A stretch of DNA of 64,000 nt from a virus (IMGVR_UViG_3300043395_000996:64001-128000); one strand, 5' to 3'. Counted from the stretch's first letter, positions 1 through 64,000 are shown. The notes: generated by a model from the sequence alone, not told the origin. A program made the numbers and translations.

Positions 1-526
1 TTGGGTCAATTTGCTGATAATAGTTTAAGAATGATAATAAAAGATTTCTTTCATTATCAAAAATGTGAACTTTTACCTCTCTACCATCTTTACTAAATTG
101 CTTTGCATTATCTTTGACTTTACGTTCTTTATCTAATACAAACACTTCATATTCTTTTGTGATAGAATCGTGTGCAGCAATAGCTGTGATTTCGTTTTGT
201 GCTTCCTTTGTATTTGGTAGACCAGATATCATTTCTACCTCAATATCAAATGTTAATACAGTATGACCTTTTGATGGTAAATCATTATCGTAAATGTCTA
301 CCAATACTCTCGTTGTTTCTGGCACATCGGATTCAAATAAATCTTCAGCTTCATCTTTTTCCCACTTTGAAATACGGGTTAATTTATCACCATACATTGA
401 ACGATGTTGTCCGTATGGGTCTTTTTTATAAGCGTATTTACGATATGGAAATGTTTGATAACCATTTGTATCATCCCATAAATGTATTAAATTCTTTGCT
501 CTCTCGTAATAGATGTTTTGATACAT
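1..526 (-). CDS. Family B DNA polymerase (T4 gp43-like), N-terminal part; runs off the left edge and is missing from the ORF track
   Basis: Manual translation from ATG at 526 (TAATG overlap with the upstream stop) gives MYQNIYYERAKNLIHLWDD...HTVLTFDIEVEMISGLP..., open to the edge. FDIEV is the ExoI motif of the PolB proofreading domain. Confidence 0.85.
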   Translation of the reverse strand, partial: MYQNIYYERAKNLIHLWDDTNGYQTFPYRKYAYKKDPYGQHRSMYGDKLTRISKWEKDEAEDLFESDVPETTRVLVDIYDNDLPSKGHTVLTFDIEVEMISGLPNTKEAQNEITAIAAHDSITKEYEVFVLDKERKVKDNAKQFSKDGREVKVHIFDNERNLLLSFLNYYQQIDP

Positions 527-1638
527 TAATATCTTAATTTTTCGTTTAAAACTTTAATCATTTTACTATCATTTAATGATAGTTCCTTTGCTCTTTCAAT
601 TGCTTTGTTTGATATATCTAAACGATGGGTTTCGTTATCTAATATTCTATCAAGCATATCAAACAAATCCTTTTTATATTTAAAGAATAATCCATTTGGG
701 TCTATCTCTTTATAACAATCTGATTCCTGAAATATCATCGGTGTTCCATTCATCATACAATCCGTTGCTGCCACACTCCATCCATAATTGGTTTGCCTCA
801 TCTGAACTCCAACCATACATTCTTGTAATCTTTTGTAATAGTCGTGTTTGGCAACTTTTGTATTATCAATCCAACTAAATTCTGGCTTACCATCCAATTG
901 TGGCACCCATACTTTAAAATCTTGCCTACGTTCCCTATACTCTTCCATCAATTTAATAAATGATGGATATCCTTTATAAGCGGCTGCTCTATGATTGAAT
1001 ACAATAACTTTTTCCTTTGATTGAGGCGATTCGATTATTTTGGAATTATCTACTCCTAAATTCCATACTACTAATATACTATTTAATTTTTGAATAAACA
1101 AATCATTAAACCACAATTTTGCTTCTTCCAAAACTCTATCTTTTTGTTCTTGTGTATTTAAAAAGCAAGTTTCCATTTGAGATACACCTAAAAGTTCTAT
1201 CGGCATCCATCTCCATTTGTTTTTTCTATCTTCGGCATTACAAGTTTTCATTTCCCACCAATGACAATATCCTATAATTTTGGTATTAAAATCATTTTTA
1301 TATCTACCAACTTGTGGCCAATCCGGCAAATGTGAATATATTACATCATAATCAATAGTTTCCAATAACCTATTCATATCAGGCGGATATGTTCTCATTT
1401 TAATCATATCACCTGAAAATGGTAGTATATGTTGTTTTACATTAATAAGATTCAATTTCTTAACCGCTTGTGGTAAAATGATATTCCAATAAAAATCACC
1501 ATGCGATTCCAATGCTTTTATATGGTTGTAAATAACATCAACAAATGAATCTTTTTCAATATTAGAAGAATTGGTAATATTTGGTATTACCAATACTTTG
1601 CGAGAATTACTATAATCTATACTATCCCAAAAATTCAT
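526..1638 (-). CDS. GT-B (family 4-like) glycosyltransferase
   Basis: 370 aa with KVIVFNHR...YKG, a ...YGWSVAATDCMMNGTP...EIDPNGLFF donor-binding segment and a C-terminal helix typical of the GT-B fold. Confidence 0.7.
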   Translation of the reverse strand: MNFWDSIDYSNSRKVLVIPNITNSSNIEKDSFVDVIYNHIKALESHGDFYWNIILPQAVKKLNLINVKQHILPFSGDMIKMRTYPPDMNRLLETIDYDVIYSHLPDWPQVGRYKNDFNTKIIGYCHWWEMKTCNAEDRKNKWRWMPIELLGVSQMETCFLNTQEQKDRVLEEAKLWFNDLFIQKLNSILVVWNLGVDNSKIIESPQSKEKVIVFNHRAAAYKGYPSFIKLMEEYRERRQDFKVWVPQLDGKPEFSWIDNTKVAKHDYYKRLQECMVGVQMRQTNYGWSVAATDCMMNGTPMIFQESDCYKEIDPNGLFFKYKKDLFDMLDRILDNETHRLDISNKAIERAKELSLNDSKMIKVLNEKLRY

Positions 1639-1639
1639 A

Positions 1640-2866
1640 TTATCTTCCTACTTCTTTTAAATAATGTTCTTTCATTTGTTCCCAAGTCATTCCAATTGCA
1701 TCTATATAAAATAGAACCTCTGGTTTGATTTTACCTTCATCAAACAATTTTTCATATCGTTTGATTGCTTTATTTTTCCACCATTTAATAGTGTATTCGT
1801 TTCCTTCTTTGAATTTATCTTTCAACACTAAATCCTTCTCTTCAATTTTTGAACAAAGGAATTCATTACCATTTTCATACATTTGTGCAAAATATACACC
1901 TCTTTGGAATCCGTGGTCATATTCATTTCCTTTAATTCCTAATTCTTTGAATATTGCCTGAATAATCTTTTGTTTGATTCCACTTACAGGTCCATTCTTT
2001 TCGTAACCCATATTAGCACCATTTCTTTCTCTCTCATCCATAATGTTTTTCTTATACCATTCTGAACGATTTTCTTTTAACCATTGATGCCACGGGTCAT
2101 AAACTTTATCATCGGGTTTTGTTGAAATCTTACCTTTGGATTCACCCAATGTTTTGAAATGTGGAATACCATTATATTGTGAATGGATACCATACAAAGA
2201 TGTTGTTCCCACTCCAACCAATGGATTGTTGTATTTCTTTTGCCAATAATCTCTAACTTCGGGTGAAGTTGCTAATGCTGCGATTAACTTACCACCTAAA
2301 AAATTATATCCAAATGGTTGTGTTGATACAATGGTAGTTGCAATTGTAGTGCAATTTAATTTACCCTTTTCAAACTTATCTTCTTTACTCCAACCAATAT
2401 ACTCATCTCTAACACCCAATGAAGTAATATCAGAACCCAAACAAATTTGCCCTAATATTTTTCCGCTTGTTCTATCCTTTACATAACATTTTACATTACG
2501 ACCTGGATTAGCCTGAAACTCCATTGTGTGAATCAATCTACGAATTTCAGTCCATCGAGTTGATTCTTTTGGGTCATCTTCTACAATTTCTACATAGGGA
2601 TTGATTGATTCGATTTCCTTAATAGTTAGCTCTTTATTTGTAATATCAGTCGGCTTCCATAACGAATCATAGTGTTGTTGAAGAACCGGCAATCGTTTCA
2701 TATTAGAAACCAAATCATCGTTCCACTCCATCCATTTTTTGTAGAGAGTTTGCTCTTCTACTGACATAGTTTTAAGATAGTCCATATTTTCAATGAACTT
2801 CTTTTTCATAACCTCATAATCAAATGTGGCCGTGTTTGTTTCTTCTCCGGTATCCCAAAATTTCAT
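1640..2866 (-). CDS. DUF4338 / Druantia DruA-like protein
   Basis: NPGRNVKCYVKD...LGQICLGS...VRDEYIGW...STQPFGYNFLGGKLIAALATSPEV...TTSLYG pattern recalled from DUF4338 proteins. Confidence 0.6.
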   Translation of the reverse strand: MKFWDTGEETNTATFDYEVMKKKFIENMDYLKTMSVEEQTLYKKWMEWNDDLVSNMKRLPVLQQHYDSLWKPTDITNKELTIKEIESINPYVEIVEDDPKESTRWTEIRRLIHTMEFQANPGRNVKCYVKDRTSGKILGQICLGSDITSLGVRDEYIGWSKEDKFEKGKLNCTTIATTIVSTQPFGYNFLGGKLIAALATSPEVRDYWQKKYNNPLVGVGTTSLYGIHSQYNGIPHFKTLGESKGKISTKPDDKVYDPWHQWLKENRSEWYKKNIMDERERNGANMGYEKNGPVSGIKQKIIQAIFKELGIKGNEYDHGFQRGVYFAQMYENGNEFLCSKIEEKDLVLKDKFKEGNEYTIKWWKNKAIKRYEKLFDEGKIKPEVLFYIDAIGMTWEQMKEHYLKEVGR

Positions 2867-2891
2867 ATTCAGATTTTATTATTGTGTTTTA

Positions 2892-2923
2892 CAAATATAC
2901 GAAAAATAATTGATATTACCAAA
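2892..2923 (-). promoter_or_regulatory. Bacteroidetes housekeeping-sigma promoter, TTTG-N20-TATATTTG, upstream of the DUF4338-GT-PolB genes
   Basis: The + strand has caaatata at 2892-2899 and caaa at 2920-2923, matching the -7 TAnnTTTG / -33 TTTG consensus. Confidence 0.8.
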
Positions 2924-3719
2924 ATTTGGTATCTATTTCCGTTTCTGGTGCAATTGTTTCCCAATGCTGAATATCCTTATTATATGCACGAGCATCTTTA
3001 GGATAAGGTCTAATCTCATGTTTCAATGATTTAAGAATTGTTTTTCTTTCTTTCTTATCTTCAGCTATAATTTGTAAGTATCTATGCTTTGGTGGTTCTT
3101 CTCTTCTCCAAAATTCTTTGTAACCTTGCTTACCAATTTCTCTACGAAGATGCTCCAAATTACCACTACCCCATTTTGTAAACACAGTCCTACTATGAAT
3201 CCATTTGTATGGGTTATTTGATAATGAAATGCCATAGTTTGGCATTAGGGCGATATCGGTATTTAGCCCCTGATAAATCCAATTAGTTGCTTGGTAAATA
3301 CCACCCAAATGTTCTTGCCCATTATCGGCGTAAGAAATAAGTGCTTTAATTGCTTTATCATTTTCTCTGAACCATTTGAATGATTGTCCCATAGCAAAAG
3401 ATTCAATGTTAGAACCATAACCATCATCACAATAAAGACGTGTTAATTCCAATACATTATCTTTTGTAAGTAATTCCGAAATAGAAGTTGCTGCTCTAGC
3501 TCCAACGGGAAACCCGTAAACCAAACATCCAATCAATTTGGTATCTTCGCCCAACGCATTGGTTTCATCCATTTTATAGAATATTCCTAATGCGTATCTA
3601 CACGCAGTCCAAGCGTGAGTATAGTGTTTCTTTACGATAATATCTTTTGCTACATCTTTACCAATTGGTGCTATAAATACTTTTGATGTATCACAATATT
3701 GTTTGCCTTCTACTTTCAT
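2916..3719 (-). CDS. Mom-like DNA-modifying GNAT acyltransferase, paralog 2
   Basis: IGCLVYGFP...VLELTRLYCDD...ALISYADNGQEHLGGIYQATNWIYQG is the Mu Mom family signature. Confidence 0.8.
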   Translation of the reverse strand: MKVEGKQYCDTSKVFIAPIGKDVAKDIIVKKHYTHAWTACRYALGIFYKMDETNALGEDTKLIGCLVYGFPVGARAATSISELLTKDNVLELTRLYCDDGYGSNIESFAMGQSFKWFRENDKAIKALISYADNGQEHLGGIYQATNWIYQGLNTDIALMPNYGISLSNNPYKWIHSRTVFTKWGSGNLEHLRREIGKQGYKEFWRREEPPKHRYLQIIAEDKKERKTILKSLKHEIRPYPKDARAYNKDIQHWETIAPETEIDTKFW

Positions 3720-3723
3720 AACC

Positions 3724-4479
3724 TTAATTTATTGGTTCTAATTTATGTATTTCTTCAATGAATTCCTCATTTGCTTTTGGATATGGCAAAGATGGATATT
3801 TTAGATTTTTTAATAATTGTTTTCTTTCTTTTCCATTAACCAAAATGTAAACGTAACGATGTTTTCTCGGTTCTTTTTTAATCCAAAATGGCGATGTAAC
3901 CATTGTCTGAATTATCTTCGGGTCATTCGTTCCGTATTTCACATATGAAGTTCTGCTATGATGCCACTCATCAATCTCACTCCACTTAAAACTCCAACTA
4001 TCATTTGGTCGGATTCGGTTACCCTGATAAATCCAATTGGTTGCTTGATATATAGTTCCTAAATGACCAGCCTTTGGGTCTGAATATGATACCAATGCTT
4101 TTATATGTGGTGCGTTTTCTCTTAACCATTGAAATGTTTTTCCAACAAACCAACTTTCAATATTACTACCATATCCATCAAACACAAATAAACGGGTTAG
4201 TTCTAACACTTCCGTTCTATCCAATGTTTCACATATAGATGCGCCGGAATGCCTACCAACCGGGTCACCATAACACGCTACACCAATAAGTTTTTCATTT
4301 ACTCCTCCAAAGAATTTGTGTTCATCGTTTGAAACATAAAATAAACCAATAGCATAGGATACTTTTGTCCATATACCACTATAATGGTTATTTACAATAA
4401 TATCCTTTGCTACGTTTTTATTTACCGACCTTACAACTAATTTTGATGTATCACAATATAACTTATTGAGTTCTTTCAT
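3724..4479 (-). CDS. Mom-like DNA-modifying GNAT acyltransferase, paralog 1
   Basis: IGVACYGDP...VLELTRLFVFD...ALVSYSDPKAGHLGTIYQATNWIYQG...KHRYVY. Confidence 0.8.
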   Translation of the reverse strand: MKELNKLYCDTSKLVVRSVNKNVAKDIIVNNHYSGIWTKVSYAIGLFYVSNDEHKFFGGVNEKLIGVACYGDPVGRHSGASICETLDRTEVLELTRLFVFDGYGSNIESWFVGKTFQWLRENAPHIKALVSYSDPKAGHLGTIYQATNWIYQGNRIRPNDSWSFKWSEIDEWHHSRTSYVKYGTNDPKIIQTMVTSPFWIKKEPRKHRYVYILVNGKERKQLLKNLKYPSLPYPKANEEFIEEIHKLEPIN

Positions 4480-4696
4480 AAGGCCACTTTATCATGTGTG
4501 TCCACGTTTGGTTTGTAACTATTTTTTTAATGTTAGCAGGAGATACCTTATAGTTTCTAGCAATAACATTGATATTTCTATGCCCTATACGATATAGTTC
4601 TCTAATTTCGGAAACCTGTTTTTCCGTTAATTTGTGCATTGGATGCGCTTCTCCTTTTAACATACGTCTAATATAACACTTTTTTTTGAGAATCAC
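4463..4696 (-). CDS. Small helix-turn-helix DNA-binding protein
   Basis: GEAHPMHKLTEKQVSEIRELY...IARNYKVSPANIKKIV resembles the HTH module found at the C-terminus of phage HNH endonucleases; no nuclease domain is present. Confidence 0.55.
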   Translation of the reverse strand: MILKKKCYIRRMLKGEAHPMHKLTEKQVSEIRELYRIGHRNINVIARNYKVSPANIKKIVTNQTWTHMIKWPYERTQ

Positions 4697-4703
4697 AAAT
4701 TTT

Positions 4704-4967
4704 TTACTTTAAATTTTCATTTATTGCGTTTACATATGCCAATTTAGATTGTAAACCGGTGAATCTTTCCACTTCTATACCATCTTTTTCCATAACTACT
4801 GTTGGAACTGAACGTATTCCGTATTTAGTGGCTTCTTCATAAGCTTCATCTACATCGTATTCTTCAAATCTTACATTTGAAAATTGGCCTTTAATTTCGT
4901 TCATCATTGGTGCCAATGCTCTACACGGTCCACACCATGCTGCGCTAAATTTTTTAACTGTTATCAT
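4704..4967 (-). CDS. trxA: Thioredoxin
   Basis: WCGPC active site and the SVPT cis-proline motif. Confidence 0.95.
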   Translation of the reverse strand: MITVKKFSAAWCGPCRALAPMMNEIKGQFSNVRFEEYDVDEAYEEATKYGIRSVPTVVMEKDGIEVERFTGLQSKLAYVNAINENLK

Positions 4968-4977
4968 AATTTTATTT

Positions 4978-6096
4978 TTAGTTGTTTTCTATTTTTGGGT
5001 ATTCTTGTGGATGATACAATGATTCCCATAATGGTATATTTGATATTCTTTGAATTGATTGAAAATAAATATCAAACATTATATCAAATTCTTTTGGAAA
5101 AATATCTTTAAAATTTGATTCATAATGTTTTGCTAAATTTAACAAAAGTTGTCTATTATGTCTATAAATATCTCTACACTTATCCCAAAGTTCATATAAT
5201 TCATCATTTGATTTAGCATTTAATTTTAATATCTCCTGATAAATCATTTTTTCTCTAACATTATCATCCGCATCATCATATGATTCATCTATTATATCGT
5301 TAAATGTTTTAAATCCCAAATTGTGTAAATTTCTTAAAACATGCTTTTGTCCTATAATAATAAATGGTCTAGATGATGCAAGAACTCTAAATGTTTTTTC
5401 AGAAATAAAAACAGAATCAATTGATAATACGTTTGATTCATATTGAGTTTCCGTTACAATATTACAAAACGCATCTCTATAAAATGGAACTAAATGTGAA
5501 TGATGGTGACAAAATGATGAATTTAAATCATCTTCTAAAAATGTATTTGAATTGTTATTATATCTAAATGAATAATATGAATTTTCTTTTATATTATTTT
5601 CTTCAAATAATTTTTCCAAATTACATCTATGCTCTTTTTTTGTTTTATTAAAGCTTATAAATTTTTTATTAAAATTTTTAGGTAATTCAAATTCTTCTAC
5701 AAAAAATTCATCAGGCGTAGCCCAATAAAAATTAAATGGATAATAATAAAATGTAAATTGTAAATATCCTAATAAATTTTCATACTCTTTAGTTTTATTT
5801 TCATAAAAAATGATAATCTTTTTAGTATTAATCTTTTTTTCTAAAAAAAATTCATGCAATTGAAATAATTGTAAAATGTGACCTGGAGTAATATATTCTC
5901 CTTTTTCCGAATATATTATTTTATAATCTCTATAATTTTCATAATAAAAATTAAGAAATTCATTTAAAACATACATTTCAGTTTGCATGAATAATGGTCT
6001 TTCAAAAAATATCGTTTTTGATTCAGGAGATATTATAATATATTTTTTAAAATCAATCCTTTCCATTAGTCTTTTCTTTGAAATCGGTGTATGCAT
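4978..6096 (-). CDS. Hypothetical protein, possibly a GT-B glycosyltransferase
   Basis: The C-terminal FCNIVTET...FISEKT...PFIIIG...GFKTF segment loosely resembles the EN..DYITEK donor motif of GT10 enzymes. Confidence 0.4.
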   Translation of the reverse strand: MHTPISKKRLMERIDFKKYIIISPESKTIFFERPLFMQTEMYVLNEFLNFYYENYRDYKIIYSEKGEYITPGHILQLFQLHEFFLEKKINTKKIIIFYENKTKEYENLLGYLQFTFYYYPFNFYWATPDEFFVEEFELPKNFNKKFISFNKTKKEHRCNLEKLFEENNIKENSYYSFRYNNNSNTFLEDDLNSSFCHHHSHLVPFYRDAFCNIVTETQYESNVLSIDSVFISEKTFRVLASSRPFIIIGQKHVLRNLHNLGFKTFNDIIDESYDDADDNVREKMIYQEILKLNAKSNDELYELWDKCRDIYRHNRQLLLNLAKHYESNFKDIFPKEFDIMFDIYFQSIQRISNIPLWESLYHPQEYPKIENN

Positions 6097-6778
6097 CTAA
6101 TAAGGCATCTACGACCGGATGTCTATGATTGGTTAATAAAGTTTGTGAATCCATATCTTTAATCTTCTTTGCAGCTGATAATAAGAATTTAAATCCACTA
6201 TCTCCTTTATATTTTAAATCTACTTGCTGTGTATCACCACAAACTACCATCTTACTTCTTAATCCCAAACGAGATGTAATCATTTCCATTTGGTCATTAG
6301 TGCAGTTTTGTGCCTCATCTACAATAATAAATGAATCCAAAAATGTTCTACCTCTCATAAATGCCAAAGGTACAATTTCAACTTGTCCACTTTCTAAAAT
6401 CTTATCAATCTTTTCTTTGTTGTACAATTGATAAAAGTTAGAATAGATGGGTTGCATCCACGGTTCCATTTTCTCTCTCAAATCGCCTGGTAAAAATCCG
6501 ATTTCCTCTTTACTTACAGTAGGACGAGTAATGATGATTTTAGTAACCGATTTCTTAAATAACATATCTAATGCAACCTGGCAAGCTAAAAGTGTTTTAC
6601 CACTTCCGGCTTTACCACTTAATATTGTAATCGCATTATTTAAAATTTTCTCTTTTGCTTCTTTTTGCTCTTCATTCAGTTGTAACTGAAATTTAATAGG
6701 TCCTTTTGGTTTATCAATTTTTTCCTCTCTAATTTTCTCCGTTAATTCTTTGTTCTTTAACGATTGATTCTCTCCCAT
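6053..6778 (-). CDS. phoH: PhoH family ATPase
   Basis: GKAGSGKT Walker A, plus IIITRP, GFLPG, MRGRT, DEAQN and GDTQQVD motifs. Confidence 0.95.
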   Translation of the reverse strand: MGENQSLKNKELTEKIREEKIDKPKGPIKFQLQLNEEQKEAKEKILNNAITILSGKAGSGKTLLACQVALDMLFKKSVTKIIITRPTVSKEEIGFLPGDLREKMEPWMQPIYSNFYQLYNKEKIDKILESGQVEIVPLAFMRGRTFLDSFIIVDEAQNCTNDQMEMITSRLGLRSKMVVCGDTQQVDLKYKGDSGFKFLLSAAKKIKDMDSQTLLTNHRHPVVDALLDAYTDFKEKTNGKD

Positions 6779-6800
6779 AAAATTAATTTAAAATAAAAAA

Positions 6801-6929
6801 CTATTTTCCTTTTCTGCCAGATTTTTTAGTCTGCATTTGTTTTGGTACATTTTTAATTGGAGTTTGTTTAACTCCTTTAGCAACCAAAGTCTTTTTTTCG
6901 TTTTTGTTTCCAAAGAATTTACTACTCAT
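6801..6929 (-). CDS. Small basic hypothetical protein (42 aa), missing from the ORF track
   Basis: Manual translation MSSKFFGNKNEKKTLVAKGVKQTPIKNVPKQMQTKKSGRKGK; it overlaps the upstream stop and fills the gap. Confidence 0.55.
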   Translation of the reverse strand: MSSKFFGNKNEKKTLVAKGVKQTPIKNVPKQMQTKKSGRKGK

Positions 6930-7131
6930 AATAATTTTTCATTTTAGGTGTACCTCTTAATTTTTGAACTAATTTGTGCTCCCTCACTTGTTTTATTTTT
7001 AAATCCAACCAACTTTCATTCTCCTCTACTCTATTTAACTTCTTTTGTAGTTTATGTAGCTTTTTTGCTACTCTACCTTTGTCAATCTTCTTCTCACTCA
7101 TAGTATTGATTTTTAAAAGTTTAACCATCAC
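6922..7131 (-). CDS. Small Lys-rich hypothetical protein (probable start at 7101)
   Basis: Packed directly after nrdA on the coding strand. Confidence 0.5.
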   Translation of the reverse strand: MMVKLLKINTMSEKKIDKGRVAKKLHKLQKKLNRVEENESWLDLKIKQVREHKLVQKLRGTPKMKNYYE

Positions 7132-8902
7132 AACTTAAACACTCCGGGTCCATTGCTTTTGCTGCAATATCTCCTCGTAAAACTGATTCGGTTCTCATAT
7201 AATATAACGTTTTAACACCTTGCTTCCAAGCTTCCAAATGAACTTGATTAATCCACTTTGGTTCTGCCGTAGCGGGAAATGCTAAATTCAATGAAACTGC
7301 TTGGTCAATATATTGTTGTCTTACTCCAGCTTGTCTTACTAAATCCAATTGGTTAATTTCTTTGAATGTTTTGAATACATCTTTAACTGAATTACATCTA
7401 TGAGCTCTTTCATCTATTGATACTTCCTTACATTCAATTAATTTACCTTCAGAAAAACACCAATCATCCAAAAAGTCCAAACCTTGTACCGAGCCACCAT
7501 CTGCTAAAATTTGGTCCCATACTTCTTTTGTATTTTTACCAACTTTACGAAGTACTCTTTCTAATTCAGGATTCTTTCTGATAAATGTACCTTTAGATGT
7601 TTGTTCGGTAAATACGTTAGCTGCCCAAGGTTCAATACCACTACTTACATTTCCACTCAATTTGGAGTTGGATACAGTAGGTGCTACTGCTCTTAAATGA
7701 GTATTTCTCATACCACTCTCTTTACACCACAGTGGTTCACCATATTCTGATGCTAACCATCTACTTGCTCTTTCGGATTCAATTTTAATTTGAGAGAAAA
7801 TCTTACGAGTTTCAAATTGTGCTTGCAATCCTTCAAATGGTAATCCTTTTTGTTGCAAATGCGTATGCCATCCCAATACACCTAATCCCAATGCTCTACC
7901 TCTTTCTGCTGAACGAACCGAATTCTCAAATCCTTTCATATTTTTAGCTCTCTGAATAAACTCTTCTAATACACCATCTAAAAAGATTGTTGATGTATAA
8001 ACTAAATCAGTATCTTTCCATTCATCGTATTTAGCTAAATTCAAAGATGATAAGCAACAAACAAATGAATGCTGCTCATCGGTATGTAGAACGATTTCTG
8101 AACATATGTTAGTCATATGAACTTTCAATCCATTCTTTTTGTACATTTCAGGGTTTGCTTTGTTTACATTCCCTTTGTACATAATATATGGTTCACCTGT
8201 TGCTTTACGTTTCTGAAGTAACTTACCCCATTTACGTCTGGCTTCTGAATCGCCTTCTTCTAATTTCTTCATAAACTTATCACTAACAACTACACATTGA
8301 TGTAGGTTTAATGATTGTCTATTCACATCGCCTTTTGGTTCTCTAATTTCCAAAAAGTCATCAAAATCTTTATGTTCAATTTTAATGTTCACCGATGCTG
8401 CTCCTCTTCTAACTGCTCCTTGATTTGTAGCAAGAATAGTTGAATCATAGATTTTAGCAAATGGTACAATACCATCCGATGTTCCATTGCCAGTAATTTT
8501 AGAACCAGCCGGTCTAATCATATTAATACCAATACCAACACCACCTCCGTGCTTTGCTAATAGCATCAATTCTAAATTCTTTGAACCAATTTCAAAGATA
8601 CTATCGCCCACATCTATACCAAAGCATGAAATGGGTAATCCTCTATCGGTACCTGTGTTTGCTAATACGGGCGTTGCTAAACACAACCACCCTTTCCAAA
8701 TGTAATCAAAGAATTTTGTTGCCAATTGTGGTTTCTCCAATCGTTTGGCAACAGCCGTAGCAACTCTCCAATATGCATCTTTTGGCTTTTCTCCGGCCTG
8801 TAAATATGTTTTAGATATAGTCTTTACATATATCTCATTGTTTCCCCAAGAAGGAAAATCAACATCTACTTCCCATCCGTATTCTTCTCCGTAATTTTTC
8901 AT
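7121..8902 (-). CDS. nrdA: Ribonucleotide reductase class Ia alpha subunit, no ATP-cone
   Basis: PISCF, GGGVG, catalytic NICSE, VAPT, TLYY and a C-terminal CLSC. Confidence 0.95.
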   Translation of the reverse strand: MKNYGEEYGWEVDVDFPSWGNNEIYVKTISKTYLQAGEKPKDAYWRVATAVAKRLEKPQLATKFFDYIWKGWLCLATPVLANTGTDRGLPISCFGIDVGDSIFEIGSKNLELMLLAKHGGGVGIGINMIRPAGSKITGNGTSDGIVPFAKIYDSTILATNQGAVRRGAASVNIKIEHKDFDDFLEIREPKGDVNRQSLNLHQCVVVSDKFMKKLEEGDSEARRKWGKLLQKRKATGEPYIMYKGNVNKANPEMYKKNGLKVHMTNICSEIVLHTDEQHSFVCCLSSLNLAKYDEWKDTDLVYTSTIFLDGVLEEFIQRAKNMKGFENSVRSAERGRALGLGVLGWHTHLQQKGLPFEGLQAQFETRKIFSQIKIESERASRWLASEYGEPLWCKESGMRNTHLRAVAPTVSNSKLSGNVSSGIEPWAANVFTEQTSKGTFIRKNPELERVLRKVGKNTKEVWDQILADGGSVQGLDFLDDWCFSEGKLIECKEVSIDERAHRCNSVKDVFKTFKEINQLDLVRQAGVRQQYIDQAVSLNLAFPATAEPKWINQVHLEAWKQGVKTLYYMRTESVLRGDIAAKAMDPECLSCDG

Positions 8903-8912
8903 AACTTATAAT

Positions 8913-9926
8913 TTAAAATATATCATCCCAATTTTCACCTTCTCCCGCCTTCGAATAATCCGTAGGTCTTAATGCAAAGAAGTCGGTATGTGTTACACCC
9001 CCTGTAAGATGATAGAACCAATCCAATTCGGATGCTTTCTTTTCATCAAATTCAAAAAAGTCATCTCCACCAGCCATTGGATTGTATCCCAATTCAGCTA
9101 ATTTTTCATTAACTCTCTTTGTAATAAATTCTTTCAAATCAGCTGCTTTAAGATTTTCTAAATCTCCCATTTCAAATATCTTATCAATGAATTTATGTTC
9201 TAAATCGATAATGATTTTAGCTGCTTTGTAGATATCTTCTTTAGCTTCCTCCAATAATTCGGGAAACTCTTCACACATATGTCTGAATAATTGGCAACCC
9301 ATTTTAGAATGTAGTGATTCATCTCTTACACTCCACTTCATTTGTTGTCCAATACCTTTTAATAGATTTCTCATTTGGAATGAGTAAAGAACTGCAAATG
9401 AAGAATAAAGTGCTACACCTTCTGCAAATGCCGAAAAGATAGCGAGTGAACGAGCAACCTCAATTCTAGCTTTTGGATTTGTATCCAAATCTTTTGGAGT
9501 CCAATCAGCCGTTGTGTTTGTTAATAATTCAAATCTCTCCTTCATTGCTTCATCGTGTAAGAATCCTTCAAAGTCATCTAAACCCAATGTTTCATTTAAG
9601 TAAGAGTATGCTATGGAATGAATTGTTTCCTGCGAACCAAACGCCATAGCCATTTGTCTAATCTCATGCTTTGGAAACCATTTAGTAACCATACCGGTCC
9701 AATAATCTGAAACGGCGCATTCGGTTTGAGCAAATCCTAATAAGATGTTACCTACTAAATGTTTTTCGGATTCAGAAAGGTTTTCATTCCAATCTTTCAC
9801 ATCCATCTGCATTGGAATTTCAGTATGTAACCAAAATGCTTGCATTTGCTTTAACCATCCTTCCGTATAGTATTCTGGGTATTCAAACGGCTTAAATGGT
9901 ATCCTTTCCGTAAATAATTTGCTCAT
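8913..9926 (-). CDS. nrdB: Ribonucleotide reductase class Ia beta subunit
   Basis: FWLHTEI, ETIHSIAY (iron ligands and radical Tyr), EGVALYSSF, RDESLH and TDFFA. Confidence 0.95.
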   Translation of the reverse strand: MSKLFTERIPFKPFEYPEYYTEGWLKQMQAFWLHTEIPMQMDVKDWNENLSESEKHLVGNILLGFAQTECAVSDYWTGMVTKWFPKHEIRQMAMAFGSQETIHSIAYSYLNETLGLDDFEGFLHDEAMKERFELLTNTTADWTPKDLDTNPKARIEVARSLAIFSAFAEGVALYSSFAVLYSFQMRNLLKGIGQQMKWSVRDESLHSKMGCQLFRHMCEEFPELLEEAKEDIYKAAKIIIDLEHKFIDKIFEMGDLENLKAADLKEFITKRVNEKLAELGYNPMAGGDDFFEFDEKKASELDWFYHLTGGVTHTDFFALRPTDYSKAGEGENWDDIF

Positions 9927-10024
9927 CTTATGTTTTTGTTTTGTTAGAGTTGTAGGTATAACTATATTCTCAAAATTAAAATTTTCCCTTTTCTTTAGAA
10001 AATTTTATATGAAAATTTGTCAGT

Positions 10025-11383
10025 TTATCCCATGTTCTCAACATACTTTTTATGTAATAATTTTTTCTCTAAACTTTCTCCATTTTTAGATTCTTTTTGT
10101 GCAATTATACCATCTGCCGATGTTGCTGCGAACACATCCATTATGCCGTGGAAAGTATCAATCTTTGCCGGAAAAGTCATTCCATCAGGTCCAAATCGAT
10201 TCTTAACGATGTGAATACGACCTGTGTTTGATAACTTATCTTTTGTTTTTCTACTAACACTCATAATGAAGTCAGCGGTTTGCACTTTCTTATATGAATC
10301 TCCTACCGAATCCGCTTGGATAACTTCGTGGTCGATTGCTGAACGATTGGTTTGAGTTGCTGTCCAAATTGGAATACCCGTTTCACCACTCAATCCTCTC
10401 AATTCCTCATAGATACCACCTAATTCGGCGTATAATCCATCTCTATTACTATTACCACTTTTTAACAAATCGGCATAATCTATGATAATTAAATCGGGAC
10501 TATATCCCATTGTTTTTAATTTCTCAATATGAGCCGAAAGTGTTTTCGCAGATGCGAATTGTGGTGGATAGTACTTAATACGAACTCTACCTGGAGTGTT
10601 TTTGATTTTACGAATAATCTCTTCCTTCTTCTCTTTATGTTCTGAAGTTTGGATTCCCGTAAGAATTGTGGTATATCTCTGTCCTACATAACTTTCAGAT
10701 AATTCCAAAGTATAATGTAAAACATTCATACCTTTTTGAACTGCCGAACAAGCAATCTTTGATAAGAACCAACTCTTACCAATACCCGATGGCGCCATTA
10801 CAACACCCAATTCACCTGGTCCCAATCCACCATCCATTAATTCATCGATAACCTCCCATCCCGTTGAAACTGAATTACGTTTTACCTCCTCCATAATGGA
10901 TTCAAATTCGGTAATATAATCCAATCCCAAATCATTTTCAACACCAACTTTAGATGCAGCGGTCATTGTATCTATGATTTTATCATATTGACCTGCTTTC
11001 AGTAATTCTACTGATTTTAAAAGTGCATCTTTTACTTTTTGGTTTTTGGCAAATGTGAGATATTCTTTCTTAACGTATTGTAAATCTTCTGAACCAACTT
11101 GTAAATATACATTCTTTAATTGCTCAACAGCGGTTTGTTTGAGAATTTTATCCTCAATATCTCCAACTTTAATTTTAAACACTTCCATTGTAGGAACTGT
11201 TCTATATTCGTTGAAGTAGGACAATACTTCTCCAACAATCCATTTGTTAGCTTCGGATTCAAAGAATGTTGGTTTTGTAATTTCGTTTACCTGTTCTAAA
11301 AACTTAACATCTGTGATAAGGGAAGCAACTACTTTGGATTGATACGATTGACCATATTTGGTTAGTGTATCTACTGCTTCCAT
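10025..11383 (-). CDS. Replicative SF4 helicase (DnaB / T4 gp41-like)
   Basis: APSGIGKS Walker A, IIIDYADLL Walker B, TATQTNR and KNRFG. Confidence 0.92.
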   Translation of the reverse strand: MEAVDTLTKYGQSYQSKVVASLITDVKFLEQVNEITKPTFFESEANKWIVGEVLSYFNEYRTVPTMEVFKIKVGDIEDKILKQTAVEQLKNVYLQVGSEDLQYVKKEYLTFAKNQKVKDALLKSVELLKAGQYDKIIDTMTAASKVGVENDLGLDYITEFESIMEEVKRNSVSTGWEVIDELMDGGLGPGELGVVMAPSGIGKSWFLSKIACSAVQKGMNVLHYTLELSESYVGQRYTTILTGIQTSEHKEKKEEIIRKIKNTPGRVRIKYYPPQFASAKTLSAHIEKLKTMGYSPDLIIIDYADLLKSGNSNRDGLYAELGGIYEELRGLSGETGIPIWTATQTNRSAIDHEVIQADSVGDSYKKVQTADFIMSVSRKTKDKLSNTGRIHIVKNRFGPDGMTFPAKIDTFHGIMDVFAATSADGIIAQKESKNGESLEKKLLHKKYVENMG

Positions 11384-11619
11384 TATGCTTTAGCTTTTTT
11401 CTTTTTTGATTTTTTTTCTATTTGGTCGGTAGCTTGGTCGGCTACTTGGTCGGTAACTTGTACGGTCTTTGGTTTGCGAGTTGCAAGTTTCCATTCTGAT
11501 TTTGGAATAAATTTCCAATAACCACCTTTTACTCTTTCTTCTGCATCGATATCCGATACTCTACGGATTTCATCTAATTCGTAACCCTTTGCTACTTTAA
11601 TACATTTAATACACTTCAT
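11383..11619 (-). CDS. Hypothetical protein
   Basis: Coding-strand ORF translationally coupled to the helicase gene. Confidence 0.6.
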   Translation of the reverse strand: MKCIKCIKVAKGYELDEIRRVSDIDAEERVKGGYWKFIPKSEWKLATRKPKTVQVTDQVADQATDQIEKKSKKKKAKA

Positions 11620-11646
11620 ACTTTTTGTCCATGTTTAATTTAAAAA

Positions 11647-11955
11647 TTATTTTACTATCATTAAGATTTCTGATTCTCTTAATAGGATATATTTGTTACC
11701 ACCAATTTTGATTTCTATACCCTGATGGTATGGTGGTAAAATTACTTCATCTCCAACTTCTACATTCATTGGAATTAAAGTTCCACTTTGTGTGTAGATA
11801 CCAGGTCCTACCGATTCTACTTTTGCTCGTTTTACATCTTCAGATTTTGCTGAATCGGGAATGATGATTCCACCAGCGGTTGTTGATTCTTTTTCTGAAT
11901 CTAATTCTGTTAGAAGAACTCTATCTCCTAATGGTTTTGCTAATCTTTCTGCCAT
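11647..11955 (-). CDS. groES: Co-chaperonin GroES (Cpn10)
   Basis: KPLGDRVL...TTAGGIIIPDSAK...VGPG...VEVGDEV...LRESEILMIV. Confidence 0.95.
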   Translation of the reverse strand: MAERLAKPLGDRVLLTELDSEKESTTAGGIIIPDSAKSEDVKRAKVESVGPGIYTQSGTLIPMNVEVGDEVILPPYHQGIEIKIGGNKYILLRESEILMIVK

Positions 11956-11979
11956 AACTTATTTATTATTTTAATTTTA

Positions 11980-12011
11980 CAAATATACTATTTTTTTTAT
12001 TATTTAACAAA
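11980..12011 (-). promoter_or_regulatory. Bacteroidetes promoter, TTTG-N20-TATATTTG, upstream of groES
   Basis: caaatata at 11980-11987 and caaa at 12008-12011. Confidence 0.8.
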
Positions 12012-12833
12012 TTAATTAAAATATTTTGAATTATTTTTTACAATATATTCATATATTTTTTTATCTGCATTTTTACTCCAATGAAAATCTCCTTCAATCC
12101 CGTCCTCTCCATTCGATTTAAGAAACAATGCGTGCAATGTCTCCAATTCGCCCATATTTTTTTCTAATTCACTTCTACCTATTATATTACTATCATTTCC
12201 CAATGTATCAAAATCATAAGACCAACTTAAAAATAGTGTCTTAAATTTAAATGCTTTTGAAAAAGAATAAAATTGCTTATTGTAATTATCCAAAATGGGT
12301 TTAGAAGTATTTATAATTGTAGATAATTGATTATAGCTAAATTTAGATGAATTATTTAAAAAATAGTTAAGTTCAAATTCATTATAATACGTTTCTCTAT
12401 CAAATTCATTTTCATATAAATCTTCTATTAGGGTATCAGGTATAACGTTCAATGGATGTATTAAATCTTTTTTAATATTTGAATGATAATTTGAATTTGC
12501 ATGATATGCTATAAAAGAATCTTCAACGGATTCATTTAATTTATCCATTTTGAGATTTTCTCCGAAATCTAAACAAATTTTAGGATTTGTAATTGGATAT
12601 CTTACTCTAGCTGTTGTTGGTAGCATCAATATAACCAAATCATCATCAGCAATTATATGTAAGCATTTTAAATAAATTTCAATTATTGTTTGAATATCTC
12701 TACCACCTCTAGTACTAATGATTAAATCTTTACCAACAAATCGTTCTTTTAATAGATATTGCCAAGAAAGCTTACCATTTCTCATAGCAGCAAAACTATC
12801 GCCAATTATCCATAATTTTTGATTTGTTTTCAT
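12012..12833 (-). CDS. SGNH/GDSL hydrolase-like protein
   Basis: N-terminal LWIIGDSF (block I) and C-terminal GDFHW (catalytic His block). Confidence 0.5.
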   Translation of the reverse strand: MKTNQKLWIIGDSFAAMRNGKLSWQYLLKERFVGKDLIISTRGGRDIQTIIEIYLKCLHIIADDDLVILMLPTTARVRYPITNPKICLDFGENLKMDKLNESVEDSFIAYHANSNYHSNIKKDLIHPLNVIPDTLIEDLYENEFDRETYYNEFELNYFLNNSSKFSYNQLSTIINTSKPILDNYNKQFYSFSKAFKFKTLFLSWSYDFDTLGNDSNIIGRSELEKNMGELETLHALFLKSNGEDGIEGDFHWSKNADKKIYEYIVKNNSKYFN

Positions 12834-13886
12834 TTAAAATTTTGATAAATGTGAAAATGTTGATTGTAACCAATCTAATACATTGGGAAAAGAATCCAAA
12901 ACACGATGCTTTAATCCTAATTTAAGAAATTCTTGCTTTTCAAATTTAGTGATTGGTTCATCGTATCTATCCATAATTTTCATTTTAAGATTCCCGCTGA
13001 ATTGTGGTTCTGATAATTGCATTAATTTACGATTTCTTTCACATATTTCCAAATTATTTAAAAACAATTCATGTGCTTTTACTTTTTTATCCAAAGTATT
13101 TATATAATCAACCATAGTTTCGGTTGTTTGTATAGTTTCTTCAGTAAGAAGTGGAAATGCTTTTATAATTGTCTTAGCTCCTAATCCGATAATACCTTCG
13201 ATGTTATCCGATTTATCACCATCAATCATTCTGAAATTAATAAAATTGTGTGGATGAAATCCATACTCTTCTTTAACTTCATCAATGTTATAAACTTTCT
13301 TTTTTGTTGGCGAATAAACTGATACATCTTTGTTTACCAATTGTAAGAAATCTTTATCGGAACTCATAATAATAACTTTCTCATCTTCTTTTCGAAGTTG
13401 AGTTGCTACATATCCAATAACATCATCAGCCTCAATACCATCGTAAACCATTAGGGTTACAGGTAGGGCTGTTAATAGTTCGGCTAATCCAACCATCTGC
13501 CTTCTCATAGAGATTTGCTCATCTTCGGGATTCATATCCACAGTGATGGCACGATTTAGGCGGATTTTGTTTTTAGCTCTATCGGCTTTATAACCTCCGT
13601 AAATTTTCTTTCTGCTATCTGAACCACCCTTACCATCGAATACAATGATACAACGGGTTGGATTTAAGGTACGGATGGCGTAGCCGATACTCTTTAGAGT
13701 ACCGACTATTCCTCCAATATGGTCACCATTATCGTTTAAATTTGGTGCAGTTGACCAAGAACGTATGAAGGTATTAAGACCATCAATAATTAAGGTTTTC
13801 GAATTTTTTTGTAAATCACCGAATCCTTTATGTTCTTCATCTATTTGTTTTAGTATATCTAAATACTTCTTATTAATCTGACTCAT
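12834..13886 (-). CDS. 5'-3' exonuclease / T4 RNase H-like flap endonuclease
   Basis: LIIDGLN, VFDG, EADDVI, SSDKDFLQL and GDKSDNIEGIIGLGAKT (H3TH motif). Confidence 0.92.
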   Translation of the reverse strand: MSQINKKYLDILKQIDEEHKGFGDLQKNSKTLIIDGLNTFIRSWSTAPNLNDNGDHIGGIVGTLKSIGYAIRTLNPTRCIIVFDGKGGSDSRKKIYGGYKADRAKNKIRLNRAITVDMNPEDEQISMRRQMVGLAELLTALPVTLMVYDGIEADDVIGYVATQLRKEDEKVIIMSSDKDFLQLVNKDVSVYSPTKKKVYNIDEVKEEYGFHPHNFINFRMIDGDKSDNIEGIIGLGAKTIIKAFPLLTEETIQTTETMVDYINTLDKKVKAHELFLNNLEICERNRKLMQLSEPQFSGNLKMKIMDRYDEPITKFEKQEFLKLGLKHRVLDSFPNVLDWLQSTFSHLSKF

Positions 13887-14982
13887 TGGCTACATCCGTT
13901 GTTTCATCAACTTCCTCTGCTGCGGAACTTTTATATTGTAAAATACAAACCTCACATATCTTACGATAAATTTGGTCTTTTAACTCTTCGTTTTTATCAA
14001 GGATATCTGGGAAATCCTTTGATTGGAATTTGATAATTTCACCGGTATCGGTATCGGTATATTCATACCAAGCACCACCTTGCTTTACCAATTTGTTATC
14101 TTTCATTACTCCCAACCAACTTCCGTAATTATCGATACCTCTATCAAAGAAGATATTGAAATCCGCGTGTCTTAATGGTGGTCCTAAACGATTTTTGATA
14201 ACCTGTGCTCTTACTTTGATACCAACAATCTTATCACCTACTTTAAGTTGTCCCATAGATTTTAAACGGAATCTAACAGAAGCATGGAATGCCAATGCTT
14301 TACCGCCTGATGTTGTCCAAGGGTCACTAAATGCCATTGCGTTCATTTTCTGACGAAGTTGGTTAGTAAACACTAAACAAATGTTTTGTCTACCAATCAT
14401 ATTCGTAATCTTTCTCATTGCTTTGGAGATGATGATTGCTTTATCAGTTGCGTAACCATCTTTATCGTAATCAGCTTCTAATTCCTTCTTTGTAGATGCA
14501 GCTGCTACTGAATCCACTACGATGGTTACCAATCGATTTTTATCACCTGTTCGAACTTTCTCAATGATTGTTTCACACGCTTCAAAAATACCTTCAACCG
14601 TATCTACTGATACATAAAGTAATTTCGAAATATCAACACCAATTGCTTCCAAAAACTCCCTATTAACGGCGGTTTCGGTATCAATTAGAACTGCTACTCC
14701 ATTTTTCTTTTGTGTTTCAGCTAACAGATGGGCAGAGAGCAGAGATTTTCCACTCTGCTCTAAACCCGTAATCTCTGCTATACGGCCAACTGGCAAACCA
14801 CCATAAGGTCTATTAGAAACTGCTACATCCAAAAGAGCGTTACCCGTAGATACCCAATCTTTTACGTTAGTGGGAGCATCGCCTCCACCATCCGTAAGGA
14901 AGTATGCAATCCTACCATCCTTATTTTGTTTGTTTAACGATTCGGCGAGAACACTCGCTAAATCTTCTTGTACTTTGGCCAT
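13873..14982 (-). CDS. recA: RecA/UvsX recombinase
   Basis: GGLPVGRIAEITGLEQSGKS, IVVDSVAA, FTNQLR, TSGGKALAFHASVR and KNRLGPP. Confidence 0.95.
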   Translation of the reverse strand: MAKVQEDLASVLAESLNKQNKDGRIAYFLTDGGGDAPTNVKDWVSTGNALLDVAVSNRPYGGLPVGRIAEITGLEQSGKSLLSAHLLAETQKKNGVAVLIDTETAVNREFLEAIGVDISKLLYVSVDTVEGIFEACETIIEKVRTGDKNRLVTIVVDSVAAASTKKELEADYDKDGYATDKAIIISKAMRKITNMIGRQNICLVFTNQLRQKMNAMAFSDPWTTSGGKALAFHASVRFRLKSMGQLKVGDKIVGIKVRAQVIKNRLGPPLRHADFNIFFDRGIDNYGSWLGVMKDNKLVKQGGAWYEYTDTDTGEIIKFQSKDFPDILDKNEELKDQIYRKICEVCILQYKSSAAEEVDETTDVANESD

Positions 14983-14994
14983 AATTGTAACCTA

Positions 14995-15849
14995 TTAATT
15001 GTTAAATAAATCATCAAATGCTGATGCTACATCATCCTTTTGTGCGGGTGCTTTTGGTGCCGCAGGTTCTGCTGGCGTTTCCCAAGGTAAATCACCGATT
15101 TCCGATGTTCCACCTAAATCAGCTGAAACGGATGATTGTTTAGCTGCTGGTTTCGGTGCTTCTAATTCTTCAACAACTTCATCAGCGCCCGTAGTTGATG
15201 AACCTGGATTCAACCAATTTTCTAATACACCCTTTAATTCTGAATAAGATAATTCTGAATATAATTCGGTAATGTTCTTTTGGTTTTCCAATAAAGTTTC
15301 AATTTGAGTAGCATCTTCAGCCAATTTAGATTGAGATGGCTTTACTCTAATAGTAGTTGTTGGATAAGCTGCGTTTGAATCTTCAGCTGAAGTGATTTCT
15401 ACAACGATATCTCTACCACTCATTGGGTCGGTAATATCTCCGTAATCCGGGTCAGCAATGTATCCCAAAATGTCTTGGTAAACAGTCTTACCAAATCCCC
15501 AAAATTTAACACCTTCATTCTCTTTACCTCTTACGATAACTGGTACGAAAGTTCTCAACTTTGGCTCCATCTTCTTACCTGCTTTCCAATCATCAGTATC
15601 GCCTGTACGTTTTAATTTTTCAGCGAATTCAACAATTGGGTCAGGTCTGCCAAATGAAGCAGGACTCAAATAAGTTTTGTTGTTAATGTTGTAGTGAAAG
15701 AATAATTCAATGAAAGGAATATCTTTATTGAATTTGTAGGGAACTAATCTGATTTGATGTTTTCCCGGTGTTGGCTTCCAAAGTGAATCTGATTTTTTGG
15801 AAGTGTTTTGTAACGAGTTGAATCTCGATAGGGCAAGTTTAATGTCCAT
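14995..15849 (-). CDS. Single-stranded DNA-binding protein (T4 gp32-like)
   Basis: LWKP...IRLVP...PDPI...VKFWGFGKTV...DITDPMSGRD core with an acidic tail (AFDDLFNN); lies next to recA. Confidence 0.8.
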   Translation of the reverse strand: MDIKLALSRFNSLQNTSKKSDSLWKPTPGKHQIRLVPYKFNKDIPFIELFFHYNINNKTYLSPASFGRPDPIVEFAEKLKRTGDTDDWKAGKKMEPKLRTFVPVIVRGKENEGVKFWGFGKTVYQDILGYIADPDYGDITDPMSGRDIVVEITSAEDSNAAYPTTTIRVKPSQSKLAEDATQIETLLENQKNITELYSELSYSELKGVLENWLNPGSSTTGADEVVEELEAPKPAAKQSSVSADLGGTSEIGDLPWETPAEPAAPKAPAQKDDVASAFDDLFNN

Positions 15850-15946
15850 TTTTTTACGTTTTAAAGTTAATAATTAAGTTTAATGTTTAAGGTTTTATCG
15901 CGATATCCTATATATCTAAATATAACCTTTTTGCATTTTTGTTTCA

Positions 15947-15978
15947 CAAATATAACACTTTTTTTCTGATTTTCCAAA
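15947..15978 (-). promoter_or_regulatory. Bacteroidetes promoter, TTTG-N20-TATATTTG, upstream of ssb
   Basis: caaatata at 15947-15954 and caaa at 15975-15978. Confidence 0.8.
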
Positions 15979-16422
15979 TTATTTTTCAAAGTATTTTACT
16001 TCAATTCCAGCCTCTTCAAACATCTTAATAGAACGTTCTGCTGAGTCTTTCCAAATTTGATTCCAGGGTTTGTTACTTTTAGAAAATACTACCTTTTTGA
16101 TACCGGCATTTATGATACCTCTAGCACAATCTGCACAACTGATATCACACGTCATATACATTGTAGTTCCTAATGTTGATACTCCGATTCGTGCGGCATT
16201 ATAGATAGCATTTCTTTCAGCGTGTTCAAACCAATAATATTTTTCGGGTCTTTCTTGTCTTTGTTGGATATCATCGTTGATACCTCTCGGAAATGAATTA
16301 TAGCCTGTGGATACTATCTCATTGTTTTCGCCAACTATCACAACACCAATTTGAGTTTTTTGGTCTTTTGATTTTAGTTTAACTTGCTGAGCTATGTTAA
16401 TAAAATATTCTTCCCAATTCAT
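15979..16422 (-). CDS. dCMP deaminase
   Basis: STGYNSFPRG, HAERNAI and SCADC zinc-binding motifs. Confidence 0.9.
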   Translation of the reverse strand: MNWEEYFINIAQQVKLKSKDQKTQIGVVIVGENNEIVSTGYNSFPRGINDDIQQRQERPEKYYWFEHAERNAIYNAARIGVSTLGTTMYMTCDISCADCARGIINAGIKKVVFSKSNKPWNQIWKDSAERSIKMFEEAGIEVKYFEK

Positions 16423-16775
16423 TACTTAGCCCATTTACCTCTTTGAACGATTTGTGCAATTACACCATATACTGATAAATCTTCGTAAGTATCTTGTATA
16501 GATTCGCCAACCTCATCAGGTTGTCCTAATACAACCAATTGTTTTAATCGTTGTACTTTATCATTGATTCTAAACCAAAGTCCTGTCAATGATAATTTAA
16601 CATCATCTTTTGTTTCTAACGAAGTTCCTACGGAAATGTTACCAGGTCCATAGTTCCTTTGCTTTTTACAAAAGGTAACATACATTTCATCTAAAATGTT
16701 TTTGAATTCTTGAGTCGTTTCTGGATAAACTCTTTCGCAATACGCAATCGCACTTTCTTCTTTAATTTCTGTCAT
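16422..16775 (-). CDS. DUF1599 / nucleotide-modification-associated domain 1 (Nmad1)-like protein
   Basis: KKQRNYG...RINDKVQRL...ESIQDTYEDLSVYGVIA all-alpha pattern. Confidence 0.65.
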   Translation of the reverse strand: MTEIKEESAIAYCERVYPETTQEFKNILDEMYVTFCKKQRNYGPGNISVGTSLETKDDVKLSLTGLWFRINDKVQRLKQLVVLGQPDEVGESIQDTYEDLSVYGVIAQIVQRGKWAK

Positions 16776-16802
16776 AATTTATTTTTGATATAATTGTTTA
16801 CA

Positions 16803-16834
16803 CAAATATAAGAAAAATAAATTAAAAATCCAAA
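16803..16834 (-). promoter_or_regulatory. Bacteroidetes promoter, TTTG-N20-TATATTTG
   Basis: caaatata at 16803-16810 and caaa at 16831-16834. Confidence 0.8.
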
Positions 16835-17251
16835 TTAAAACGTATCAATATTTAATTCGGATAAATTAAAACTTTTAAAAACTTTTGTAGGGATTTTTTT
16901 GTATCCGTAATTGGATGTAGTCAATATACAATTTCTGAATTCTTCCCAATCAATCATAAAAGAATTATCTAGCATTCCGCCAGTCTTTGATTTAACAACT
17001 TCATTTAAAGCGTTAATTGTGTATATCGTATTTGATTGCTTCTTTCTATGAACCAATATAGTTTTCCATTGAGAATCTATTGGGGCAGAACCCTTTTCGA
17101 CATTAAAAGTTATAAACAAATCGGTTTCGTTTGCTTTACTTTCTAACACAAATATGTTAGGATTTATCAATGTGTATTTTTTTACAATAAAATCTAAAGA
17201 TATCTCTAATTCGTTTTTATATGTAAATAAACATAAAAGTTGTGTGTTCAT
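16835..17251 (-). CDS. Hypothetical protein
   Basis: Coding-strand ORF with LLCLFT...ILVHRKKQSNTIYTINALN. Confidence 0.7.
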   Translation of the reverse strand: MNTQLLCLFTYKNELEISLDFIVKKYTLINPNIFVLESKANETDLFITFNVEKGSAPIDSQWKTILVHRKKQSNTIYTINALNEVVKSKTGGMLDNSFMIDWEEFRNCILTTSNYGYKKIPTKVFKSFNLSELNIDTF

Positions 17252-17254
17252 TTC

Positions 17255-19492
17255 TTATACTCTCTTTTTTTCATTATGGAATCTTCCGGCTCCTGGGTTT
17301 CTACTTCTTCCTTCTAAATCAAATCCAATATTAAATTCTGGTTTAGGATATGCTAATATATCAATACCATCAGAACTATCTATAAGAATTCTATGTTCTT
17401 TTACTAATTTAGAACCACCTCTATCTTCTTTTTGCGATAATACAGAATCGTTTGAAAAATCTTGCACATCAACATTTGTATTATATGCTTCGTGTGCTAA
17501 TTCTGTGTACATATATCTGGATTCCAATCTCAATCGTAATGTTGCTATTGTATCATTACTAACATCCAATCCCGCTTTTTCTCTTTCTAATACAACTTTT
17601 GCAAGAGCGCTTGTAACTTTACTAGCACCATTTCCACCCTTTTTTAATTCATTTTCAATACGAGCAATAAATTGAGGGCTTACATTTAATTTTGCAGCCT
17701 TTTGTTTTAACTCTTCTTGATATTGTTTATTCAATTGTTTATGTTGTGCTAATGGAGCATCTAATTTTAATTCAAATGGTTTACCATGTGCTTCAGCTAA
17801 TTCAGTAACACCTTTTTTAATTAATCCTTTTGGGTCGTTTTTATAAGTTGATTTTTTACATTTAGAAGCCAATCCACTTGCTCCTCCGATTCCTTTTTTA
17901 ACACTTCTACCATCCAATGTTACAATTCTATTCTCACCCTTTCCATTGGAAACAGTAATAACATCAACTGTTTCTAATGTTGTAGATTGCGGTAATAATG
18001 CACATTTACCATTTTGAGTTCCTCTACCATTATCGTGCATCTCTCTAATTGCTACAAATATTTCAGCGTAATTTGCCCATCCTTCTTTTAAAGATGGCTC
18101 TCCTTCGTGATTTGCTATATTAGATAGTATTGTTTCAAATTCTTTTGACCATGCGGCTGGGTCTTTATTTGGGTCTTTTTTTGAAAAATTACCAAGAGTA
18201 TCTATTAAACCTAATGTTTCTTTATCCGTTATTAGAGCTTTATCAGCCAATCCTTTGAATCTTAATGCCATACCTGAAATAGATTCTTTGATTACCTTTA
18301 CTCTATTTTCTGGAGAATCAGGTATAGTCCCACTATCCATATCAATAAAATCCAAATCGCCTGCTTTTATTTTTTCAGCGTATTCATCTAATGTTCTATT
18401 ATTTTTTTCTATTGCCTTTCTCTCTTTATCAGTTTTAGCCGTTTTTGGGTCTATTCTAACAATATTCATTGCTCCAATTTGAACATTGGTTACAACACCA
18501 TTACTTTCTTTAACTTTTGATGCGTTTTTTAATAATCGTGTTTTACCATTATTATCAACATATGTCTGATTTGCTGTTGAAAGTTTACCACCAAAAGTAG
18601 ATGGAGATAATTCAGCCATACCATATTTTCTAACATATTGACCAAATGCTCCGTGAACGGGATTAGATGAATCTTTTGCACCAACATATACTCTTACTCT
18701 GGCAGTAGGTCCTTGGTTTTTCCAATTACCCGGTTGTTTTGCAATATAAAACTTTGTAGCGTTTGGATTATTTTCCGTTGGTTCTGCAACTCTAATATAT
18801 TGTGCGGCTAATTTTTGTTCGGCAGGAGATATTTTTTCTCCATTGAATATTTTTTTAGCAATTTCTGCAACTTGTTTGTGTTCAGCTGCATATGGATTTC
18901 CTTTTGATTTTGAAAACTTATCTAAAGTATCTAATATAGATGTTTGTGCCTGAATTGTATTTTGTAAGTTTTTCTCCTTATTTCTAACATTTCCCAATCC
19001 ATCTACTACATCTGAAAATTTATTAGAAGTAGTTGTAGTGGTTTGTGGTTCAAATACATTTGCTCCACCACCTTTCACTCCAAAAGCGTTTACAGGTTGT
19101 TCTTCATCTCCTGGTGCAGTATCAACCATACTAATATCACTCATCTTATGGCCGGCTTGTGTAAACATAGCTTTTGCCATTTTATATGCTTGTGATGTTT
19201 TATCATATCCCAATGCAGATGATACTTTAACCATCTTTTTTGTTTCAGGATTTTCAAAAGTAGTATCCAATGTTTTTTGTAAATCTTGCTTTGGAGATTT
19301 AACTAGATTTTTTACTTTTGGAGTTTTTTTAACTTTTTCTCTTAAACGGGAAATAGCATTAAAATTAGATATACCATTTTCTCTCAAAATAGATTCTAAT
19401 TCTACAATATGTTCTTCGTTTGTTAAATCAACAATTCCGCTAGGAACTCTGTAACTTAATTCCAATAATATTTCTTCAAAATTTGGAGTCAT
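17255..19492 (-). CDS. Large Lys-rich hypothetical protein; possible restriction-endonuclease-like C-terminal domain
   Basis: 745 aa ORF; VDVI...GRSVKKG could be a PD-(D/E)xK variant (weak). Confidence 0.6.
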   Translation of the reverse strand: MTPNFEEILLELSYRVPSGIVDLTNEEHIVELESILRENGISNFNAISRLREKVKKTPKVKNLVKSPKQDLQKTLDTTFENPETKKMVKVSSALGYDKTSQAYKMAKAMFTQAGHKMSDISMVDTAPGDEEQPVNAFGVKGGGANVFEPQTTTTTSNKFSDVVDGLGNVRNKEKNLQNTIQAQTSILDTLDKFSKSKGNPYAAEHKQVAEIAKKIFNGEKISPAEQKLAAQYIRVAEPTENNPNATKFYIAKQPGNWKNQGPTARVRVYVGAKDSSNPVHGAFGQYVRKYGMAELSPSTFGGKLSTANQTYVDNNGKTRLLKNASKVKESNGVVTNVQIGAMNIVRIDPKTAKTDKERKAIEKNNRTLDEYAEKIKAGDLDFIDMDSGTIPDSPENRVKVIKESISGMALRFKGLADKALITDKETLGLIDTLGNFSKKDPNKDPAAWSKEFETILSNIANHEGEPSLKEGWANYAEIFVAIREMHDNGRGTQNGKCALLPQSTTLETVDVITVSNGKGENRIVTLDGRSVKKGIGGASGLASKCKKSTYKNDPKGLIKKGVTELAEAHGKPFELKLDAPLAQHKQLNKQYQEELKQKAAKLNVSPQFIARIENELKKGGNGASKVTSALAKVVLEREKAGLDVSNDTIATLRLRLESRYMYTELAHEAYNTNVDVQDFSNDSVLSQKEDRGGSKLVKEHRILIDSSDGIDILAYPKPEFNIGFDLEGRSRNPGAGRFHNEKKRV

Positions 19493-19497
19493 TTATT

Positions 19498-19974
19498 TTA
19501 TCGTTTTGATGCGTAAATTTTTGTAGAGTTTGTTTTCTTTGCATCGTGTGGTCTAAAAACTTCCCAACGTGAACCATCTTTAAAAACTATGTTTCCACCA
19601 TGTGGGCTGGTTCGAGTATATACACCACTATCTCCGTTTTCTAATCTTTTTTTAAGTTCAACGGCATCTTTATCGACATATGTAGTACCTCTATCTGAAG
19701 TATGTAAATTTGGTACAATAGATTTAGCTACCATTGATAAATCTACTTGCTTATCTACCTTTATATCGGTTATGGATTTATCTTTTACTCCACCAAATAC
19801 CGATGTTCCTTTTACGGGATTAGAATTTTTAGCAGCTTGACCTGCGGTTGTGGCTTTACCTGCAATTGTAACTTTTGTATCAGGTCTTAATTGATGTTGT
19901 TTTTGATATGCATCAAATGCGTCTTGATTTCTAAAATCAATTTCCTTTAAGGGAATCAGGTTTACTAATTTCAT
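19498..19974 (-). CDS. Hypothetical protein, putative late or internal head protein
   Basis: N-terminus MKLVNLIP matches MKLVNLMP of the head-cluster ORF 59233-59496; a late motif lies upstream. Confidence 0.6.
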   Translation of the reverse strand: MKLVNLIPLKEIDFRNQDAFDAYQKQHQLRPDTKVTIAGKATTAGQAAKNSNPVKGTSVFGGVKDKSITDIKVDKQVDLSMVAKSIVPNLHTSDRGTTYVDKDAVELKKRLENGDSGVYTRTSPHGGNIVFKDGSRWEVFRPHDAKKTNSTKIYASKR

Positions 19975-20015
19975 TTTTATATTATTTACAAATGTATTCC
20001 TATATAATTATATGA

Positions 20016-20024
20016 TATAAATAT
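20016..20024 (-). promoter_or_regulatory. Putative late promoter motif ATATTTATA (sense); this entry represents a family of copies
   Basis: The same 9-mer (TATAAATAT on +) lies just upstream of gene starts at 26463, 29603, 32631, 34855, 36645, 40124, 43449, 48435, 55052 and 62676, with one-mismatch copies at 30656, 44358, 47754 and 58173. Confidence 0.65.
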
Positions 20025-20030
20025 AAATTT

Positions 20031-21299
20031 TTAATCTAATTCAACTAAATTATTGTAATTAGTTCCTTCTTCTACTTTGACAGGAAATCCACCTCTCTCC
20101 ATTGCGGATTTTACCGAGCTGATAATCTCATCTCTTTCAATGGGATGTACATCTATAATGAACGCATCGTATGTGTACAAAATTGGTTTACTCATCTTTC
20201 CTTCAAAACAATTGAATATGGATTCCATCTTCATATAATTCACTTCAGTTTCCAACGCTTGGAGTAGATAGTTAAATACCTTTTGTTCATTTGCTCCTTC
20301 TATTCTACTAAAATGAATTTCCCTCTTATAGAGAGGAGTCGTTAAACGGCCAGAAATTACGAACTTTTGGTAAACCCCTTTAATGTATCCATCTACCATT
20401 TGAAAGAATGGAATCTTACGGGCATCATCATCTAACCCACCATAAAGATAACGGAATGTAATTCCCTTCGCCGTTTCATAATCCGTTCCATATATGTTTG
20501 CAAAGTATTGGTGAGCCGAAATATCGGTTGGTAGTTTGTATCCAATTAAGCCCGCAATCAATCGTAAGTGATAGGATTCATAATCGAATTGAAGAAGAGT
20601 TCCGTTTGGATTTCTACTAATGAAACACTCCCTACTACCATCGGATTTGTTAAGAGCCGAATAGTTCACACTTAAATGCCTATTGGATGGTCTACCCGTA
20701 ATGGTATATGGATTGTATTGTGTGTACACCAACCCCCTTTTGAGGAAAGACGCATCAAAGTTAAAACTATCAATAAATTTTTCTTCTTCGACTTTCACCC
20801 CAGCCCCTTCCAGCCTTCCCAACTTTCTGATTGCTGATGAATAATTGTAATCCCAATCATTTACATTCTGGCAATTTGGTAACAATTGTAATTGTTCGTA
20901 CCACTTCATTAAGGGTATGCAATCATTCAATTCTTTAAAATCTCTTTTATACCCCCTATAAACCGATTCTACTTGCTCTTCGAAGATAAATGGTTTACCA
21001 TACTGCTCAAAGTAAACCCACTCATAATCGAGTCCTTTATTGCTTATATAACGACTTCCTAAAACTTTAGTATGTTCTGATATGAGAATGTTTAAATCAA
21101 ACTTTTCGATTTTCTTTGCATCTATATGATTGATGTTGATAATTCCACTATTACCATTATCCTCTCTATAATATATAAATGAAATTCTACTCGTTAAAGG
21201 ATGTGCTCTATGAGAACTCCAAACGGGAATTAGTAAATCAATCGTTGGATTTGATTTGACAAAAAAATGTAGGGCAGATTTAGTTTCTATTAAATTCAT
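20031..21299 (-). CDS. Short family A DNA polymerase-like protein with divergent motifs
   Basis: TITGR, motif A FDYESYHLRLIA, motif B AKGITFRYLYG, NYLLQ and motif C LYTYDAF; no clear exonuclease motifs. Confidence 0.8.
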   Translation of the reverse strand: MNLIETKSALHFFVKSNPTIDLLIPVWSSHRAHPLTSRISFIYYREDNGNSGIININHIDAKKIEKFDLNILISEHTKVLGSRYISNKGLDYEWVYFEQYGKPFIFEEQVESVYRGYKRDFKELNDCIPLMKWYEQLQLLPNCQNVNDWDYNYSSAIRKLGRLEGAGVKVEEEKFIDSFNFDASFLKRGLVYTQYNPYTITGRPSNRHLSVNYSALNKSDGSRECFISRNPNGTLLQFDYESYHLRLIAGLIGYKLPTDISAHQYFANIYGTDYETAKGITFRYLYGGLDDDARKIPFFQMVDGYIKGVYQKFVISGRLTTPLYKREIHFSRIEGANEQKVFNYLLQALETEVNYMKMESIFNCFEGKMSKPILYTYDAFIIDVHPIERDEIISSVKSAMERGGFPVKVEEGTNYNNLVELD

Positions 21300-21305
21300 A
21301 CCCTA

Positions 21306-21337
21306 CAAATATATAAAAAATAATTTAAAATTCCAAA
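21306..21337 (-). promoter_or_regulatory. Bacteroidetes promoter, TTTG-N20-TATATTTG, upstream of the PolA-like gene
   Basis: caaatata at 21306-21313 and caaa at 21334-21337. Confidence 0.8.
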
Positions 21338-22120
21338 TTATTCTCCCCAATGTTTTTGACGAAGTTCGTACATATCAATTGGTTCTCTTTTCATATGACC
21401 ACCTTGATTAAAGTATGCACCTTTTTTCAAATATCCACCTAAAAAGTTTCTTCTAAATCTATTTGAATTATTTGCTTCAGAACCATGTACACAATGTGAA
21501 TGCAATAACACTACTTGTCCTTTTTGTAAATAACCTTCTACTTTACGAAAATCATGTCCTTCTGGCATCACACAAGGTTTACCTCTTTCATTTCTCCAAA
21601 ATTTAGGATTTGTTTTTGTTCTTTCCTCATCAACTTCAATTGGTAAAACCGGCAATCTATGTGAACCTTCATAGTTCCATACTGCTCCGTTTTCTTTATC
21701 GTGATTATCCAATGCTAATGCGGTGTTGATAATTTCATTGTGACCACATCCCGTATAAAATGCGTTTTGATGCATATCTCTACCTAATTGCCCAGGTGGT
21801 TTGAAATATGACCAAGTTTGTAAACCAACCACTTCACCTTCCATAAGGAATTCACATGCCTCTAATACTTTAGGATGCGCAAATAATTTTTCCAATTTTG
21901 GTGAAATCTTATGTGGATATGCAAACGGGTCCCATTCGCCCCATTCTTCACCAGTTTCTTTTGTAGTTTTAGAACGTTCTACTCTCAACTTTTCCAATTC
22001 TTCGTTGATTTCATCACATTCTTCTTCAGTAAGTAATTGTAATACTGTCCAACCTCTGTAACGCCAATCAAACGTCATTTGTTGAATCTCTTCTCGAGTA
22101 AGATGTTTAAATTCTGCCAT
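21338..22120 (-). CDS. PhyH-family Fe(II)/2-oxoglutarate dioxygenase
   Basis: YFKPPG...MHQN...ALDNHDKENGAVWNYEGSH...HSHCVHGSEANNSNRFRR. Confidence 0.85.
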   Translation of the reverse strand: MAEFKHLTREEIQQMTFDWRYRGWTVLQLLTEEECDEINEELEKLRVERSKTTKETGEEWGEWDPFAYPHKISPKLEKLFAHPKVLEACEFLMEGEVVGLQTWSYFKPPGQLGRDMHQNAFYTGCGHNEIINTALALDNHDKENGAVWNYEGSHRLPVLPIEVDEERTKTNPKFWRNERGKPCVMPEGHDFRKVEGYLQKGQVVLLHSHCVHGSEANNSNRFRRNFLGGYLKKGAYFNQGGHMKREPIDMYELRQKHWGE

Positions 22121-22194
22121 AACTTAATTTTAGTTTATATATCTATATATATGAATTTTTTCACTAAAAAGTAAAAAAATCTAAATGATTTTTA

Positions 22195-22569
22195 TCATTT
22201 GTGGAACTGAATCAAATTAGGTAAATACAATCCTATATTTTTTATTTTTACAGATGTTATTGCAATAGATGCACTATTTGATGCCTTAACTCCCATATCA
22301 GTCAGCTTTCCATTTGGTCCATACACTACATCTATTGGGCCTGAAATTCTCCATCGCATTGTTGCTACCGTCCAATATGGATTTTCTAACAAATCATTGT
22401 ATTCATTTTCATCTACTTCATAAACAAATCCATTTGAATCATTTGCTCTTTGAGTAAAGTATCTATCAATACTACCATAATCATAATCGTTTTCCGATGG
22501 TGATGGAACGATTGTGTTTGGAGTTTGTAATGAATATAATTCTTTATTTTTAATTAAATCGTTATACAT
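22195..22569 (-). CDS. Hypothetical protein, baseplate region
   Basis: Last ORF of the tail/baseplate run. Confidence 0.6.
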   Translation of the reverse strand: MYNDLIKNKELYSLQTPNTIVPSPSENDYDYGSIDRYFTQRANDSNGFVYEVDENEYNDLLENPYWTVATMRWRISGPIDVVYGPNGKLTDMGVKASNSASIAITSVKIKNIGLYLPNLIQFHK

Positions 22570-22575
22570 ATTTTA

Positions 22576-24825
22576 TTATTTTTTTGGATATGCTTTTTCA
22601 ACATCTATTCGATAACCGGCTTCTATTGTAGTTTTCCAACCATTTTCATCAATACCCTGTTTAACGTTTGTTATTTGAAAATATCCATTTTTATTATAAA
22701 TTTCAGGTATCCCATCTATTTGAAAATATTCACCACAACTAAATCCAGATGTTCCATCTATTGCCAATGTAACATCCAAATAAGTCAATGCAGACCCACT
22801 TTGTTCTTTTTTAATATGTTCTTGTATAATACCTTTATCTAAAAAAATATAAGTTTTGATATTTGTTTTATTGTTAATTACCGATTTAAATTTAACAGAT
22901 TTAGCTCTTATAAGTTCTGCTAATTCTGTTGGTTTTTTATCAGTATCTTCAGTCTTTGGTGGATTAGGAGTCATACCCGTTTCTGTTTTCTTTTTAGCTG
23001 TATCTTCAGCTGCTGCTAATACGATACGTTTTTCAACTTCATTTACAGAAAACCAACCATCTGAATTTTTTGCATACGATAAATCAAACAATTTATAATT
23101 GTCGGTAGTTTGTGCATTGTTTGTGGTATCAAATCCGTTATTTTCAATTATACTATTTAAATTCAATTGAGATTGATACATAGCTTGTGATTGTGCTAAT
23201 GTACTCAATTCCATACTAAAATTAAATTCTTTTAAAATTGAATTAGGTCCTATTTTAAATCTATATGAATCTGTTGATTGTTGTGATTTTGGCCAATCTT
23301 TAATCATCAACTTATAATCCATAATAGATAATGTTTTCAATGAATGAGTTATATCATCGGTTTGAGACATTAATTCTAAACTACATAATCCAAATGTATT
23401 TTGATTAACGATGGCTAATACATTATTTATAAAATCCGCTTGTGTGTATGATGAATTATATGCATTCAATACGGCATCATAACTTAAAAATACATTTAAT
23501 AAATTACCATATTTAGCTTTCGTATCTAATTCATATTTTTTACCATTGCTATCATAAATTTCTTTTGAATCAATATTAAATGTTTTTTCATTTACTTTAC
23601 ATTCTTGCAATGAACCGCTTACATATAATACTAATTCATTTTCTTTACCCTTTTCAGGATTTCTTATAAACGCAGGTATTGCATTTGGAATTATCAAATC
23701 TTCCGATGTAGAACACATAAATTTATGCGAATTCATTGGAATTATTGGTTTGGTTTTAGCCACATCTTCATAATAAAAAAGTAATTTTTCTTTTTTATAA
23801 CTAAATACTTGCGATAAACGCATTAATTCTAAAACAAATTTAAATGAAATATATTGTTTAAATGATACTGTTTTATCTTTATCTTGCGAATTTAACATTC
23901 CCCAATTAAAAAATTCTTTTTTCCAAGTATCTTCTAAAGATTTTTGTTTTGCTTTATCGGCTGATTTTAATTCTGTTAATATATTTGGCATATTAAAATC
24001 CGCATATATTTTATTTATCCAAGTTTGAAATGGAGTAGCTCCTTTTAATTGATTGCCAGTTGCTGTTGTTGAGTTATCTTGCTTCATTGGCATCCACAAT
24101 TGTAATTCGTTTCCAGCGGATATTTCTAAATCAATATCATAAGTACCATCTTCAGCAGGAGAATATGTAAAATCGGTAATTTTACCAACCATATAATCAA
24201 AATTATATTTGGTATTTTTTAATGTTAATAAGTAATCAACTTTTGATTGTTTGAAATCTGAAAAATGTGCAGCAACTTCATCAACATATTCTCCATATGA
24301 TTTTTTGGATAATAAATGCGTATCTATGTTGGTTTTGGAAATCAAATCAGTATTCCAACCATATTCCAATACAACTGGCATTGATGGTCTTAAAAAGAAA
24401 AGGTCAAAAAATTCCAATTGTTTTAAACTAAAAACTTTTACTTTTACTCTTGCCGATTTTAATGTATTATTACCACCATCTGTATCTATTTCTACCGATT
24501 GAACAATTGGTGTTGATATTTTTCTACCTTCTTCTCCATCAATAGTAATCATTTTTCCATCTAAATCATATCCCAATATAGTCTTTGATGTTTGATACAT
24601 CATATTCAAAGCAGAGTGATTTGTTATGATGCATCCTTTATATGCATTTGTATATTCACCACGTTGAATAGCATTTAAAATTCCATCGGATTGATTTGTA
24701 GCAACTGCACCAGATGATAAAATTACAAAAGGAGAAAGTTTGTGATTATCAAATCCACCTAATTCCTTTTTTTCTAATTTTTCTTTAAGTTCTTTCTTAA
24801 TTGGAGCTACGAATGGAAACGGCAT
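22576..24825 (-). CDS. Putative baseplate hub / tail protein
   Basis: 749 aa following the LysM-like wedge gene; the C-terminal LAIDGTSGFSCGEYFQIDGIP...FQITNVKQ...WKTTIE is typical of hub proteins. Confidence 0.5.
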   Translation of the reverse strand: MPFPFVAPIKKELKEKLEKKELGGFDNHKLSPFVILSSGAVATNQSDGILNAIQRGEYTNAYKGCIITNHSALNMMYQTSKTILGYDLDGKMITIDGEEGRKISTPIVQSVEIDTDGGNNTLKSARVKVKVFSLKQLEFFDLFFLRPSMPVVLEYGWNTDLISKTNIDTHLLSKKSYGEYVDEVAAHFSDFKQSKVDYLLTLKNTKYNFDYMVGKITDFTYSPAEDGTYDIDLEISAGNELQLWMPMKQDNSTTATGNQLKGATPFQTWINKIYADFNMPNILTELKSADKAKQKSLEDTWKKEFFNWGMLNSQDKDKTVSFKQYISFKFVLELMRLSQVFSYKKEKLLFYYEDVAKTKPIIPMNSHKFMCSTSEDLIIPNAIPAFIRNPEKGKENELVLYVSGSLQECKVNEKTFNIDSKEIYDSNGKKYELDTKAKYGNLLNVFLSYDAVLNAYNSSYTQADFINNVLAIVNQNTFGLCSLELMSQTDDITHSLKTLSIMDYKLMIKDWPKSQQSTDSYRFKIGPNSILKEFNFSMELSTLAQSQAMYQSQLNLNSIIENNGFDTTNNAQTTDNYKLFDLSYAKNSDGWFSVNEVEKRIVLAAAEDTAKKKTETGMTPNPPKTEDTDKKPTELAELIRAKSVKFKSVINNKTNIKTYIFLDKGIIQEHIKKEQSGSALTYLDVTLAIDGTSGFSCGEYFQIDGIPEIYNKNGYFQITNVKQGIDENGWKTTIEAGYRIDVEKAYPKK

Positions 24826-24828
24826 CTT

Positions 24829-25131
24829 TTATTTATTTATCTTTTCTAAATCATTTAAAATTAGAGATAAATTTGATGGGATTCTTAATTGTACGCCTTC
24901 ACCAATATATAATGATGCATCATTTAAATTGTTTGCAACTGCAATAACCCACCACAAACTTTTATCTCCATAATATTTGTTAGCTAACAAATCTAATCTA
25001 TCTGTTACTTCTGATATTATATAAAAATCATTATCTGTTGGTTTAATTTTTGGATATATTAAACTTCCCAAATATTTCTTTTTGGTTTCTTTTTGAGTTT
25101 GTATTTTTGAATATGTATATCTATTTGCCAT
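24829..25131 (-). CDS. LysM-like baseplate protein (gp53 / tail X-like)
   Basis: DRLDLLANKYYGDKSLWWVIAVANNL...GVQLRIP. Confidence 0.75.
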   Translation of the reverse strand: MANRYTYSKIQTQKETKKKYLGSLIYPKIKPTDNDFYIISEVTDRLDLLANKYYGDKSLWWVIAVANNLNDASLYIGEGVQLRIPSNLSLILNDLEKINK

Positions 25132-26444
25132 TATTTCTTAATAGTATATTTTTTTCCATCATCATTTAAACCATCAAAATCATATTTAAAGGTTTTTGTA
25201 GTTGAACCTTCTATTTTATGATTTTCAATTATTTTAAGACCCAATGATACATCTATTACGGATGGATACATAAAATTATCATCTTTATTATCAGATTCAT
25301 AATTACTTAAAAATGCTTTGTTTCCCTTTCTACTCATATCTCCTAATAAATAATTTGAATCTTTTCCCATTTTTGGCCAAGTTGTAGAATCATCTATTGT
25401 GAATGATAAACTTTCTAAATATCCAGGTACATTTTTATATAAAGAACCTATACCAAATTTTATAATATTAGGTGCAATTGCATATTGAGATGTTTCTCCA
25501 AATTTAGAAGTTACAATATTTGTATCAGGAAATGCCAATGATTTTAAATAATTAATTTTTTTAATCATTACCTCCTTTTCACTATTTGTTAAGTAATATA
25601 ATTTAAGATTAAATTTAATACTACGTTCTACTCCACCATATCTATATATGTTAAATGGAGAGCCCAAATATTTAGATGGATTCCAAGTAGGAGTTACATC
25701 TTCCGATAATCCAGTAATAGAACCTATAAATGGTACATTAAATTCAACATTTCCAATATCATCTATTATTTTACCAAATGTAACAACAACGTGTCCATTT
25801 TTTTCAGCATCTTTTAATTCAGTATCCGTTATTGTTGTTTTTAATCGTAACTTATGCCATTCGTTATTCCAACTACCACCTTCTGTTGGTGTTCTTTTTG
25901 TAAGTACACCTGTTTTATCTTTATAGTATTCTGAAAATTTTTTATTTTCTTTTATAAGCTTCTTACCATCTTTTCCAAGCTTAACACCATAATTTTCATC
26001 CTTATCAGCTTTTTTTAATTGCTTTTTTAAATCCTTTAATCCACCCTTTGCAAGTAAATTATTTGCAGTATTGAATAATGTACCACCGATACTTGATGCA
26101 CTTTGTGGAGCAAATAATGCCGATGGTGATGGATTTGTTTTTATGAAATATGGGGTATCCGCTTCAACTGCATCTCTTAATTGTTGTTGTGTTTTAAATA
26201 AAGATATTGGTTTTGAAAAAACAGTGTCGTTTTTAAATATAGTATCGGTTGGTCTATTTGCAGAACCTCCCAATAAACCACCAATTTGATTACCCACTAA
26301 ATCTGCAATTGCGTTTGGGGATGATGTAAGTAAAGCAGCACCTCTTGGCGGATTGATAAATCCTCTACTTTCGATTATAGCCATTCCGCTTAATCCGTAA
26401 AGTTCTTTCTTTTGTGATTTAAAAAGGTCTAAAAGTGTTGCCAT
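25131..26444 (-). CDS. Putative baseplate / tail tube initiator protein
   Basis: Directly after the tape measure gene; ITGLSEDVTPTW..KYLG.PFNIY.YGGVERSIKFNLKL is a tube-like fold pattern. Confidence 0.55.
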   Translation of the reverse strand: MATLLDLFKSQKKELYGLSGMAIIESRGFINPPRGAALLTSSPNAIADLVGNQIGGLLGGSANRPTDTIFKNDTVFSKPISLFKTQQQLRDAVEADTPYFIKTNPSPSALFAPQSASSIGGTLFNTANNLLAKGGLKDLKKQLKKADKDENYGVKLGKDGKKLIKENKKFSEYYKDKTGVLTKRTPTEGGSWNNEWHKLRLKTTITDTELKDAEKNGHVVVTFGKIIDDIGNVEFNVPFIGSITGLSEDVTPTWNPSKYLGSPFNIYRYGGVERSIKFNLKLYYLTNSEKEVMIKKINYLKSLAFPDTNIVTSKFGETSQYAIAPNIIKFGIGSLYKNVPGYLESLSFTIDDSTTWPKMGKDSNYLLGDMSRKGNKAFLSNYESDNKDDNFMYPSVIDVSLGLKIIENHKIEGSTTKTFKYDFDGLNDDGKKYTIKK

Positions 26445-26483
26445 TTATAGTTTAGTATTTACTATAAATATCTTTATTATAAA

Positions 26484-29303
26484 TTATTGGAATCTGGAAA
26501 CTCCGTAATTTCTACGAGCTTGATTCAGTAAAGAAGTTTGTAGGACTTTACCATTTATATTGATATCGGATTCGGTTGCCGTATTTGTACTAATTTGTTG
26601 TAAAAATTGAGCATTTACTCCTAACATAGCAACAATCTCTTGTTGTAATTTAGTATTATATTGAGCTTCTGTTAATGCTATTTTTGCTTTTTCAACTGCC
26701 GCTTGCTGTGCAGCTGCCTGTTTTTGTCCATTTGCATTAATAGCATCTACTGTTGGTTTAGTTCCTTTTTCAACAGGTTTAGCTGCTGCTGCCGCTGATG
26801 CAGGAGTTGCTCCTCCAAATGCACCCATATCTCTAGCAGCAATTCCAGCATCGATTGCCATTGATGATGCAGTTCCAACCCCCGGTGCAACTAAATCCAA
26901 TAAACCTGCTCCAGCTGATAAAGTTTCTAATCCGGCTCCAGCCCAATCACCACTCATCGCTCTATCTATTGCAAATCCCATACCAAGAACAGAACCCAAT
27001 ATAGGAATTCTTTTTGCTAAACTCTTACCAAATGTTTTAGTAGCTACTTTAGCTACACTTTTTTCTGCAATCTTTGCAGTTGTTTTTTCAACAGCTTTGG
27101 CAGTTGTTTTTTCTGCAACTTTAGTAGTTGTTTTTGTAGCAGTTTTTGCTGCGGCTTTTTCAGTTGTTTTTGCTACGGCTTTTTCAGTTGTCTTTGTTGC
27201 TACTTTTTCAGTTACTTTTGGAGCTACTTTTTCTCCACTTTTAAATACATTTTTTAATAAACTACCACCTTTATTCATTAAGAATGTGGTAACAACTGCG
27301 GCAATGGTTGATATTAATGCGGTTGTCAACATTGTTTCTGCATTTTTTAAGAAACTTTGTTGGTCTCTTTCATTCATTTTATCAGCCAATTTACCTACAT
27401 TGTTGATAATGGCATCTTGTCTTTGCATTTCTGCTGCCGCATTTAATCCTATACGTTTTAATTCAGTAGCTGCTTGAATTTGTGCATTTGCTGCTGCTAA
27501 TCCTGCTTCAGCCGATTGTTTAGCTGCTAAGTATGTCTTATTACCACTTTCAACACTTTTTCCAGTCAATTCACCTCCAGTAGTTCCATTTCTTTGAGTT
27601 ATTTTTTGAATATCATTTAAATCCATTCCACCCAACGCAGATGATAATTGTTGCTGTTGGAACATATTCATTTTAGCAGGGTCTAAACCTTGTGCTTGTA
27701 ATGCTTTCATTGCTCCTTCGCTATCACCACTCATAAATTTGGTTCTAACTTCGGAAAGATTTACACTTTTACCAAGCATCGCTGATAAACTCATTTCGGC
27801 TTTGATACTATCTTTATAGTTCAAAACCATATTTTGCCCAGCTTTAGCTACTGCATTAAAACTTACACCCAATGATTTAGCGTAAATTACTTGCTTTGCT
27901 AATTGGCTAGTACTTTTTATTTGATAACTTATTGCATCTTTAGATGCTTCGGCAATTTCAGTCATTGCTCCTGCTAAATTTACACCTGCTTTAGAAGCCA
28001 TACTTCTAACACCTTCTTGTAAATTTAATGCAGTTGATTCGGATACCTTATCTAATCTTTGAAAAACATCATTTATAGATGCAATACTTTCAGTAGATTG
28101 CCCTGTTCTATCAGCAATTATTGCCATATCAGCCGCAACCTTACCACTTGGCATTTTACCAGTTGCATCAGCGGCATCTTGCATCGCTTGTGCTATCTTA
28201 TCTGCGCTAATTCCTGCCAATTGCAATTGAGCCGCACCATATCCAACACTACCTAATTTATTACCAAATAATGCCGTTTTAGATGCCGCCTCAAACGAAG
28301 CTCCCATTTGTTGTACAGAAGCACTGAAATCAAGCATTGCTTCTTCCATAACAAAATTACGACCTCCAAACATACCCATATCAACTTGTTTGTTGATAGT
28401 ATCTATTTCACCCGTTAATTTTGCTATTTTTTTATCATATCCAGCAATAGTTCCTAACTTATTTCCTATCAATCCATAGTTGTAAGCCATTCCAGCTAAT
28501 ACACCGGCTAGTGCACCCAATGCTAATGACAATCCCTTACCACCATTAGTTGCGGTTTTCATTACATCTCCCAATTCTCTCATACCCTCAACACCGCTAC
28601 CAGCTATCCCATCAATTGAACGTTGAAGTCCTCCAAATGCTTCAGCTGAAGCTTTTCCAAAAGATTTAACTTCGGCATCCATATTTTTCAATTGTTGCCC
28701 AAATGCTTCTTCTGCTTCGGTTGATAATTCTATTTCTGAACGTATTTCGGCGTAAGTATCTCTTGCTTTTTTAATTTCAGCATGATACTCTTCAGTTGTA
28801 ATGTTTCCTCTTACTCTTAATCGATTTGCTTCAATAATTGAAGCTTGATTTTGTTTATAAGCTTTTTGTATTCTTTGAATAGATTTGTAATCCGAATCAT
28901 TTATTTTTCCATTTTTCGTAATTACTTTCGAAATACTATCTAATACAATTTTTGTTTTTTCTAATCTTTCAGATTGAAGTTTATAAGCTTTTGTATTTTT
29001 ACCAATTGTATTGCCAATACTAATTAAATTAGTATCCATTTCTTGGTAATCGCTTAATTCGGCTTTATTCGATTTTTCTCTTTCTTTTTGAACTTTTAAA
29101 AGAGTATCATAATTTTTTTTACTCTTTGCTAACGCTTTGTTTTCAGCTTCCAATGCCTCAATTCTATCAAATTGAGCTTGAGTTATTTTTTCTTCTAATT
29201 TATAAAGTTTTTCGGCTTCTTTTTGATTACGCACATATGCTTGAGCTTCAGATTCTAAAGCAATTATTCTAGCGTTTATATTATCTGCACTTGATTTAGC
29301 CAT
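26484..29303 (-). CDS. Tape measure protein
   Basis: 939 aa, Ala/Lys/Gln-rich and helical, with membrane-like GG/AA segments, downstream of the tail chaperone. Confidence 0.8.
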   Translation of the reverse strand: MAKSSADNINARIIALESEAQAYVRNQKEAEKLYKLEEKITQAQFDRIEALEAENKALAKSKKNYDTLLKVQKEREKSNKAELSDYQEMDTNLISIGNTIGKNTKAYKLQSERLEKTKIVLDSISKVITKNGKINDSDYKSIQRIQKAYKQNQASIIEANRLRVRGNITTEEYHAEIKKARDTYAEIRSEIELSTEAEEAFGQQLKNMDAEVKSFGKASAEAFGGLQRSIDGIAGSGVEGMRELGDVMKTATNGGKGLSLALGALAGVLAGMAYNYGLIGNKLGTIAGYDKKIAKLTGEIDTINKQVDMGMFGGRNFVMEEAMLDFSASVQQMGASFEAASKTALFGNKLGSVGYGAAQLQLAGISADKIAQAMQDAADATGKMPSGKVAADMAIIADRTGQSTESIASINDVFQRLDKVSESTALNLQEGVRSMASKAGVNLAGAMTEIAEASKDAISYQIKSTSQLAKQVIYAKSLGVSFNAVAKAGQNMVLNYKDSIKAEMSLSAMLGKSVNLSEVRTKFMSGDSEGAMKALQAQGLDPAKMNMFQQQQLSSALGGMDLNDIQKITQRNGTTGGELTGKSVESGNKTYLAAKQSAEAGLAAANAQIQAATELKRIGLNAAAEMQRQDAIINNVGKLADKMNERDQQSFLKNAETMLTTALISTIAAVVTTFLMNKGGSLLKNVFKSGEKVAPKVTEKVATKTTEKAVAKTTEKAAAKTATKTTTKVAEKTTAKAVEKTTAKIAEKSVAKVATKTFGKSLAKRIPILGSVLGMGFAIDRAMSGDWAGAGLETLSAGAGLLDLVAPGVGTASSMAIDAGIAARDMGAFGGATPASAAAAAKPVEKGTKPTVDAINANGQKQAAAQQAAVEKAKIALTEAQYNTKLQQEIVAMLGVNAQFLQQISTNTATESDININGKVLQTSLLNQARRNYGVSRFQ

Positions 29304-29317
29304 TCAGACTGAAAGAA

Positions 29318-29575
29318 TTAATAATTATGATATTTCTTCAATAACGAATCTATTTCCGATGTACTCATATTAGATTTTTTTAATAAATCCCTAGTACTTA
29401 ATAATAGTTTTTCACTATCTGATTGCCAAGCTTTATATGCTTTATCAAATGCAGGATTATTAGTTGCATCTAATGCACTTTCTAAATCAGCATCTTGTCC
29501 CTTTGCTTTTTTATCATAAAACAAAGATAACAATTTTGCTAAAACATTTACTTCAACTAATAATTTTTTTGCCAT
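29318..29575 (-). CDS. Hypothetical protein
   Basis: 85 aa ORF with a late motif upstream. Confidence 0.65.
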   Translation of the reverse strand: MAKKLLVEVNVLAKLLSLFYDKKAKGQDADLESALDATNNPAFDKAYKAWQSDSEKLLLSTRDLLKKSNMSTSEIDSLLKKYHNY

Positions 29576-29610
29576 TATTTATAGATTGTTGTTATATTTT
29601 ATTATAAATA

Positions 29611-29829
29611 TTACTTTCTTTTAGTTTTGGATGAATTGTTAGATTTTGATGTTACTTTTTCCATTTCAGATTTTTCTTCTTCTTTAGCTTTAAGTAATTC
29701 TCTCCAATAGAATTCTCTTAATTTTATAGGCATAAAGTATAAATCATGCCAATTAAATCCACCATTGGCATAATATATCATTTGAAAAATCTTTTGATGT
29801 AAAACTACAGAGTGATTACTCGCCAGGGT
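29611..29829 (-). CDS. Tail assembly chaperone frameshift extension (T part of G/GT), missing from the ORF track
   Basis: The +1/-2 frame after the T7 run reads TLASNHSVVLHQKIFQMIYYANGGFNWHDLYFMPIKLREFYWRELLKAKEEEKSEMEKVTSKSNNSSKTKRK*. An internal ATG lies at 29781. Confidence 0.7.
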   Translation of the reverse strand, partial: TLASNHSVVLHQKIFQMIYYANGGFNWHDLYFMPIKLREFYWRELLKAKEEEKSEMEKVTSKSNNSSKTKRK

Positions 29830-30634
29830 AAAAAAAGTCTACCCCAAATGGGATACGAAGAGCCTCCTTCTCTCCGGTGAATGGCGATTCGTAATCAAAT
29901 TTTAAATCCAAATCAGGTGTAACTTCGGCTATTGCTTTTCTTAATCCTTTAGAATCCCCTGCTAATAATCTATTAGATACAAAATTACTGATAAATCCTA
30001 AATCTCTATTTCCATCAACTTCAACAATAATTCTTCTATATCTTGTTGTTATTTCATTTGATTGTTTTAGAGTTTTTTCATAAGCTTCTATATCTTTATT
30101 AATAGCTAATTCATCTCCGTGTGTAAGTAATTTAAATTTGATTGGAGTTTTAGAAATCGGTAATATGAATTCATATTCATTTTTTCTATTTAATTTAGAA
30201 TAATCGATTTCTTTTATTTTTATTTGAGCTAAATCAATCGTAACAGGCACAGGTTCATTTTCAACCGGGTCATTTACAGTTACCTCATATTCAGGTCCAA
30301 ATGCTAGAACTCTTGATGATACCAAAACAGCGTTTTTATCTCCAATCAATAAATCTTCTGGTTTTACTCCCTTTTCAATAATGATTGATTCCAATAATTT
30401 ATCAATATGAATTCCTTTACGAATTAAGTTTGTAGAAGTAAGAATATCTTCTTCTTTTGCTGTCATCAATTTAATTGTAATTTCTCCTTTTGCTAAAGGA
30501 TGTCCTTCTGGATAACATAATCCTTTCGATGGTAATGATATAACCTCTGTTGGAAATGGATATGATGTTTCTTGTTGAAATTGTGGTTGTGTACCCAATC
30601 CTCTTGTAACGTTTTGCTCTAAATTTTGTTCCAT
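29816..30634 (-). CDS. Tail assembly chaperone (G-like)
   Basis: ISLPSKG..YP...MTAKEEDILT...DLLIGDKNA; lies between tube and tape measure; ends in GAC TTT TTT TAC (slippery run). Confidence 0.7.
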   Translation of the reverse strand: MEQNLEQNVTRGLGTQPQFQQETSYPFPTEVISLPSKGLCYPEGHPLAKGEITIKLMTAKEEDILTSTNLIRKGIHIDKLLESIIIEKGVKPEDLLIGDKNAVLVSSRVLAFGPEYEVTVNDPVENEPVPVTIDLAQIKIKEIDYSKLNRKNEYEFILPISKTPIKFKLLTHGDELAINKDIEAYEKTLKQSNEITTRYRRIIVEVDGNRDLGFISNFVSNRLLAGDSKGLRKAIAEVTPDLDLKFDYESPFTGEKEALRIPFGVDFFYPGE

Positions 30635-30673
30635 AATTATAACTTAATGTTTATATATAAGTATATATAAAAT

Positions 30674-30705
30674 AAAAAAGTGGTAAGGATTTCCCTCACC
30701 ACTTT
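30674..30705 (-). terminator. Rho-independent terminator closing the small-gene island
   Basis: Sense AAAGTGGTGAGG-GAAAT-CCTTACCACTTT followed by a T-run. Confidence 0.85.
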
Positions 30706-30732
30706 ATATATCAATTAACAAAATGAAAAATT

Positions 30733-31059
30733 TTAATACCAATCTTTTGATTCGTAATAGTCTACATTCGCATATACTTTAATGATTTTATCACCATTTT
30801 TATGTGCACTATTTAAATATTCAAAATATTCCTCCTCACTATGTGCAGGGAAATCAATATGCCACCCCTCATTAGTAACCACTTCAATACGGACATTTTT
30901 ATATGCCTCAATATAGCCACTCACTTTCGCTGAACGATATTCATCCGTTTTTTTAAATGTAAACTCAAACGAAGATAATTCATTCATTTCTCCAATAACT
31001 TCTGCTTCCATTTCCAAACGGTCAGCAAGAACTTCAACATCATAAGAATCGTATAACAT
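30733..31059 (-). CDS. Acidic hypothetical protein (early island)
   Basis: 108 aa coding-strand ORF. Confidence 0.65.
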   Translation of the reverse strand: MLYDSYDVEVLADRLEMEAEVIGEMNELSSFEFTFKKTDEYRSAKVSGYIEAYKNVRIEVVTNEGWHIDFPAHSEEEYFEYLNSAHKNGDKIIKVYANVDYYESKDWY

Positions 31060-31077
31060 AATTTTAGATTTTAAGGA

Positions 31078-31344
31078 TTAATATTCAATTAACGAAACCG
31101 GTACGTTGTAAGAAGCGAACCCGCCAACCACACGCAGATTAGCTTTGGTTCGATTAATTTTAGTAACCTCCAACTCTCTACCTCGTAGTTTAGGATGATT
31201 GACCTTTACTTTCATACCTATACTTAAACCTACTTTCTTTTGAAGTGATTCAATGGTACGTTTTTGTTTAATTAAATCAACTACCAATGAGTTGATATTG
31301 CGTAATTCTTCAACCGATAACTTTGATAATTCTGAATAGTTCAT
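31078..31344 (-). CDS. Hypothetical protein, possible SH3/KOW-like C-terminus (early island)
   Basis: LSIGMKVKV...GRELEVTKINRTKANL...YNVPVSLI beta-barrel pattern. Confidence 0.6.
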   Translation of the reverse strand: MNYSELSKLSVEELRNINSLVVDLIKQKRTIESLQKKVGLSIGMKVKVNHPKLRGRELEVTKINRTKANLRVVGGFASYNVPVSLIEY

Positions 31345-31370
31345 GTCTTTTATATTTTAAGTTTTAAATT

Positions 31371-31598
31371 TTAATAATCATACTCCATATCTAACTGGCG
31401 TTGAAACAACTCAGCCTTTGCCAGGTCGTATTTCACCATACTAATCAAATCCTTCTCCCACATCTGAATATTCAACTCCCACGCACTAATTCCCAAATGG
31501 AGAGCTCTACTCTCTATGAAGTTACAATACTCATTAACACTCATACCACGCACATCAATTAGTTCCATATTTTTATTTGTTTTAACTCTCACTCTCAA
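31371..31598 (-). CDS. Hypothetical protein (probable start ATG at 31568)
   Basis: Coding-strand ORF immediately after its own promoter. Confidence 0.6.
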   Translation of the reverse strand: MRVRVKTNKNMELIDVRGMSVNEYCNFIESRALHLGISAWELNIQMWEKDLISMVKYDLAKAELFQRQLDMEYDY

Positions 31599-31605
31599 TT
31601 ACCTT

Positions 31606-31636
31606 ACAATATACAAAAAATATCAATTCAAGTCAA
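31606..31636 (-). promoter_or_regulatory. Variant early promoter, TTG-N20-TATATTGT (also reads as TTGACT-N17-TATATT)
   Basis: acaatata at 31606-31613 and caa at 31634-31636. Confidence 0.6.
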
Positions 31637-31655
31637 GCTTTTTTTGAATTATTTT

Positions 31656-31925
31656 TTAATTTTCTTTGGCGGCTTCAGCCCATTCCTCATTAACCATTCC
31701 CCAATAGTTTTTGTTTAAGTAGATAATATCGTATCCACTATCGTTTCTTTCTACGGTCACAATTCCTTTCTTAACCAAAGAACCCAATGCACCTCTGATA
31801 GATTTTGTTGGGATGCCAGTACATTCACTCAAATCATTTACATCCACATCAGAAAAGCCCGGTTCAGCGTATAAACAACTAATGAAAGTACTCAATGTTT
31901 TTTCTTCTAACCATGTGATATTCAT
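31656..31925 (-). CDS. Winged helix-turn-helix protein (early island)
   Basis: DVNDLSECTGIPTKSIRGALGSLVKKGIV followed by a beta-hairpin wing. Confidence 0.7.
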   Translation of the reverse strand: MNITWLEEKTLSTFISCLYAEPGFSDVDVNDLSECTGIPTKSIRGALGSLVKKGIVTVERNDSGYDIIYLNKNYWGMVNEEWAEAAKEN

Positions 31926-31962
31926 AACTCTATTTGTTTTATGTTTAACTCTTATTACATAG

Positions 31963-31993
31963 TAAAGGTAAGTAATTTTGCTATAAAAGTCAA
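31963..31993 (-). promoter_or_regulatory. Variant early promoter, TTG-N20-TACCTTTA
   Basis: taaaggta at 31963-31970 and caa at 31991-31993; TTGACT as in the 31606 promoter. Confidence 0.6.
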
Positions 31994-32042
31994 GTCTTTT
32001 TTAAAATATTTTTAAAATTTAGAATGATTCTAAATAAGACAT

Positions 32043-32074
32043 AAAAAAAGAGGGTAGAAAATCTACCCCCCTTT
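32043..32074 (-). terminator. Rho-independent terminator after the tail tube gene
   Basis: Sense AAAGGGGGGTAGA-TTT-TCTACCCTCTTT followed by a T-run. Confidence 0.85.
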
Positions 32075-32116
32075 AATTATTCACCACTTACTTTATTAAA
32101 ATTTACTATTCAAATT

Positions 32117-32605
32117 TTAGTATTCTAAAATTGCGTAGTCATAGCTTAAAGTTAATTCTATTGATAATGGGTCATTTGAACTCCAATCTAATTCACCAAA
32201 GTTTGCTGACGTAATAAATGCACCTTTCAAAGTCCATTGTTCTACTTTATCACCAACCGGTCCTAATAAGTAGAAAGTGATATCTTTCTTATAGAAAGCT
32301 GCGTATCCATCTCTACCTGTTAGGGATTCATGTGATTGTCTAATCCATTCCATAACTTGCTGTGCACCTGATGGTACAATTGGGTCATAAAGAGTGATAT
32401 TAATATCATCCCAAGTTGATTTACCTTTAATTTTTCTTTGTACGTTTATATGGTCTAATACTACCGGCTCTGATGTGTAAGTCGGTCTACTAGCCGTTTT
32501 AATCATATATGATTCTATACCGTTGATTTCCATAATGAATCTATTCCCTAACTTTGGTTCAAAGTTCTGGTAGAACATTTTATCAAATTCTAATACTTCT
32601 GGCAT
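32117..32605 (-). CDS. Tail tube protein (T4 gp19-like)
   Basis: NRF...TWDDINITLYDPI...WI...YKKDI...QWTLKGAFI...LTLSYDYA. Confidence 0.9.
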   Translation of the reverse strand: MPEVLEFDKMFYQNFEPKLGNRFIMEINGIESYMIKTASRPTYTSEPVVLDHINVQRKIKGKSTWDDINITLYDPIVPSGAQQVMEWIRQSHESLTGRDGYAAFYKKDITFYLLGPVGDKVEQWTLKGAFITSANFGELDWSSNDPLSIELTLSYDYAILEY

Positions 32606-32651
32606 CTTATTTTATATTTAAGTTGTTTTATATAAATATCTATTTTTCAAA

Positions 32652-34817
32652 TTATCCGTTAAATGCCGCACCAGTTGGTAAGATGTTGAAATCAATTTGT
32701 AAGAATTCAGCTGTCTTTGTTGGTTGTAAGTAGATAGCTCCTTTCATAATGTTTCTATCGATTACATCTGGTGTGTTATTTGTTTCATCCATTACTACTC
32801 TGAAAGCGTATAAACCTTGTCTTTGTTGGATTGCCTCTAAATAAGGGTTTACAATGTTTAAGAATCTATTTCTAGTAGTAGATGTATTTTGTTCAAATAC
32901 CAAATACTTTGAAGTTGAAGCGATATACTTTCTAACAGTCAATAATAATCTTCTTACGTTGATTCTATCTAATGCTGAAGGTTTATCTTGTAAAGTTTTT
33001 TGTCCCCATACCACAATACCTTGTCCAGGGAATTGGCAAATTGGGTTTACTTTACCTTCGTATAAATCATCTCTTTCAGATTGAGTTAATCTATTCAATA
33101 CTGAAACTGCTCCGATTAATCCACCTCTATTTAAACCGGCTGGTGCGAACCATTCTGCTGCTACTCTATCATTTGCTGCGAATACGCCAGGCAATAATAC
33201 TGATGGTGGTACAGTGATTAATTTATTTGTGTTTACATCGATTGTTTTAACCCAAGGATAGTAAACTGCTGCGTAGTTAGTATCTACTGATTCTGCTTGT
33301 GTTATAGTTGCTGATAATGATGTATTTGAATTTCCAGCATCAGCGATAAAGAATGCGTCTGCTCTTTGTTCTACCATATCAACAATTGAACTCCAAACTG
33401 AACTATGGTCAGCTTTATTAACACCCGGTGCTACTACCATATTGATATCCCACTCGTCTGCGTTTGATAAAGCGTTAATGTGTTTCATATATGCTACCGA
33501 ACCACTTGCACTTACAGTTGATAAATCAAAACCTTGTGTGTTTCCTGGTGCAATATCAGCTCCTTTGTAAATTGGAGTTAATGGAGATAAACCATCAAAA
33601 CCTTCTTGGAATGCTACAACGAATTGTGCAGATGTTGAACCTACTGATAAAGAACCTCCGTTTGATGCATCTAATCCAAATGCTACATTAGCGCCTGAAG
33701 TTGCTCCGTTAGGAATTGCTTTTAAGTAGTTTTTGTTATCAGTATTACCATCTAAATCAATACCACCATATACAGTTGCTGATGCGCTTACGAATGTTAC
33801 TGCTGGAATCAATGCTGAATTAGCAATTGATGCAGATACTGGCAATTTGTAAGCTCCGTGTCCGAATGGAACTGCTTGTACCGGTGCTACTTCGTTTAAA
33901 TTAGCGATTCTAATATATTTTGAGTTATTCACCCAATCACCGCTTTCAGTAATTTTACCCAAAGAATCGATTGATAATTTTCTATCACCGATTACTCTAC
34001 TAATAAAGTTAGGAGAATTAGGGTCTAAATTAACATTAGCGAATGTTTCTAATACGTTTTTCTTTTTATTTGTATCACCAAATGCTCTAACAACTAAAGT
34101 AAATGTACCATAATCAGTACCACTTACAGAACCAGCTGCTTTAATATTTGTAATACCAACTTTGATTTTTGTGTTTGCTACGTTACCTGCTCCAATTGTT
34201 TCAATTTGGAATAAGTCGTATCTTTCACCACTAATCAATTGAGATTGAATCATTGGTGTTAATGCTTCTTGTGCATCAAATCCAAAATCTTGTGCTCCCA
34301 ATACAACTACACTTTGTGTAACTGCTGTAACACCAGCGTTCTTAAAGTATCCATATGAATATGCATCTTTAGCGCCAAAAGGAGATGAACCATAAGTAGC
34401 TTCAACATCATCAAAACTTACTACGCTTGATGATAAATTGATATATGCATCTGAACCACTTAAACTATCTTCAGTAGTTGAGAATAAAACTCCAACAGAT
34501 GCTGATACTGAACCTGAATGAGCTACTAATAATAAAGGTGCTCCTGCTGTATATCCACCAACACCAGCTACTCTACAAATAGTTGCAGTTCCTGCTTCTC
34601 TTAAATAATTTTGAGCCGCTAATGGAGTATAATATGTTCCATCAGCTTTTCCGAATAATGTTTCTAATTCTGCTTGAGAATTAACAATTGTTGGCGTTAA
34701 TGGTCCTTCTAAAAAAGGTCCGATAAAAGCTGCACCAATCTCTGCAACACCTTGTTGTAAGAATGAAAGGTCATTTTCTTTTGTAAATACGCCTGGTGAT
34801 ACTATTTTCTCTGCCAT
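32652..34817 (-). CDS. Tail sheath protein (T4 gp18-like)
   Basis: VSPGVFTKEND...YYPWVK...PAGLNRG...WGQKTLQ...RINVRRLL...VFEQN...PTKTAEF. Confidence 0.95.
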   Translation of the reverse strand: MAEKIVSPGVFTKENDLSFLQQGVAEIGAAFIGPFLEGPLTPTIVNSQAELETLFGKADGTYYTPLAAQNYLREAGTATICRVAGVGGYTAGAPLLLVAHSGSVSASVGVLFSTTEDSLSGSDAYINLSSSVVSFDDVEATYGSSPFGAKDAYSYGYFKNAGVTAVTQSVVVLGAQDFGFDAQEALTPMIQSQLISGERYDLFQIETIGAGNVANTKIKVGITNIKAAGSVSGTDYGTFTLVVRAFGDTNKKKNVLETFANVNLDPNSPNFISRVIGDRKLSIDSLGKITESGDWVNNSKYIRIANLNEVAPVQAVPFGHGAYKLPVSASIANSALIPAVTFVSASATVYGGIDLDGNTDNKNYLKAIPNGATSGANVAFGLDASNGGSLSVGSTSAQFVVAFQEGFDGLSPLTPIYKGADIAPGNTQGFDLSTVSASGSVAYMKHINALSNADEWDINMVVAPGVNKADHSSVWSSIVDMVEQRADAFFIADAGNSNTSLSATITQAESVDTNYAAVYYPWVKTIDVNTNKLITVPPSVLLPGVFAANDRVAAEWFAPAGLNRGGLIGAVSVLNRLTQSERDDLYEGKVNPICQFPGQGIVVWGQKTLQDKPSALDRINVRRLLLTVRKYIASTSKYLVFEQNTSTTRNRFLNIVNPYLEAIQQRQGLYAFRVVMDETNNTPDVIDRNIMKGAIYLQPTKTAEFLQIDFNILPTGAAFNG

Positions 34818-34888
34818 TGTGTAATTTTAATTATTTTATCTATTAAATTCTTCCTATAAATATAAATTTTTATTTCAAAACAACATTA

Positions 34889-36619
34889 TTATTTGTATGT
34901 TGGTGAGAAATGATTGTATATTTGTGTTATTTCTGAACCAGCTAATTGTCTATTATAGAATAATACTGGTCCTATTTGACCCGTAAAGTAATAATTGTTC
35001 TCAGCGTAGTTACCACCAACCTGAATCATTGCTGATGTTGTGTAATCCTTTGCACCATTTGAAATAGTACCTACTGAAGAACCATCCAAATATCCAACGT
35101 TAGTTCCATTTAATTTAGCGGTGTATGCTACCATATACCAAACGTTTGTTGATAATGAGAATGTATTGCTACTATATTGAACAGTCGAACCTTCGTGTAA
35201 GAAGTATGTTCCACTACCATTTGAATTCAAATACAATGAGAATATTCTTGTACCACTTACATCTTGCTTATTAAAGAAGTTGTAATATCCATTTGCAGGA
35301 TGTGATGCGAATCTAACCCAACTCACAACAGTGAATTCCGATGTATTAAATTGAGTGTATCCACCATTGATATTTGTTGTACCATCTTTATACCAAAAGG
35401 CGTTTGAAGCACCTTGCCACCATTTTTCTTTTCTAGTTGCTCCCGCATTATATGCCGGATTTGATTTACCACTAACACCTGCTGCGTTTGAAACACCTGC
35501 TGGTCTTAAACCCGTATTATATCCACTTAAATCCAACCAATCGGCAGTTGCCGTACCACTCGTAGATGATGCTTTTGATGGGTCTAAATACATTCTTAAA
35601 CCAGATGATGGAATAAATGGTTGTGTAGTTGTACCTTTATTATGAGATACTAATCCGTTTGCTATATAAACGTCAGCTTGCTCTACGTTTACAGTTACAA
35701 TTTCAACATCCTCTTTTATAAATTCAATATTAGTGATTTCAACTTCAGTTTCATCTTGCATAATCAACTTATCACCAAAAAGAATATCACCTATGTTTTT
35801 AAATTTATATTTACCGATTTCATTATCCCAAACATATAATGGGTGAGTTTCGGTTGCTTTGATTAATCCATTATTCAATGAAACATATCCTTCTGCGAAA
35901 TTAAATGTTACATCGCTTACAATTACATTTTGAGTAGAACCTTCCAAAGAGTCTGAAAAATAGAATCTCCAATCAACTTGGTCTGATTCTGGGTCTTGAG
36001 TTTCATCCGGCAATCCTGCTGGCACCCAAGCCGTTAATTCATCACCAACATTTAAATCTTCAACATTTACAGATGTTCCATTTGCTAATTGAATTTGTGT
36101 TCCAAATAATAAACAAAAATCGGGTTGGTTAATTGTGTTATATACATCAACTGCGTATAATGTTTTAGTAGTTTCTACTCCATAGTTTGTTGCATTAATA
36201 TTGAATCCATCTTGATATTTCATTGTCAATACTGAAGATGCTTCCGAATAATTTGCTGCGTTGATTGCTGCTGGAGTTAATGCGAATTTAGCAGGGCCTG
36301 TACCATGTGATGGTGAACCTACTGAAAAGTTTGCATTACTAAAAGAACAAGTATAGTTGTTAGTTTGTTGTTGTACTTTGTTGTAGAAATAAGAACCTGT
36401 TGATGAGAATGTAAAATTAGCATCTTCCGATGTACTTTCTACAATATATGTATAAGTTGGTACGTTTACTGAAATTGCATCCGTTGCAAAACTTAACACA
36501 TTTACGTTACTACCAGCAGTTCCACCCGATAATTGTCCCATCGAAACCGCTTGAGTAGTTCTAGCTGAACCACTAACTGCTCTATGTAAATTTCCTAATG
36601 ATAGATTAGTTCTTGCCAT
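34889..36619 (-). CDS. Virion protein with an internal Hint (intein-like) domain and a C-terminal LamG/ConA-like domain
   Basis: CLLFGTQIQLANG...VEDLNVGD...KATETHP...VYIANGLVSHN at 36115-35639; then LRMYLDP...FTVVSWV...WYMVAYT...YLDG...GQIGPVLFYNRQL. Confidence 0.85.
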   Translation of the reverse strand: MARTNLSLGNLHRAVSGSARTTQAVSMGQLSGGTAGSNVNVLSFATDAISVNVPTYTYIVESTSEDANFTFSSTGSYFYNKVQQQTNNYTCSFSNANFSVGSPSHGTGPAKFALTPAAINAANYSEASSVLTMKYQDGFNINATNYGVETTKTLYAVDVYNTINQPDFCLLFGTQIQLANGTSVNVEDLNVGDELTAWVPAGLPDETQDPESDQVDWRFYFSDSLEGSTQNVIVSDVTFNFAEGYVSLNNGLIKATETHPLYVWDNEIGKYKFKNIGDILFGDKLIMQDETEVEITNIEFIKEDVEIVTVNVEQADVYIANGLVSHNKGTTTQPFIPSSGLRMYLDPSKASSTSGTATADWLDLSGYNTGLRPAGVSNAAGVSGKSNPAYNAGATRKEKWWQGASNAFWYKDGTTNINGGYTQFNTSEFTVVSWVRFASHPANGYYNFFNKQDVSGTRIFSLYLNSNGSGTYFLHEGSTVQYSSNTFSLSTNVWYMVAYTAKLNGTNVGYLDGSSVGTISNGAKDYTTSAMIQVGGNYAENNYYFTGQIGPVLFYNRQLAGSEITQIYNHFSPTYK

Positions 36620-36636
36620 TATATTTGATTATGTTT

Positions 36637-37632
36637 TTATATATTATAAATATCTAAAAGTTTTTGTTTCCATACATCTTTATTAGAAAAGTGCTGAATC
36701 ATCCAACTTTTAAGTTTTTCGAATTCCTTTTTACGGGTTTCGTAATCATCTTCACAAATCGTTTGGTAGGTCTGCTTAAATGTTGCCTCATCAATCGCTT
36801 TGTATTTATAGTCCAATGGTACACACCAATTTTCGTGTAATATTGGTAATTTCCCCCAATCCACAGCCTCAAAAATTCCATATCCGAAGGGTTCGTTGTT
36901 AAAGCACGAATGAGATATTCCCCAATCAAGCCCATAGAACCTTTCTTTATATTTGTAATCAAATTTGTAAACTTTGGATTTTTCGAACTTATATCCATAT
37001 TTTTGTTTATAATATTTTGTAAATGTTTCCGTATTTGTGGAAATAAATCCTTCAATACCATCCATATATTCTACATTCTTTCTACCTTCCACTCTAGCTG
37101 CATATCCCATTTTTAATGAATGAGATAATTCTTTATTTTGAACAAATTGATATGAATTTGGAATTTGATATAAATTTTCGGTTTTATATGGAAAATTATA
37201 TAATCCTACCCAAATTTTGTTTTTGATTTTATCAATCATTTCTGATTCATATTCCCAATTACCATACCAATGCAAATATTCTTCTTTTTGCATTTGCCCA
37301 ATAAGAGATACCTTTGTTAAATTGTGGAAAACAATTGAATTAATCTTTTCCAAATTTTGGTGAATAGCTCTGGTTGGAGTATAATGACCGTGCAATATAT
37401 GTATCCTTCTAGCACCATCTAATATTTTTATTATTTCATCTTCCGATGTTTCCCATATATGGTCTATATCAATCGGAAATTGTTCGTAATTATCAGGTTT
37501 TCTTCTATGGAACAAAAGAAGTGGTTTAACCTCCAAATGTGGTGCCACTTCTTTTATCCATTCAGTTACCCATATATCAGCACCGCTGTTGAACCAAGGT
37601 CCTCCAGCGGTGGTGTAGTAAACATCATACAT
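36637..37632 (-). CDS. GT-B (family 4-like) glycosyltransferase
   Basis: GGPWFNSGAD N-terminal loop, YAARVEGRKN and EPFGYGIFEAVDWG (ExFGxxxxEA motif). Confidence 0.75.
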   Translation of the reverse strand: MYDVYYTTAGGPWFNSGADIWVTEWIKEVAPHLEVKPLLLFHRRKPDNYEQFPIDIDHIWETSEDEIIKILDGARRIHILHGHYTPTRAIHQNLEKINSIVFHNLTKVSLIGQMQKEEYLHWYGNWEYESEMIDKIKNKIWVGLYNFPYKTENLYQIPNSYQFVQNKELSHSLKMGYAARVEGRKNVEYMDGIEGFISTNTETFTKYYKQKYGYKFEKSKVYKFDYKYKERFYGLDWGISHSCFNNEPFGYGIFEAVDWGKLPILHENWCVPLDYKYKAIDEATFKQTYQTICEDDYETRKKEFEKLKSWMIQHFSNKDVWKQKLLDIYNI

Positions 37633-37636
37633 TAAA

Positions 37637-40063
37637 TTATAAACCTAATTTTGATTTTAATTCGTCAATTTGTTTTTGTTGTTCTTTGATTGCTTCAACT
37701 AATAAACCAACCATTTTAGAATAATCCAAACCTAAATGCCCATCTTCTCTTTCCATTACTACTTCAGGTAATACTTCCTGAACTTCTTGTGCGATAAGAC
37801 CTGTATTAGGAGTTGTTTTGGTTACTTCGTTTACATCATCATTCCAAGTCCAAGTCACACCATTCAATTTAGATACTTTATCTAAAGCGTTTGGAATTAA
37901 TTTGATGTTAGATTTGAATCTTCTATCTGAAGAAAAATATGCAGTAATATCACCCGTTGCTGTAATTGCTCCGTTGATTGTTAAACCTGCGAAAGTTGGA
38001 GTTGCTGAAGTTGCTACCGATTGTCCGATAGAAATTGTTACTGCGCCAGTTGCTCCACTTACACTAACACCCGTTCCAGCTACTGCTGAAGTTACACCGG
38101 CGTTAGTTAATGTTACCGAACTACCCAATGCAACTGCTCCACCACCACTTAAACCACTTCCTGCGGTTACAGTTACTGAAGAGTTTGCTAATTGAGCGTT
38201 TGAAACAGTTCCAGTCACACCACTAAATGCGATTTGAGATGAACCTGAAACTACACCATCTCCATTTGTATTTAAATATCTACTATCAAATGTTGTAGTT
38301 AATTGTGCTGATGATGAAATTACACCTTCTGCATCTAATTTAGTTTTAACTCTAGCATCAGTATAGTATAAATTTGTTCCTTCTGGTAAGCTTGTAGTTG
38401 AACCTGCTCCTAAAATAGTTGCTGCTGAAATACTTCCACCTAATGAAGTTGAAGAACCAGCGATTGTGATTGAGCTATTTGTTAAAGAAGAGTTTCCAAT
38501 ATTTGTTAAAGTATTAGATGCTCCACTTATAGTTTTATTTGTTAAAGTTGCAGTCGCTGTTGCGAATGAACCTGTATATCCTTCTAATGAACTCAATCTT
38601 GCGTTTTGTGCAGATTGGTCAGTTGCGATAGAACCCGTTTGAGTTTCTAATGCTGATAATCTCGCATTTTGTGCAGTATTTGTAGTGTCATTTGAACCTG
38701 TATAAGTAGCTAATGTAGAGAATTTAGAATCAACACTCGCAGTATATGTTGCTAATGTAGAATCTTTACCTAATTGAGAACCACTAAATGCTTCTAATGA
38801 AGTTAATCTTGCATTTTGTGCAGATTGTTCGGTTGCAATTGAACCCGTTTCGGTTTCTAATGCTGATAATCTAGCATTTTGTGCTGCATCCGTTGCATTT
38901 GAAGATGTATAGAATGATGCAAAAGCGTTATCGTTTGTAGTATCAACCGAATTGATTAACGTTACGATTTCAGCAAAAGTATCATAATTTGCATCTGCTG
39001 AAGCAAGGATTGCATCAACTCTACCTTTTTCAGTAGAAATTCTACTATCCAAAGAAGAACTGAAAGCAGTGTATCCTGTTGTAGAAGAAATAGTTATTTG
39101 TGCTGAACTACTAACTACTGCATCTGCATCTAATTTACTCTTAATCGTTGTATTGATTGAAGATGTAAATGAGTTTAATGCGGATATCGCTGTATTTTGA
39201 GTTGAGTTTGTAGTATCGTTAGAGCCAGTATATGTGTTTAAAGAACTCAATATACCAACTACTTGTGCCGAGCTACTAACTACTGCTTCTGCGTTTAATT
39301 TAGTTTTAACTCTTGCATCGGTATAGTAAAGGTTAGAACCTTCAGCTACATTTGATGTAGATAAATTATCAATTGTTGAATCAAATGCCGCAGATACTGC
39401 TGATAATTCAGCATCAGTTGCGTAAGTTGAACCTAAATTTGAAATCGTAGTTGAAATTGCGCCAGATACAGAATTTAATTCAGCATCAGTTGCGTAAGTT
39501 GAACCTAAATTTGAAATCGTAGTTGCTACTGCTGCAGATACTGCTGATAATTCGGCATCAGTTGCAAATCCATTTCCTAAAGAAGATGAAAATGCTTCCA
39601 ATGAATCAATTCTATCTTCGTGATTAGAAGCAGTTGAAATTAATGCTGATACAGATGTATTTAAATTGGAAACATCTACTCCATCTACTGTACCACCTAC
39701 AACAATATTTCCTGCTATATACGCATCTTTGTATTTATAAGTAGAACTACCTAAATCAAATGCGTTATTATTTGATGGTATCAATGAAGAACTCAATGAT
39801 GCTACAACATTGATTGAATCGGAACTAGCATCACCAATTGTAATTGCTCCACCTAATGTAAGGTTTCCACCAATTGATGCATTGCCAGATACATTTAATT
39901 CACCGAATGTTCCAGTACTTCCTGTACCAGCTGCTGATAATACGATGTCGCCATTTGCTCCACCTATTAACAACGTTCCTAATGTTGTGTTTACATATGG
40001 TTCTCCGAATGCTAACGAACCTGATTGTTGTGCGGTTGTCCCACGTCTAAATTTAAGTGCCAT
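37637..40063 (-). CDS. Long tail fibre with a C-terminal peptidase S74 intramolecular chaperone
   Basis: MALKFRRG N-terminal motif, S/T/A-rich coiled-coil repeats, and SDRRFKSNI...GLIAQEVQEVLPEVV...LDYSKMVGLLVEAIKE. Confidence 0.9.
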   Translation of the reverse strand: MALKFRRGTTAQQSGSLAFGEPYVNTTLGTLLIGGANGDIVLSAAGTGSTGTFGELNVSGNASIGGNLTLGGAITIGDASSDSINVVASLSSSLIPSNNNAFDLGSSTYKYKDAYIAGNIVVGGTVDGVDVSNLNTSVSALISTASNHEDRIDSLEAFSSSLGNGFATDAELSAVSAAVATTISNLGSTYATDAELNSVSGAISTTISNLGSTYATDAELSAVSAAFDSTIDNLSTSNVAEGSNLYYTDARVKTKLNAEAVVSSSAQVVGILSSLNTYTGSNDTTNSTQNTAISALNSFTSSINTTIKSKLDADAVVSSSAQITISSTTGYTAFSSSLDSRISTEKGRVDAILASADANYDTFAEIVTLINSVDTTNDNAFASFYTSSNATDAAQNARLSALETETGSIATEQSAQNARLTSLEAFSGSQLGKDSTLATYTASVDSKFSTLATYTGSNDTTNTAQNARLSALETQTGSIATDQSAQNARLSSLEGYTGSFATATATLTNKTISGASNTLTNIGNSSLTNSSITIAGSSTSLGGSISAATILGAGSTTSLPEGTNLYYTDARVKTKLDAEGVISSSAQLTTTFDSRYLNTNGDGVVSGSSQIAFSGVTGTVSNAQLANSSVTVTAGSGLSGGGAVALGSSVTLTNAGVTSAVAGTGVSVSGATGAVTISIGQSVATSATPTFAGLTINGAITATGDITAYFSSDRRFKSNIKLIPNALDKVSKLNGVTWTWNDDVNEVTKTTPNTGLIAQEVQEVLPEVVMEREDGHLGLDYSKMVGLLVEAIKEQQKQIDELKSKLGL
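39404..39565 (+). repeat. 72-nt tandem repeat inside the fibre gene (24 aa unit, YATDAEL...)
   Basis: 50 identical nt at 39404 and 39476, with a partial third copy at 39548. Confidence 0.85.
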
Positions 40064-40132
40064 TTAGTTTACCTTTTTTTTAGTACGATTATTTTAATAT
40101 TTTTATGTTATTATGTAACTTCTTATAAATAT

Positions 40133-43100
40133 CTATTTATTTTCCAATCTATCAATTTTTGCTGATAATTCTTTAATTGCTTCAATTAAAAGTGGAACAA
40201 TTTTTTCATAGTTCACTGCTTTGTATCCAGCCGCTCTATCTATAACGGCTTGTGGTATTACTTTTTCAATTTCTTGTGCAATTACTCCGATATCATTTCC
40301 TGCATGTGAGTGAATTAATTCAAATCCCTCTTTCCAATCGTAAGTGTTACCACTAATTTGATTTACTTTTTCTAAAGCGTTTGGAATTGGAGTAATGTTT
40401 TCTTTTAATCTTTCATCGGATGTTGAAAATGCTACGATATCTCCCGTTGCTATAATTTCTCCAGCTATTCCACTTGCAGCAGTTCCAACTCCAATAGATG
40501 CAAATTGAACATTTGATGAAGTTGCTACTGCTTGTCCAATTGCTATTGTTGGGGTTGCATTCTCACCACTATTATTTGTAATAGTAATACCTGTTCCTGC
40601 AACTAATGATGCTACATAATCTCCCGTTGTTTGAGTTGCTAATGTAATATTACCAGCTGCTGAACCTAAATTGATTTGAGATGAACTCGAAACAATACCT
40701 TCACCCAATGTATTCAAATATCTGGCATCAAATTCAGTTGTAAGTTGAGATGAACCCGAAACTACACCTGTTGGTAATAATGGAATTATTTGAGAACTAC
40801 CACTTACAATACCATTTGGAATATTGGATAATCCAATATATGATATTTGAGATGAGCCAGAAACAATTCCTGTTCCTCCTAATATTTGTACTGAACTACT
40901 TACTAATGTATGAGTAGCTGATGCCTTTTCTTCAAAAATTGAATTAATTTGTGCCGATGAAGAAATTACTCCATTTGTTGCGGCAATAGAACCAACGATT
41001 GTATCACCCGTTATAGTTGCTGCTCTAAAATCTGCTAAAGTAAATGAAGCGTGAGATGTATCAATAGTACCCGATGGTTCTAATGTATATCCTTTGAATA
41101 CTTTCCAAGTACCATTATCAGATGCATCTCTGAAAATACCCGTATGTCCATATGTACCATCGTTGTAATTACCAACAACTCCCAAATCTGGGTTTGTTAT
41201 TGTTGAACCTTCATTTAAATAAATAAGGTTATCATTAATTGCTAAATTTTCAGAATTGATAATCGATTGAGTACCATATACAACTATGTCACCTAAAAAC
41301 GAAACAGTCGAACCTGTTAATTCAATTGCATTATCTAATGAATTTGTATATGAATTTAATGAACTTAATATATCTACTATTTGCGAACTACCACTCACCA
41401 ATGTGTGAGTTGCTGATGCTTTTTCTTCATATATAGAGCTCAATGATTGCGTATATGCATGTAATGCACTTAAATCAGCATTAACCGATGCGGTATAAAT
41501 TGCTAAATTATCATGCTTAATATTTTGAGATGCTGTATATGCCTGTAATGCAGCAAAGGATATTTGTGCACCACTTCCTAAATTGATAGATGTTGTATAT
41601 TCCAATTCATCTAAACGAGAATCAACCGAAGAACTAAATGGATTATAAACAGAACCAGTCCATGTATTAAATGATGCGGTAGCATTCATTAATGATGCGG
41701 TTGTTGTTTGTAATACACTAAATTTAGAATCAATAGATGCAGTATAAGTTTCTAAAGTATTTTGCTTTGATTCTAAAACATCTATTCTATCTTCGTGATT
41801 TGATGCAGTCCAATATAAACTAGCCGTAGTACTCATCAATGATGATGTTACGATTAATATTGTATCTTGCTTTGCTTCTAATATATCAATTCTACTTTCG
41901 TGGTCGGATGCCGTATCAAATAATTGATTACGATAGAAAGTATTTGATGCGGTATACGAATTCAACGATGATGTAGCTGCTTCTACTTCATCAAACTTAG
42001 CATCGATTGAAGATGTATATGTTTCTAATACGGAATCTTTTCCTTCTTGTGATGCTGAAAATTGTTCTATATTATTTAATCTACCTTCAGCGGATGCGGT
42101 AAAAGTATTCAATGAAGCCGTTACTATTGATAAAGTAGTTGCTCTACTTTCTAAACTTCCCGTTTCGGTTTCTAATGATAATAATCTAGCATCGTGTGAT
42201 TGAGATACATCTTGTAAATGTTTCAATCTATCATCAACAGACCAAGAATAAGCATTTACACTTGCACCATTTAATCCAACTATTGTAGATGAACTAATTG
42301 AACCTTCGATACCTAAATTTTTATTTAATTCAATTCTTTGATTTGTATCACTCCATACCAATGTTACGTTTGCACCATCAATTGTAACACCGGCGCCATC
42401 CGAAGTTGCAGATGATGTAGAGCCACTTGCAATTCTAATATTTTTATCAGCAACATTTAAAGTTGAAGATTGAACCGCAGTTGTTGTCCCAACTACCGTT
42501 AAATTTCCTTTAATAGTCGTATTACCATCGGTTACATCAATTGCGGTTTTAAGAGATGAAGTATATTCTTCAATTGAATCGATTCTACCTTCGTGATTAG
42601 ATGCAGTCCAAAATAATTCAGCTACATTTAAATTATTAGATGCAGTATAAGCATTTAATGATGATGTAGAAGATTGAACTGCTACAAATTTATCGTTTAT
42701 AGATGATGTATAAGATGCTAATGTGCTATTTTTAGATTCTTCCGATGCTGAAAATACGTTAATTGATGAAATATGAATATCAACAGAAGATGTATATGAA
42801 CCTAAAGTAGTAAATTTACTATCAATTGAAGATGTATAATTTCCTAATGTAGTTTGCTTATCCTCCAATACATCAATTCTATTTTCGTGATTTGATGCGG
42901 TTGAATACAATTCAGTTAAATTTGCATTAACTGATGAAGTGTAAGATGCTAAAGTTGTATTTTTAGATTCTTCGGAATTTTGAAAAGTTTCTAAACTATC
43001 TAATCTACCATCAACCGATGCAGAGAATTGTGTAACATTTCCAAATCCAATTATAGAACCACTAAAAGAACCTATTATAGATGAAGCAGATATATTTGTT

Positions 43101-43429
43101 GTGTAAATATTTGTCCAAGGTGAAGATGTAGTACCTATATCAATTGTTCCATTAGGTACTAAATTTGTTGTAAATTGTCCTAATGCTTGAATATTATCAG
43201 CAGTTGCGTTACCTAAATAAATGTTACCACCTATTCTCACATCACCCGATGCCGATATATTACCCTGTAAATTGATATCACCATATGCGGGTGCATTTAT
43301 TGGTAATAGACTATATACTTCCGAACCACTACCAAATTGAATTGCTCCTGAACTATAATTTAAATATAATTCGGCTTCTTGTAGTGATACTTCCGTTGAA
43401 CCTCGTCTTAATTGAACTATTGCTGCCAT
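40133..43429 (-). CDS. Long tail fibre with a C-terminal peptidase S74 chaperone
   Basis: MAAIVQLRRG N-terminus, coiled-coil repeats, and SDERLKENI...IGVIAQEIEKVIP...VNYEKIVPLLIEAIKE. Confidence 0.9.
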   Translation of the reverse strand: MAAIVQLRRGSTEVSLQEAELYLNYSSGAIQFGSGSEVYSLLPINAPAYGDINLQGNISASGDVRIGGNIYLGNATADNIQALGQFTTNLVPNGTIDIGTTSSPWTNIYTTNISASSIIGSFSGSIIGFGNVTQFSASVDGRLDSLETFQNSEESKNTTLASYTSSVNANLTELYSTASNHENRIDVLEDKQTTLGNYTSSIDSKFTTLGSYTSSVDIHISSINVFSASEESKNSTLASYTSSINDKFVAVQSSTSSLNAYTASNNLNVAELFWTASNHEGRIDSIEEYTSSLKTAIDVTDGNTTIKGNLTVVGTTTAVQSSTLNVADKNIRIASGSTSSATSDGAGVTIDGANVTLVWSDTNQRIELNKNLGIEGSISSSTIVGLNGASVNAYSWSVDDRLKHLQDVSQSHDARLLSLETETGSLESRATTLSIVTASLNTFTASAEGRLNNIEQFSASQEGKDSVLETYTSSIDAKFDEVEAATSSLNSYTASNTFYRNQLFDTASDHESRIDILEAKQDTILIVTSSLMSTTASLYWTASNHEDRIDVLESKQNTLETYTASIDSKFSVLQTTTASLMNATASFNTWTGSVYNPFSSSVDSRLDELEYTTSINLGSGAQISFAALQAYTASQNIKHDNLAIYTASVNADLSALHAYTQSLSSIYEEKASATHTLVSGSSQIVDILSSLNSYTNSLDNAIELTGSTVSFLGDIVVYGTQSIINSENLAINDNLIYLNEGSTITNPDLGVVGNYNDGTYGHTGIFRDASDNGTWKVFKGYTLEPSGTIDTSHASFTLADFRAATITGDTIVGSIAATNGVISSSAQINSIFEEKASATHTLVSSSVQILGGTGIVSGSSQISYIGLSNIPNGIVSGSSQIIPLLPTGVVSGSSQLTTEFDARYLNTLGEGIVSSSSQINLGSAAGNITLATQTTGDYVASLVAGTGITITNNSGENATPTIAIGQAVATSSNVQFASIGVGTAASGIAGEIIATGDIVAFSTSDERLKENITPIPNALEKVNQISGNTYDWKEGFELIHSHAGNDIGVIAQEIEKVIPQAVIDRAAGYKAVNYEKIVPLLIEAIKELSAKIDRLENK

Positions 43430-43459
43430 CTAATACTTTTATGTTTCTTATAAATATGA

Positions 43460-44299
43460 TTAAATATTAAAATCTAAATCTCCACTATTAGAGATATATT
43501 TTGCTAAATGCATATAATTTGCCGTTATACTACCCGTTACTACGTTCATAACGTTTTCACCAATAGATAGATATGTATTTCCACCAACTTTTACATCAAA
43601 TGAAGATGTGGTTGCTATGGCTTGAGTATTGCCCGTTGAATCTTCTATGAAGTTTACAGTCCCTGCTGCTTCCGGGTCTAAATTAAAATCAAATGTATTT
43701 GGTCCGGGTGCAATTCCAACTTCATTTCCATTTACTACTAATGAACCCGTTATATCTACCGAACCTGTAAATTGATGTATATCATCTAATGTGTTACCAA
43801 TTTTAGAACTTCCACTTTCGTAAAATATAGATGAAGAAATTACCGATATATTAAATTGTCTGGCATTAACTTCTCCTAAAATGGTTACGTTACCATCCAC
43901 CGAAAGTGAACCCGTTATTTCCGCACTTGCCGATAAAGCAAAGTGATTATGAATTATATTGAGTGTATCATTTATTTGTAAACCACTACCACTAATATCA
44001 CCACCGGCATCTATATCGCCTATTGTAATGATATCTCTACCAACGAAAACATCTCTTTGTATGTTTGCATCTTGTGCTGCTGCTATTTCACCAAATGAAC
44101 CCGTTTGGGTTAGATAAATAGAACCAGTTGTAGTGGAATCGGTTGTTACGATTGATTGAACAGACTCAATTGAACCTGAGCGTTTAAAAAATATTTTACC
44201 GTCATAAGTGTTTACGGCAATTTCTCCTAAATTAATAGAGCTTGTATCCGGCACCTTACCTGGCTGCGCCGAACGCTTCAGTACAATTGTTTGAGACAT
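43460..44299 (-). CDS. Short fibre / fibre adaptor protein
   Basis: TIVLKRSAQPGKVP...LGEIAVNTYDGKIF N-terminal module; close paralog of 44427-45044. Confidence 0.7.
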   Translation of the reverse strand: MSQTIVLKRSAQPGKVPDTSSINLGEIAVNTYDGKIFFKRSGSIESVQSIVTTDSTTTGSIYLTQTGSFGEIAAAQDANIQRDVFVGRDIITIGDIDAGGDISGSGLQINDTLNIIHNHFALSASAEITGSLSVDGNVTILGEVNARQFNISVISSSIFYESGSSKIGNTLDDIHQFTGSVDITGSLVVNGNEVGIAPGPNTFDFNLDPEAAGTVNFIEDSTGNTQAIATTSSFDVKVGGNTYLSIGENVMNVVTGSITANYMHLAKYISNSGDLDFNI

Positions 44300-44379
44300 A
44301 TCTAGTCTATTCTATTTAAATCGTTATAACAAAAAGAAAAGTAGTATATACTACCCTAATAAATATATATTTTTTAAAT

Positions 44380-44405
44380 AAAAAAACCCCACCGAAGTGG
44401 GGTTT
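44380..44405 (-). terminator. Rho-independent terminator with a cUUCGg tetraloop
   Basis: Sense AAACCCCAC-TTCG-GTGGGGTTTTTT. Confidence 0.9.
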
Positions 44406-44426
44406 AGTTTTTTTACTTTTTAACGA

Positions 44427-45044
44427 TTAGAATGAACCGGCGTCTATCATTGCAAATTGTGCTGCTACTGAAGCACTAAATGCCATAATATCACCTATTC
44501 CATATAATTGAGTGCTTCCCGTTGTAAACGTTGCGAAAGCGGTATCATTATATCTAAATTCTACTGCGTCTTGAGTAGTTGCTACTTTGTATAAAGAGCC
44601 CGATGCTTGGATGTATCCAATTGTTCCTGCGAATGGTTCTGAATTAAAATCAAAATCATCCGGTCTCATTGATGCGGTAACGCCAGAAATATATCTACCA
44701 TCACCTACTAAAAACGATGCTGAAACAATTGATGCGGATACTGCTCCTTGTATATCTAAATCACCATTACCAACTATATCTCCCGATATATACGCATCAC
44801 CTCCAACGTTGATATCATTTGTGATGTTTAATTCACCAAATGAACCCGTTCCGGTCAATGTTATTGAACCGGTGGTGATGGAATTAGTTGATACTAATGT
44901 TTCAATCGATTCAGAGGAACCCGACTTATGTAGATATACCTTACCATCATAAACGTTTATACCAAGCTCTCCTACAAGCAATGAGCCAGTATCAGGAACT
45001 TTTCCTGCTATTAGCGACCTTCTATGTAATAAATTTTGAGCCAT
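44427..45044 (-). CDS. Short fibre / fibre adaptor protein
   Basis: LLHRRSLIAGKVP...VGELGINVYDGKVYL; ends MIDAGSF. Confidence 0.7.
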   Translation of the reverse strand: MAQNLLHRRSLIAGKVPDTGSLLVGELGINVYDGKVYLHKSGSSESIETLVSTNSITTGSITLTGTGSFGELNITNDINVGGDAYISGDIVGNGDLDIQGAVSASIVSASFLVGDGRYISGVTASMRPDDFDFNSEPFAGTIGYIQASGSLYKVATTQDAVEFRYNDTAFATFTTGSTQLYGIGDIMAFSASVAAQFAMIDAGSF

Positions 45045-45108
45045 TGATTTTATTGTTTTTGATGTTCATTAATAATTTTTAAAATTACCTTTTGGTAAAT
45101 CTCATACG

Positions 45109-47631
45109 TTAGAATGAACCTCCGTCAATTGTGTTACTCATTACAAAATCAGAACCATCCCATTGTAACAAATCTCCTGCAGTTGTTGGTGCTGCTACGA
45201 AATCAATGTTACCTGCTGCGTTTCTGAATGCTGCTCTCTTCGAAGTTCCGAAACCTGGTACATTTAATGAACCTGTTACGTCTGCTACGATATCAACTGA
45301 AGAACTGAATTGGTTGTTAGTACCATCATACTTAAATGATGCAGATGTACCAGCTACTTCGAATCCAGCACCATCCGCTGTTGCGTTTGAAGTAGAACCT
45401 GATGCTAATGTGATAAGTTTATCTTCAACAACTAATTGAGCAGTGTTCAATGTAGTAGTGTTACCTTGTACTATCAAGTCACCACCTACGATTACATCAC
45501 CAGAAGTTGTTACTTTAGCGAATGTTACTTCGTCAGATGTACCAACACCTTGTATATTTCCTGTTCCTTCTAATGTAGTTAATCTACTATCAGCCGAAGC
45601 AGTGAATGAATTTAATGATGATGTAGAAGCTTGAACTGCTGCAAATTTATCATTTACAGAACCTGTGTAAGTTGCTAAAGCTGAGTTTTTAGATTCTTGT
45701 GATGCAGTAAATGCGTTCAACGATGAAGTTGATGATTGAACTGCTGCAAATTTATCATTTACTGAACCTGTGTAAGATGCTAAAGTTGAGAATTTAGAAT
45801 CAACAGATGAAGTATAAGATGCTAAAGTTGAATTTTTAGATTCTTGTGAACCAGAGAATGATTCTAAAGATGATAATCTTGTATCAATGTTTGAACCATT
45901 ACCAATTGCTGCTTCAACACTATCTAATCTACTATCAACTGAAGTAGAATAAGAAGTAAATCCTGTTACAGATGATAAAGTTACTTGAGATGAACCACTA
46001 ATTACACCATCCGCATCTAATTTAGATTTGATTGTAGTGTTAATTGAAGAAGTAAATCCTTCGATTGAACTCAATCTACCATCTTGTGCTGATTGTGCAG
46101 AAGCGATTGAACCTGTTTCAGTTTCTAATGCCGATAATCTAGCATCTTGTGCTGATTGTGCAGAAGCGATTGAACCAGTCTCACTTTCTAATGCTGATAA
46201 TCTATTATCTTGTGCCGCTTGTGCAGTATCGTTTGAAGAAGAGTATGCTTCTAATGCAGAAACTCTACTTCCAATACCAGCTGCTCCACCAACAGAAGCT
46301 TCGATTGTATCGATTCTACTTTCGTGGTCAGATGCTGATGCAAATAATTCTGCATCTTTAGCTGCTAATGAAGAACTAAATGCAGTATATCCTGTTGTAG
46401 AAGAAATTGTAATTTGAGATGAACCTGAAACTACGTTATCTCCACCTGCTACTAATACTTTAGATTCTGCACCTTTAACACCAGCTTTCCAGTAGTCATT
46501 TGTTGAATCCCAAACGATTGAACCTGTTGCTGTGTTAGGAGCGGTAGCATCTTTAACCCATAATCCACCATTTGCTGCTCCACTTCCGTTCAATTCGATG
46601 ATGTTATCACCAATTTGAATAGTTGTTGAATCAACGATAGTTTGAGTACCAGATACAGTGAAGTTACCATTAACAGTTACGTTAGAACCACTAACAGTGA
46701 TTGCAGTTTCGATGTCTGATTGGAATGTTTCCAATGTATCGATTCTACCTTCGTGGTTAGAAGCAGTTGCATATAATTCAGTTAAATCTGCATCAACTGA
46801 AGCAGTGTAAGTACCTAATGTAGAGAACTTACTATTTACTGAACCTGTATAAGTTGCTAATGCTGAATCCTTTCCTTCTTGCGATGCAGAGAAAGTATTG
46901 ATTGCTGCGATGTGTGCATCAACCGAAGCGGTGTAAGTAGCTAAAGTTGAATCTTTACCTAATTGAGATGCAGAGAATGCGTTTACAGCGGATACATGTG
47001 CATCAATTGAAGCAGTGTATGTTGCTAAAGTTGAATCTTTAGATATTTGTGATGCAGAGAAAGTATTGATTGCCGAAATATGTGCATCAACACTTGCAGT
47101 ATAAGTTGCTAATGTAGCATCTTTACCCAATTGTGAACCAGAGAATGCTTCTAAAGAAGATAATCTAGCATCTTGTGCATCATTAGTAGTATCATTGGAT
47201 GCAGTATAAGAATTTAATAAGCTTACAGAGTTACCAATAGTTCCACTACCAATAGATGAACTCAATGCGTTGATTGAAGATGCAACTGAAGCGGAGAATG
47301 GTTGAATGTTACCTACTAAATTAATAGCTTCGTTACCATCTGTTCCTAATAAATATAAGGTTGAACTACCACTTGCGTAGTAAGGAACACCTTTAACCAT
47401 GCCATTATAAGTAGAGCCAGCAAACGTATTAGGTGCATTATCACCCATCAAGAAGCGGTTTACCGCTTGTACCTGACCATTTTCGTTTGCAGCAAATACT
47501 ATTGACGAGCCATTCGTTGTTGTAAGATTGGAAGAACCTGAAGCGATTACAATTTCACCTTTTTGTAAGGATGATGTTACCGCCGATAGGGCTTCCAAAC
47601 TACCACGTCTGTGTTTAATAATTTGTGCCAT
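45109..47631 (-). CDS. Long fibre / shaft protein without an S74 domain
   Basis: MAQIIKHRRG, extensive 21- and 25-aa coiled-coil repeats; ends TIDGGSF. Confidence 0.8.
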   Translation of the reverse strand: MAQIIKHRRGSLEALSAVTSSLQKGEIVIASGSSNLTTTNGSSIVFAANENGQVQAVNRFLMGDNAPNTFAGSTYNGMVKGVPYYASGSSTLYLLGTDGNEAINLVGNIQPFSASVASSINALSSSIGSGTIGNSVSLLNSYTASNDTTNDAQDARLSSLEAFSGSQLGKDATLATYTASVDAHISAINTFSASQISKDSTLATYTASIDAHVSAVNAFSASQLGKDSTLATYTASVDAHIAAINTFSASQEGKDSALATYTGSVNSKFSTLGTYTASVDADLTELYATASNHEGRIDTLETFQSDIETAITVSGSNVTVNGNFTVSGTQTIVDSTTIQIGDNIIELNGSGAANGGLWVKDATAPNTATGSIVWDSTNDYWKAGVKGAESKVLVAGGDNVVSGSSQITISSTTGYTAFSSSLAAKDAELFASASDHESRIDTIEASVGGAAGIGSRVSALEAYSSSNDTAQAAQDNRLSALESETGSIASAQSAQDARLSALETETGSIASAQSAQDGRLSSIEGFTSSINTTIKSKLDADGVISGSSQVTLSSVTGFTSYSTSVDSRLDSVEAAIGNGSNIDTRLSSLESFSGSQESKNSTLASYTSSVDSKFSTLASYTGSVNDKFAAVQSSTSSLNAFTASQESKNSALATYTGSVNDKFAAVQASTSSLNSFTASADSRLTTLEGTGNIQGVGTSDEVTFAKVTTSGDVIVGGDLIVQGNTTTLNTAQLVVEDKLITLASGSTSNATADGAGFEVAGTSASFKYDGTNNQFSSSVDIVADVTGSLNVPGFGTSKRAAFRNAAGNIDFVAAPTTAGDLLQWDGSDFVMSNTIDGGSF
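46081..46200 (+). repeat. 63-nt tandem repeat (SIASAQSAQDARLSALETETG unit)
   Basis: atcttgtgctgattgtgcagaagcgattgaacc occurs at 46081 and 46144. Confidence 0.85.
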
Positions 47632-47800
47632 ATTAATTGAATTAATTAATTGTTTTCGTTAAATAAAAATAATTTTTGATTTTCATTAAGTGAAATTCAG
47701 TAAAGTATAATTGATAGAAACCAATACTAACCTTCAACTAAATGTTTGATACTGATAAATATTAAAAAATGATAAGAATCATAACTTTCATTAAGAAAAA

Positions 47801-48430
47801 TTAAAATTCTCCCATATCAATATTAATATTCGATTGAGAAACATATACTTCGTTATCGGTTGCATATGTTAAATCAAGAGATGCAGTAAACATATTCAAT
47901 GATTCCGAATGTTGGTTCAATGGAATCAATATGTCTGCTATTTGTTCAGAGCCAGATACAATCGATGGTTTATCGGAAATACCATCAAACGAAATTTGGA
48001 TTGAGCTGGATACTAAAGTAGGTTTACCCACAACCCCATCGAATGAAATTTGTTGTGAGCCGGATACCAATGCAGGTTTGTTAGAAACTCCATCAAATGA
48101 AATTTGTTGTGAAGCTGAAACCAATGTCGGTAATCCTATAATATTTTCATAATTTACAGAAGTTGCGGCAATATCTCCAATTACTCTTGAGCCCGATATT
48201 TGACCCGATGTATCTGCCAGTACTATTTGAGCCGAAGATGATACAACTCCATCTGGCAAAACAGCCGCAACATTATTTGTAATAATTTGAACAATAGATG
48301 CGGAAAATGTAGTTTGTATCGATTGAGATACAATATCATTTACAGATGAACTAAAATCAGCACCTACATTTGCGGCTGTATTTAATTCCGAACCACTTTC
48401 TATTTGTTTTAATCTAATCAAATTTGCCAT
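47801..48430 (-). CDS. Fibre-associated protein with tandem VSxSxQISFDGxxxKP repeats
   Basis: The repeats are visible in the translation; ends IDMGEF. Confidence 0.7.
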   Translation of the reverse strand: MANLIRLKQIESGSELNTAANVGADFSSSVNDIVSQSIQTTFSASIVQIITNNVAAVLPDGVVSSSAQIVLADTSGQISGSRVIGDIAATSVNYENIIGLPTLVSASQQISFDGVSNKPALVSGSQQISFDGVVGKPTLVSSSIQISFDGISDKPSIVSGSEQIADILIPLNQHSESLNMFTASLDLTYATDNEVYVSQSNINIDMGEF

Positions 48431-48445
48431 TATCTATAAATATTA

Positions 48446-51385
48446 TTAATGTAATCTTTCTATCGTAATAAAGTTATTATTATATCCCGGTCCCACCATC
48501 AATGTCATTCTCCAAAATCTTAAATTGGTTGTATCTCTTATATAATATACTGCCAAATCACCATCACCAGTGAATCCCCAAGATTGGCCACCTGGATATC
48601 CAAATGTCGTACTCATCGTAAATGATTTATCGGAATAATATGTGTAAGAACCATTATTATATGTTGTATGTGCCGAAGCCATTGCTGTAAAATTGGCTCC
48701 CGTTGTTCTTACTTCTAAACTTCTACCACCACTTGTTGTAAATCTAGCTTGTATATCATCCAATGTAATTGATACTCCTGCATTTACAAACCCACTTGCT
48801 TTCCACGCCAATTCACCACCTACTCCCGTTGGTGCTTTACTTAAATCTATGTAAACGCCTTTGGTATTACCATCAAAAATTCTTAATCTATCTCTATAAA
48901 CATCGGCAACTACACGAGTTGATAATGTTGTATTTGTTTGTGGAACACCGAATTCTATCTCACCACCTTCATCACCTCCAACTGTACCAAATCTAGTTAC
49001 CCCATTGAATGTATTTGTTCCTGTAAATGTATTGTTTAAAGAAGGAAGATTTGTATTTGTTTTTAATTCTACCGCTGTTAAAACTGGACCCGCTGCTTCT
49101 CCGTATTGAAAATTACCACCACTATTGGTTACCATTCTCATTGAATAGGTATAAGTTCCGGCAGCCGGTGTATCTATAACATTTAAACAATATGGTATGT
49201 TTTCGTTTTGTGCCGATGATTCAACTTGAATAATTTGACCAATTGCACTACTATCTCTATATATTTGTATTTGACACCATTGACCTGTTGATGATACTGG
49301 GTTTGCATCACCTGTAATCATAATTTGAACAGGATTTCCAGATGTTGTTATGCTTCCACTTATTATATTAGTATTAGTTGTACTCAATGTTTTTGATGCA
49401 CCTAATACTTGCACATAATTTACATTACCTTCTATGTTTAAAGAATTGAATGTTTCAGTTACTACTATTGTACAATAATCACTTATATCAGAACTGGCAT
49501 TGTGTCCTACACTATATGTATGCATTCCGATTTCAGTTGAACCCACATAATACAATGTTGGCATTACAAGATGTTGATTTGCAGCATTGAAGTAAAAACT
49601 ACCACTATCTACAATAATACCATCTCTATAAAGATATAATGTTTTAGTTGAATTGTTTGTTGATGAATATAATGTGAAATTAGCTTCTACTTTTACAGTC
49701 CCACCATTTCCGGTATATGAACCACTCCACGCAGTTGCAGATGTATAAGAAGCATTATCTAATATTTTTGTTGCACTATTTGCTAATACACTCAATGATG
49801 AACTGAATGCTTCTATATTATCTAATCTACTATCAACCGATTGTGAGAATGAAGTTAAAACACTACCGCTCAATGCATATCTGCTATCATATGATGCAGT
49901 TAATTGTGATGAACCACTAACAATACTTCTACCAGTTTTTTCAAATGATGAAGAAGCAATTGTAGTCGCTTGGTTATTTGTATTACCTACCCACAAATAT
50001 CCCGTTTGTAAATTAGGTAGAGTTGCAGGACCTGGATTTAATACCAAACCTTTACCACCATTTCCTTCTTTTACAATAACACCTAAAAATTGTTTTATTG
50101 AATTTGAACCCGATGGTGGATTTATACTCCAACCACCACCTTCTGCTACATATACTTGTTGGCCAGGTTGGTATCCGGTTAAATTAATTCCGCTAATATC
50201 TCCTAATAAAATTCCAACTCCCGTATTATTTGAATTTATGTTTGCACCAGCTATATAAGTAACTGGCATTTTGTTTGAGTCGGAGGCATCCGCAACATAA
50301 ACTTTTGGATTAGCTCCTTGTGAACCACTTACATATAAAGGTGTTCCTTTTTGAATTGTAAATGTTTCACCATTATATATAATATCATTTATTAGAGAAA
50401 CGGAACCAGATGATACGGCATTAATTCTAGTGTCAAAAGATGAACTATCGGTATTATATGATTGTGTAAATGAATTAAATGATGAAGTTGTTACTAAATA
50501 TGATAAACTTTGTTCGTTAGTTGCTGCAACTATTTCGGTATGAATCGATGCTGAAAATTCATTAAATGAGGATGTTTGCAATCTTCCGTTCATTCCGTTT
50601 GTAAATGCAACATTTAAAGCTGATTGCGATGAAGTAAATGAATTTAATTGAGTTAAATCTGTTGATTCTGAAACTATACCCGTTGGTATATTTGTTAAAT
50701 CATCGTAGGAAATGCTACCACTTAAAATTCCTCTACCAGTCGTTTCATAACTTCCACTAACAAATCCCAAATCGGTAATTTGAGTAGAAGAACTTATTGT
50801 GTTTGGTGAAACAACAACACTACCACTCAAAGTATATCTTTCATCATAAGAAGAAGTTAATTGCTCCGAACCACTTATTAATCCATTAAATGATTGCTCA
50901 TTCGTTGCTGCAATAATTCTTGCATCAAATGATGCAGAATCCGTATTATATGTTGTAGTTTGTAATCTTGCACTAATAGCATTTGTAAATGCCGTATTTA
51001 ATGTATTTTGAGAAGATGTAAATGAATTTAAATGCGATAAATCCGTAGATTGCGAAATCAATCCATTTGGTTTACCACTTATATTATCCCAAGTAGTTTG
51101 GGTTAATGAACCACTAATTACATATCTTTCGTCATAAGAAGAAGTTAATTGAGAGCTACCACTAATAGCCCCATTCAAAGATGTTAAATAAGAACCGGTT
51201 GCAGCTTCTAATGCGTTTAGACGTTGAATATCCAATGTGTTAATAGTATTTCTAACACCATCCGCAAGAACATCCAAAGTTATTCTTACAGTTTGCCCAT
51301 TATCAACACCGGCTACATATGTATTTAATGATGCGGATGTGATTGCATCTAATTCTGATATTTTTTTATAATGTCTTATTGCCAT
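48446..51385 (-). CDS. Large tail fibre / receptor-binding-like protein
   Basis: KKISEL N-terminus, repeated SGSSQLTSSYD units and beta-rich C-terminal domains. Confidence 0.7.
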   Translation of the reverse strand: MAIRHYKKISELDAITSASLNTYVAGVDNGQTVRITLDVLADGVRNTINTLDIQRLNALEAATGSYLTSLNGAISGSSQLTSSYDERYVISGSLTQTTWDNISGKPNGLISQSTDLSHLNSFTSSQNTLNTAFTNAISARLQTTTYNTDSASFDARIIAATNEQSFNGLISGSEQLTSSYDERYTLSGSVVVSPNTISSSTQITDLGFVSGSYETTGRGILSGSISYDDLTNIPTGIVSESTDLTQLNSFTSSQSALNVAFTNGMNGRLQTSSFNEFSASIHTEIVAATNEQSLSYLVTTSSFNSFTQSYNTDSSSFDTRINAVSSGSVSLINDIIYNGETFTIQKGTPLYVSGSQGANPKVYVADASDSNKMPVTYIAGANINSNNTGVGILLGDISGINLTGYQPGQQVYVAEGGGWSINPPSGSNSIKQFLGVIVKEGNGGKGLVLNPGPATLPNLQTGYLWVGNTNNQATTIASSSFEKTGRSIVSGSSQLTASYDSRYALSGSVLTSFSQSVDSRLDNIEAFSSSLSVLANSATKILDNASYTSATAWSGSYTGNGGTVKVEANFTLYSSTNNSTKTLYLYRDGIIVDSGSFYFNAANQHLVMPTLYYVGSTEIGMHTYSVGHNASSDISDYCTIVVTETFNSLNIEGNVNYVQVLGASKTLSTTNTNIISGSITTSGNPVQIMITGDANPVSSTGQWCQIQIYRDSSAIGQIIQVESSAQNENIPYCLNVIDTPAAGTYTYSMRMVTNSGGNFQYGEAAGPVLTAVELKTNTNLPSLNNTFTGTNTFNGVTRFGTVGGDEGGEIEFGVPQTNTTLSTRVVADVYRDRLRIFDGNTKGVYIDLSKAPTGVGGELAWKASGFVNAGVSITLDDIQARFTTSGGRSLEVRTTGANFTAMASAHTTYNNGSYTYYSDKSFTMSTTFGYPGGQSWGFTGDGDLAVYYIRDTTNLRFWRMTLMVGPGYNNNFITIERLH

Positions 51386-51386
51386 C

Positions 51387-51938
51387 TTATACTATTATTT
51401 CTTCTCCGTTTTCGGTTATTATATCTAATACGTTTTCCGTATCTAAATTTAAATATCTTAATTTACCTATAACATAAATATCATCTATTGTAACATTATC
51501 GTAATCTATGTACTCATCAAATAAAGTTACAATCACATTATTTCCAATATCTTCAACTTTATAGTTTCCAGGTATATGTAATCCAAATACTAAAACTTCG
51601 AAATTATTTGGAGATGCTCCTTCCGTACCATAATCAGTATTTAAATTGTATATTGTTAATGTATTTGCTTCGTTATCAAATTCATCAACTTTTACTTTAA
51701 TATACATTGCACTATGTTCCAATATTTCCTGATGAAATGCTGATATTGTGTTTTTGTTATTTACAGTCTTTATTGGATATGGATTTGATTTTGTTGCAGA
51801 ATTAAATTTAGTATTTGTTGGAATTTCTATATTACTTAAACTACCCGTTAAATCCAAATTGACAAGATTTTCTGGATTCACTTTAGCAGGAATCACTCTA
51901 TTTAATTTTCTTGCATTTGAATTAAATTGTTTAAGCAT
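51387..51938 (-). CDS. Hypothetical structural-region protein
   Basis: Coupled ORF between the tail terminator and fibre genes. Confidence 0.6.
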   Translation of the reverse strand: MLKQFNSNARKLNRVIPAKVNPENLVNLDLTGSLSNIEIPTNTKFNSATKSNPYPIKTVNNKNTISAFHQEILEHSAMYIKVKVDEFDNEANTLTIYNLNTDYGTEGASPNNFEVLVFGLHIPGNYKVEDIGNNVIVTLFDEYIDYDNVTIDDIYVIGKLRYLNLDTENVLDIITENGEEIIV

Positions 51939-52260
51939 ATTTTTCTATATCTCCAACCATTTCAATATAATCGAATTCATCCAATTCGAATTCAAAATGT
52001 GATTTTATAAATTTAACAATCAATCCGTTAGAACCCATTTCTATAATATAATCTTTTGCACTTATTGATTGAGTGTTTATTAATATTTTAACTCTATCTT
52101 GTATTTCTCTATATTCAATTTCTCTCAAAATATCATTGAATTTCCATCCTTTAGCTTCCCAAATTGAATGATTGGAATCATTTAAATTTTTGGAAACTAA
52201 TTGTACTTTTTTTGGACTTCTACTTATTTTTTGAGTGATATCTAATAAGGTTCTTTTCAT
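51931..52260 (-). CDS. Hypothetical structural-region protein
   Basis: Coupled ORF. Confidence 0.6.
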   Translation of the reverse strand: MKRTLLDITQKISRSPKKVQLVSKNLNDSNHSIWEAKGWKFNDILREIEYREIQDRVKILINTQSISAKDYIIEMGSNGLIVKFIKSHFEFELDEFDYIEMVGDIEKYA

Positions 52261-53363
52261 TATAAATCTATAAATTTACCAGTTATCGAAATTTCATCAG
52301 TTGGAGTTACATTAAATCCTAAATTAGCGGTAATAAAATTTATACCCAAAGAATTTGATGCCATTGTTACATTAAAATGCGTTGTATGATAATAACGTAC
52401 ACCATTTATGTAAACTCTAATATCATATGTTGTATCGGAAAGTACAATTCCACCCGTTACAATTGACATTAATGATGTTGGTGTTTTTATAGGTTTAATA
52501 TTTGAAAATGTTATTGTGTTATTAATTGTAGGATTTTGTATCTTACTATTATTCAAAGATAAGAAATCTATCAAATCTTTATTATCGTAATATGGAGAAG
52601 TTGTTGTTAAAAATCCTTCCAATCTACCATTTGCTGTCATATCGGTTTCGGTGGTAACTACAACTTTTCTAGTGCTTATAGATTTTTTTGTAGTAGATTC
52701 TCCATCGAATTTTTCTGGCAATAAATAAGCATTTACATTTAATGAAAATTCCACTCTATTAATTCTATTAGTTCCTTCTCCTACTTCGTTTACTACATTG
52801 TAATCCGTTACTAAAGTTCTAAACTTAAATTTATCTTTTGAACCCCAATATTGCGATGTGAAATTTAATGCTTCAATTACTGCATTTAATTGTTCTGTAT
52901 AATCTGTCCAAACCATACATTCATATGATATTTGAACATATTCCGGCATCATAATATTATATAATTCCAATTTTGGTTTTGTAGCTCCACCAAATGCTGT
53001 AAATCTATCATATCTATTATCTTTTGAATACTTTGTTACTGTTGGATACGAAACATGTCTATTCAACATAGGCATAGTATCATCCTTTGCAATAGATGTT
53101 CTACGAATCATCATTAAAGGTAATTGAATTTTACCTTTTGCATCTCTAAAAACGCCATCTCTTCTGGCTCCTTTCCATCTTTCGGAATTACCATATATAA
53201 CCGGAATACTAACGGATTTACCATTATAATCTAATTTTGGTAAAACAGTTTCTTCCAAATATGTCATCATAGCATAATCTACATCAAAAAGAGATACACT
53301 CTTTTTAACATCCCCATCATTTGACTTTATTTGGGTGGCTCTATTTATTTTATTTGATGCCAT
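52260..53363 (-). CDS. Tail terminator / sheath stabiliser (T4 gp15-like)
   Basis: IPVIYGNSERW...QLPLM...MPEYVQISYE; follows the neck genes. Confidence 0.7.
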   Translation of the reverse strand: MASNKINRATQIKSNDGDVKKSVSLFDVDYAMMTYLEETVLPKLDYNGKSVSIPVIYGNSERWKGARRDGVFRDAKGKIQLPLMMIRRTSIAKDDTMPMLNRHVSYPTVTKYSKDNRYDRFTAFGGATKPKLELYNIMMPEYVQISYECMVWTDYTEQLNAVIEALNFTSQYWGSKDKFKFRTLVTDYNVVNEVGEGTNRINRVEFSLNVNAYLLPEKFDGESTTKKSISTRKVVVTTETDMTANGRLEGFLTTTSPYYDNKDLIDFLSLNNSKIQNPTINNTITFSNIKPIKTPTSLMSIVTGGIVLSDTTYDIRVYINGVRYYHTTHFNVTMASNSLGINFITANLGFNVTPTDEISITGKFIDL

Positions 53364-53365
53364 AA

Positions 53366-53833
53366 TTAATCTATTCTTTCTTCAATATTTAATTGTGATT
53401 TTGGGACCATAAATGTAGAACATACGATACTCCAAGTTTTTTCAGAATTAGCGCCCGGCATACCACCTACAAATTGAACTTCATTTGTATTATCAATTTC
53501 ATAGTATGATTCATCAAAGTGTATTACATCACCAATTTCGGGATAAATACCTCTTTCTCTACACAATTCTCTATCAAATTTAAATTCTATGTTTTGATTA
53601 GTATCTGCACCAAATCCTTCGTAGTTTACACTTTCAGGCTCTTTATCAATTAATACATACAATTCAACACCGGGATACCAAGTTTTATTTAAAGATTCTC
53701 CATATATGTTTACTTTTGTTTCATTTACATTTATTTTAAACAAAACGCAAGTATTTTGGATGACTGTATCAACCAATTCTCTGGCAAAACTTCTAAATAA
53801 ATCTATATCTCTACCTACTAAAAACTTTGGCAT
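53366..53833 (-). CDS. Head closure / neck protein (T4 gp14-like)
   Basis: NIYGE...YEGFG...PEIGDVI...YYEI; follows the gp13-like gene. Confidence 0.7.
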   Translation of the reverse strand: MPKFLVGRDIDLFRSFARELVDTVIQNTCVLFKINVNETKVNIYGESLNKTWYPGVELYVLIDKEPESVNYEGFGADTNQNIEFKFDRELCRERGIYPEIGDVIHFDESYYEIDNTNEVQFVGGMPGANSEKTWSIVCSTFMVPKSQLNIEERID

Positions 53834-53834
53834 A

Positions 53835-55025
53835 TTATCCTACATATATTTTTAAAGGAACTTTTCTTAACATTTCTTGGTGGTGAGTTGATTCGTGTGC
53901 TTGCTTTTCAAACACATTTTTTCTACTCATTTCTTCCAAATTTTCTCTCAATTGAGTTACCAACGCATCTTTTTCAACCTGTGCTTCTGCTCTCAATGCT
54001 GCACCATCCAATGATACTTCGCCATCTGGAATTGGAACTGAATTATATTTTTCTCTAATTGCTCCCAATAATTCTTTTGAAAGAGCCAATGTATATTTTC
54101 TAATCCATTGTTTTCCAACTTCATTTATGTTAGAATATTGGATAAAATTATATGGAATATCGGAATAGTCTGAAAGAGAATCAGGTTGAATAGTTTGAGA
54201 ATCATGCTCAAACTCATCTCTACTCATATATTCAAAATATATTTTTTGAGCAGTTCTAGCGGTTGGTATTGGGAATATTTCTAATTTGTTATTTACAATA
54301 CCAAAACTATATTGAGATTTACGGATGTTATCATTGAATTCAATTTCTTGCATTCTTAATACATCTTCGTAAATTGGCATTAATAAAAATTGTGCAGCCG
54401 GAGAATATGAACCAAATCCCATTTCATCTAGTAAATTCAATGTACCCTGTCCACCAACGGAATACGGGTCAAAGAAACGTTGAATTGCAGGAGTTGCTTC
54501 ATAAAATACCTTTGTTACATCAATTCGAGAACCGCTTGTAAATATATCTGTAAATGATGCAGATGTTTCTACATCAATTGCTTCAGTTAATAAATCATAT
54601 CTTTGTCTACCTATTTCAACATCTATGTATGCTTTCTTTATATCAACATTACCACCAACACCCGCTTGTGTTCCATATTGTTGAGCCATACGAATAGCCG
54701 TAGGTAAGAACGAACCATCTACCAATGTTTGTGAAAAGTTTTGATTTGCACCTTTACGTTGGCCTCTTAAAACATCAACGTTGTTACGAAGATTGAATTG
54801 ATTTACCTGTGCAGAATATTCAGATGTTGCTTCTTCGAAACAAGCCCAAATTTGTTCATTATCCAATTCTACGTTTACAATAGGGTATCCCAATCTTTTT
54901 GCTACCCAAACTGATGTTTTTGGTGCATCGGCTGTAAATTGAGAATCCGCATCATAAATACCAAATGGCGTAGATGAACCCGAAACGAAAGTACCTGAAC
55001 CTGACCAATATGTGTTTACGGACAT
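53835..55025 (-). CDS. Neck protein / adaptor (T4 gp13-like)
   Basis: LGYPIVNVELD..QI...WIRKYTLALSKELLG.IR.KY...VSLDG. Confidence 0.8.
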   Translation of the reverse strand: MSVNTYWSGSGTFVSGSSTPFGIYDADSQFTADAPKTSVWVAKRLGYPIVNVELDNEQIWACFEEATSEYSAQVNQFNLRNNVDVLRGQRKGANQNFSQTLVDGSFLPTAIRMAQQYGTQAGVGGNVDIKKAYIDVEIGRQRYDLLTEAIDVETSASFTDIFTSGSRIDVTKVFYEATPAIQRFFDPYSVGGQGTLNLLDEMGFGSYSPAAQFLLMPIYEDVLRMQEIEFNDNIRKSQYSFGIVNNKLEIFPIPTARTAQKIYFEYMSRDEFEHDSQTIQPDSLSDYSDIPYNFIQYSNINEVGKQWIRKYTLALSKELLGAIREKYNSVPIPDGEVSLDGAALRAEAQVEKDALVTQLRENLEEMSRKNVFEKQAHESTHHQEMLRKVPLKIYVG

Positions 55026-55066
55026 AATACGATTTTTATAAGTTTATTTACTATAAATATAAAAAT

Positions 55067-55099
55067 AAAAAAAGAGTGGATATTTCTACCCACTCTTTT
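55067..55099 (-). terminator. Rho-independent terminator after the major capsid gene
   Basis: Sense AAAAGAGTGG-GTAGAAATAT-CCACTCTTTT followed by a T-run. Confidence 0.9.
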
Positions 55100-55138
55100 A
55101 TTTTATAAAGTTTATTAACCTTATCTTTTACTCAAAGA

Positions 55139-56752
55139 TTAAAGAGTTTCTAAACCATCAACGATAATCTTACCGTAGAACTCTGGTCTTACGATTTTCT
55201 TAGCGTATCTAGTCATCACACCTCTTCTTGGAGTGAAGTTGATTGGGTCATAAACTAAAGGAGTCATAATCAACGGAACATATGGAGCGTAAACAGCACC
55301 TGTTTCGAAGAAGTTAGAACCTTTGAAACCTAATAAGATTACGTTTTCAGTCATATAAGGATTCTTATAAACATCGTATCTATTAGAGATTGAACCGATG
55401 TTAGTTACACCTGCTGCGAATTGCATTGCATCCTTACCAGGATTTGCAGAGAAACCATTCATTGATTCTAAAATAGTTGCTACGTTTGGAGATACAACGA
55501 TGAAGTTTGCACCACCTCTCATAGTTAATTGGTGAATCTTGTTAGATATCTTTTGTAATTTGATACCTAAAGTTTGATACCAAGTGTTCTTTGTGTAAGC
55601 ACCTGCTGCTACTGCAGTTGAATCAGCTGCGAAACCAGCACCTGTCCAATCGTATCCAACTCTTGCAGACCAGTATTCAGTAGAGAATGCGTTTTGCTGT
55701 AACATCTCTAAAATTTCTAAATCAATCTCTAAAGAGATGTATTCAGATAACATTTGAGTTAATTCAGCTTCTGCATCTACAGAGTGGTATGCGTTTAAGT
55801 CTTGCGCTAATTCAGGAGTCCAAATTGCTTTCAACTTACGAGTCTTAGCCACGATAGGCTCAGATTTCAATTCTAATTCAACTTCTGGGATAGGTAAGTC
55901 AGCACCTCTATCTTCGAAATCACCACGAGAAATATCAGTTGGTTGTTTGTGGTATGCTAAAGTAGCACCTACAGTACCAAAAATTGTGTTAGCTGCTGCT
56001 ACTTTCGCAACGAAAGTTACGTTTGTACCTTCAACAGATGTAAATTCAGGATATAAAGTGAAACCTGAACCAGATTGTGCTAAATCAAATGCTCTAGCAC
56101 CATTGAAATCAGCATCATCAGGTAATGCTACAGTCAAAGTCTTAACTTTGTCAGCTGCAAATGCTGCAGAGAACGCTGAATCAACCAAGTTGTAGTTAAT
56201 ATCTGATAAAGATGCAGATGCAACAGTTGCGTTTTTAGCTACTGCTGAATCGTTGATTGTGTATCCGAAACGTCCTGCTCCGTATAATCCACCTTCAGCT
56301 GCTTGAGTAGAACCCAATTTGTTACCAGCTGGAGATAAAGAATCTTTACCGAAAGTACCGCCGTTACCGAACATTGATGAATTTTGAGCTGGTCTACCTG
56401 TATCAGTGTCAGTACCATACTTGAAATCCATATAGAAAATAAGACCTGAAGGTAAGTTCATTGGTTGAACTGAAACGAATTCTTTCGCTGCAATTGAACC
56501 GAAGATTCTTCTTACCAATGGTAAAGCTACACCAGCCCACTCTTCAGAACCTGCTGAAGTACCTGTTCTTGTAGCCTCATCTAATAATTGCTTAGCTTGG
56601 TTTTCTAACATTACTGCCATACCATGCTTGTTTGTTTCAGACTTAACGCCTTCTAACAAACCTGTTTTTTCCCACTTTGCTTTCAAACCTCTAGTTTGCT
56701 CAAGCATTAATGACTGTGGGTTTTTTCCTGTCATAATTGATTTTAAATTCAT
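55139..56752 (-). CDS. Major capsid protein (T4 gp23-like)
   Basis: LPLVRRIF...VSVQPMNLPSGLIF...AKTRKLKAIWTPELAQDL.AYH..DAEAEL...EIDLEI...YAPYVPL...PRRGVMTRY. Confidence 0.97.
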   Translation of the reverse strand: MNLKSIMTGKNPQSLMLEQTRGLKAKWEKTGLLEGVKSETNKHGMAVMLENQAKQLLDEATRTGTSAGSEEWAGVALPLVRRIFGSIAAKEFVSVQPMNLPSGLIFYMDFKYGTDTDTGRPAQNSSMFGNGGTFGKDSLSPAGNKLGSTQAAEGGLYGAGRFGYTINDSAVAKNATVASASLSDINYNLVDSAFSAAFAADKVKTLTVALPDDADFNGARAFDLAQSGSGFTLYPEFTSVEGTNVTFVAKVAAANTIFGTVGATLAYHKQPTDISRGDFEDRGADLPIPEVELELKSEPIVAKTRKLKAIWTPELAQDLNAYHSVDAEAELTQMLSEYISLEIDLEILEMLQQNAFSTEYWSARVGYDWTGAGFAADSTAVAAGAYTKNTWYQTLGIKLQKISNKIHQLTMRGGANFIVVSPNVATILESMNGFSANPGKDAMQFAAGVTNIGSISNRYDVYKNPYMTENVILLGFKGSNFFETGAVYAPYVPLIMTPLVYDPINFTPRRGVMTRYAKKIVRPEFYGKIIVDGLETL

Positions 56753-56783
56753 TTTTATTTTTTTTTAAATTTTTTTACAAAAA

Positions 56784-58022
56784 TTACTTAATGATACCTG
56801 CTAATTTTCTAAATCTTTCAGAGAAATCTGCTGATTCTGCAATTACTTGCTTAGCTGCTTTTGGTGCAGTTGATTTAACTGCTTTAGAAGCGATTCCTTC
56901 AGAGATAGCTTTTTTAGCTGGTTTGTTATTTGAAGTATATTTGAAGTTCTCTGCTAATGTAGAGAATACCAATTTAACCTCTCTAACTGATTTAGTTCTA
57001 TCCAAAGTTTCAATCACTTTAACTTTTTGTTCGTTAGTCATGTTGTGTGCTCTGAATAATTTGTTTGCGAATAACAACTTAGCGTTCAATAAGTTCACTT
57101 CGTTGATAGTCTTTTGTAATGATTTGATAGTTTTGTAAGCTTCTTCTAATTCAGCTTCTTTTTCTGATTCTTCAGCTTCGTCTACTTTCTCACCATCTTT
57201 CATATCAGCTTCCATTTCTCTTAAAATTTCTTCCAAGTCAACTTCATCTGATTCTTCTTCTTCGTTAGTTACAACAACTTTAGGTGTTTCACCTTTATCA
57301 GTTCCAGCTTCAGAACCATCTGCTAAGTCTTCAGCGATTGCTGGTTGCTCTTCTGCAGGCATTTCTTCTTCTGAACCTTCTTCATCACCTAATTGTGCTT
57401 CTAACTCTCTGATGATAGCTTCTAAATCCATGTCATCTTCAGTTGATTCTTCTTCATCACCTGTTGGCATGTAATCTTCGCCTTCACCTTCTGATGCGAA
57501 TGGGTCAGCTTCTGCTCCCATATCATCACCACCTTCTGCTGCATCTGCTGCGAAAGGATTTTCTTCTTCTGAACCTTCACCTTCTAATTCTGCCAATCTC
57601 GCTCTTAATTCTGCGATTTCTGCATCTTTAGAATCTGCTTCAGGTTCTGCTTCCATACCGAACTCATCTTCTTCGTTGATATCTGCTACTTTAGTGTAGT
57701 CAGTACCAGCTTGTTCTGGCTTACCACTATCTTTAGTTACACCTACTGATAAATCAGTATCCGCATCTAATGTTGGTGTTGCACCAGGAGTTTCGGCATA
57801 TCCAGCTTCTACTTTAGAACCGATTCCTGTTGAATCCAATTCTTCATCAACTTGCTCCTCATCACCTTCCATTTCAGCTTCAGCTCTCAACTTTTGAGTC
57901 AACATAGACTGAAGTCTTGGTGTAAAGGCTTCTTCAAGAGCAAGCTTTGCGTTAGCCAATGCAGTTTCTTTAACCGCTTTAGCATCTGCGATTGCTTCTT
58001 TTAACAATTTTGAATTTGCCAT
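56784..58022 (-). CDS. Prohead core / scaffold protein
   Basis: Very acidic centre with coiled-coil ends, directly upstream of the major capsid gene. Confidence 0.75.
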   Translation of the reverse strand: MANSKLLKEAIADAKAVKETALANAKLALEEAFTPRLQSMLTQKLRAEAEMEGDEEQVDEELDSTGIGSKVEAGYAETPGATPTLDADTDLSVGVTKDSGKPEQAGTDYTKVADINEEDEFGMEAEPEADSKDAEIAELRARLAELEGEGSEEENPFAADAAEGGDDMGAEADPFASEGEGEDYMPTGDEEESTEDDMDLEAIIRELEAQLGDEEGSEEEMPAEEQPAIAEDLADGSEAGTDKGETPKVVVTNEEEESDEVDLEEILREMEADMKDGEKVDEAEESEKEAELEEAYKTIKSLQKTINEVNLLNAKLLFANKLFRAHNMTNEQKVKVIETLDRTKSVREVKLVFSTLAENFKYTSNNKPAKKAISEGIASKAVKSTAPKAAKQVIAESADFSERFRKLAGIIK

Positions 58023-58141
58023 TTTTTTTTGATTTTTGTTCCTGTGAAGTTATTGTAATTGTGGAACTTCAATGATATTATATTGGTTGTTCGGTCACAC
58101 CTTATAGAGAAGGGTATTCATTAACCAACTATGTTTTAATC

Positions 58142-58170
58142 AAAAAATCCCAAATTAGTTGGGATATTTG
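58142..58170 (-). terminator. Terminator-like hairpin downstream of the bS21 gene
   Basis: Sense ATCCCAA-CTAAT-TTGGGAT followed by TTTTTG. Confidence 0.7.
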
Positions 58171-58207
58171 AAAATAAATATATAAATTTTTTAGAAAACT
58201 AAAGAAA

Positions 58208-58405
58208 TTAATTGTTTTTATCAAAAATTTTCTTAAATTTCTCTACTCTAGCTACTTTTAGCTTTTGTTTTCGTTTGGTAACTGATGGTTTTTCGAATTC
58301 TTTTCTATCTCTTAATGATTCGATTTGCTTAACACTTTTTACTTTACTTTTGTAAACTTTAAGTGCTCTATCTACATTTCCATCTTTTACATCAATGATT
58401 AACAT
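58208..58405 (-). CDS. rpsU: Phage-encoded ribosomal protein bS21 (Bacteroidetes type)
   Basis: MLIIDVKDGNVDRALKVYKSK...LRDRKEFEKPSVTKRKQ matches the bS21 pattern (..DRALK.YK.K...F.KPS..KR). Confidence 0.88.
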   Translation of the reverse strand: MLIIDVKDGNVDRALKVYKSKVKSVKQIESLRDRKEFEKPSVTKRKQKLKVARVEKFKKIFDKNN

Positions 58406-58411
58406 AACGTA

Positions 58412-58807
58412 TTATTGGTGGTTTACTAATTTATATTTTGTAGAATATAATAATTCTTCAATATTATCAATTTGATTTTGTAAATAAGATGCTTGTAATT
58501 TTTCATCTTTTCTTAACTTATCTAATGCTACACATAATTTTTCAAAATAAGAAATTATGTTTTTAATATCGTTATTTGTATCCAATCCACTTACAGGTTG
58601 TAATTTAATCAAACCATATTTACCCTGATAAGATTCTACTAAACCATCTATGATACCACCAATTGAATCATAGTATTCACCTAATGCTTCATGTGCTGAA
58701 TGCGCTCCAATTCCTTTAACTCCTAAATGAAAAGCGTGCGCTTGAGTTCTACTATGTAAAAATAATGATGCTAATTGTTCCATTTTAATTATTTTAATTT
58801 TTCGCAA
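58412..58807 (-). CDS. Ferritin/Dps-like four-helix-bundle protein
   Basis: AHAFHLGVKG...HEALGEYYDSI...IDGLVESYQG resembles the Dps HW..G..H..L.E.Y......D.L.E motif. Confidence 0.6.
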   Translation of the reverse strand: MRKIKIIKMEQLASLFLHSRTQAHAFHLGVKGIGAHSAHEALGEYYDSIGGIIDGLVESYQGKYGLIKLQPVSGLDTNNDIKNIISYFEKLCVALDKLRKDEKLQASYLQNQIDNIEELLYSTKYKLVNHQ

Positions 58808-59226
58808 GTTTTACATTCTTGTAATCCTAATCTTTGTTTCATTACATCTTCAGTTACTTCAGCTATTTCAAAGTATCTATTTAATACATGCCCCATATCT
58901 TCATAAAGAGCTTCTAATCTTTGTTCTTGTGCTTTAGCTTCTAAAGATTCTTTTTGGAATTTTTCATGCAATGCTTTCAATTCTTTCATATTACGTTTAA
59001 TAGTTACTCTATCAAACCAATCACCACCTTCTCTTAAAGTATATTCTTGTGCAGCATCTGCAATACCACCCAATGTTTCGGCAATATTTCTGATATCGGA
59101 TTTTCTATTCATTTGCTCTCTAAATTGACCAAATGTAGAAATTATTTCCAAAAAATGTTTCTTAATATCAGTAGGTAATTGCTGATATGCTTCCTCTTCT
59201 TTAAGTAAATCTTTTAAACGTATCAT
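58789..59226 (-). CDS. Head-cluster hypothetical protein
   Basis: MIRLKDLLKEE N-terminus; helical. Confidence 0.7.
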   Translation of the reverse strand: MIRLKDLLKEEEAYQQLPTDIKKHFLEIISTFGQFREQMNRKSDIRNIAETLGGIADAAQEYTLREGGDWFDRVTIKRNMKELKALHEKFQKESLEAKAQEQRLEALYEDMGHVLNRYFEIAEVTEDVMKQRLGLQECKTCEKLK

Positions 59227-59232
59227 ATTATA

Positions 59233-59496
59233 TTATTTATGAGCGATTTTATATTTTTTCAATCTTTGAACCGCTTGTTGTAAATCTTGCGGAGTCATAC
59301 CCAATGCATCTACTAATTTAGCCATTACCAATTGTTCTTTTCTTTTTGGTAAATTATATCCCTTAATTACTTCCAATGCTCTATCCAAAAATTTTTCAAC
59401 TTTTGCAGGAATTGTTACATCCATATCCTCCAAATCTTCGTTGATTTTAGCTACTGGCTCATAAGTGTTTACTGGCATTAAGTTTACTAATTTCAT
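59233..59496 (-). CDS. Head-cluster hypothetical protein
   Basis: MKLVNLMP...KINED. Confidence 0.7.
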   Translation of the reverse strand: MKLVNLMPVNTYEPVAKINEDLEDMDVTIPAKVEKFLDRALEVIKGYNLPKRKEQLVMAKLVDALGMTPQDLQQAVQRLKKYKIAHK

Positions 59497-59503
59497 ATTT
59501 TTA

Positions 59504-60094
59504 TTAGTTTAATTCAATTATAATTTCTCTCATCAAGTCTTGTGCTTTGCAGAATTTTCCACATTCTTCTGCAACTTTAGCCCATTGTTTTGATTCGTTC
59601 ATTGGTGCCATAAATGCTCCATGTGTAGATGGATTGGAAACAAAATCCCATCCAACTAATTCAAAATCTTCCTGAACCATTACAGTACCATCGGAAAGTT
59701 CTTTTACTGAACCCAATCCTCTCGATGAAATCCCTAAACGAATGTTGTTTTTTAATAATTCTTTTAAGATGTTACCAGATGGAGTTGAAAGAATTTCCAC
59801 TACACCAACTACGTCATCCCCATCCCATCCAATTTCTCTGATGTTATGTGATACGTTTTTTAAGTTGATTACGGGAGAATCTGGATGGTCTAATTCACCC
59901 AATGCTCTTCTTTCTTTAATAAGTTGCTCATACTTCTTACACTCTCTTTCCAAAATTTCTTTTGGATATCTTCTGTGGTTTTGATTTGGAGCACCAGCTC
60001 TTTGAAGAATACCCTTAACTAAATAAGTTCCGTTTTCTTCTTGCTGAAGTTTTGCTTCAAACAAATGAGTTTCTATTAATAATCCCTTATTCAT
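59504..60094 (-). CDS. Prohead core protease (T4 gp21-like)
   Basis: NQNHRRYP, ALGELDHP, GISSRGLGS and WDFVSNPSTHGA. Confidence 0.95.
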   Translation of the reverse strand: MNKGLLIETHLFEAKLQQEENGTYLVKGILQRAGAPNQNHRRYPKEILERECKKYEQLIKERRALGELDHPDSPVINLKNVSHNIREIGWDGDDVVGVVEILSTPSGNILKELLKNNIRLGISSRGLGSVKELSDGTVMVQEDFELVGWDFVSNPSTHGAFMAPMNESKQWAKVAEECGKFCKAQDLMREIIIELN

Positions 60095-60508
60095 CTATTT
60101 CAAATCTTTTTTTACTTTTTCTATCACTTTACCACTATGCTGTGACCAAGTTTTTAAGAAAATGGTTTTTAATTCATTTTCTAATTCCGTTTCAGTTACC
60201 TCACCATTTGTACTATCAGAACCTTTGGTTATTTGAGTTTGTACATATGGTAATTTAACCATTTTAGATGCTATTGAATCATCGATACCTTTTTTGTTAT
60301 CTAATAATTTAACAACATCATCTATAAATTTTTTATTAGATTCCAATGAACCCAATATTTTTTCTAAAACTTTCTTTGTTTCTTTTTTATTACCCATTAA
60401 ATAGTTTATTCCGTTTCCAGCCAATTCTATTAAGTAATAAAAAATAACTTTAGCAATTAAAATAGTACCAACAGTTGCTACTATATCAAATGCTAAATCC
60501 TCATTTAT
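60095..60508 (-). CDS. Head-cluster protein; the reading frame extends upstream of the tracked TTG to the A11 run and includes a hydrophobic helix
   Basis: The same frame upstream of 60424 reads INEDLAFDIVATVGTILIAKVIFYYLIELAGNG with no ATG. Confidence 0.55.
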   Translation of the reverse strand: MNEDLAFDIVATVGTILIAKVIFYYLIELAGNGINYLMGNKKETKKVLEKILGSLESNKKFIDDVVKLLDNKKGIDDSIASKMVKLPYVQTQITKGSDSTNGEVTETELENELKTIFLKTWSQHSGKVIEKVKKDLK

Positions 60509-61026
60509 TTTTTTTTTTGAGATATTCTATTGAATACCTCTTTTAATCTCAATTTATCCGATATATCACTTATTTCGTTATAATCGGTTTCTTTAATTCC
60601 TCTTTCAATTTCTCTTCTACTGGCATTTGGGTCTGCACATACAGCTACTCCAATTTTTTTTCTACCATAATCACCGGCCATATCATACATAGCCATAATT
60701 GCTTTGAAATGCCAATCGTTTGTTCCTACTTCGTTTGTAGCTCTTAATGCTTTTAAATCAGAACCCTCAATCTCTCCATCCTTATCTACATCTAATTTCT
60801 TTTGCCCTGCTGTTAATTCAGCTTCATTGTATCCTCTTAATTTACCTTCGGATTTTGCTTTGTAAGCAGTATCTACCGCATTAAAGAATTTTTTCTTATC
60901 ATCATCTGACATAGAAGTTATAGATTTACCACTTTTATCCAACATATGTTTAAATAATTGCTGATAATCTTGTTCTTCCCTAACAGTTTGCTTTACAAAC
61001 TCTTTTAAATTTTTGGATACTTTCAT
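60505..61026 (-). CDS. Head-cluster protein with an EF-hand-like loop
   Basis: DVDKDGEIEGSD fits DxDxDGxIxxxD. Confidence 0.65.
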   Translation of the reverse strand: MKVSKNLKEFVKQTVREEQDYQQLFKHMLDKSGKSITSMSDDDKKKFFNAVDTAYKAKSEGKLRGYNEAELTAGQKKLDVDKDGEIEGSDLKALRATNEVGTNDWHFKAIMAMYDMAGDYGRKKIGVAVCADPNASRREIERGIKETDYNEISDISDKLRLKEVFNRISQKKK

Positions 61027-61793
61027 TATTCTGAAATTTGTCTTATTTTTTGGTCCAATTTTAACAATCTCTCTTTTATTGTATAAATATGGTTATTTGT
61101 TCTTTTCCAAAAACTTTTGTTGTTTATTCCACTTTCATTCTTAATTTTACCATACCAATTAAGAAATCTTTCCATTTCTGAAAGTTGTTTGCTGATATTA
61201 GAGATACCTTTTCCAATTTTTGAAACTGCCGATGAATCTTCTTTTTTTAATTCTAACCAACGATTTTCTTTCACAACACTATATCCCGTCAAATCGGCTT
61301 GTCTTTTACCTTTAGTTTTTTCATCTTCGGGCTTTCCAAACGCAAATGGAGTATTGTACTCACCTGCTGCTCCCGATGTATTCATTTCATCTACTTTCAA
61401 TTCAGCATCTTTATATAAGCCAGAAACCGAATCATCTAATTCTTTTTCCAATTGCTTTTTAGCAGTACCCAATTTTTTTAATTGTTCTACATACTTCTTT
61501 TCATTTGGAGTTCCTTTTGCTTTTTTATATAAATCTAAATATTGTTGAATTCCATCGATTACTTTTGCCAAATCTTTTGATATAGTACGAACTGAACGAA
61601 GCTCTGCTAACACTTGCTCTTTAACATGGTCCGGTAATCCTTTATGAGAAGTCGATGCGAAATCTTTTGCATCTTTATCACTCATTGAATCTGCTGCTTT
61701 TTCAACTTCTTTTGATGGGTTTTCTAAATCACCCTTTTGTGCAGCGTGAACCATACCCATAAATCTTTGTTGTGCTTTACTTTGTGCTGGCAT
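61026..61793 (-). CDS. Head-cluster protein with a DUF3008-like N-terminus
   Basis: MPAQSKAQQRFMG...SMSDKDAKDFASTSHKGLP. Confidence 0.6.
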   Translation of the reverse strand: MPAQSKAQQRFMGMVHAAQKGDLENPSKEVEKAADSMSDKDAKDFASTSHKGLPDHVKEQVLAELRSVRTISKDLAKVIDGIQQYLDLYKKAKGTPNEKKYVEQLKKLGTAKKQLEKELDDSVSGLYKDAELKVDEMNTSGAAGEYNTPFAFGKPEDEKTKGKRQADLTGYSVVKENRWLELKKEDSSAVSKIGKGISNISKQLSEMERFLNWYGKIKNESGINNKSFWKRTNNHIYTIKERLLKLDQKIRQISE

Positions 61794-62655
61794 TTTTCAA
61801 TTCTTTTAAAAGTTCATAAGTCATCATCATTGCTGATAAATGCTCTTCTTTAATTTTTTTAGCCGTTTTGATTTTCTTAATATTAGAAATGGTTTCTGCT
61901 AATTTAATTTTTGTAACTTTATCTGAAATTTTAGAGCCAACTTCTTTCAATGAATTAACTAATGTTGTTACTTCGTTTGAAACATATTCACTCAATTTGC
62001 CAGTATTATTGATATTATTGATATATTCTTTTAATAAGTTTTTCTGATTTACTGATAAATTAGAATATTTTTTATTAAAATTTTCTACTAATAATTTGTA
62101 AGATAACATTCTAACTTCATCATCTTGCTTTCTATATTCAACCAATACTCTATCGTTTATTTTCTTATCTTTATTTTCGATAGATGAATTAATCATATTT
62201 TCAACTATTGTAAATTTAGAATTAACAATATCTTTTGGTTCAAATGATTCGGTAGTAATTACTGCTTCAAATACTTTATATATTGATGCTAAATTTTTAT
62301 AATTTGAAATAGGAGATTTTACAAATTCATCTATATTATAAGCCTCTTTGATTTGCTTAATAAGGTTATATTTCTCTTTTGTAAGTTTTGATTCATCCAA
62401 TCTCTTACGAGCTTCACAAACAGTATCTACGAATTTTTCAGCTTTTGCTTCTGAATTGTATGTTTCGTTAATAAGATATTGATATAACTTCAATTCTTTT
62501 GAAAGCTCTTTCTTCGAATTAAAAAATTCTTTTAAAATTTTCTCTGCTTTTGAAGATTGTTTGCCAGACAACATTTCTGATGTAATTTGTCTTACAAGCA
62601 ATTCAAACAAAAATCCAGTGTTTTTAAATTTCGAGTGTTTAATATTTTTCATCAA
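61777..62655 (-). CDS. Hypothetical protein following the portal gene
   Basis: KHSKFKNTGFLFELLVRQIT...; a late motif lies upstream. Confidence 0.7.
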   Translation of the reverse strand: MMKNIKHSKFKNTGFLFELLVRQITSEMLSGKQSSKAEKILKEFFNSKKELSKELKLYQYLINETYNSEAKAEKFVDTVCEARKRLDESKLTKEKYNLIKQIKEAYNIDEFVKSPISNYKNLASIYKVFEAVITTESFEPKDIVNSKFTIVENMINSSIENKDKKINDRVLVEYRKQDDEVRMLSYKLLVENFNKKYSNLSVNQKNLLKEYINNINNTGKLSEYVSNEVTTLVNSLKEVGSKISDKVTKIKLAETISNIKKIKTAKKIKEEHLSAMMMTYELLKELKNASTK

Positions 62656-62701
62656 TTATATATATTTTTCTCTGATATAAATATACTTTTATTATAGTTT
62701 A

Positions 62702-64000
62702 TTACTCTTTACCAAAATCTTCCATTAAAATAGTAGTTTTATTACCATTCATATCTTTGAAAATTTCTCTTGCTTCTCTTTGAGCTTTTTGTTTTAAAGT
62801 TTTAATTCCCAATGGGTCTCTTCCCAAAATGTGGTCATCTTTTTCATATCTAACCGGGTCTTTTGGTCTACCAACTTCTCCTTCTAATTCTAATTTCAAT
62901 TTATTCAATTCTTCTTCAACATTTGTTGGTGCTTCAGTTCCCGTTTCTTTTGCCGGGTCAACACCTTGTGTTTCAATTGAAGTTAAACGGAATGCTTGTT
63001 TAGTATCTTCTATGATATCCAATGTTAATTCATCTTGCTCTTCAGGAGTCATATCCATAATTGCATCGTACATCCATTTTTTAGAGAACATTTTTGTTTG
63101 TTGCATTTGCTGAATTAATGCTACTTTAGAAGTGTATAATTCAACTTTTTCTTGCTCATAAATTTTAGATGGAACAGTTAATTCTAATGAAAAATCTAAA
63201 TCTTCTGCATTTTCTAAACCTTGTGAGTATAAGTGAACGATTGCAATCTTCGTTAATTCGGATACTAATACTTTTTGAATTCTTTCAATTGTTTTTGCAA
63301 AACGAACATCTTGTCCTGCCAAAGTGGCTTTACCACTTGTATCTTCCCCATATCCTAAAAATACTTTTGGAATTTTTAGAGCTGCCATCATTTTATTTTT
63401 CAAATAATTGATGTCATTACTCATATCATATTCTAAACCTTTTAATGTATCGATATTAGTGCCATTATCGCTACCACGAACTGGCATATAATAATCTTCG
63501 ATTAAGTTTTGAATATTGTATTTTAAATTATATTCTCCCGTATTTGGGTCTATAAATGGAACTTTTTTAGAAGTATTGATAATCTTTTGCATATAGTTAT
63601 CAACTTCATTAGGTGGAATGTTACCAACATCCACTTTAAAAATTCTCTTTTCAGGAGCTCTCATAATACGATGGATTAACATCGCATCTTCCATTAAAGT
63701 TAATTGTTTCCAAACTCTTCTTGCGCCTTCTACCATAGATTTACCATATGGTAAGAAGTTTGAATCACCCATCAATCTAAAGTGAGCGATTTCATAATTT
63801 TCATATTCTTGCTTTTGCCCCATCACATTACTTTGTGAGTATGCGCTGTTTGGATTTTGATATGGAGCATATACGAATTTAACTTTTTGTGGATTTAATG
63901 GGTCAAATCCTTCAACTCTCGATGTTTCATAAACTGAAAGTGGTTGGACATTTACAATACCCAATCCTTCTGCAATTTCTAAATGTAAAAAACAATCTCC
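62702..64000 (-). CDS. Portal protein (T4 gp20-like), N-terminus beyond the right edge
   Basis: The frame is open to the edge (GDCFLHLEIAEG...); LMEDAMLIHRIMRAPEKRIFKVDVGNIPP...EDYYMPVRG...ALKIPK..LG. Confidence 0.95.
   Translation of the reverse strand, partial: GDCFLHLEIAEGLGIVNVQPLSVYETSRVEGFDPLNPQKVKFVYAPYQNPNSAYSQSNVMGQKQEYENYEIAHFRLMGDSNFLPYGKSMVEGARRVWKQLTLMEDAMLIHRIMRAPEKRIFKVDVGNIPPNEVDNYMQKIINTSKKVPFIDPNTGEYNLKYNIQNLIEDYYMPVRGSDNGTNIDTLKGLEYDMSNDINYLKNKMMAALKIPKVFLGYGEDTSGKATLAGQDVRFAKTIERIQKVLVSELTKIAIVHLYSQGLENAEDLDFSLELTVPSKIYEQEKVELYTSKVALIQQMQQTKMFSKKWMYDAIMDMTPEEQDELTLDIIEDTKQAFRLTSIETQGVDPAKETGTEAPTNVEEELNKLKLELEGEVGRPKDPVRYEKDDHILGRDPLGIKTLKQKAQREAREIFKDMNGNKTTILMEDFGKE

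What the first reader, a model, noticed from the sequence alone, without database searches (positions are those of the whole stretch)
1..4479. Candidate multi-step DNA hypermodification operon: two Mom-like GNATs, DUF4338 and a glycosyltransferase, coupled to the replicative PolB
Seen: four contiguous genes (Mom-like, Mom-like, DUF4338/DruA-like, GT-B) run straight into PolB, and the GT stop overlaps the PolB start (TAATG). Known: Mu Mom acylates adenine in DNA, and phage GT-B enzymes such as the T4 glucosyltransferases sugar-modify bases. Inferred: these enzymes act together, for example acylation creating a handle that is then glycosylated, to give a modified base not made by Mu or T4. Co-expression with the polymerase suggests modification at the replication fork. 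I do not know of a characterised system with this composition.
Basis: partly seen in the sequence, partly recalled or inferred. Interest (0 to 1): 0.85.

Follow-up and report, generated by a model that had tools for sequence, protein, structure and literature searches.

The report
Clamp-tagged DNA-modification genes beside phage polymerase
An uncultured freshwater/estuarine T4-like phage carries two Mom-type adenine-modifying enzymes, a third Mom-shaped enzyme of the DruA family and a phage-only sugar transferase just upstream of its DNA polymerase. Three of the four carry the same short end-tag as the polymerase tail, so they probably ride the sliding clamp and mark new DNA, with chemistry nobody has characterised.

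Summary
On the minus strand lie HTH, MomA, MomB, a DUF4338/DruA-like gene, a GT-B glycosyltransferase and PolB, tightly packed, with the TAATG stop/start overlap.

- **DUF4338 is a third GNAT.** Its closest solved structure is Mu Mom (Z 10.0). Homologues fused to ParB-N or UDG domains point to DNA as its target.
- **Mom chemistry needs no helper.** Mu Mom alone makes its adduct from Gly-tRNA(Gly) (PMC13219725).
- **The cluster is modular.** In 32 complete related intervals, MomA is missing in 7 and the GT in 7. A variant lacking exactly the GT co-exists in one sample.
- **The trio is still linked.** DruA-like, Mom and this GT family recur together in other gene orders in phages whose PolB N-terminus is only 40-47% identical.
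- **A shared end-tag.** GT (MNFWD), DruA-like (MKFWD), clamp loader gp44 (MSFF), MomB (KFW end) and PolB (KKFFSF end) are the only ORFs of 205 with a terminal F-F/W tag. It resembles the T4 clamp-binding epitope.

The scan found the same system on other DNA (at least 5 genomes).

The parts
4463..4696 (-). 77-aa HTH protein (GTG start) that overlaps the MomA start by 17 nt. It lies directly upstream of the first Mom gene in most related loci that reach it, and upstream of the DruA-like gene in L063.
   Evidence: Pfam HTH_7 below cut-off and PHROG HTH/HNH-associated hits; translation; synteny.
3724..4479 (-). MomA, a Mom-family GNAT. It keeps the Mu Mom residues H58/Y59, R111, S124, D149 and Y159; R151 is Lys. 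It has no terminal F-W tag and ends in a conserved KLEPI peptide.
   Evidence: Pfam PF25680 3e-44; alignment to PDB 8BV8 at E 1.6e-9 over chain residues 41-232; family alignment A3; dN/dS 0.075.
2916..3719 (-). MomB, a second Mom paralogue about 47% identical to MomA. It keeps the same catalytic residues, but the R151 position is Gly. It differs from MomA in the region that aligns to Mu's DNA-binding insertion.
   Evidence: Pfam PF25680 3.9e-42; 8BV8 alignment; A3; present in 31 of 32 complete related intervals.
2919..2930 (-). C-terminal T-K-F-W tag of MomB, conserved as (K/N)-F-W in MomB-type orthologues.
   Evidence: Sequence; orthologue termini; 35 of 72 unique Mom proteins carry a C-terminal F-F/W, against 14 of 952 other ORFs.
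1640..2866 (-). DUF4338/DruA-like protein: a GNAT core (about residues 83-338) with a helical insertion, an N-terminal helical region and a floppy N-terminal tail.
   Evidence: PF14236 1.1e-21; PADLOC DruA 1.2e-21; AF2 model with pLDDT 90.2; best structural match Mu Mom 8BV8 at Z 10.0, rmsd 3.5 A, 165 residues, with the other listed rows GNAT-type acyltransferases or close structural kin at Z 8.8 or below; fusions to ParB_N (7 of 20), UDG (1) and DUF3102 (1).
2852..2866 (-). N-terminal M-K-F-W-D tag of the DruA-like protein. Model residues 1-11 have pLDDT below 50, as expected for a flexible tail.
   Evidence: 68 of 113 unique homologues have F-F/W within the first 10 residues.
526..1638 (-). 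GT-B glycosyltransferase of GT4 type, from a virus-only branch. No homologue was found in 50,697 isolate phage records.
   Evidence: AF2 model with pLDDT 82.9; Foldseek matches to MshA, BshA, PimA and PglA at E 1e-11 to 1e-9 and TM up to 0.71; the nearest ESM Atlas clusters are all viral; no tblastn match in isolate phages; 637 metagenomic homologues.
1624..1638 (-). N-terminal M-N-F-W-D tag of the GT. F3 and W4 are invariant in all 19 aligned sequences, including a paralogue only 30% identical.
   Evidence: 35 of 42 unique GTs carry it; model residues 1-5 have pLDDT below 50.
2..526 (-). N-terminal 175 aa of the replicative family-B DNA polymerase. The gene runs on outside the window (853 aa in all) and ends in K-K-F-F-S-F.
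   Evidence: Pfam DNA_pol_B_exo1 and PHROG DNA polymerase; full ORF and C-terminus in the whole genome.

Best explanation
This is a modular DNA-modification (anti-restriction) island built into the replisome gene cluster of a T4-like phage.

- **MomA and MomB.** They are active Mom-type GNATs that most likely transfer an amino acid from charged tRNA to N6 of adenine in double-stranded phage DNA, as Mu Mom does with glycine. The two paralogues probably differ in DNA sequence context or in donor.
- **The DUF4338/DruA-like protein.** It is a third, Mom-shaped GNAT that also acts on DNA. Its donor is unknown (acyl-CoA or aminoacyl-tRNA).
- **The GT4-like glycosyltransferase.** It is an accessory, exchangeable member. 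It most likely adds a sugar to DNA, probably to one of the GNAT products, because the phage shows no pathway for hydroxymethyl-pyrimidines.
- **The tag.** MomB, the DruA-like protein and the GT carry a terminal Phe-Phe/Trp (mostly + acidic) peptide like the polymerase tail and the clamp loader N-terminus. The peptide tethers them to the gp45 sliding clamp, so that newly made DNA is modified behind the fork.

**Shown here:** gene identities, folds, conserved catalytic residues, purifying selection, synteny patterns and motif enrichment.

**Inferred:** DNA as the target of the DruA-like protein and the GT, clamp binding, the donors and the products.
For: 1. **Mom membership and residues.** Both Moms score far above the Pfam cut-off. 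Alignment to 8BV8 shows H58/Y59, R111, S124, D149 and Y159 kept in both; these residues are needed for Mu Mom activity (PMC13219725).
2. **DruA-like fold and target.** The best structural match is Mu Mom (Z 10.0); the other listed rows are GNAT-type acyltransferases or close structural kin. DUF4338 has already been called a GNAT (PMC10853773). Among 20 long homologues, 7 are fused to ParB_N and 1 to UDG.
3. **Position in the replisome cluster.** In cyanophages the DruA-like gene lies between gp44 and gp62. In more distant relatives it lies between gp45 and gp44. Here it lies upstream of PolB.
4. **Recurrence in other orders.** Where PolB-N is only 40-47% identical: L117 has DruA-Mom-GT, L120 has DruA-Mom-x-GT..PolB, and L128 has Mom-DruA-x-GT-Mom-PolB.
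5. **Tag in this genome.** Of 205 ORFs, N-terminal M-x-F-F/W occurs only in the GT, the DruA-like protein and gp44. A C-terminal F-F/W occurs only in PolB and MomB.
6. **Tag across 160 loci (unique sequences).** PolB C-terminus 42/43, Mom C-terminus 35/72, DruA-like N-terminus 68/113, GT N-terminus 35/42, gp44 N-terminus 34/55. gp45, gp62 and dUTPase score 0. Other ORFs score 11/952 (N) and 14/952 (C), and several of those are unknown genes inserted in the same clusters.
7. **Precedent.** The ligands of T4 gp45 are the clamp loader and the interchangeable hydrophobic-acidic C-termini of gp43, gp55 and gp33 (PMC2988020). T4 ligase uses an LDFLF motif (PMC6212786).
8. **Flexible tails.** The tagged N-terminal tails of the GT and the DruA-like protein are low-confidence in the models.
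9. **No other modification toolkit seen.** The genome has one bona fide ThyA, no ThyX and no DNA methyltransferase of PF01555, PF02086 or PF00145.
10. **Constraint.** dN/dS is 0.06-0.08 for all four genes.
Against: - No chemistry or binding was tested.
- MomA has no tag.
- The essential Mu residue R151 is Lys in MomA and Gly in MomB.
- A profile-profile comparison of DUF4338 and Mom is not significant, so the kinship rests on fold.
- The GT fold matches only generic GT4 enzymes that act on small molecules, lipids or sugars; no DNA glycosyltransferase is among the top 50.
- The phage has several other GTs, so a GT gene here is not unusual in itself.
- The GT and MomA come and go among close relatives. 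That argues against an obligate joint pathway and is equally compatible with the GT being an unrelated cassette in a hot-spot.
- The loci were fetched with the DruA-like protein as bait, so co-occurrence counts are biased.
- The cyanophage DruA-like proteins lack the tag.
Confidence: 0.55

Rival explanations
1. One reading: an obligate multi-step pathway. A Mom or DruA-like enzyme acylates adenine, and the GT then glycosylates that handle, giving one compound hypermodified base.
For: DruA-like, Mom and this GT family recur together in rearranged orders in distant phages. In every GT-positive complete interval, MomB and the DruA-like gene are also present. The genome shows no hydroxymethyl-pyrimidine route that could give the GT another DNA handle. 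The carbamoylmethyl group made by Mom ends in a carboxamide, chemically like the Asn side chain that cytoplasmic GT-B N-glycosyltransferases use; this last point is my own knowledge and an inference.
Against: Mu Mom completes its product alone (PMC13219725). The GT is absent in 7 of 32 complete intervals in which the Moms and the DruA-like gene stay under the same constraint. MomA is absent in 7 of 32, independently of the GT. A variant lacking exactly the GT co-exists in one sample. In other relatives the GT is replaced by a paralogue only 29-31% identical, at a different position.
Confidence: 0.22
2. The GT does not act on DNA. It is one of the phage's many glycosyltransferases (for virion proteins, host envelope or a metabolite) and merely sits in a variable hot-spot next to PolB.
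For: The fold matches are GT4 enzymes that act on small molecules, lipids and glycans. At least two more GT genes lie within 10 kb downstream. The GT shows presence/absence polymorphism and cassette-like replacement.
Against: Of the GTs in this genome, only this one carries the N-terminal F-W-acidic tag shared with the DruA-like protein, gp44, MomB and PolB. The tag is invariant even in the paralogue only 30% identical. In the distant loci searched, the family was detected only in loci that also hold Mom and DruA-like genes, and its nearest Atlas clusters are virus-only.
Confidence: 0.3
3. The DruA-like GNAT acetylates a protein of the replisome, or a host protein, rather than a DNA base. Its position among clamp and clamp-loader genes reflects that target.
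For: Most GNATs acylate proteins or small molecules, and the list of structural neighbours is dominated by them. A Q-x-x-G motif stands at the beta4-alpha3 junction, where GNATs bind CoA pyrophosphate (read from alignment A2 and the model; an inference). It lies between the clamp (gp45) and clamp-loader (gp44) genes, or between gp44 and gp62.
Against: The best structural match is the DNA-modifying Mom, and the helical insertion lies at the same place in the fold (the position of the insertion is an inference). The fusions to ParB_N and UDG involve DNA-handling domains. It co-occurs with Mom and with nuclease-like inserts, as is typical of modification/restriction conflict loci.
Confidence: 0.15
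4. The terminal F-F/W peptide is not a clamp tag. It docks the proteins to another shared hub (for example SSB or the polymerase), or the N-terminal version reflects an mRNA-level translational operator.
For: Binding was not tested. The N-terminal codons are U-rich (TTT TGG GA), and T4 RegA is known to bind A/U-rich sites at start codons of replication genes (my own knowledge). T4 clamp epitopes are C-terminal or internal, not N-terminal (PMC2988020, PMC6212786).
Against: The same peptide occurs at C-termini, where no start-codon operator can act (MomB, PolB; and in L128 both Moms and PolB). The amino acids are kept while codons vary: TTT/TTC, and GAT/GAA/GAC/GAG. No regA homologue was found by tblastn. 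42 of 43 PolB tails carry it, and the PolB tail is the canonical clamp ligand in T4 and RB69. The clamp loader also carries it.
Confidence: 0.15

Closest known systems
Bacteriophage Mu Mom (PF25680; PDB 8BV8; Silva et al., Nat Commun 2026, PMC13219725)
   Same: MomA and MomB are clear family members with the catalytic residues kept. The DruA-like protein has Mom as its closest solved structure. The likely role is the same: N6-adenine hypermodification of double-stranded phage DNA as protection from restriction.
   Different: Mu has one Mom, regulated by Com and late promoters, with no partner enzymes. Here there are two paralogues (three in some relatives) plus a DruA-like GNAT and a GT, inside the replisome cluster of a lytic T4-like phage. 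All 314 isolate-phage records with a Mom hit have a single Mom locus. R151 is not kept. The donor and the product are unknown.
DruA (DUF4338) of type I Druantia anti-phage defence
   Same: The same Pfam and PADLOC family, and the same GNAT fold as noted by Aravind's group (PMC10853773). DruA-like proteins in Synechococcus phages have been noted before (Phold preprint).
   Different: No other Druantia component is present: no DruE-type DUF1998/MZB domain anywhere in the genome, and the flanking genes are Mom, GT and PolB. It is encoded by a phage, embedded in replication genes, and carries a terminal tag.
T4/RB69 gp45 sliding-clamp clients (gp43, gp55 and gp33 C-termini; clamp loader; DNA ligase LDFLF loop)
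   Same: A short hydrophobic-acidic peptide at a flexible chain end, shared by the polymerase tail and by other proteins that must work on DNA (PMC2988020, PMC6212786).
   Different: Here the carriers are DNA-modifying enzymes, and the tag is often N-terminal. I found no described case of Mom, DruA-like or glycosyltransferase enzymes as clamp clients. Binding is untested.
T4 alpha- and beta-glucosyltransferases with dCMP hydroxymethylase (gene 42), which lie near gene 43 in T4 (gene order from my own knowledge)
   Same: A GT-B-fold enzyme encoded next to the phage polymerase, in a phage that modifies its DNA.
   Different: There is no sequence or top-50 fold match to the T4 enzymes. There is no hydroxymethylase, only a bona fide thymidylate synthase. 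The acceptor would therefore have to be something other than 5-hmC.
Mom domains fused to REase-fold nucleases in jumbo phages (Iyer et al., Viruses 2021, PMC7824862)
   Same: A Mom-type modification paired with a phage-encoded nuclease. Some relatives here carry a GmrSD-N/HNH-like gene or an AIPR-like gene inserted in the same cluster.
   Different: They are separate genes rather than fusions, and the window's own phage lacks the nuclease insert.

Membership tests
Mom family (PF25680) | Match to the family profile above the curated cut-off | tested here: met
   MomA 151.6 bits and MomB 144.6 bits against a cut-off of 27.1; PHROG 1384 at 1e-53 and 2e-44.
Mom family (PF25680) | Residues needed for Mu Mom activity: H58, Y59, R111, S124, D149, R151, Y159 | tested here: inconclusive
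   H-Y, R111 (ELTRL), S124 (NIES), D149 and Y159 are kept in both paralogues. R151 is Lys in MomA and Gly in MomB (read against PMC13219725). R151 also varies within the family alignment, so it may not define the family.
Mom family (PF25680) | Gly-tRNA(Gly)-dependent formation of N6-carbamoylmethyl-adenine in dsDNA | not testable with these tools
   This is biochemistry only. The phage encodes 14 tRNAs but no tRNA-Gly, so it would rely on host tRNA.
DruA / DUF4338 (PF14236) | Match to the family profile above the cut-off | tested here: met
   77.7 bits against 27; PADLOC DruA at 1.2e-21.
Type I Druantia system | DruA encoded together with DruB-DruE (a large DUF1998 helicase) | tested here: not met
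   The neighbours are Mom, GT and PolB. No DUF1998/MZB domain was found in the 95%-complete genome.
GNAT superfamily (for the DruA-like protein) | GNAT core fold | tested here: met
   Model pLDDT 90.2. The top 50 structural matches are GNAT-type acyltransferases or close structural kin, led by Mu Mom at Z 10.0, rmsd 3.5 A and 165 residues. Foldseek hits are p300/CBP HAT and GNATs. A sequence-profile comparison with Mom is not significant.
GT-B glycosyltransferases, GT4-like | Two-Rossmann GT-B fold resembling GT4 enzymes | tested here: met
   Foldseek matches MshA, BshA, PimA and PglA at E 7e-12 to 1e-9 and TM up to 0.71. The Pfam GT1/GT4 hits are all below the gathering cut-offs.
T4-type DNA glucosyltransferases (alpha-GT, beta-GT) | Homology to the T4 enzymes | tested here: inconclusive
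   There is no Pfam hit other than GT1/GT4, and neither T4 enzyme is among the top 50 fold matches. This does not exclude a distant relationship.
T4-type DNA glucosyltransferases (alpha-GT, beta-GT) | A 5-hydroxymethyl-pyrimidine acceptor made by a phage ThyA-like hydroxymethylase | tested here: not met
   The single ThyA-family gene passes NCBIfam thymidylate-synthase equivalog cut-offs (348.7 bits against 325). No ThyX was found.
gp45 sliding-clamp clients | A short hydrophobic(-acidic) peptide at a flexible terminus, shared with the polymerase tail | tested here: met
   the tails have low confidence in the models.
gp45 sliding-clamp clients | Physical binding to the clamp | not testable with these tools
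The gp45 gene was identified (G000:C1:60006-60719) and alignment A4 was prepared.

The most novel reading that the evidence does not exclude
The Mom paralogues, the DruA-like GNAT and the GT are all clients of the phage sliding clamp. Together they write a compound adenine hypermodification on nascent DNA, in which an aminoacyl- or acyl-derived group is then glycosylated. By extension, the DruA family as a whole, including DruA of type I Druantia, would be Mom-like enzymes that acylate DNA bases.
Probability: 0.2. Interest if true: 0.9.

Novelty: new variant of a known kind. Interest (0 to 1): 0.72.

Why it matters
- **New chemistry.** Mom is the only characterised enzyme that aminoacylates DNA, and its mechanism was solved only in 2026. 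A widespread clade of aquatic T4-like phages keeps two or three Moms, a Mom-shaped DruA-family enzyme and a dedicated glycosyltransferase. This points to DNA-base chemistry that has not been described.
- **A lead on DruA.** It gives a concrete, testable hypothesis for the unknown function of DruA, a component of a bacterial defence system.
- **Clamp coupling.** If the terminal tag binds the sliding clamp, this would be a case of DNA-modifying enzymes carried on the replication tool-belt. That would explain how a lytic phage can modify its whole genome as it is copied.
- **A natural experiment.** GT-positive and GT-negative variants co-exist in single samples and can be compared directly.
- **Abundance.** The phage clade is common: its sequence is held in freshwater, estuary, reservoir and farm metagenomes, and 11 studies hold the stretch or part of it.

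Tried and rejected
I used the search for related loci with a distant homologue instead.
- **hhalign of DUF4338 against Mom profiles** was not significant (probability 1.2%).
- **Sigma-70 promoter and terminator scan** was uninformative: 48 sites against 44 expected, and no minus-strand terminator between the genes.
- **Megablast of the region against isolate phages** gave no match. tblastn of the GT against isolate phages also gave none.
- **Sequence search of the GT and the DruA-like protein against PDB** gave nothing useful.
- **RNA-library contigs** cover parts of PolB, GT, DruA-like, MomB and MomA. Being contigs, in libraries that may hold DNA, they do not show transcription.
- **No raw long-read run** was available, so no modification signal could be looked for.
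- **A gp55 search** with pelagiphage gp55 found nothing in the genome. PHROG scans of other ORFs with aromatic C-termini were uninformative. The phage's own gp55/gp33 clamp epitopes could therefore not be compared.
- **ESM Atlas on the 584-aa insert of the GT2-type loci** gave only a weak AIPR/DUF262 lead, with scores below 0.9.
- **An RNA-level (RegA-type) reading of the N-terminal tag** was considered and is judged unlikely.
- **Idea dropped:** that the TAATG overlap by itself signals special coupling to PolB. Such overlaps are general in this genome.

Full report
**Observation**

The window is bases 64001-128000 of a 179,990-bp IMG/VR virus record estimated 95% complete. In my ORF call, 202 of 205 ORFs lie on one strand.

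On the minus strand of positions 1-4700 lie, in order of transcription:
- a 77-aa HTH gene (4696..4463);
- MomA (4479..3724);
- MomB (3719..2916);
- a DUF4338/DruA-like gene (2866..1640);
- a GT-B glycosyltransferase (1638..526);
- the start of a family-B DNA polymerase (526..2).

Pfam, PHROG and PADLOC confirm the names. The GT stop and the PolB start overlap as TAATG. The DruA-like stop and the GT start are one base apart. Upstream lie thioredoxin, an unknown 372-aa ORF, PhoH and NrdA.

Against orthologues in related contigs, median dN/dS is 0.075 for MomA, 0.064 for MomB, 0.078 for the DruA-like gene and 0.058 for the GT. PolB-N is 0.080 and NrdA 0.048. Tight packing and overlapping stop/start codons are general in this genome, so they say little on their own.

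**The Mom paralogues**

Mu Mom is now known to be a GNAT that takes glycine from Gly-tRNA(Gly) and puts it on N6 of adenine in dsDNA. The adduct then rearranges on the base to N6-carbamoylmethyl-adenine. One enzyme suffices. It works as a dimer, and H58, Y59, R111, S124, D149, R151 and Y159 matter for activity (PMC13219725).

MomA aligns to the Mu structure 8BV8 over chain residues 41-232 (E 1.6e-9), and MomB over 36-161. The chain numbering is offset by 9 from the paper's numbering; the crystal's S124A shows as Ala at chain position 115. On that basis both paralogues keep H-Y, R111, S124, D149 and Y159, while R151 is Lys in MomA and Gly in MomB. I read both as active enzymes.

The two are about 47% identical to each other. 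That is about as far apart as either is from the nearest isolate homologue, in Polaribacter phage P12002L, at 45% and 42%. They differ most in the stretch that aligns to Mu's DNA-binding insertion. This suggests different DNA contexts or donors, which is an inference.

All 314 and 267 isolate-phage records with a hit to MomA or MomB have a single Mom locus. A tandem pair is therefore unusual among cultured phages.

**The DruA-like protein**

- An AlphaFold2 model built on 38 homologues has pLDDT 90.2.
- A search of 48,161 PDB representatives that does not depend on Foldseek puts Mu Mom first: 8BV8, Z 10.0, rmsd 3.5 A, 165 aligned residues, model residues 83-338. The other listed rows are GNAT-type acyltransferases or close structural kin at Z 8.8 or below.
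- Foldseek gives only weak hits, but they are to p300/CBP HAT domains and GNATs.
- A profile-profile comparison with Mom is not significant, so the link is by fold, not by sequence.
- That DUF4338 is a GNAT has been stated before (PMC10853773). DruA-like proteins in Synechococcus phages have been noted too, and one deposited cyanophage record even labels its homologue "methylcarbamoylase mom".
- The family is large: 1,115 representatives at E of 1e-3 or better.
- Of 20 longer homologues, 7 carry an N-terminal ParB_N domain, one a UDG domain and one DUF3102. These DNA-handling partners point to DNA as the target.
- The genome has no DruE-type domain, so this is not a Druantia system.

**The glycosyltransferase**

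The model (pLDDT 82.9) is a GT-B fold closest to GT4 enzymes such as MshA, BshA, PimA and PglA. No DNA glycosyltransferase is among the top 50 matches.

It has 637 metagenomic homologues. Its nearest ESM Atlas clusters are all viral. It has no homologue in 50,697 isolate phage records.

It has one bona fide thymidylate synthase, no ThyX, and no methyltransferase of three major families. There is thus no hydroxymethyl-pyrimidine for a T4-style sugar step. The Mom, DruA-like and GT genes are the only recognisable DNA-modification toolkit.

**Conservation of the linkage**

With the DruA-like protein as bait, IMG/VR gave 80 loci at 66-100% identity. Of 32 intervals that run from the HTH gene to PolB:
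- MomB is present in 31, MomA in 25, a GT in 25, and all four genes in 19.
- MomA and the GT are lost independently: 19 intervals have both, 6 have MomA without a GT, 6 have a GT without MomA, and 1 has neither.
- In 7 intervals the GT is a paralogue only 29-31% identical: upstream of the DruA-like gene, behind a 584-aa unknown gene, in 6 of them, and just downstream of it in one (L033).
- In five intervals, a 513-aa gene with GmrSD-N/DUF262 and HNH hits is inserted between the DruA-like gene and the GT.

In one DNA run, a contig joins position 526 directly to 1640. A variant lacking exactly the GT therefore co-exists with the GT-bearing form.

In near-complete relatives, the Mom pair can lie 10-20 kb from the DruA-like/GT pair (G001), or there can be three Moms (G002). 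Complete pelagiphage genomes have the DruA-like gene but no Mom. In cyanophages it lies between the clamp-loader genes gp44 and gp62.

None of this fits an obligate four-step pathway.

A second scan, with a homologue only 43% identical, sampled more distant phages. There, with PolB-N at 40-47%, the DruA-like protein at 44-59% and the GT at 30-35% identity to the window:
- L117/L118 read DruA-Mom-GT;
- L120 reads DruA-Mom-x-GT...PolB;
- L128 reads Mom-DruA-x-GT-Mom-PolB;
- L124 and its kin read Mom...gp45-DruA-gp44...Mom.

Recurrence in shuffled orders over this distance is good evidence that the three families work in the same process, although not that each needs the others. Bait bias applies, and 56 of these 80 loci show the DruA-like gene alone within the DNA held.

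**The terminal tag**

An earlier first-stage note (e1-5833886) gave the lead, and I tested it.

Within this genome's 205 ORFs:
- an N-terminal M-x-F-F/W occurs only in the GT (MNFWD), the DruA-like protein (MKFWD) and the clamp loader gp44 (MSFF);
- a C-terminal F-F/W occurs only in PolB (...KKFFSF) and MomB (...TKFW);
- all five genes lie within 10 kb.

Over 160 loci, counting unique sequences:

| Family | End scored | With F-F/W | Total |
|---|---|---|---|
| PolB | C-terminus | 42 | 43 |
| Mom | C-terminus | 35 | 72 |
| DruA-like | N-terminus | 68 | 113 |
| GT | N-terminus | 35 | 42 |
| gp44 | N-terminus | 34 | 55 |
| gp45, gp62, dUTPase | either | 0 | 51, 42, 20 |
| Other ORFs | N-terminus | 11 | 952 |
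| Other ORFs | C-terminus | 14 | 952 |

Several of the "other" carriers are unknown genes inserted in the same clusters.

In L128 the tag sits on both Moms (C-terminal KFFD), on the GT (N-terminal MSKFFD) and on PolB (NKFFEF). F3 and W4 of the GT are invariant even in the paralogue only 30% identical. The tagged tails are low-confidence, that is flexible, in both models.

In T4, the ligands of the gp45 clamp are the clamp loader and the interchangeable hydrophobic-acidic C-termini of gp43, gp55 and gp33 (PMC2988020). T4 ligase uses an LDFLF loop (PMC6212786).

The simplest reading is that the tag docks these enzymes on the clamp. The clamp gene lies about 2 kb beyond the end of PolB in this phage, and directly upstream of the DruA-like gene in relatives.

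An mRNA-operator reading of the N-terminal version is unlikely. The tag also occurs at C-termini, the codons vary while the residues are kept, and no regA homologue was found.

**Verdict**

The best reading is a modular, replisome-embedded DNA-modification island. It holds two active Mom-type adenine modifiers, a third Mom-shaped GNAT that acts on DNA, and an accessory glycosyltransferase that is probably DNA-directed. Most of these proteins are tethered to the sliding clamp by a shared end-tag (confidence 0.55).

- The GT may be unrelated to DNA (0.30).
- The composition has no characterised counterpart in the literature searched.
- The same scan has reported this system, and the same tag, in at least five other genomes. 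Those are unchecked AI notes and are not counted as evidence here.

Noticed in passing
L010:9329-10870 (also L041, L044-L046): In some close relatives, a 513-aa gene is inserted between the DruA-like gene and the GT. It has a GmrSD-N/DUF262 N-terminal part and an HNH/endonuclease VII-like C-terminal part; PADLOC gives an NsnA hit. This is a phage-borne nuclease of type IV restriction type inside the modification cluster.
   Followed up: partly
L006:5123-6877 (also L014, L015, L037, L038, L059): A 584-aa gene with no Pfam or PHROG family always accompanies the divergent GT paralogue. The ESM Atlas gives only a weak AIPR/DUF262 lead, with scores of 0.88 or below.
   Followed up: partly
window 4978-6096: The 372-aa ORF between PhoH and thioredoxin has no family. 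It is a presence/absence cassette: contigs in two runs join 4967 to 6090, and many related loci lack it.
   Followed up: partly
G000:C1:512-6173 (outside the window): The phage encodes 14 tRNAs (none for Gly) and a tmRNA with the tag peptide AVELSTMTFEDAMAFVGADYAVAA, according to ARAGORN.
   Followed up: no
L093:10411-11643 and 9514-10374 (G000:C1:55513-57642): A radical SAM/SPASM protein and a PD-(D/E)XK nuclease lie just downstream of the clamp-loader genes. Two further GT1/GT4-type glycosyltransferases follow, one of which hits the Pfam 'GT4-conflict' family.
   Followed up: no
L004:12906-13664 and orthologues; own genome G000:C1:60763-61548: The unknown protein of about 250-260 aa encoded between PolB and gp45 begins MKGLKFWK in several relatives. 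It carries the same F-W tag near its N-terminus.
   Followed up: no
window 3724-4479 and orthologues: MomA-type proteins lack the F-W tag but share a conserved C-terminal peptide, (E)EIHKLEPI. Its role is unknown.
   Followed up: no
L070:6651-7262 and L066, L067, L069, L077, L078, L082: A third, shorter Mom paralogue (about 203 aa; Pfam Mom 4.7e-34) lies between PolB and the clamp gene in a sister clade. It ends in QWFG.
   Followed up: partly
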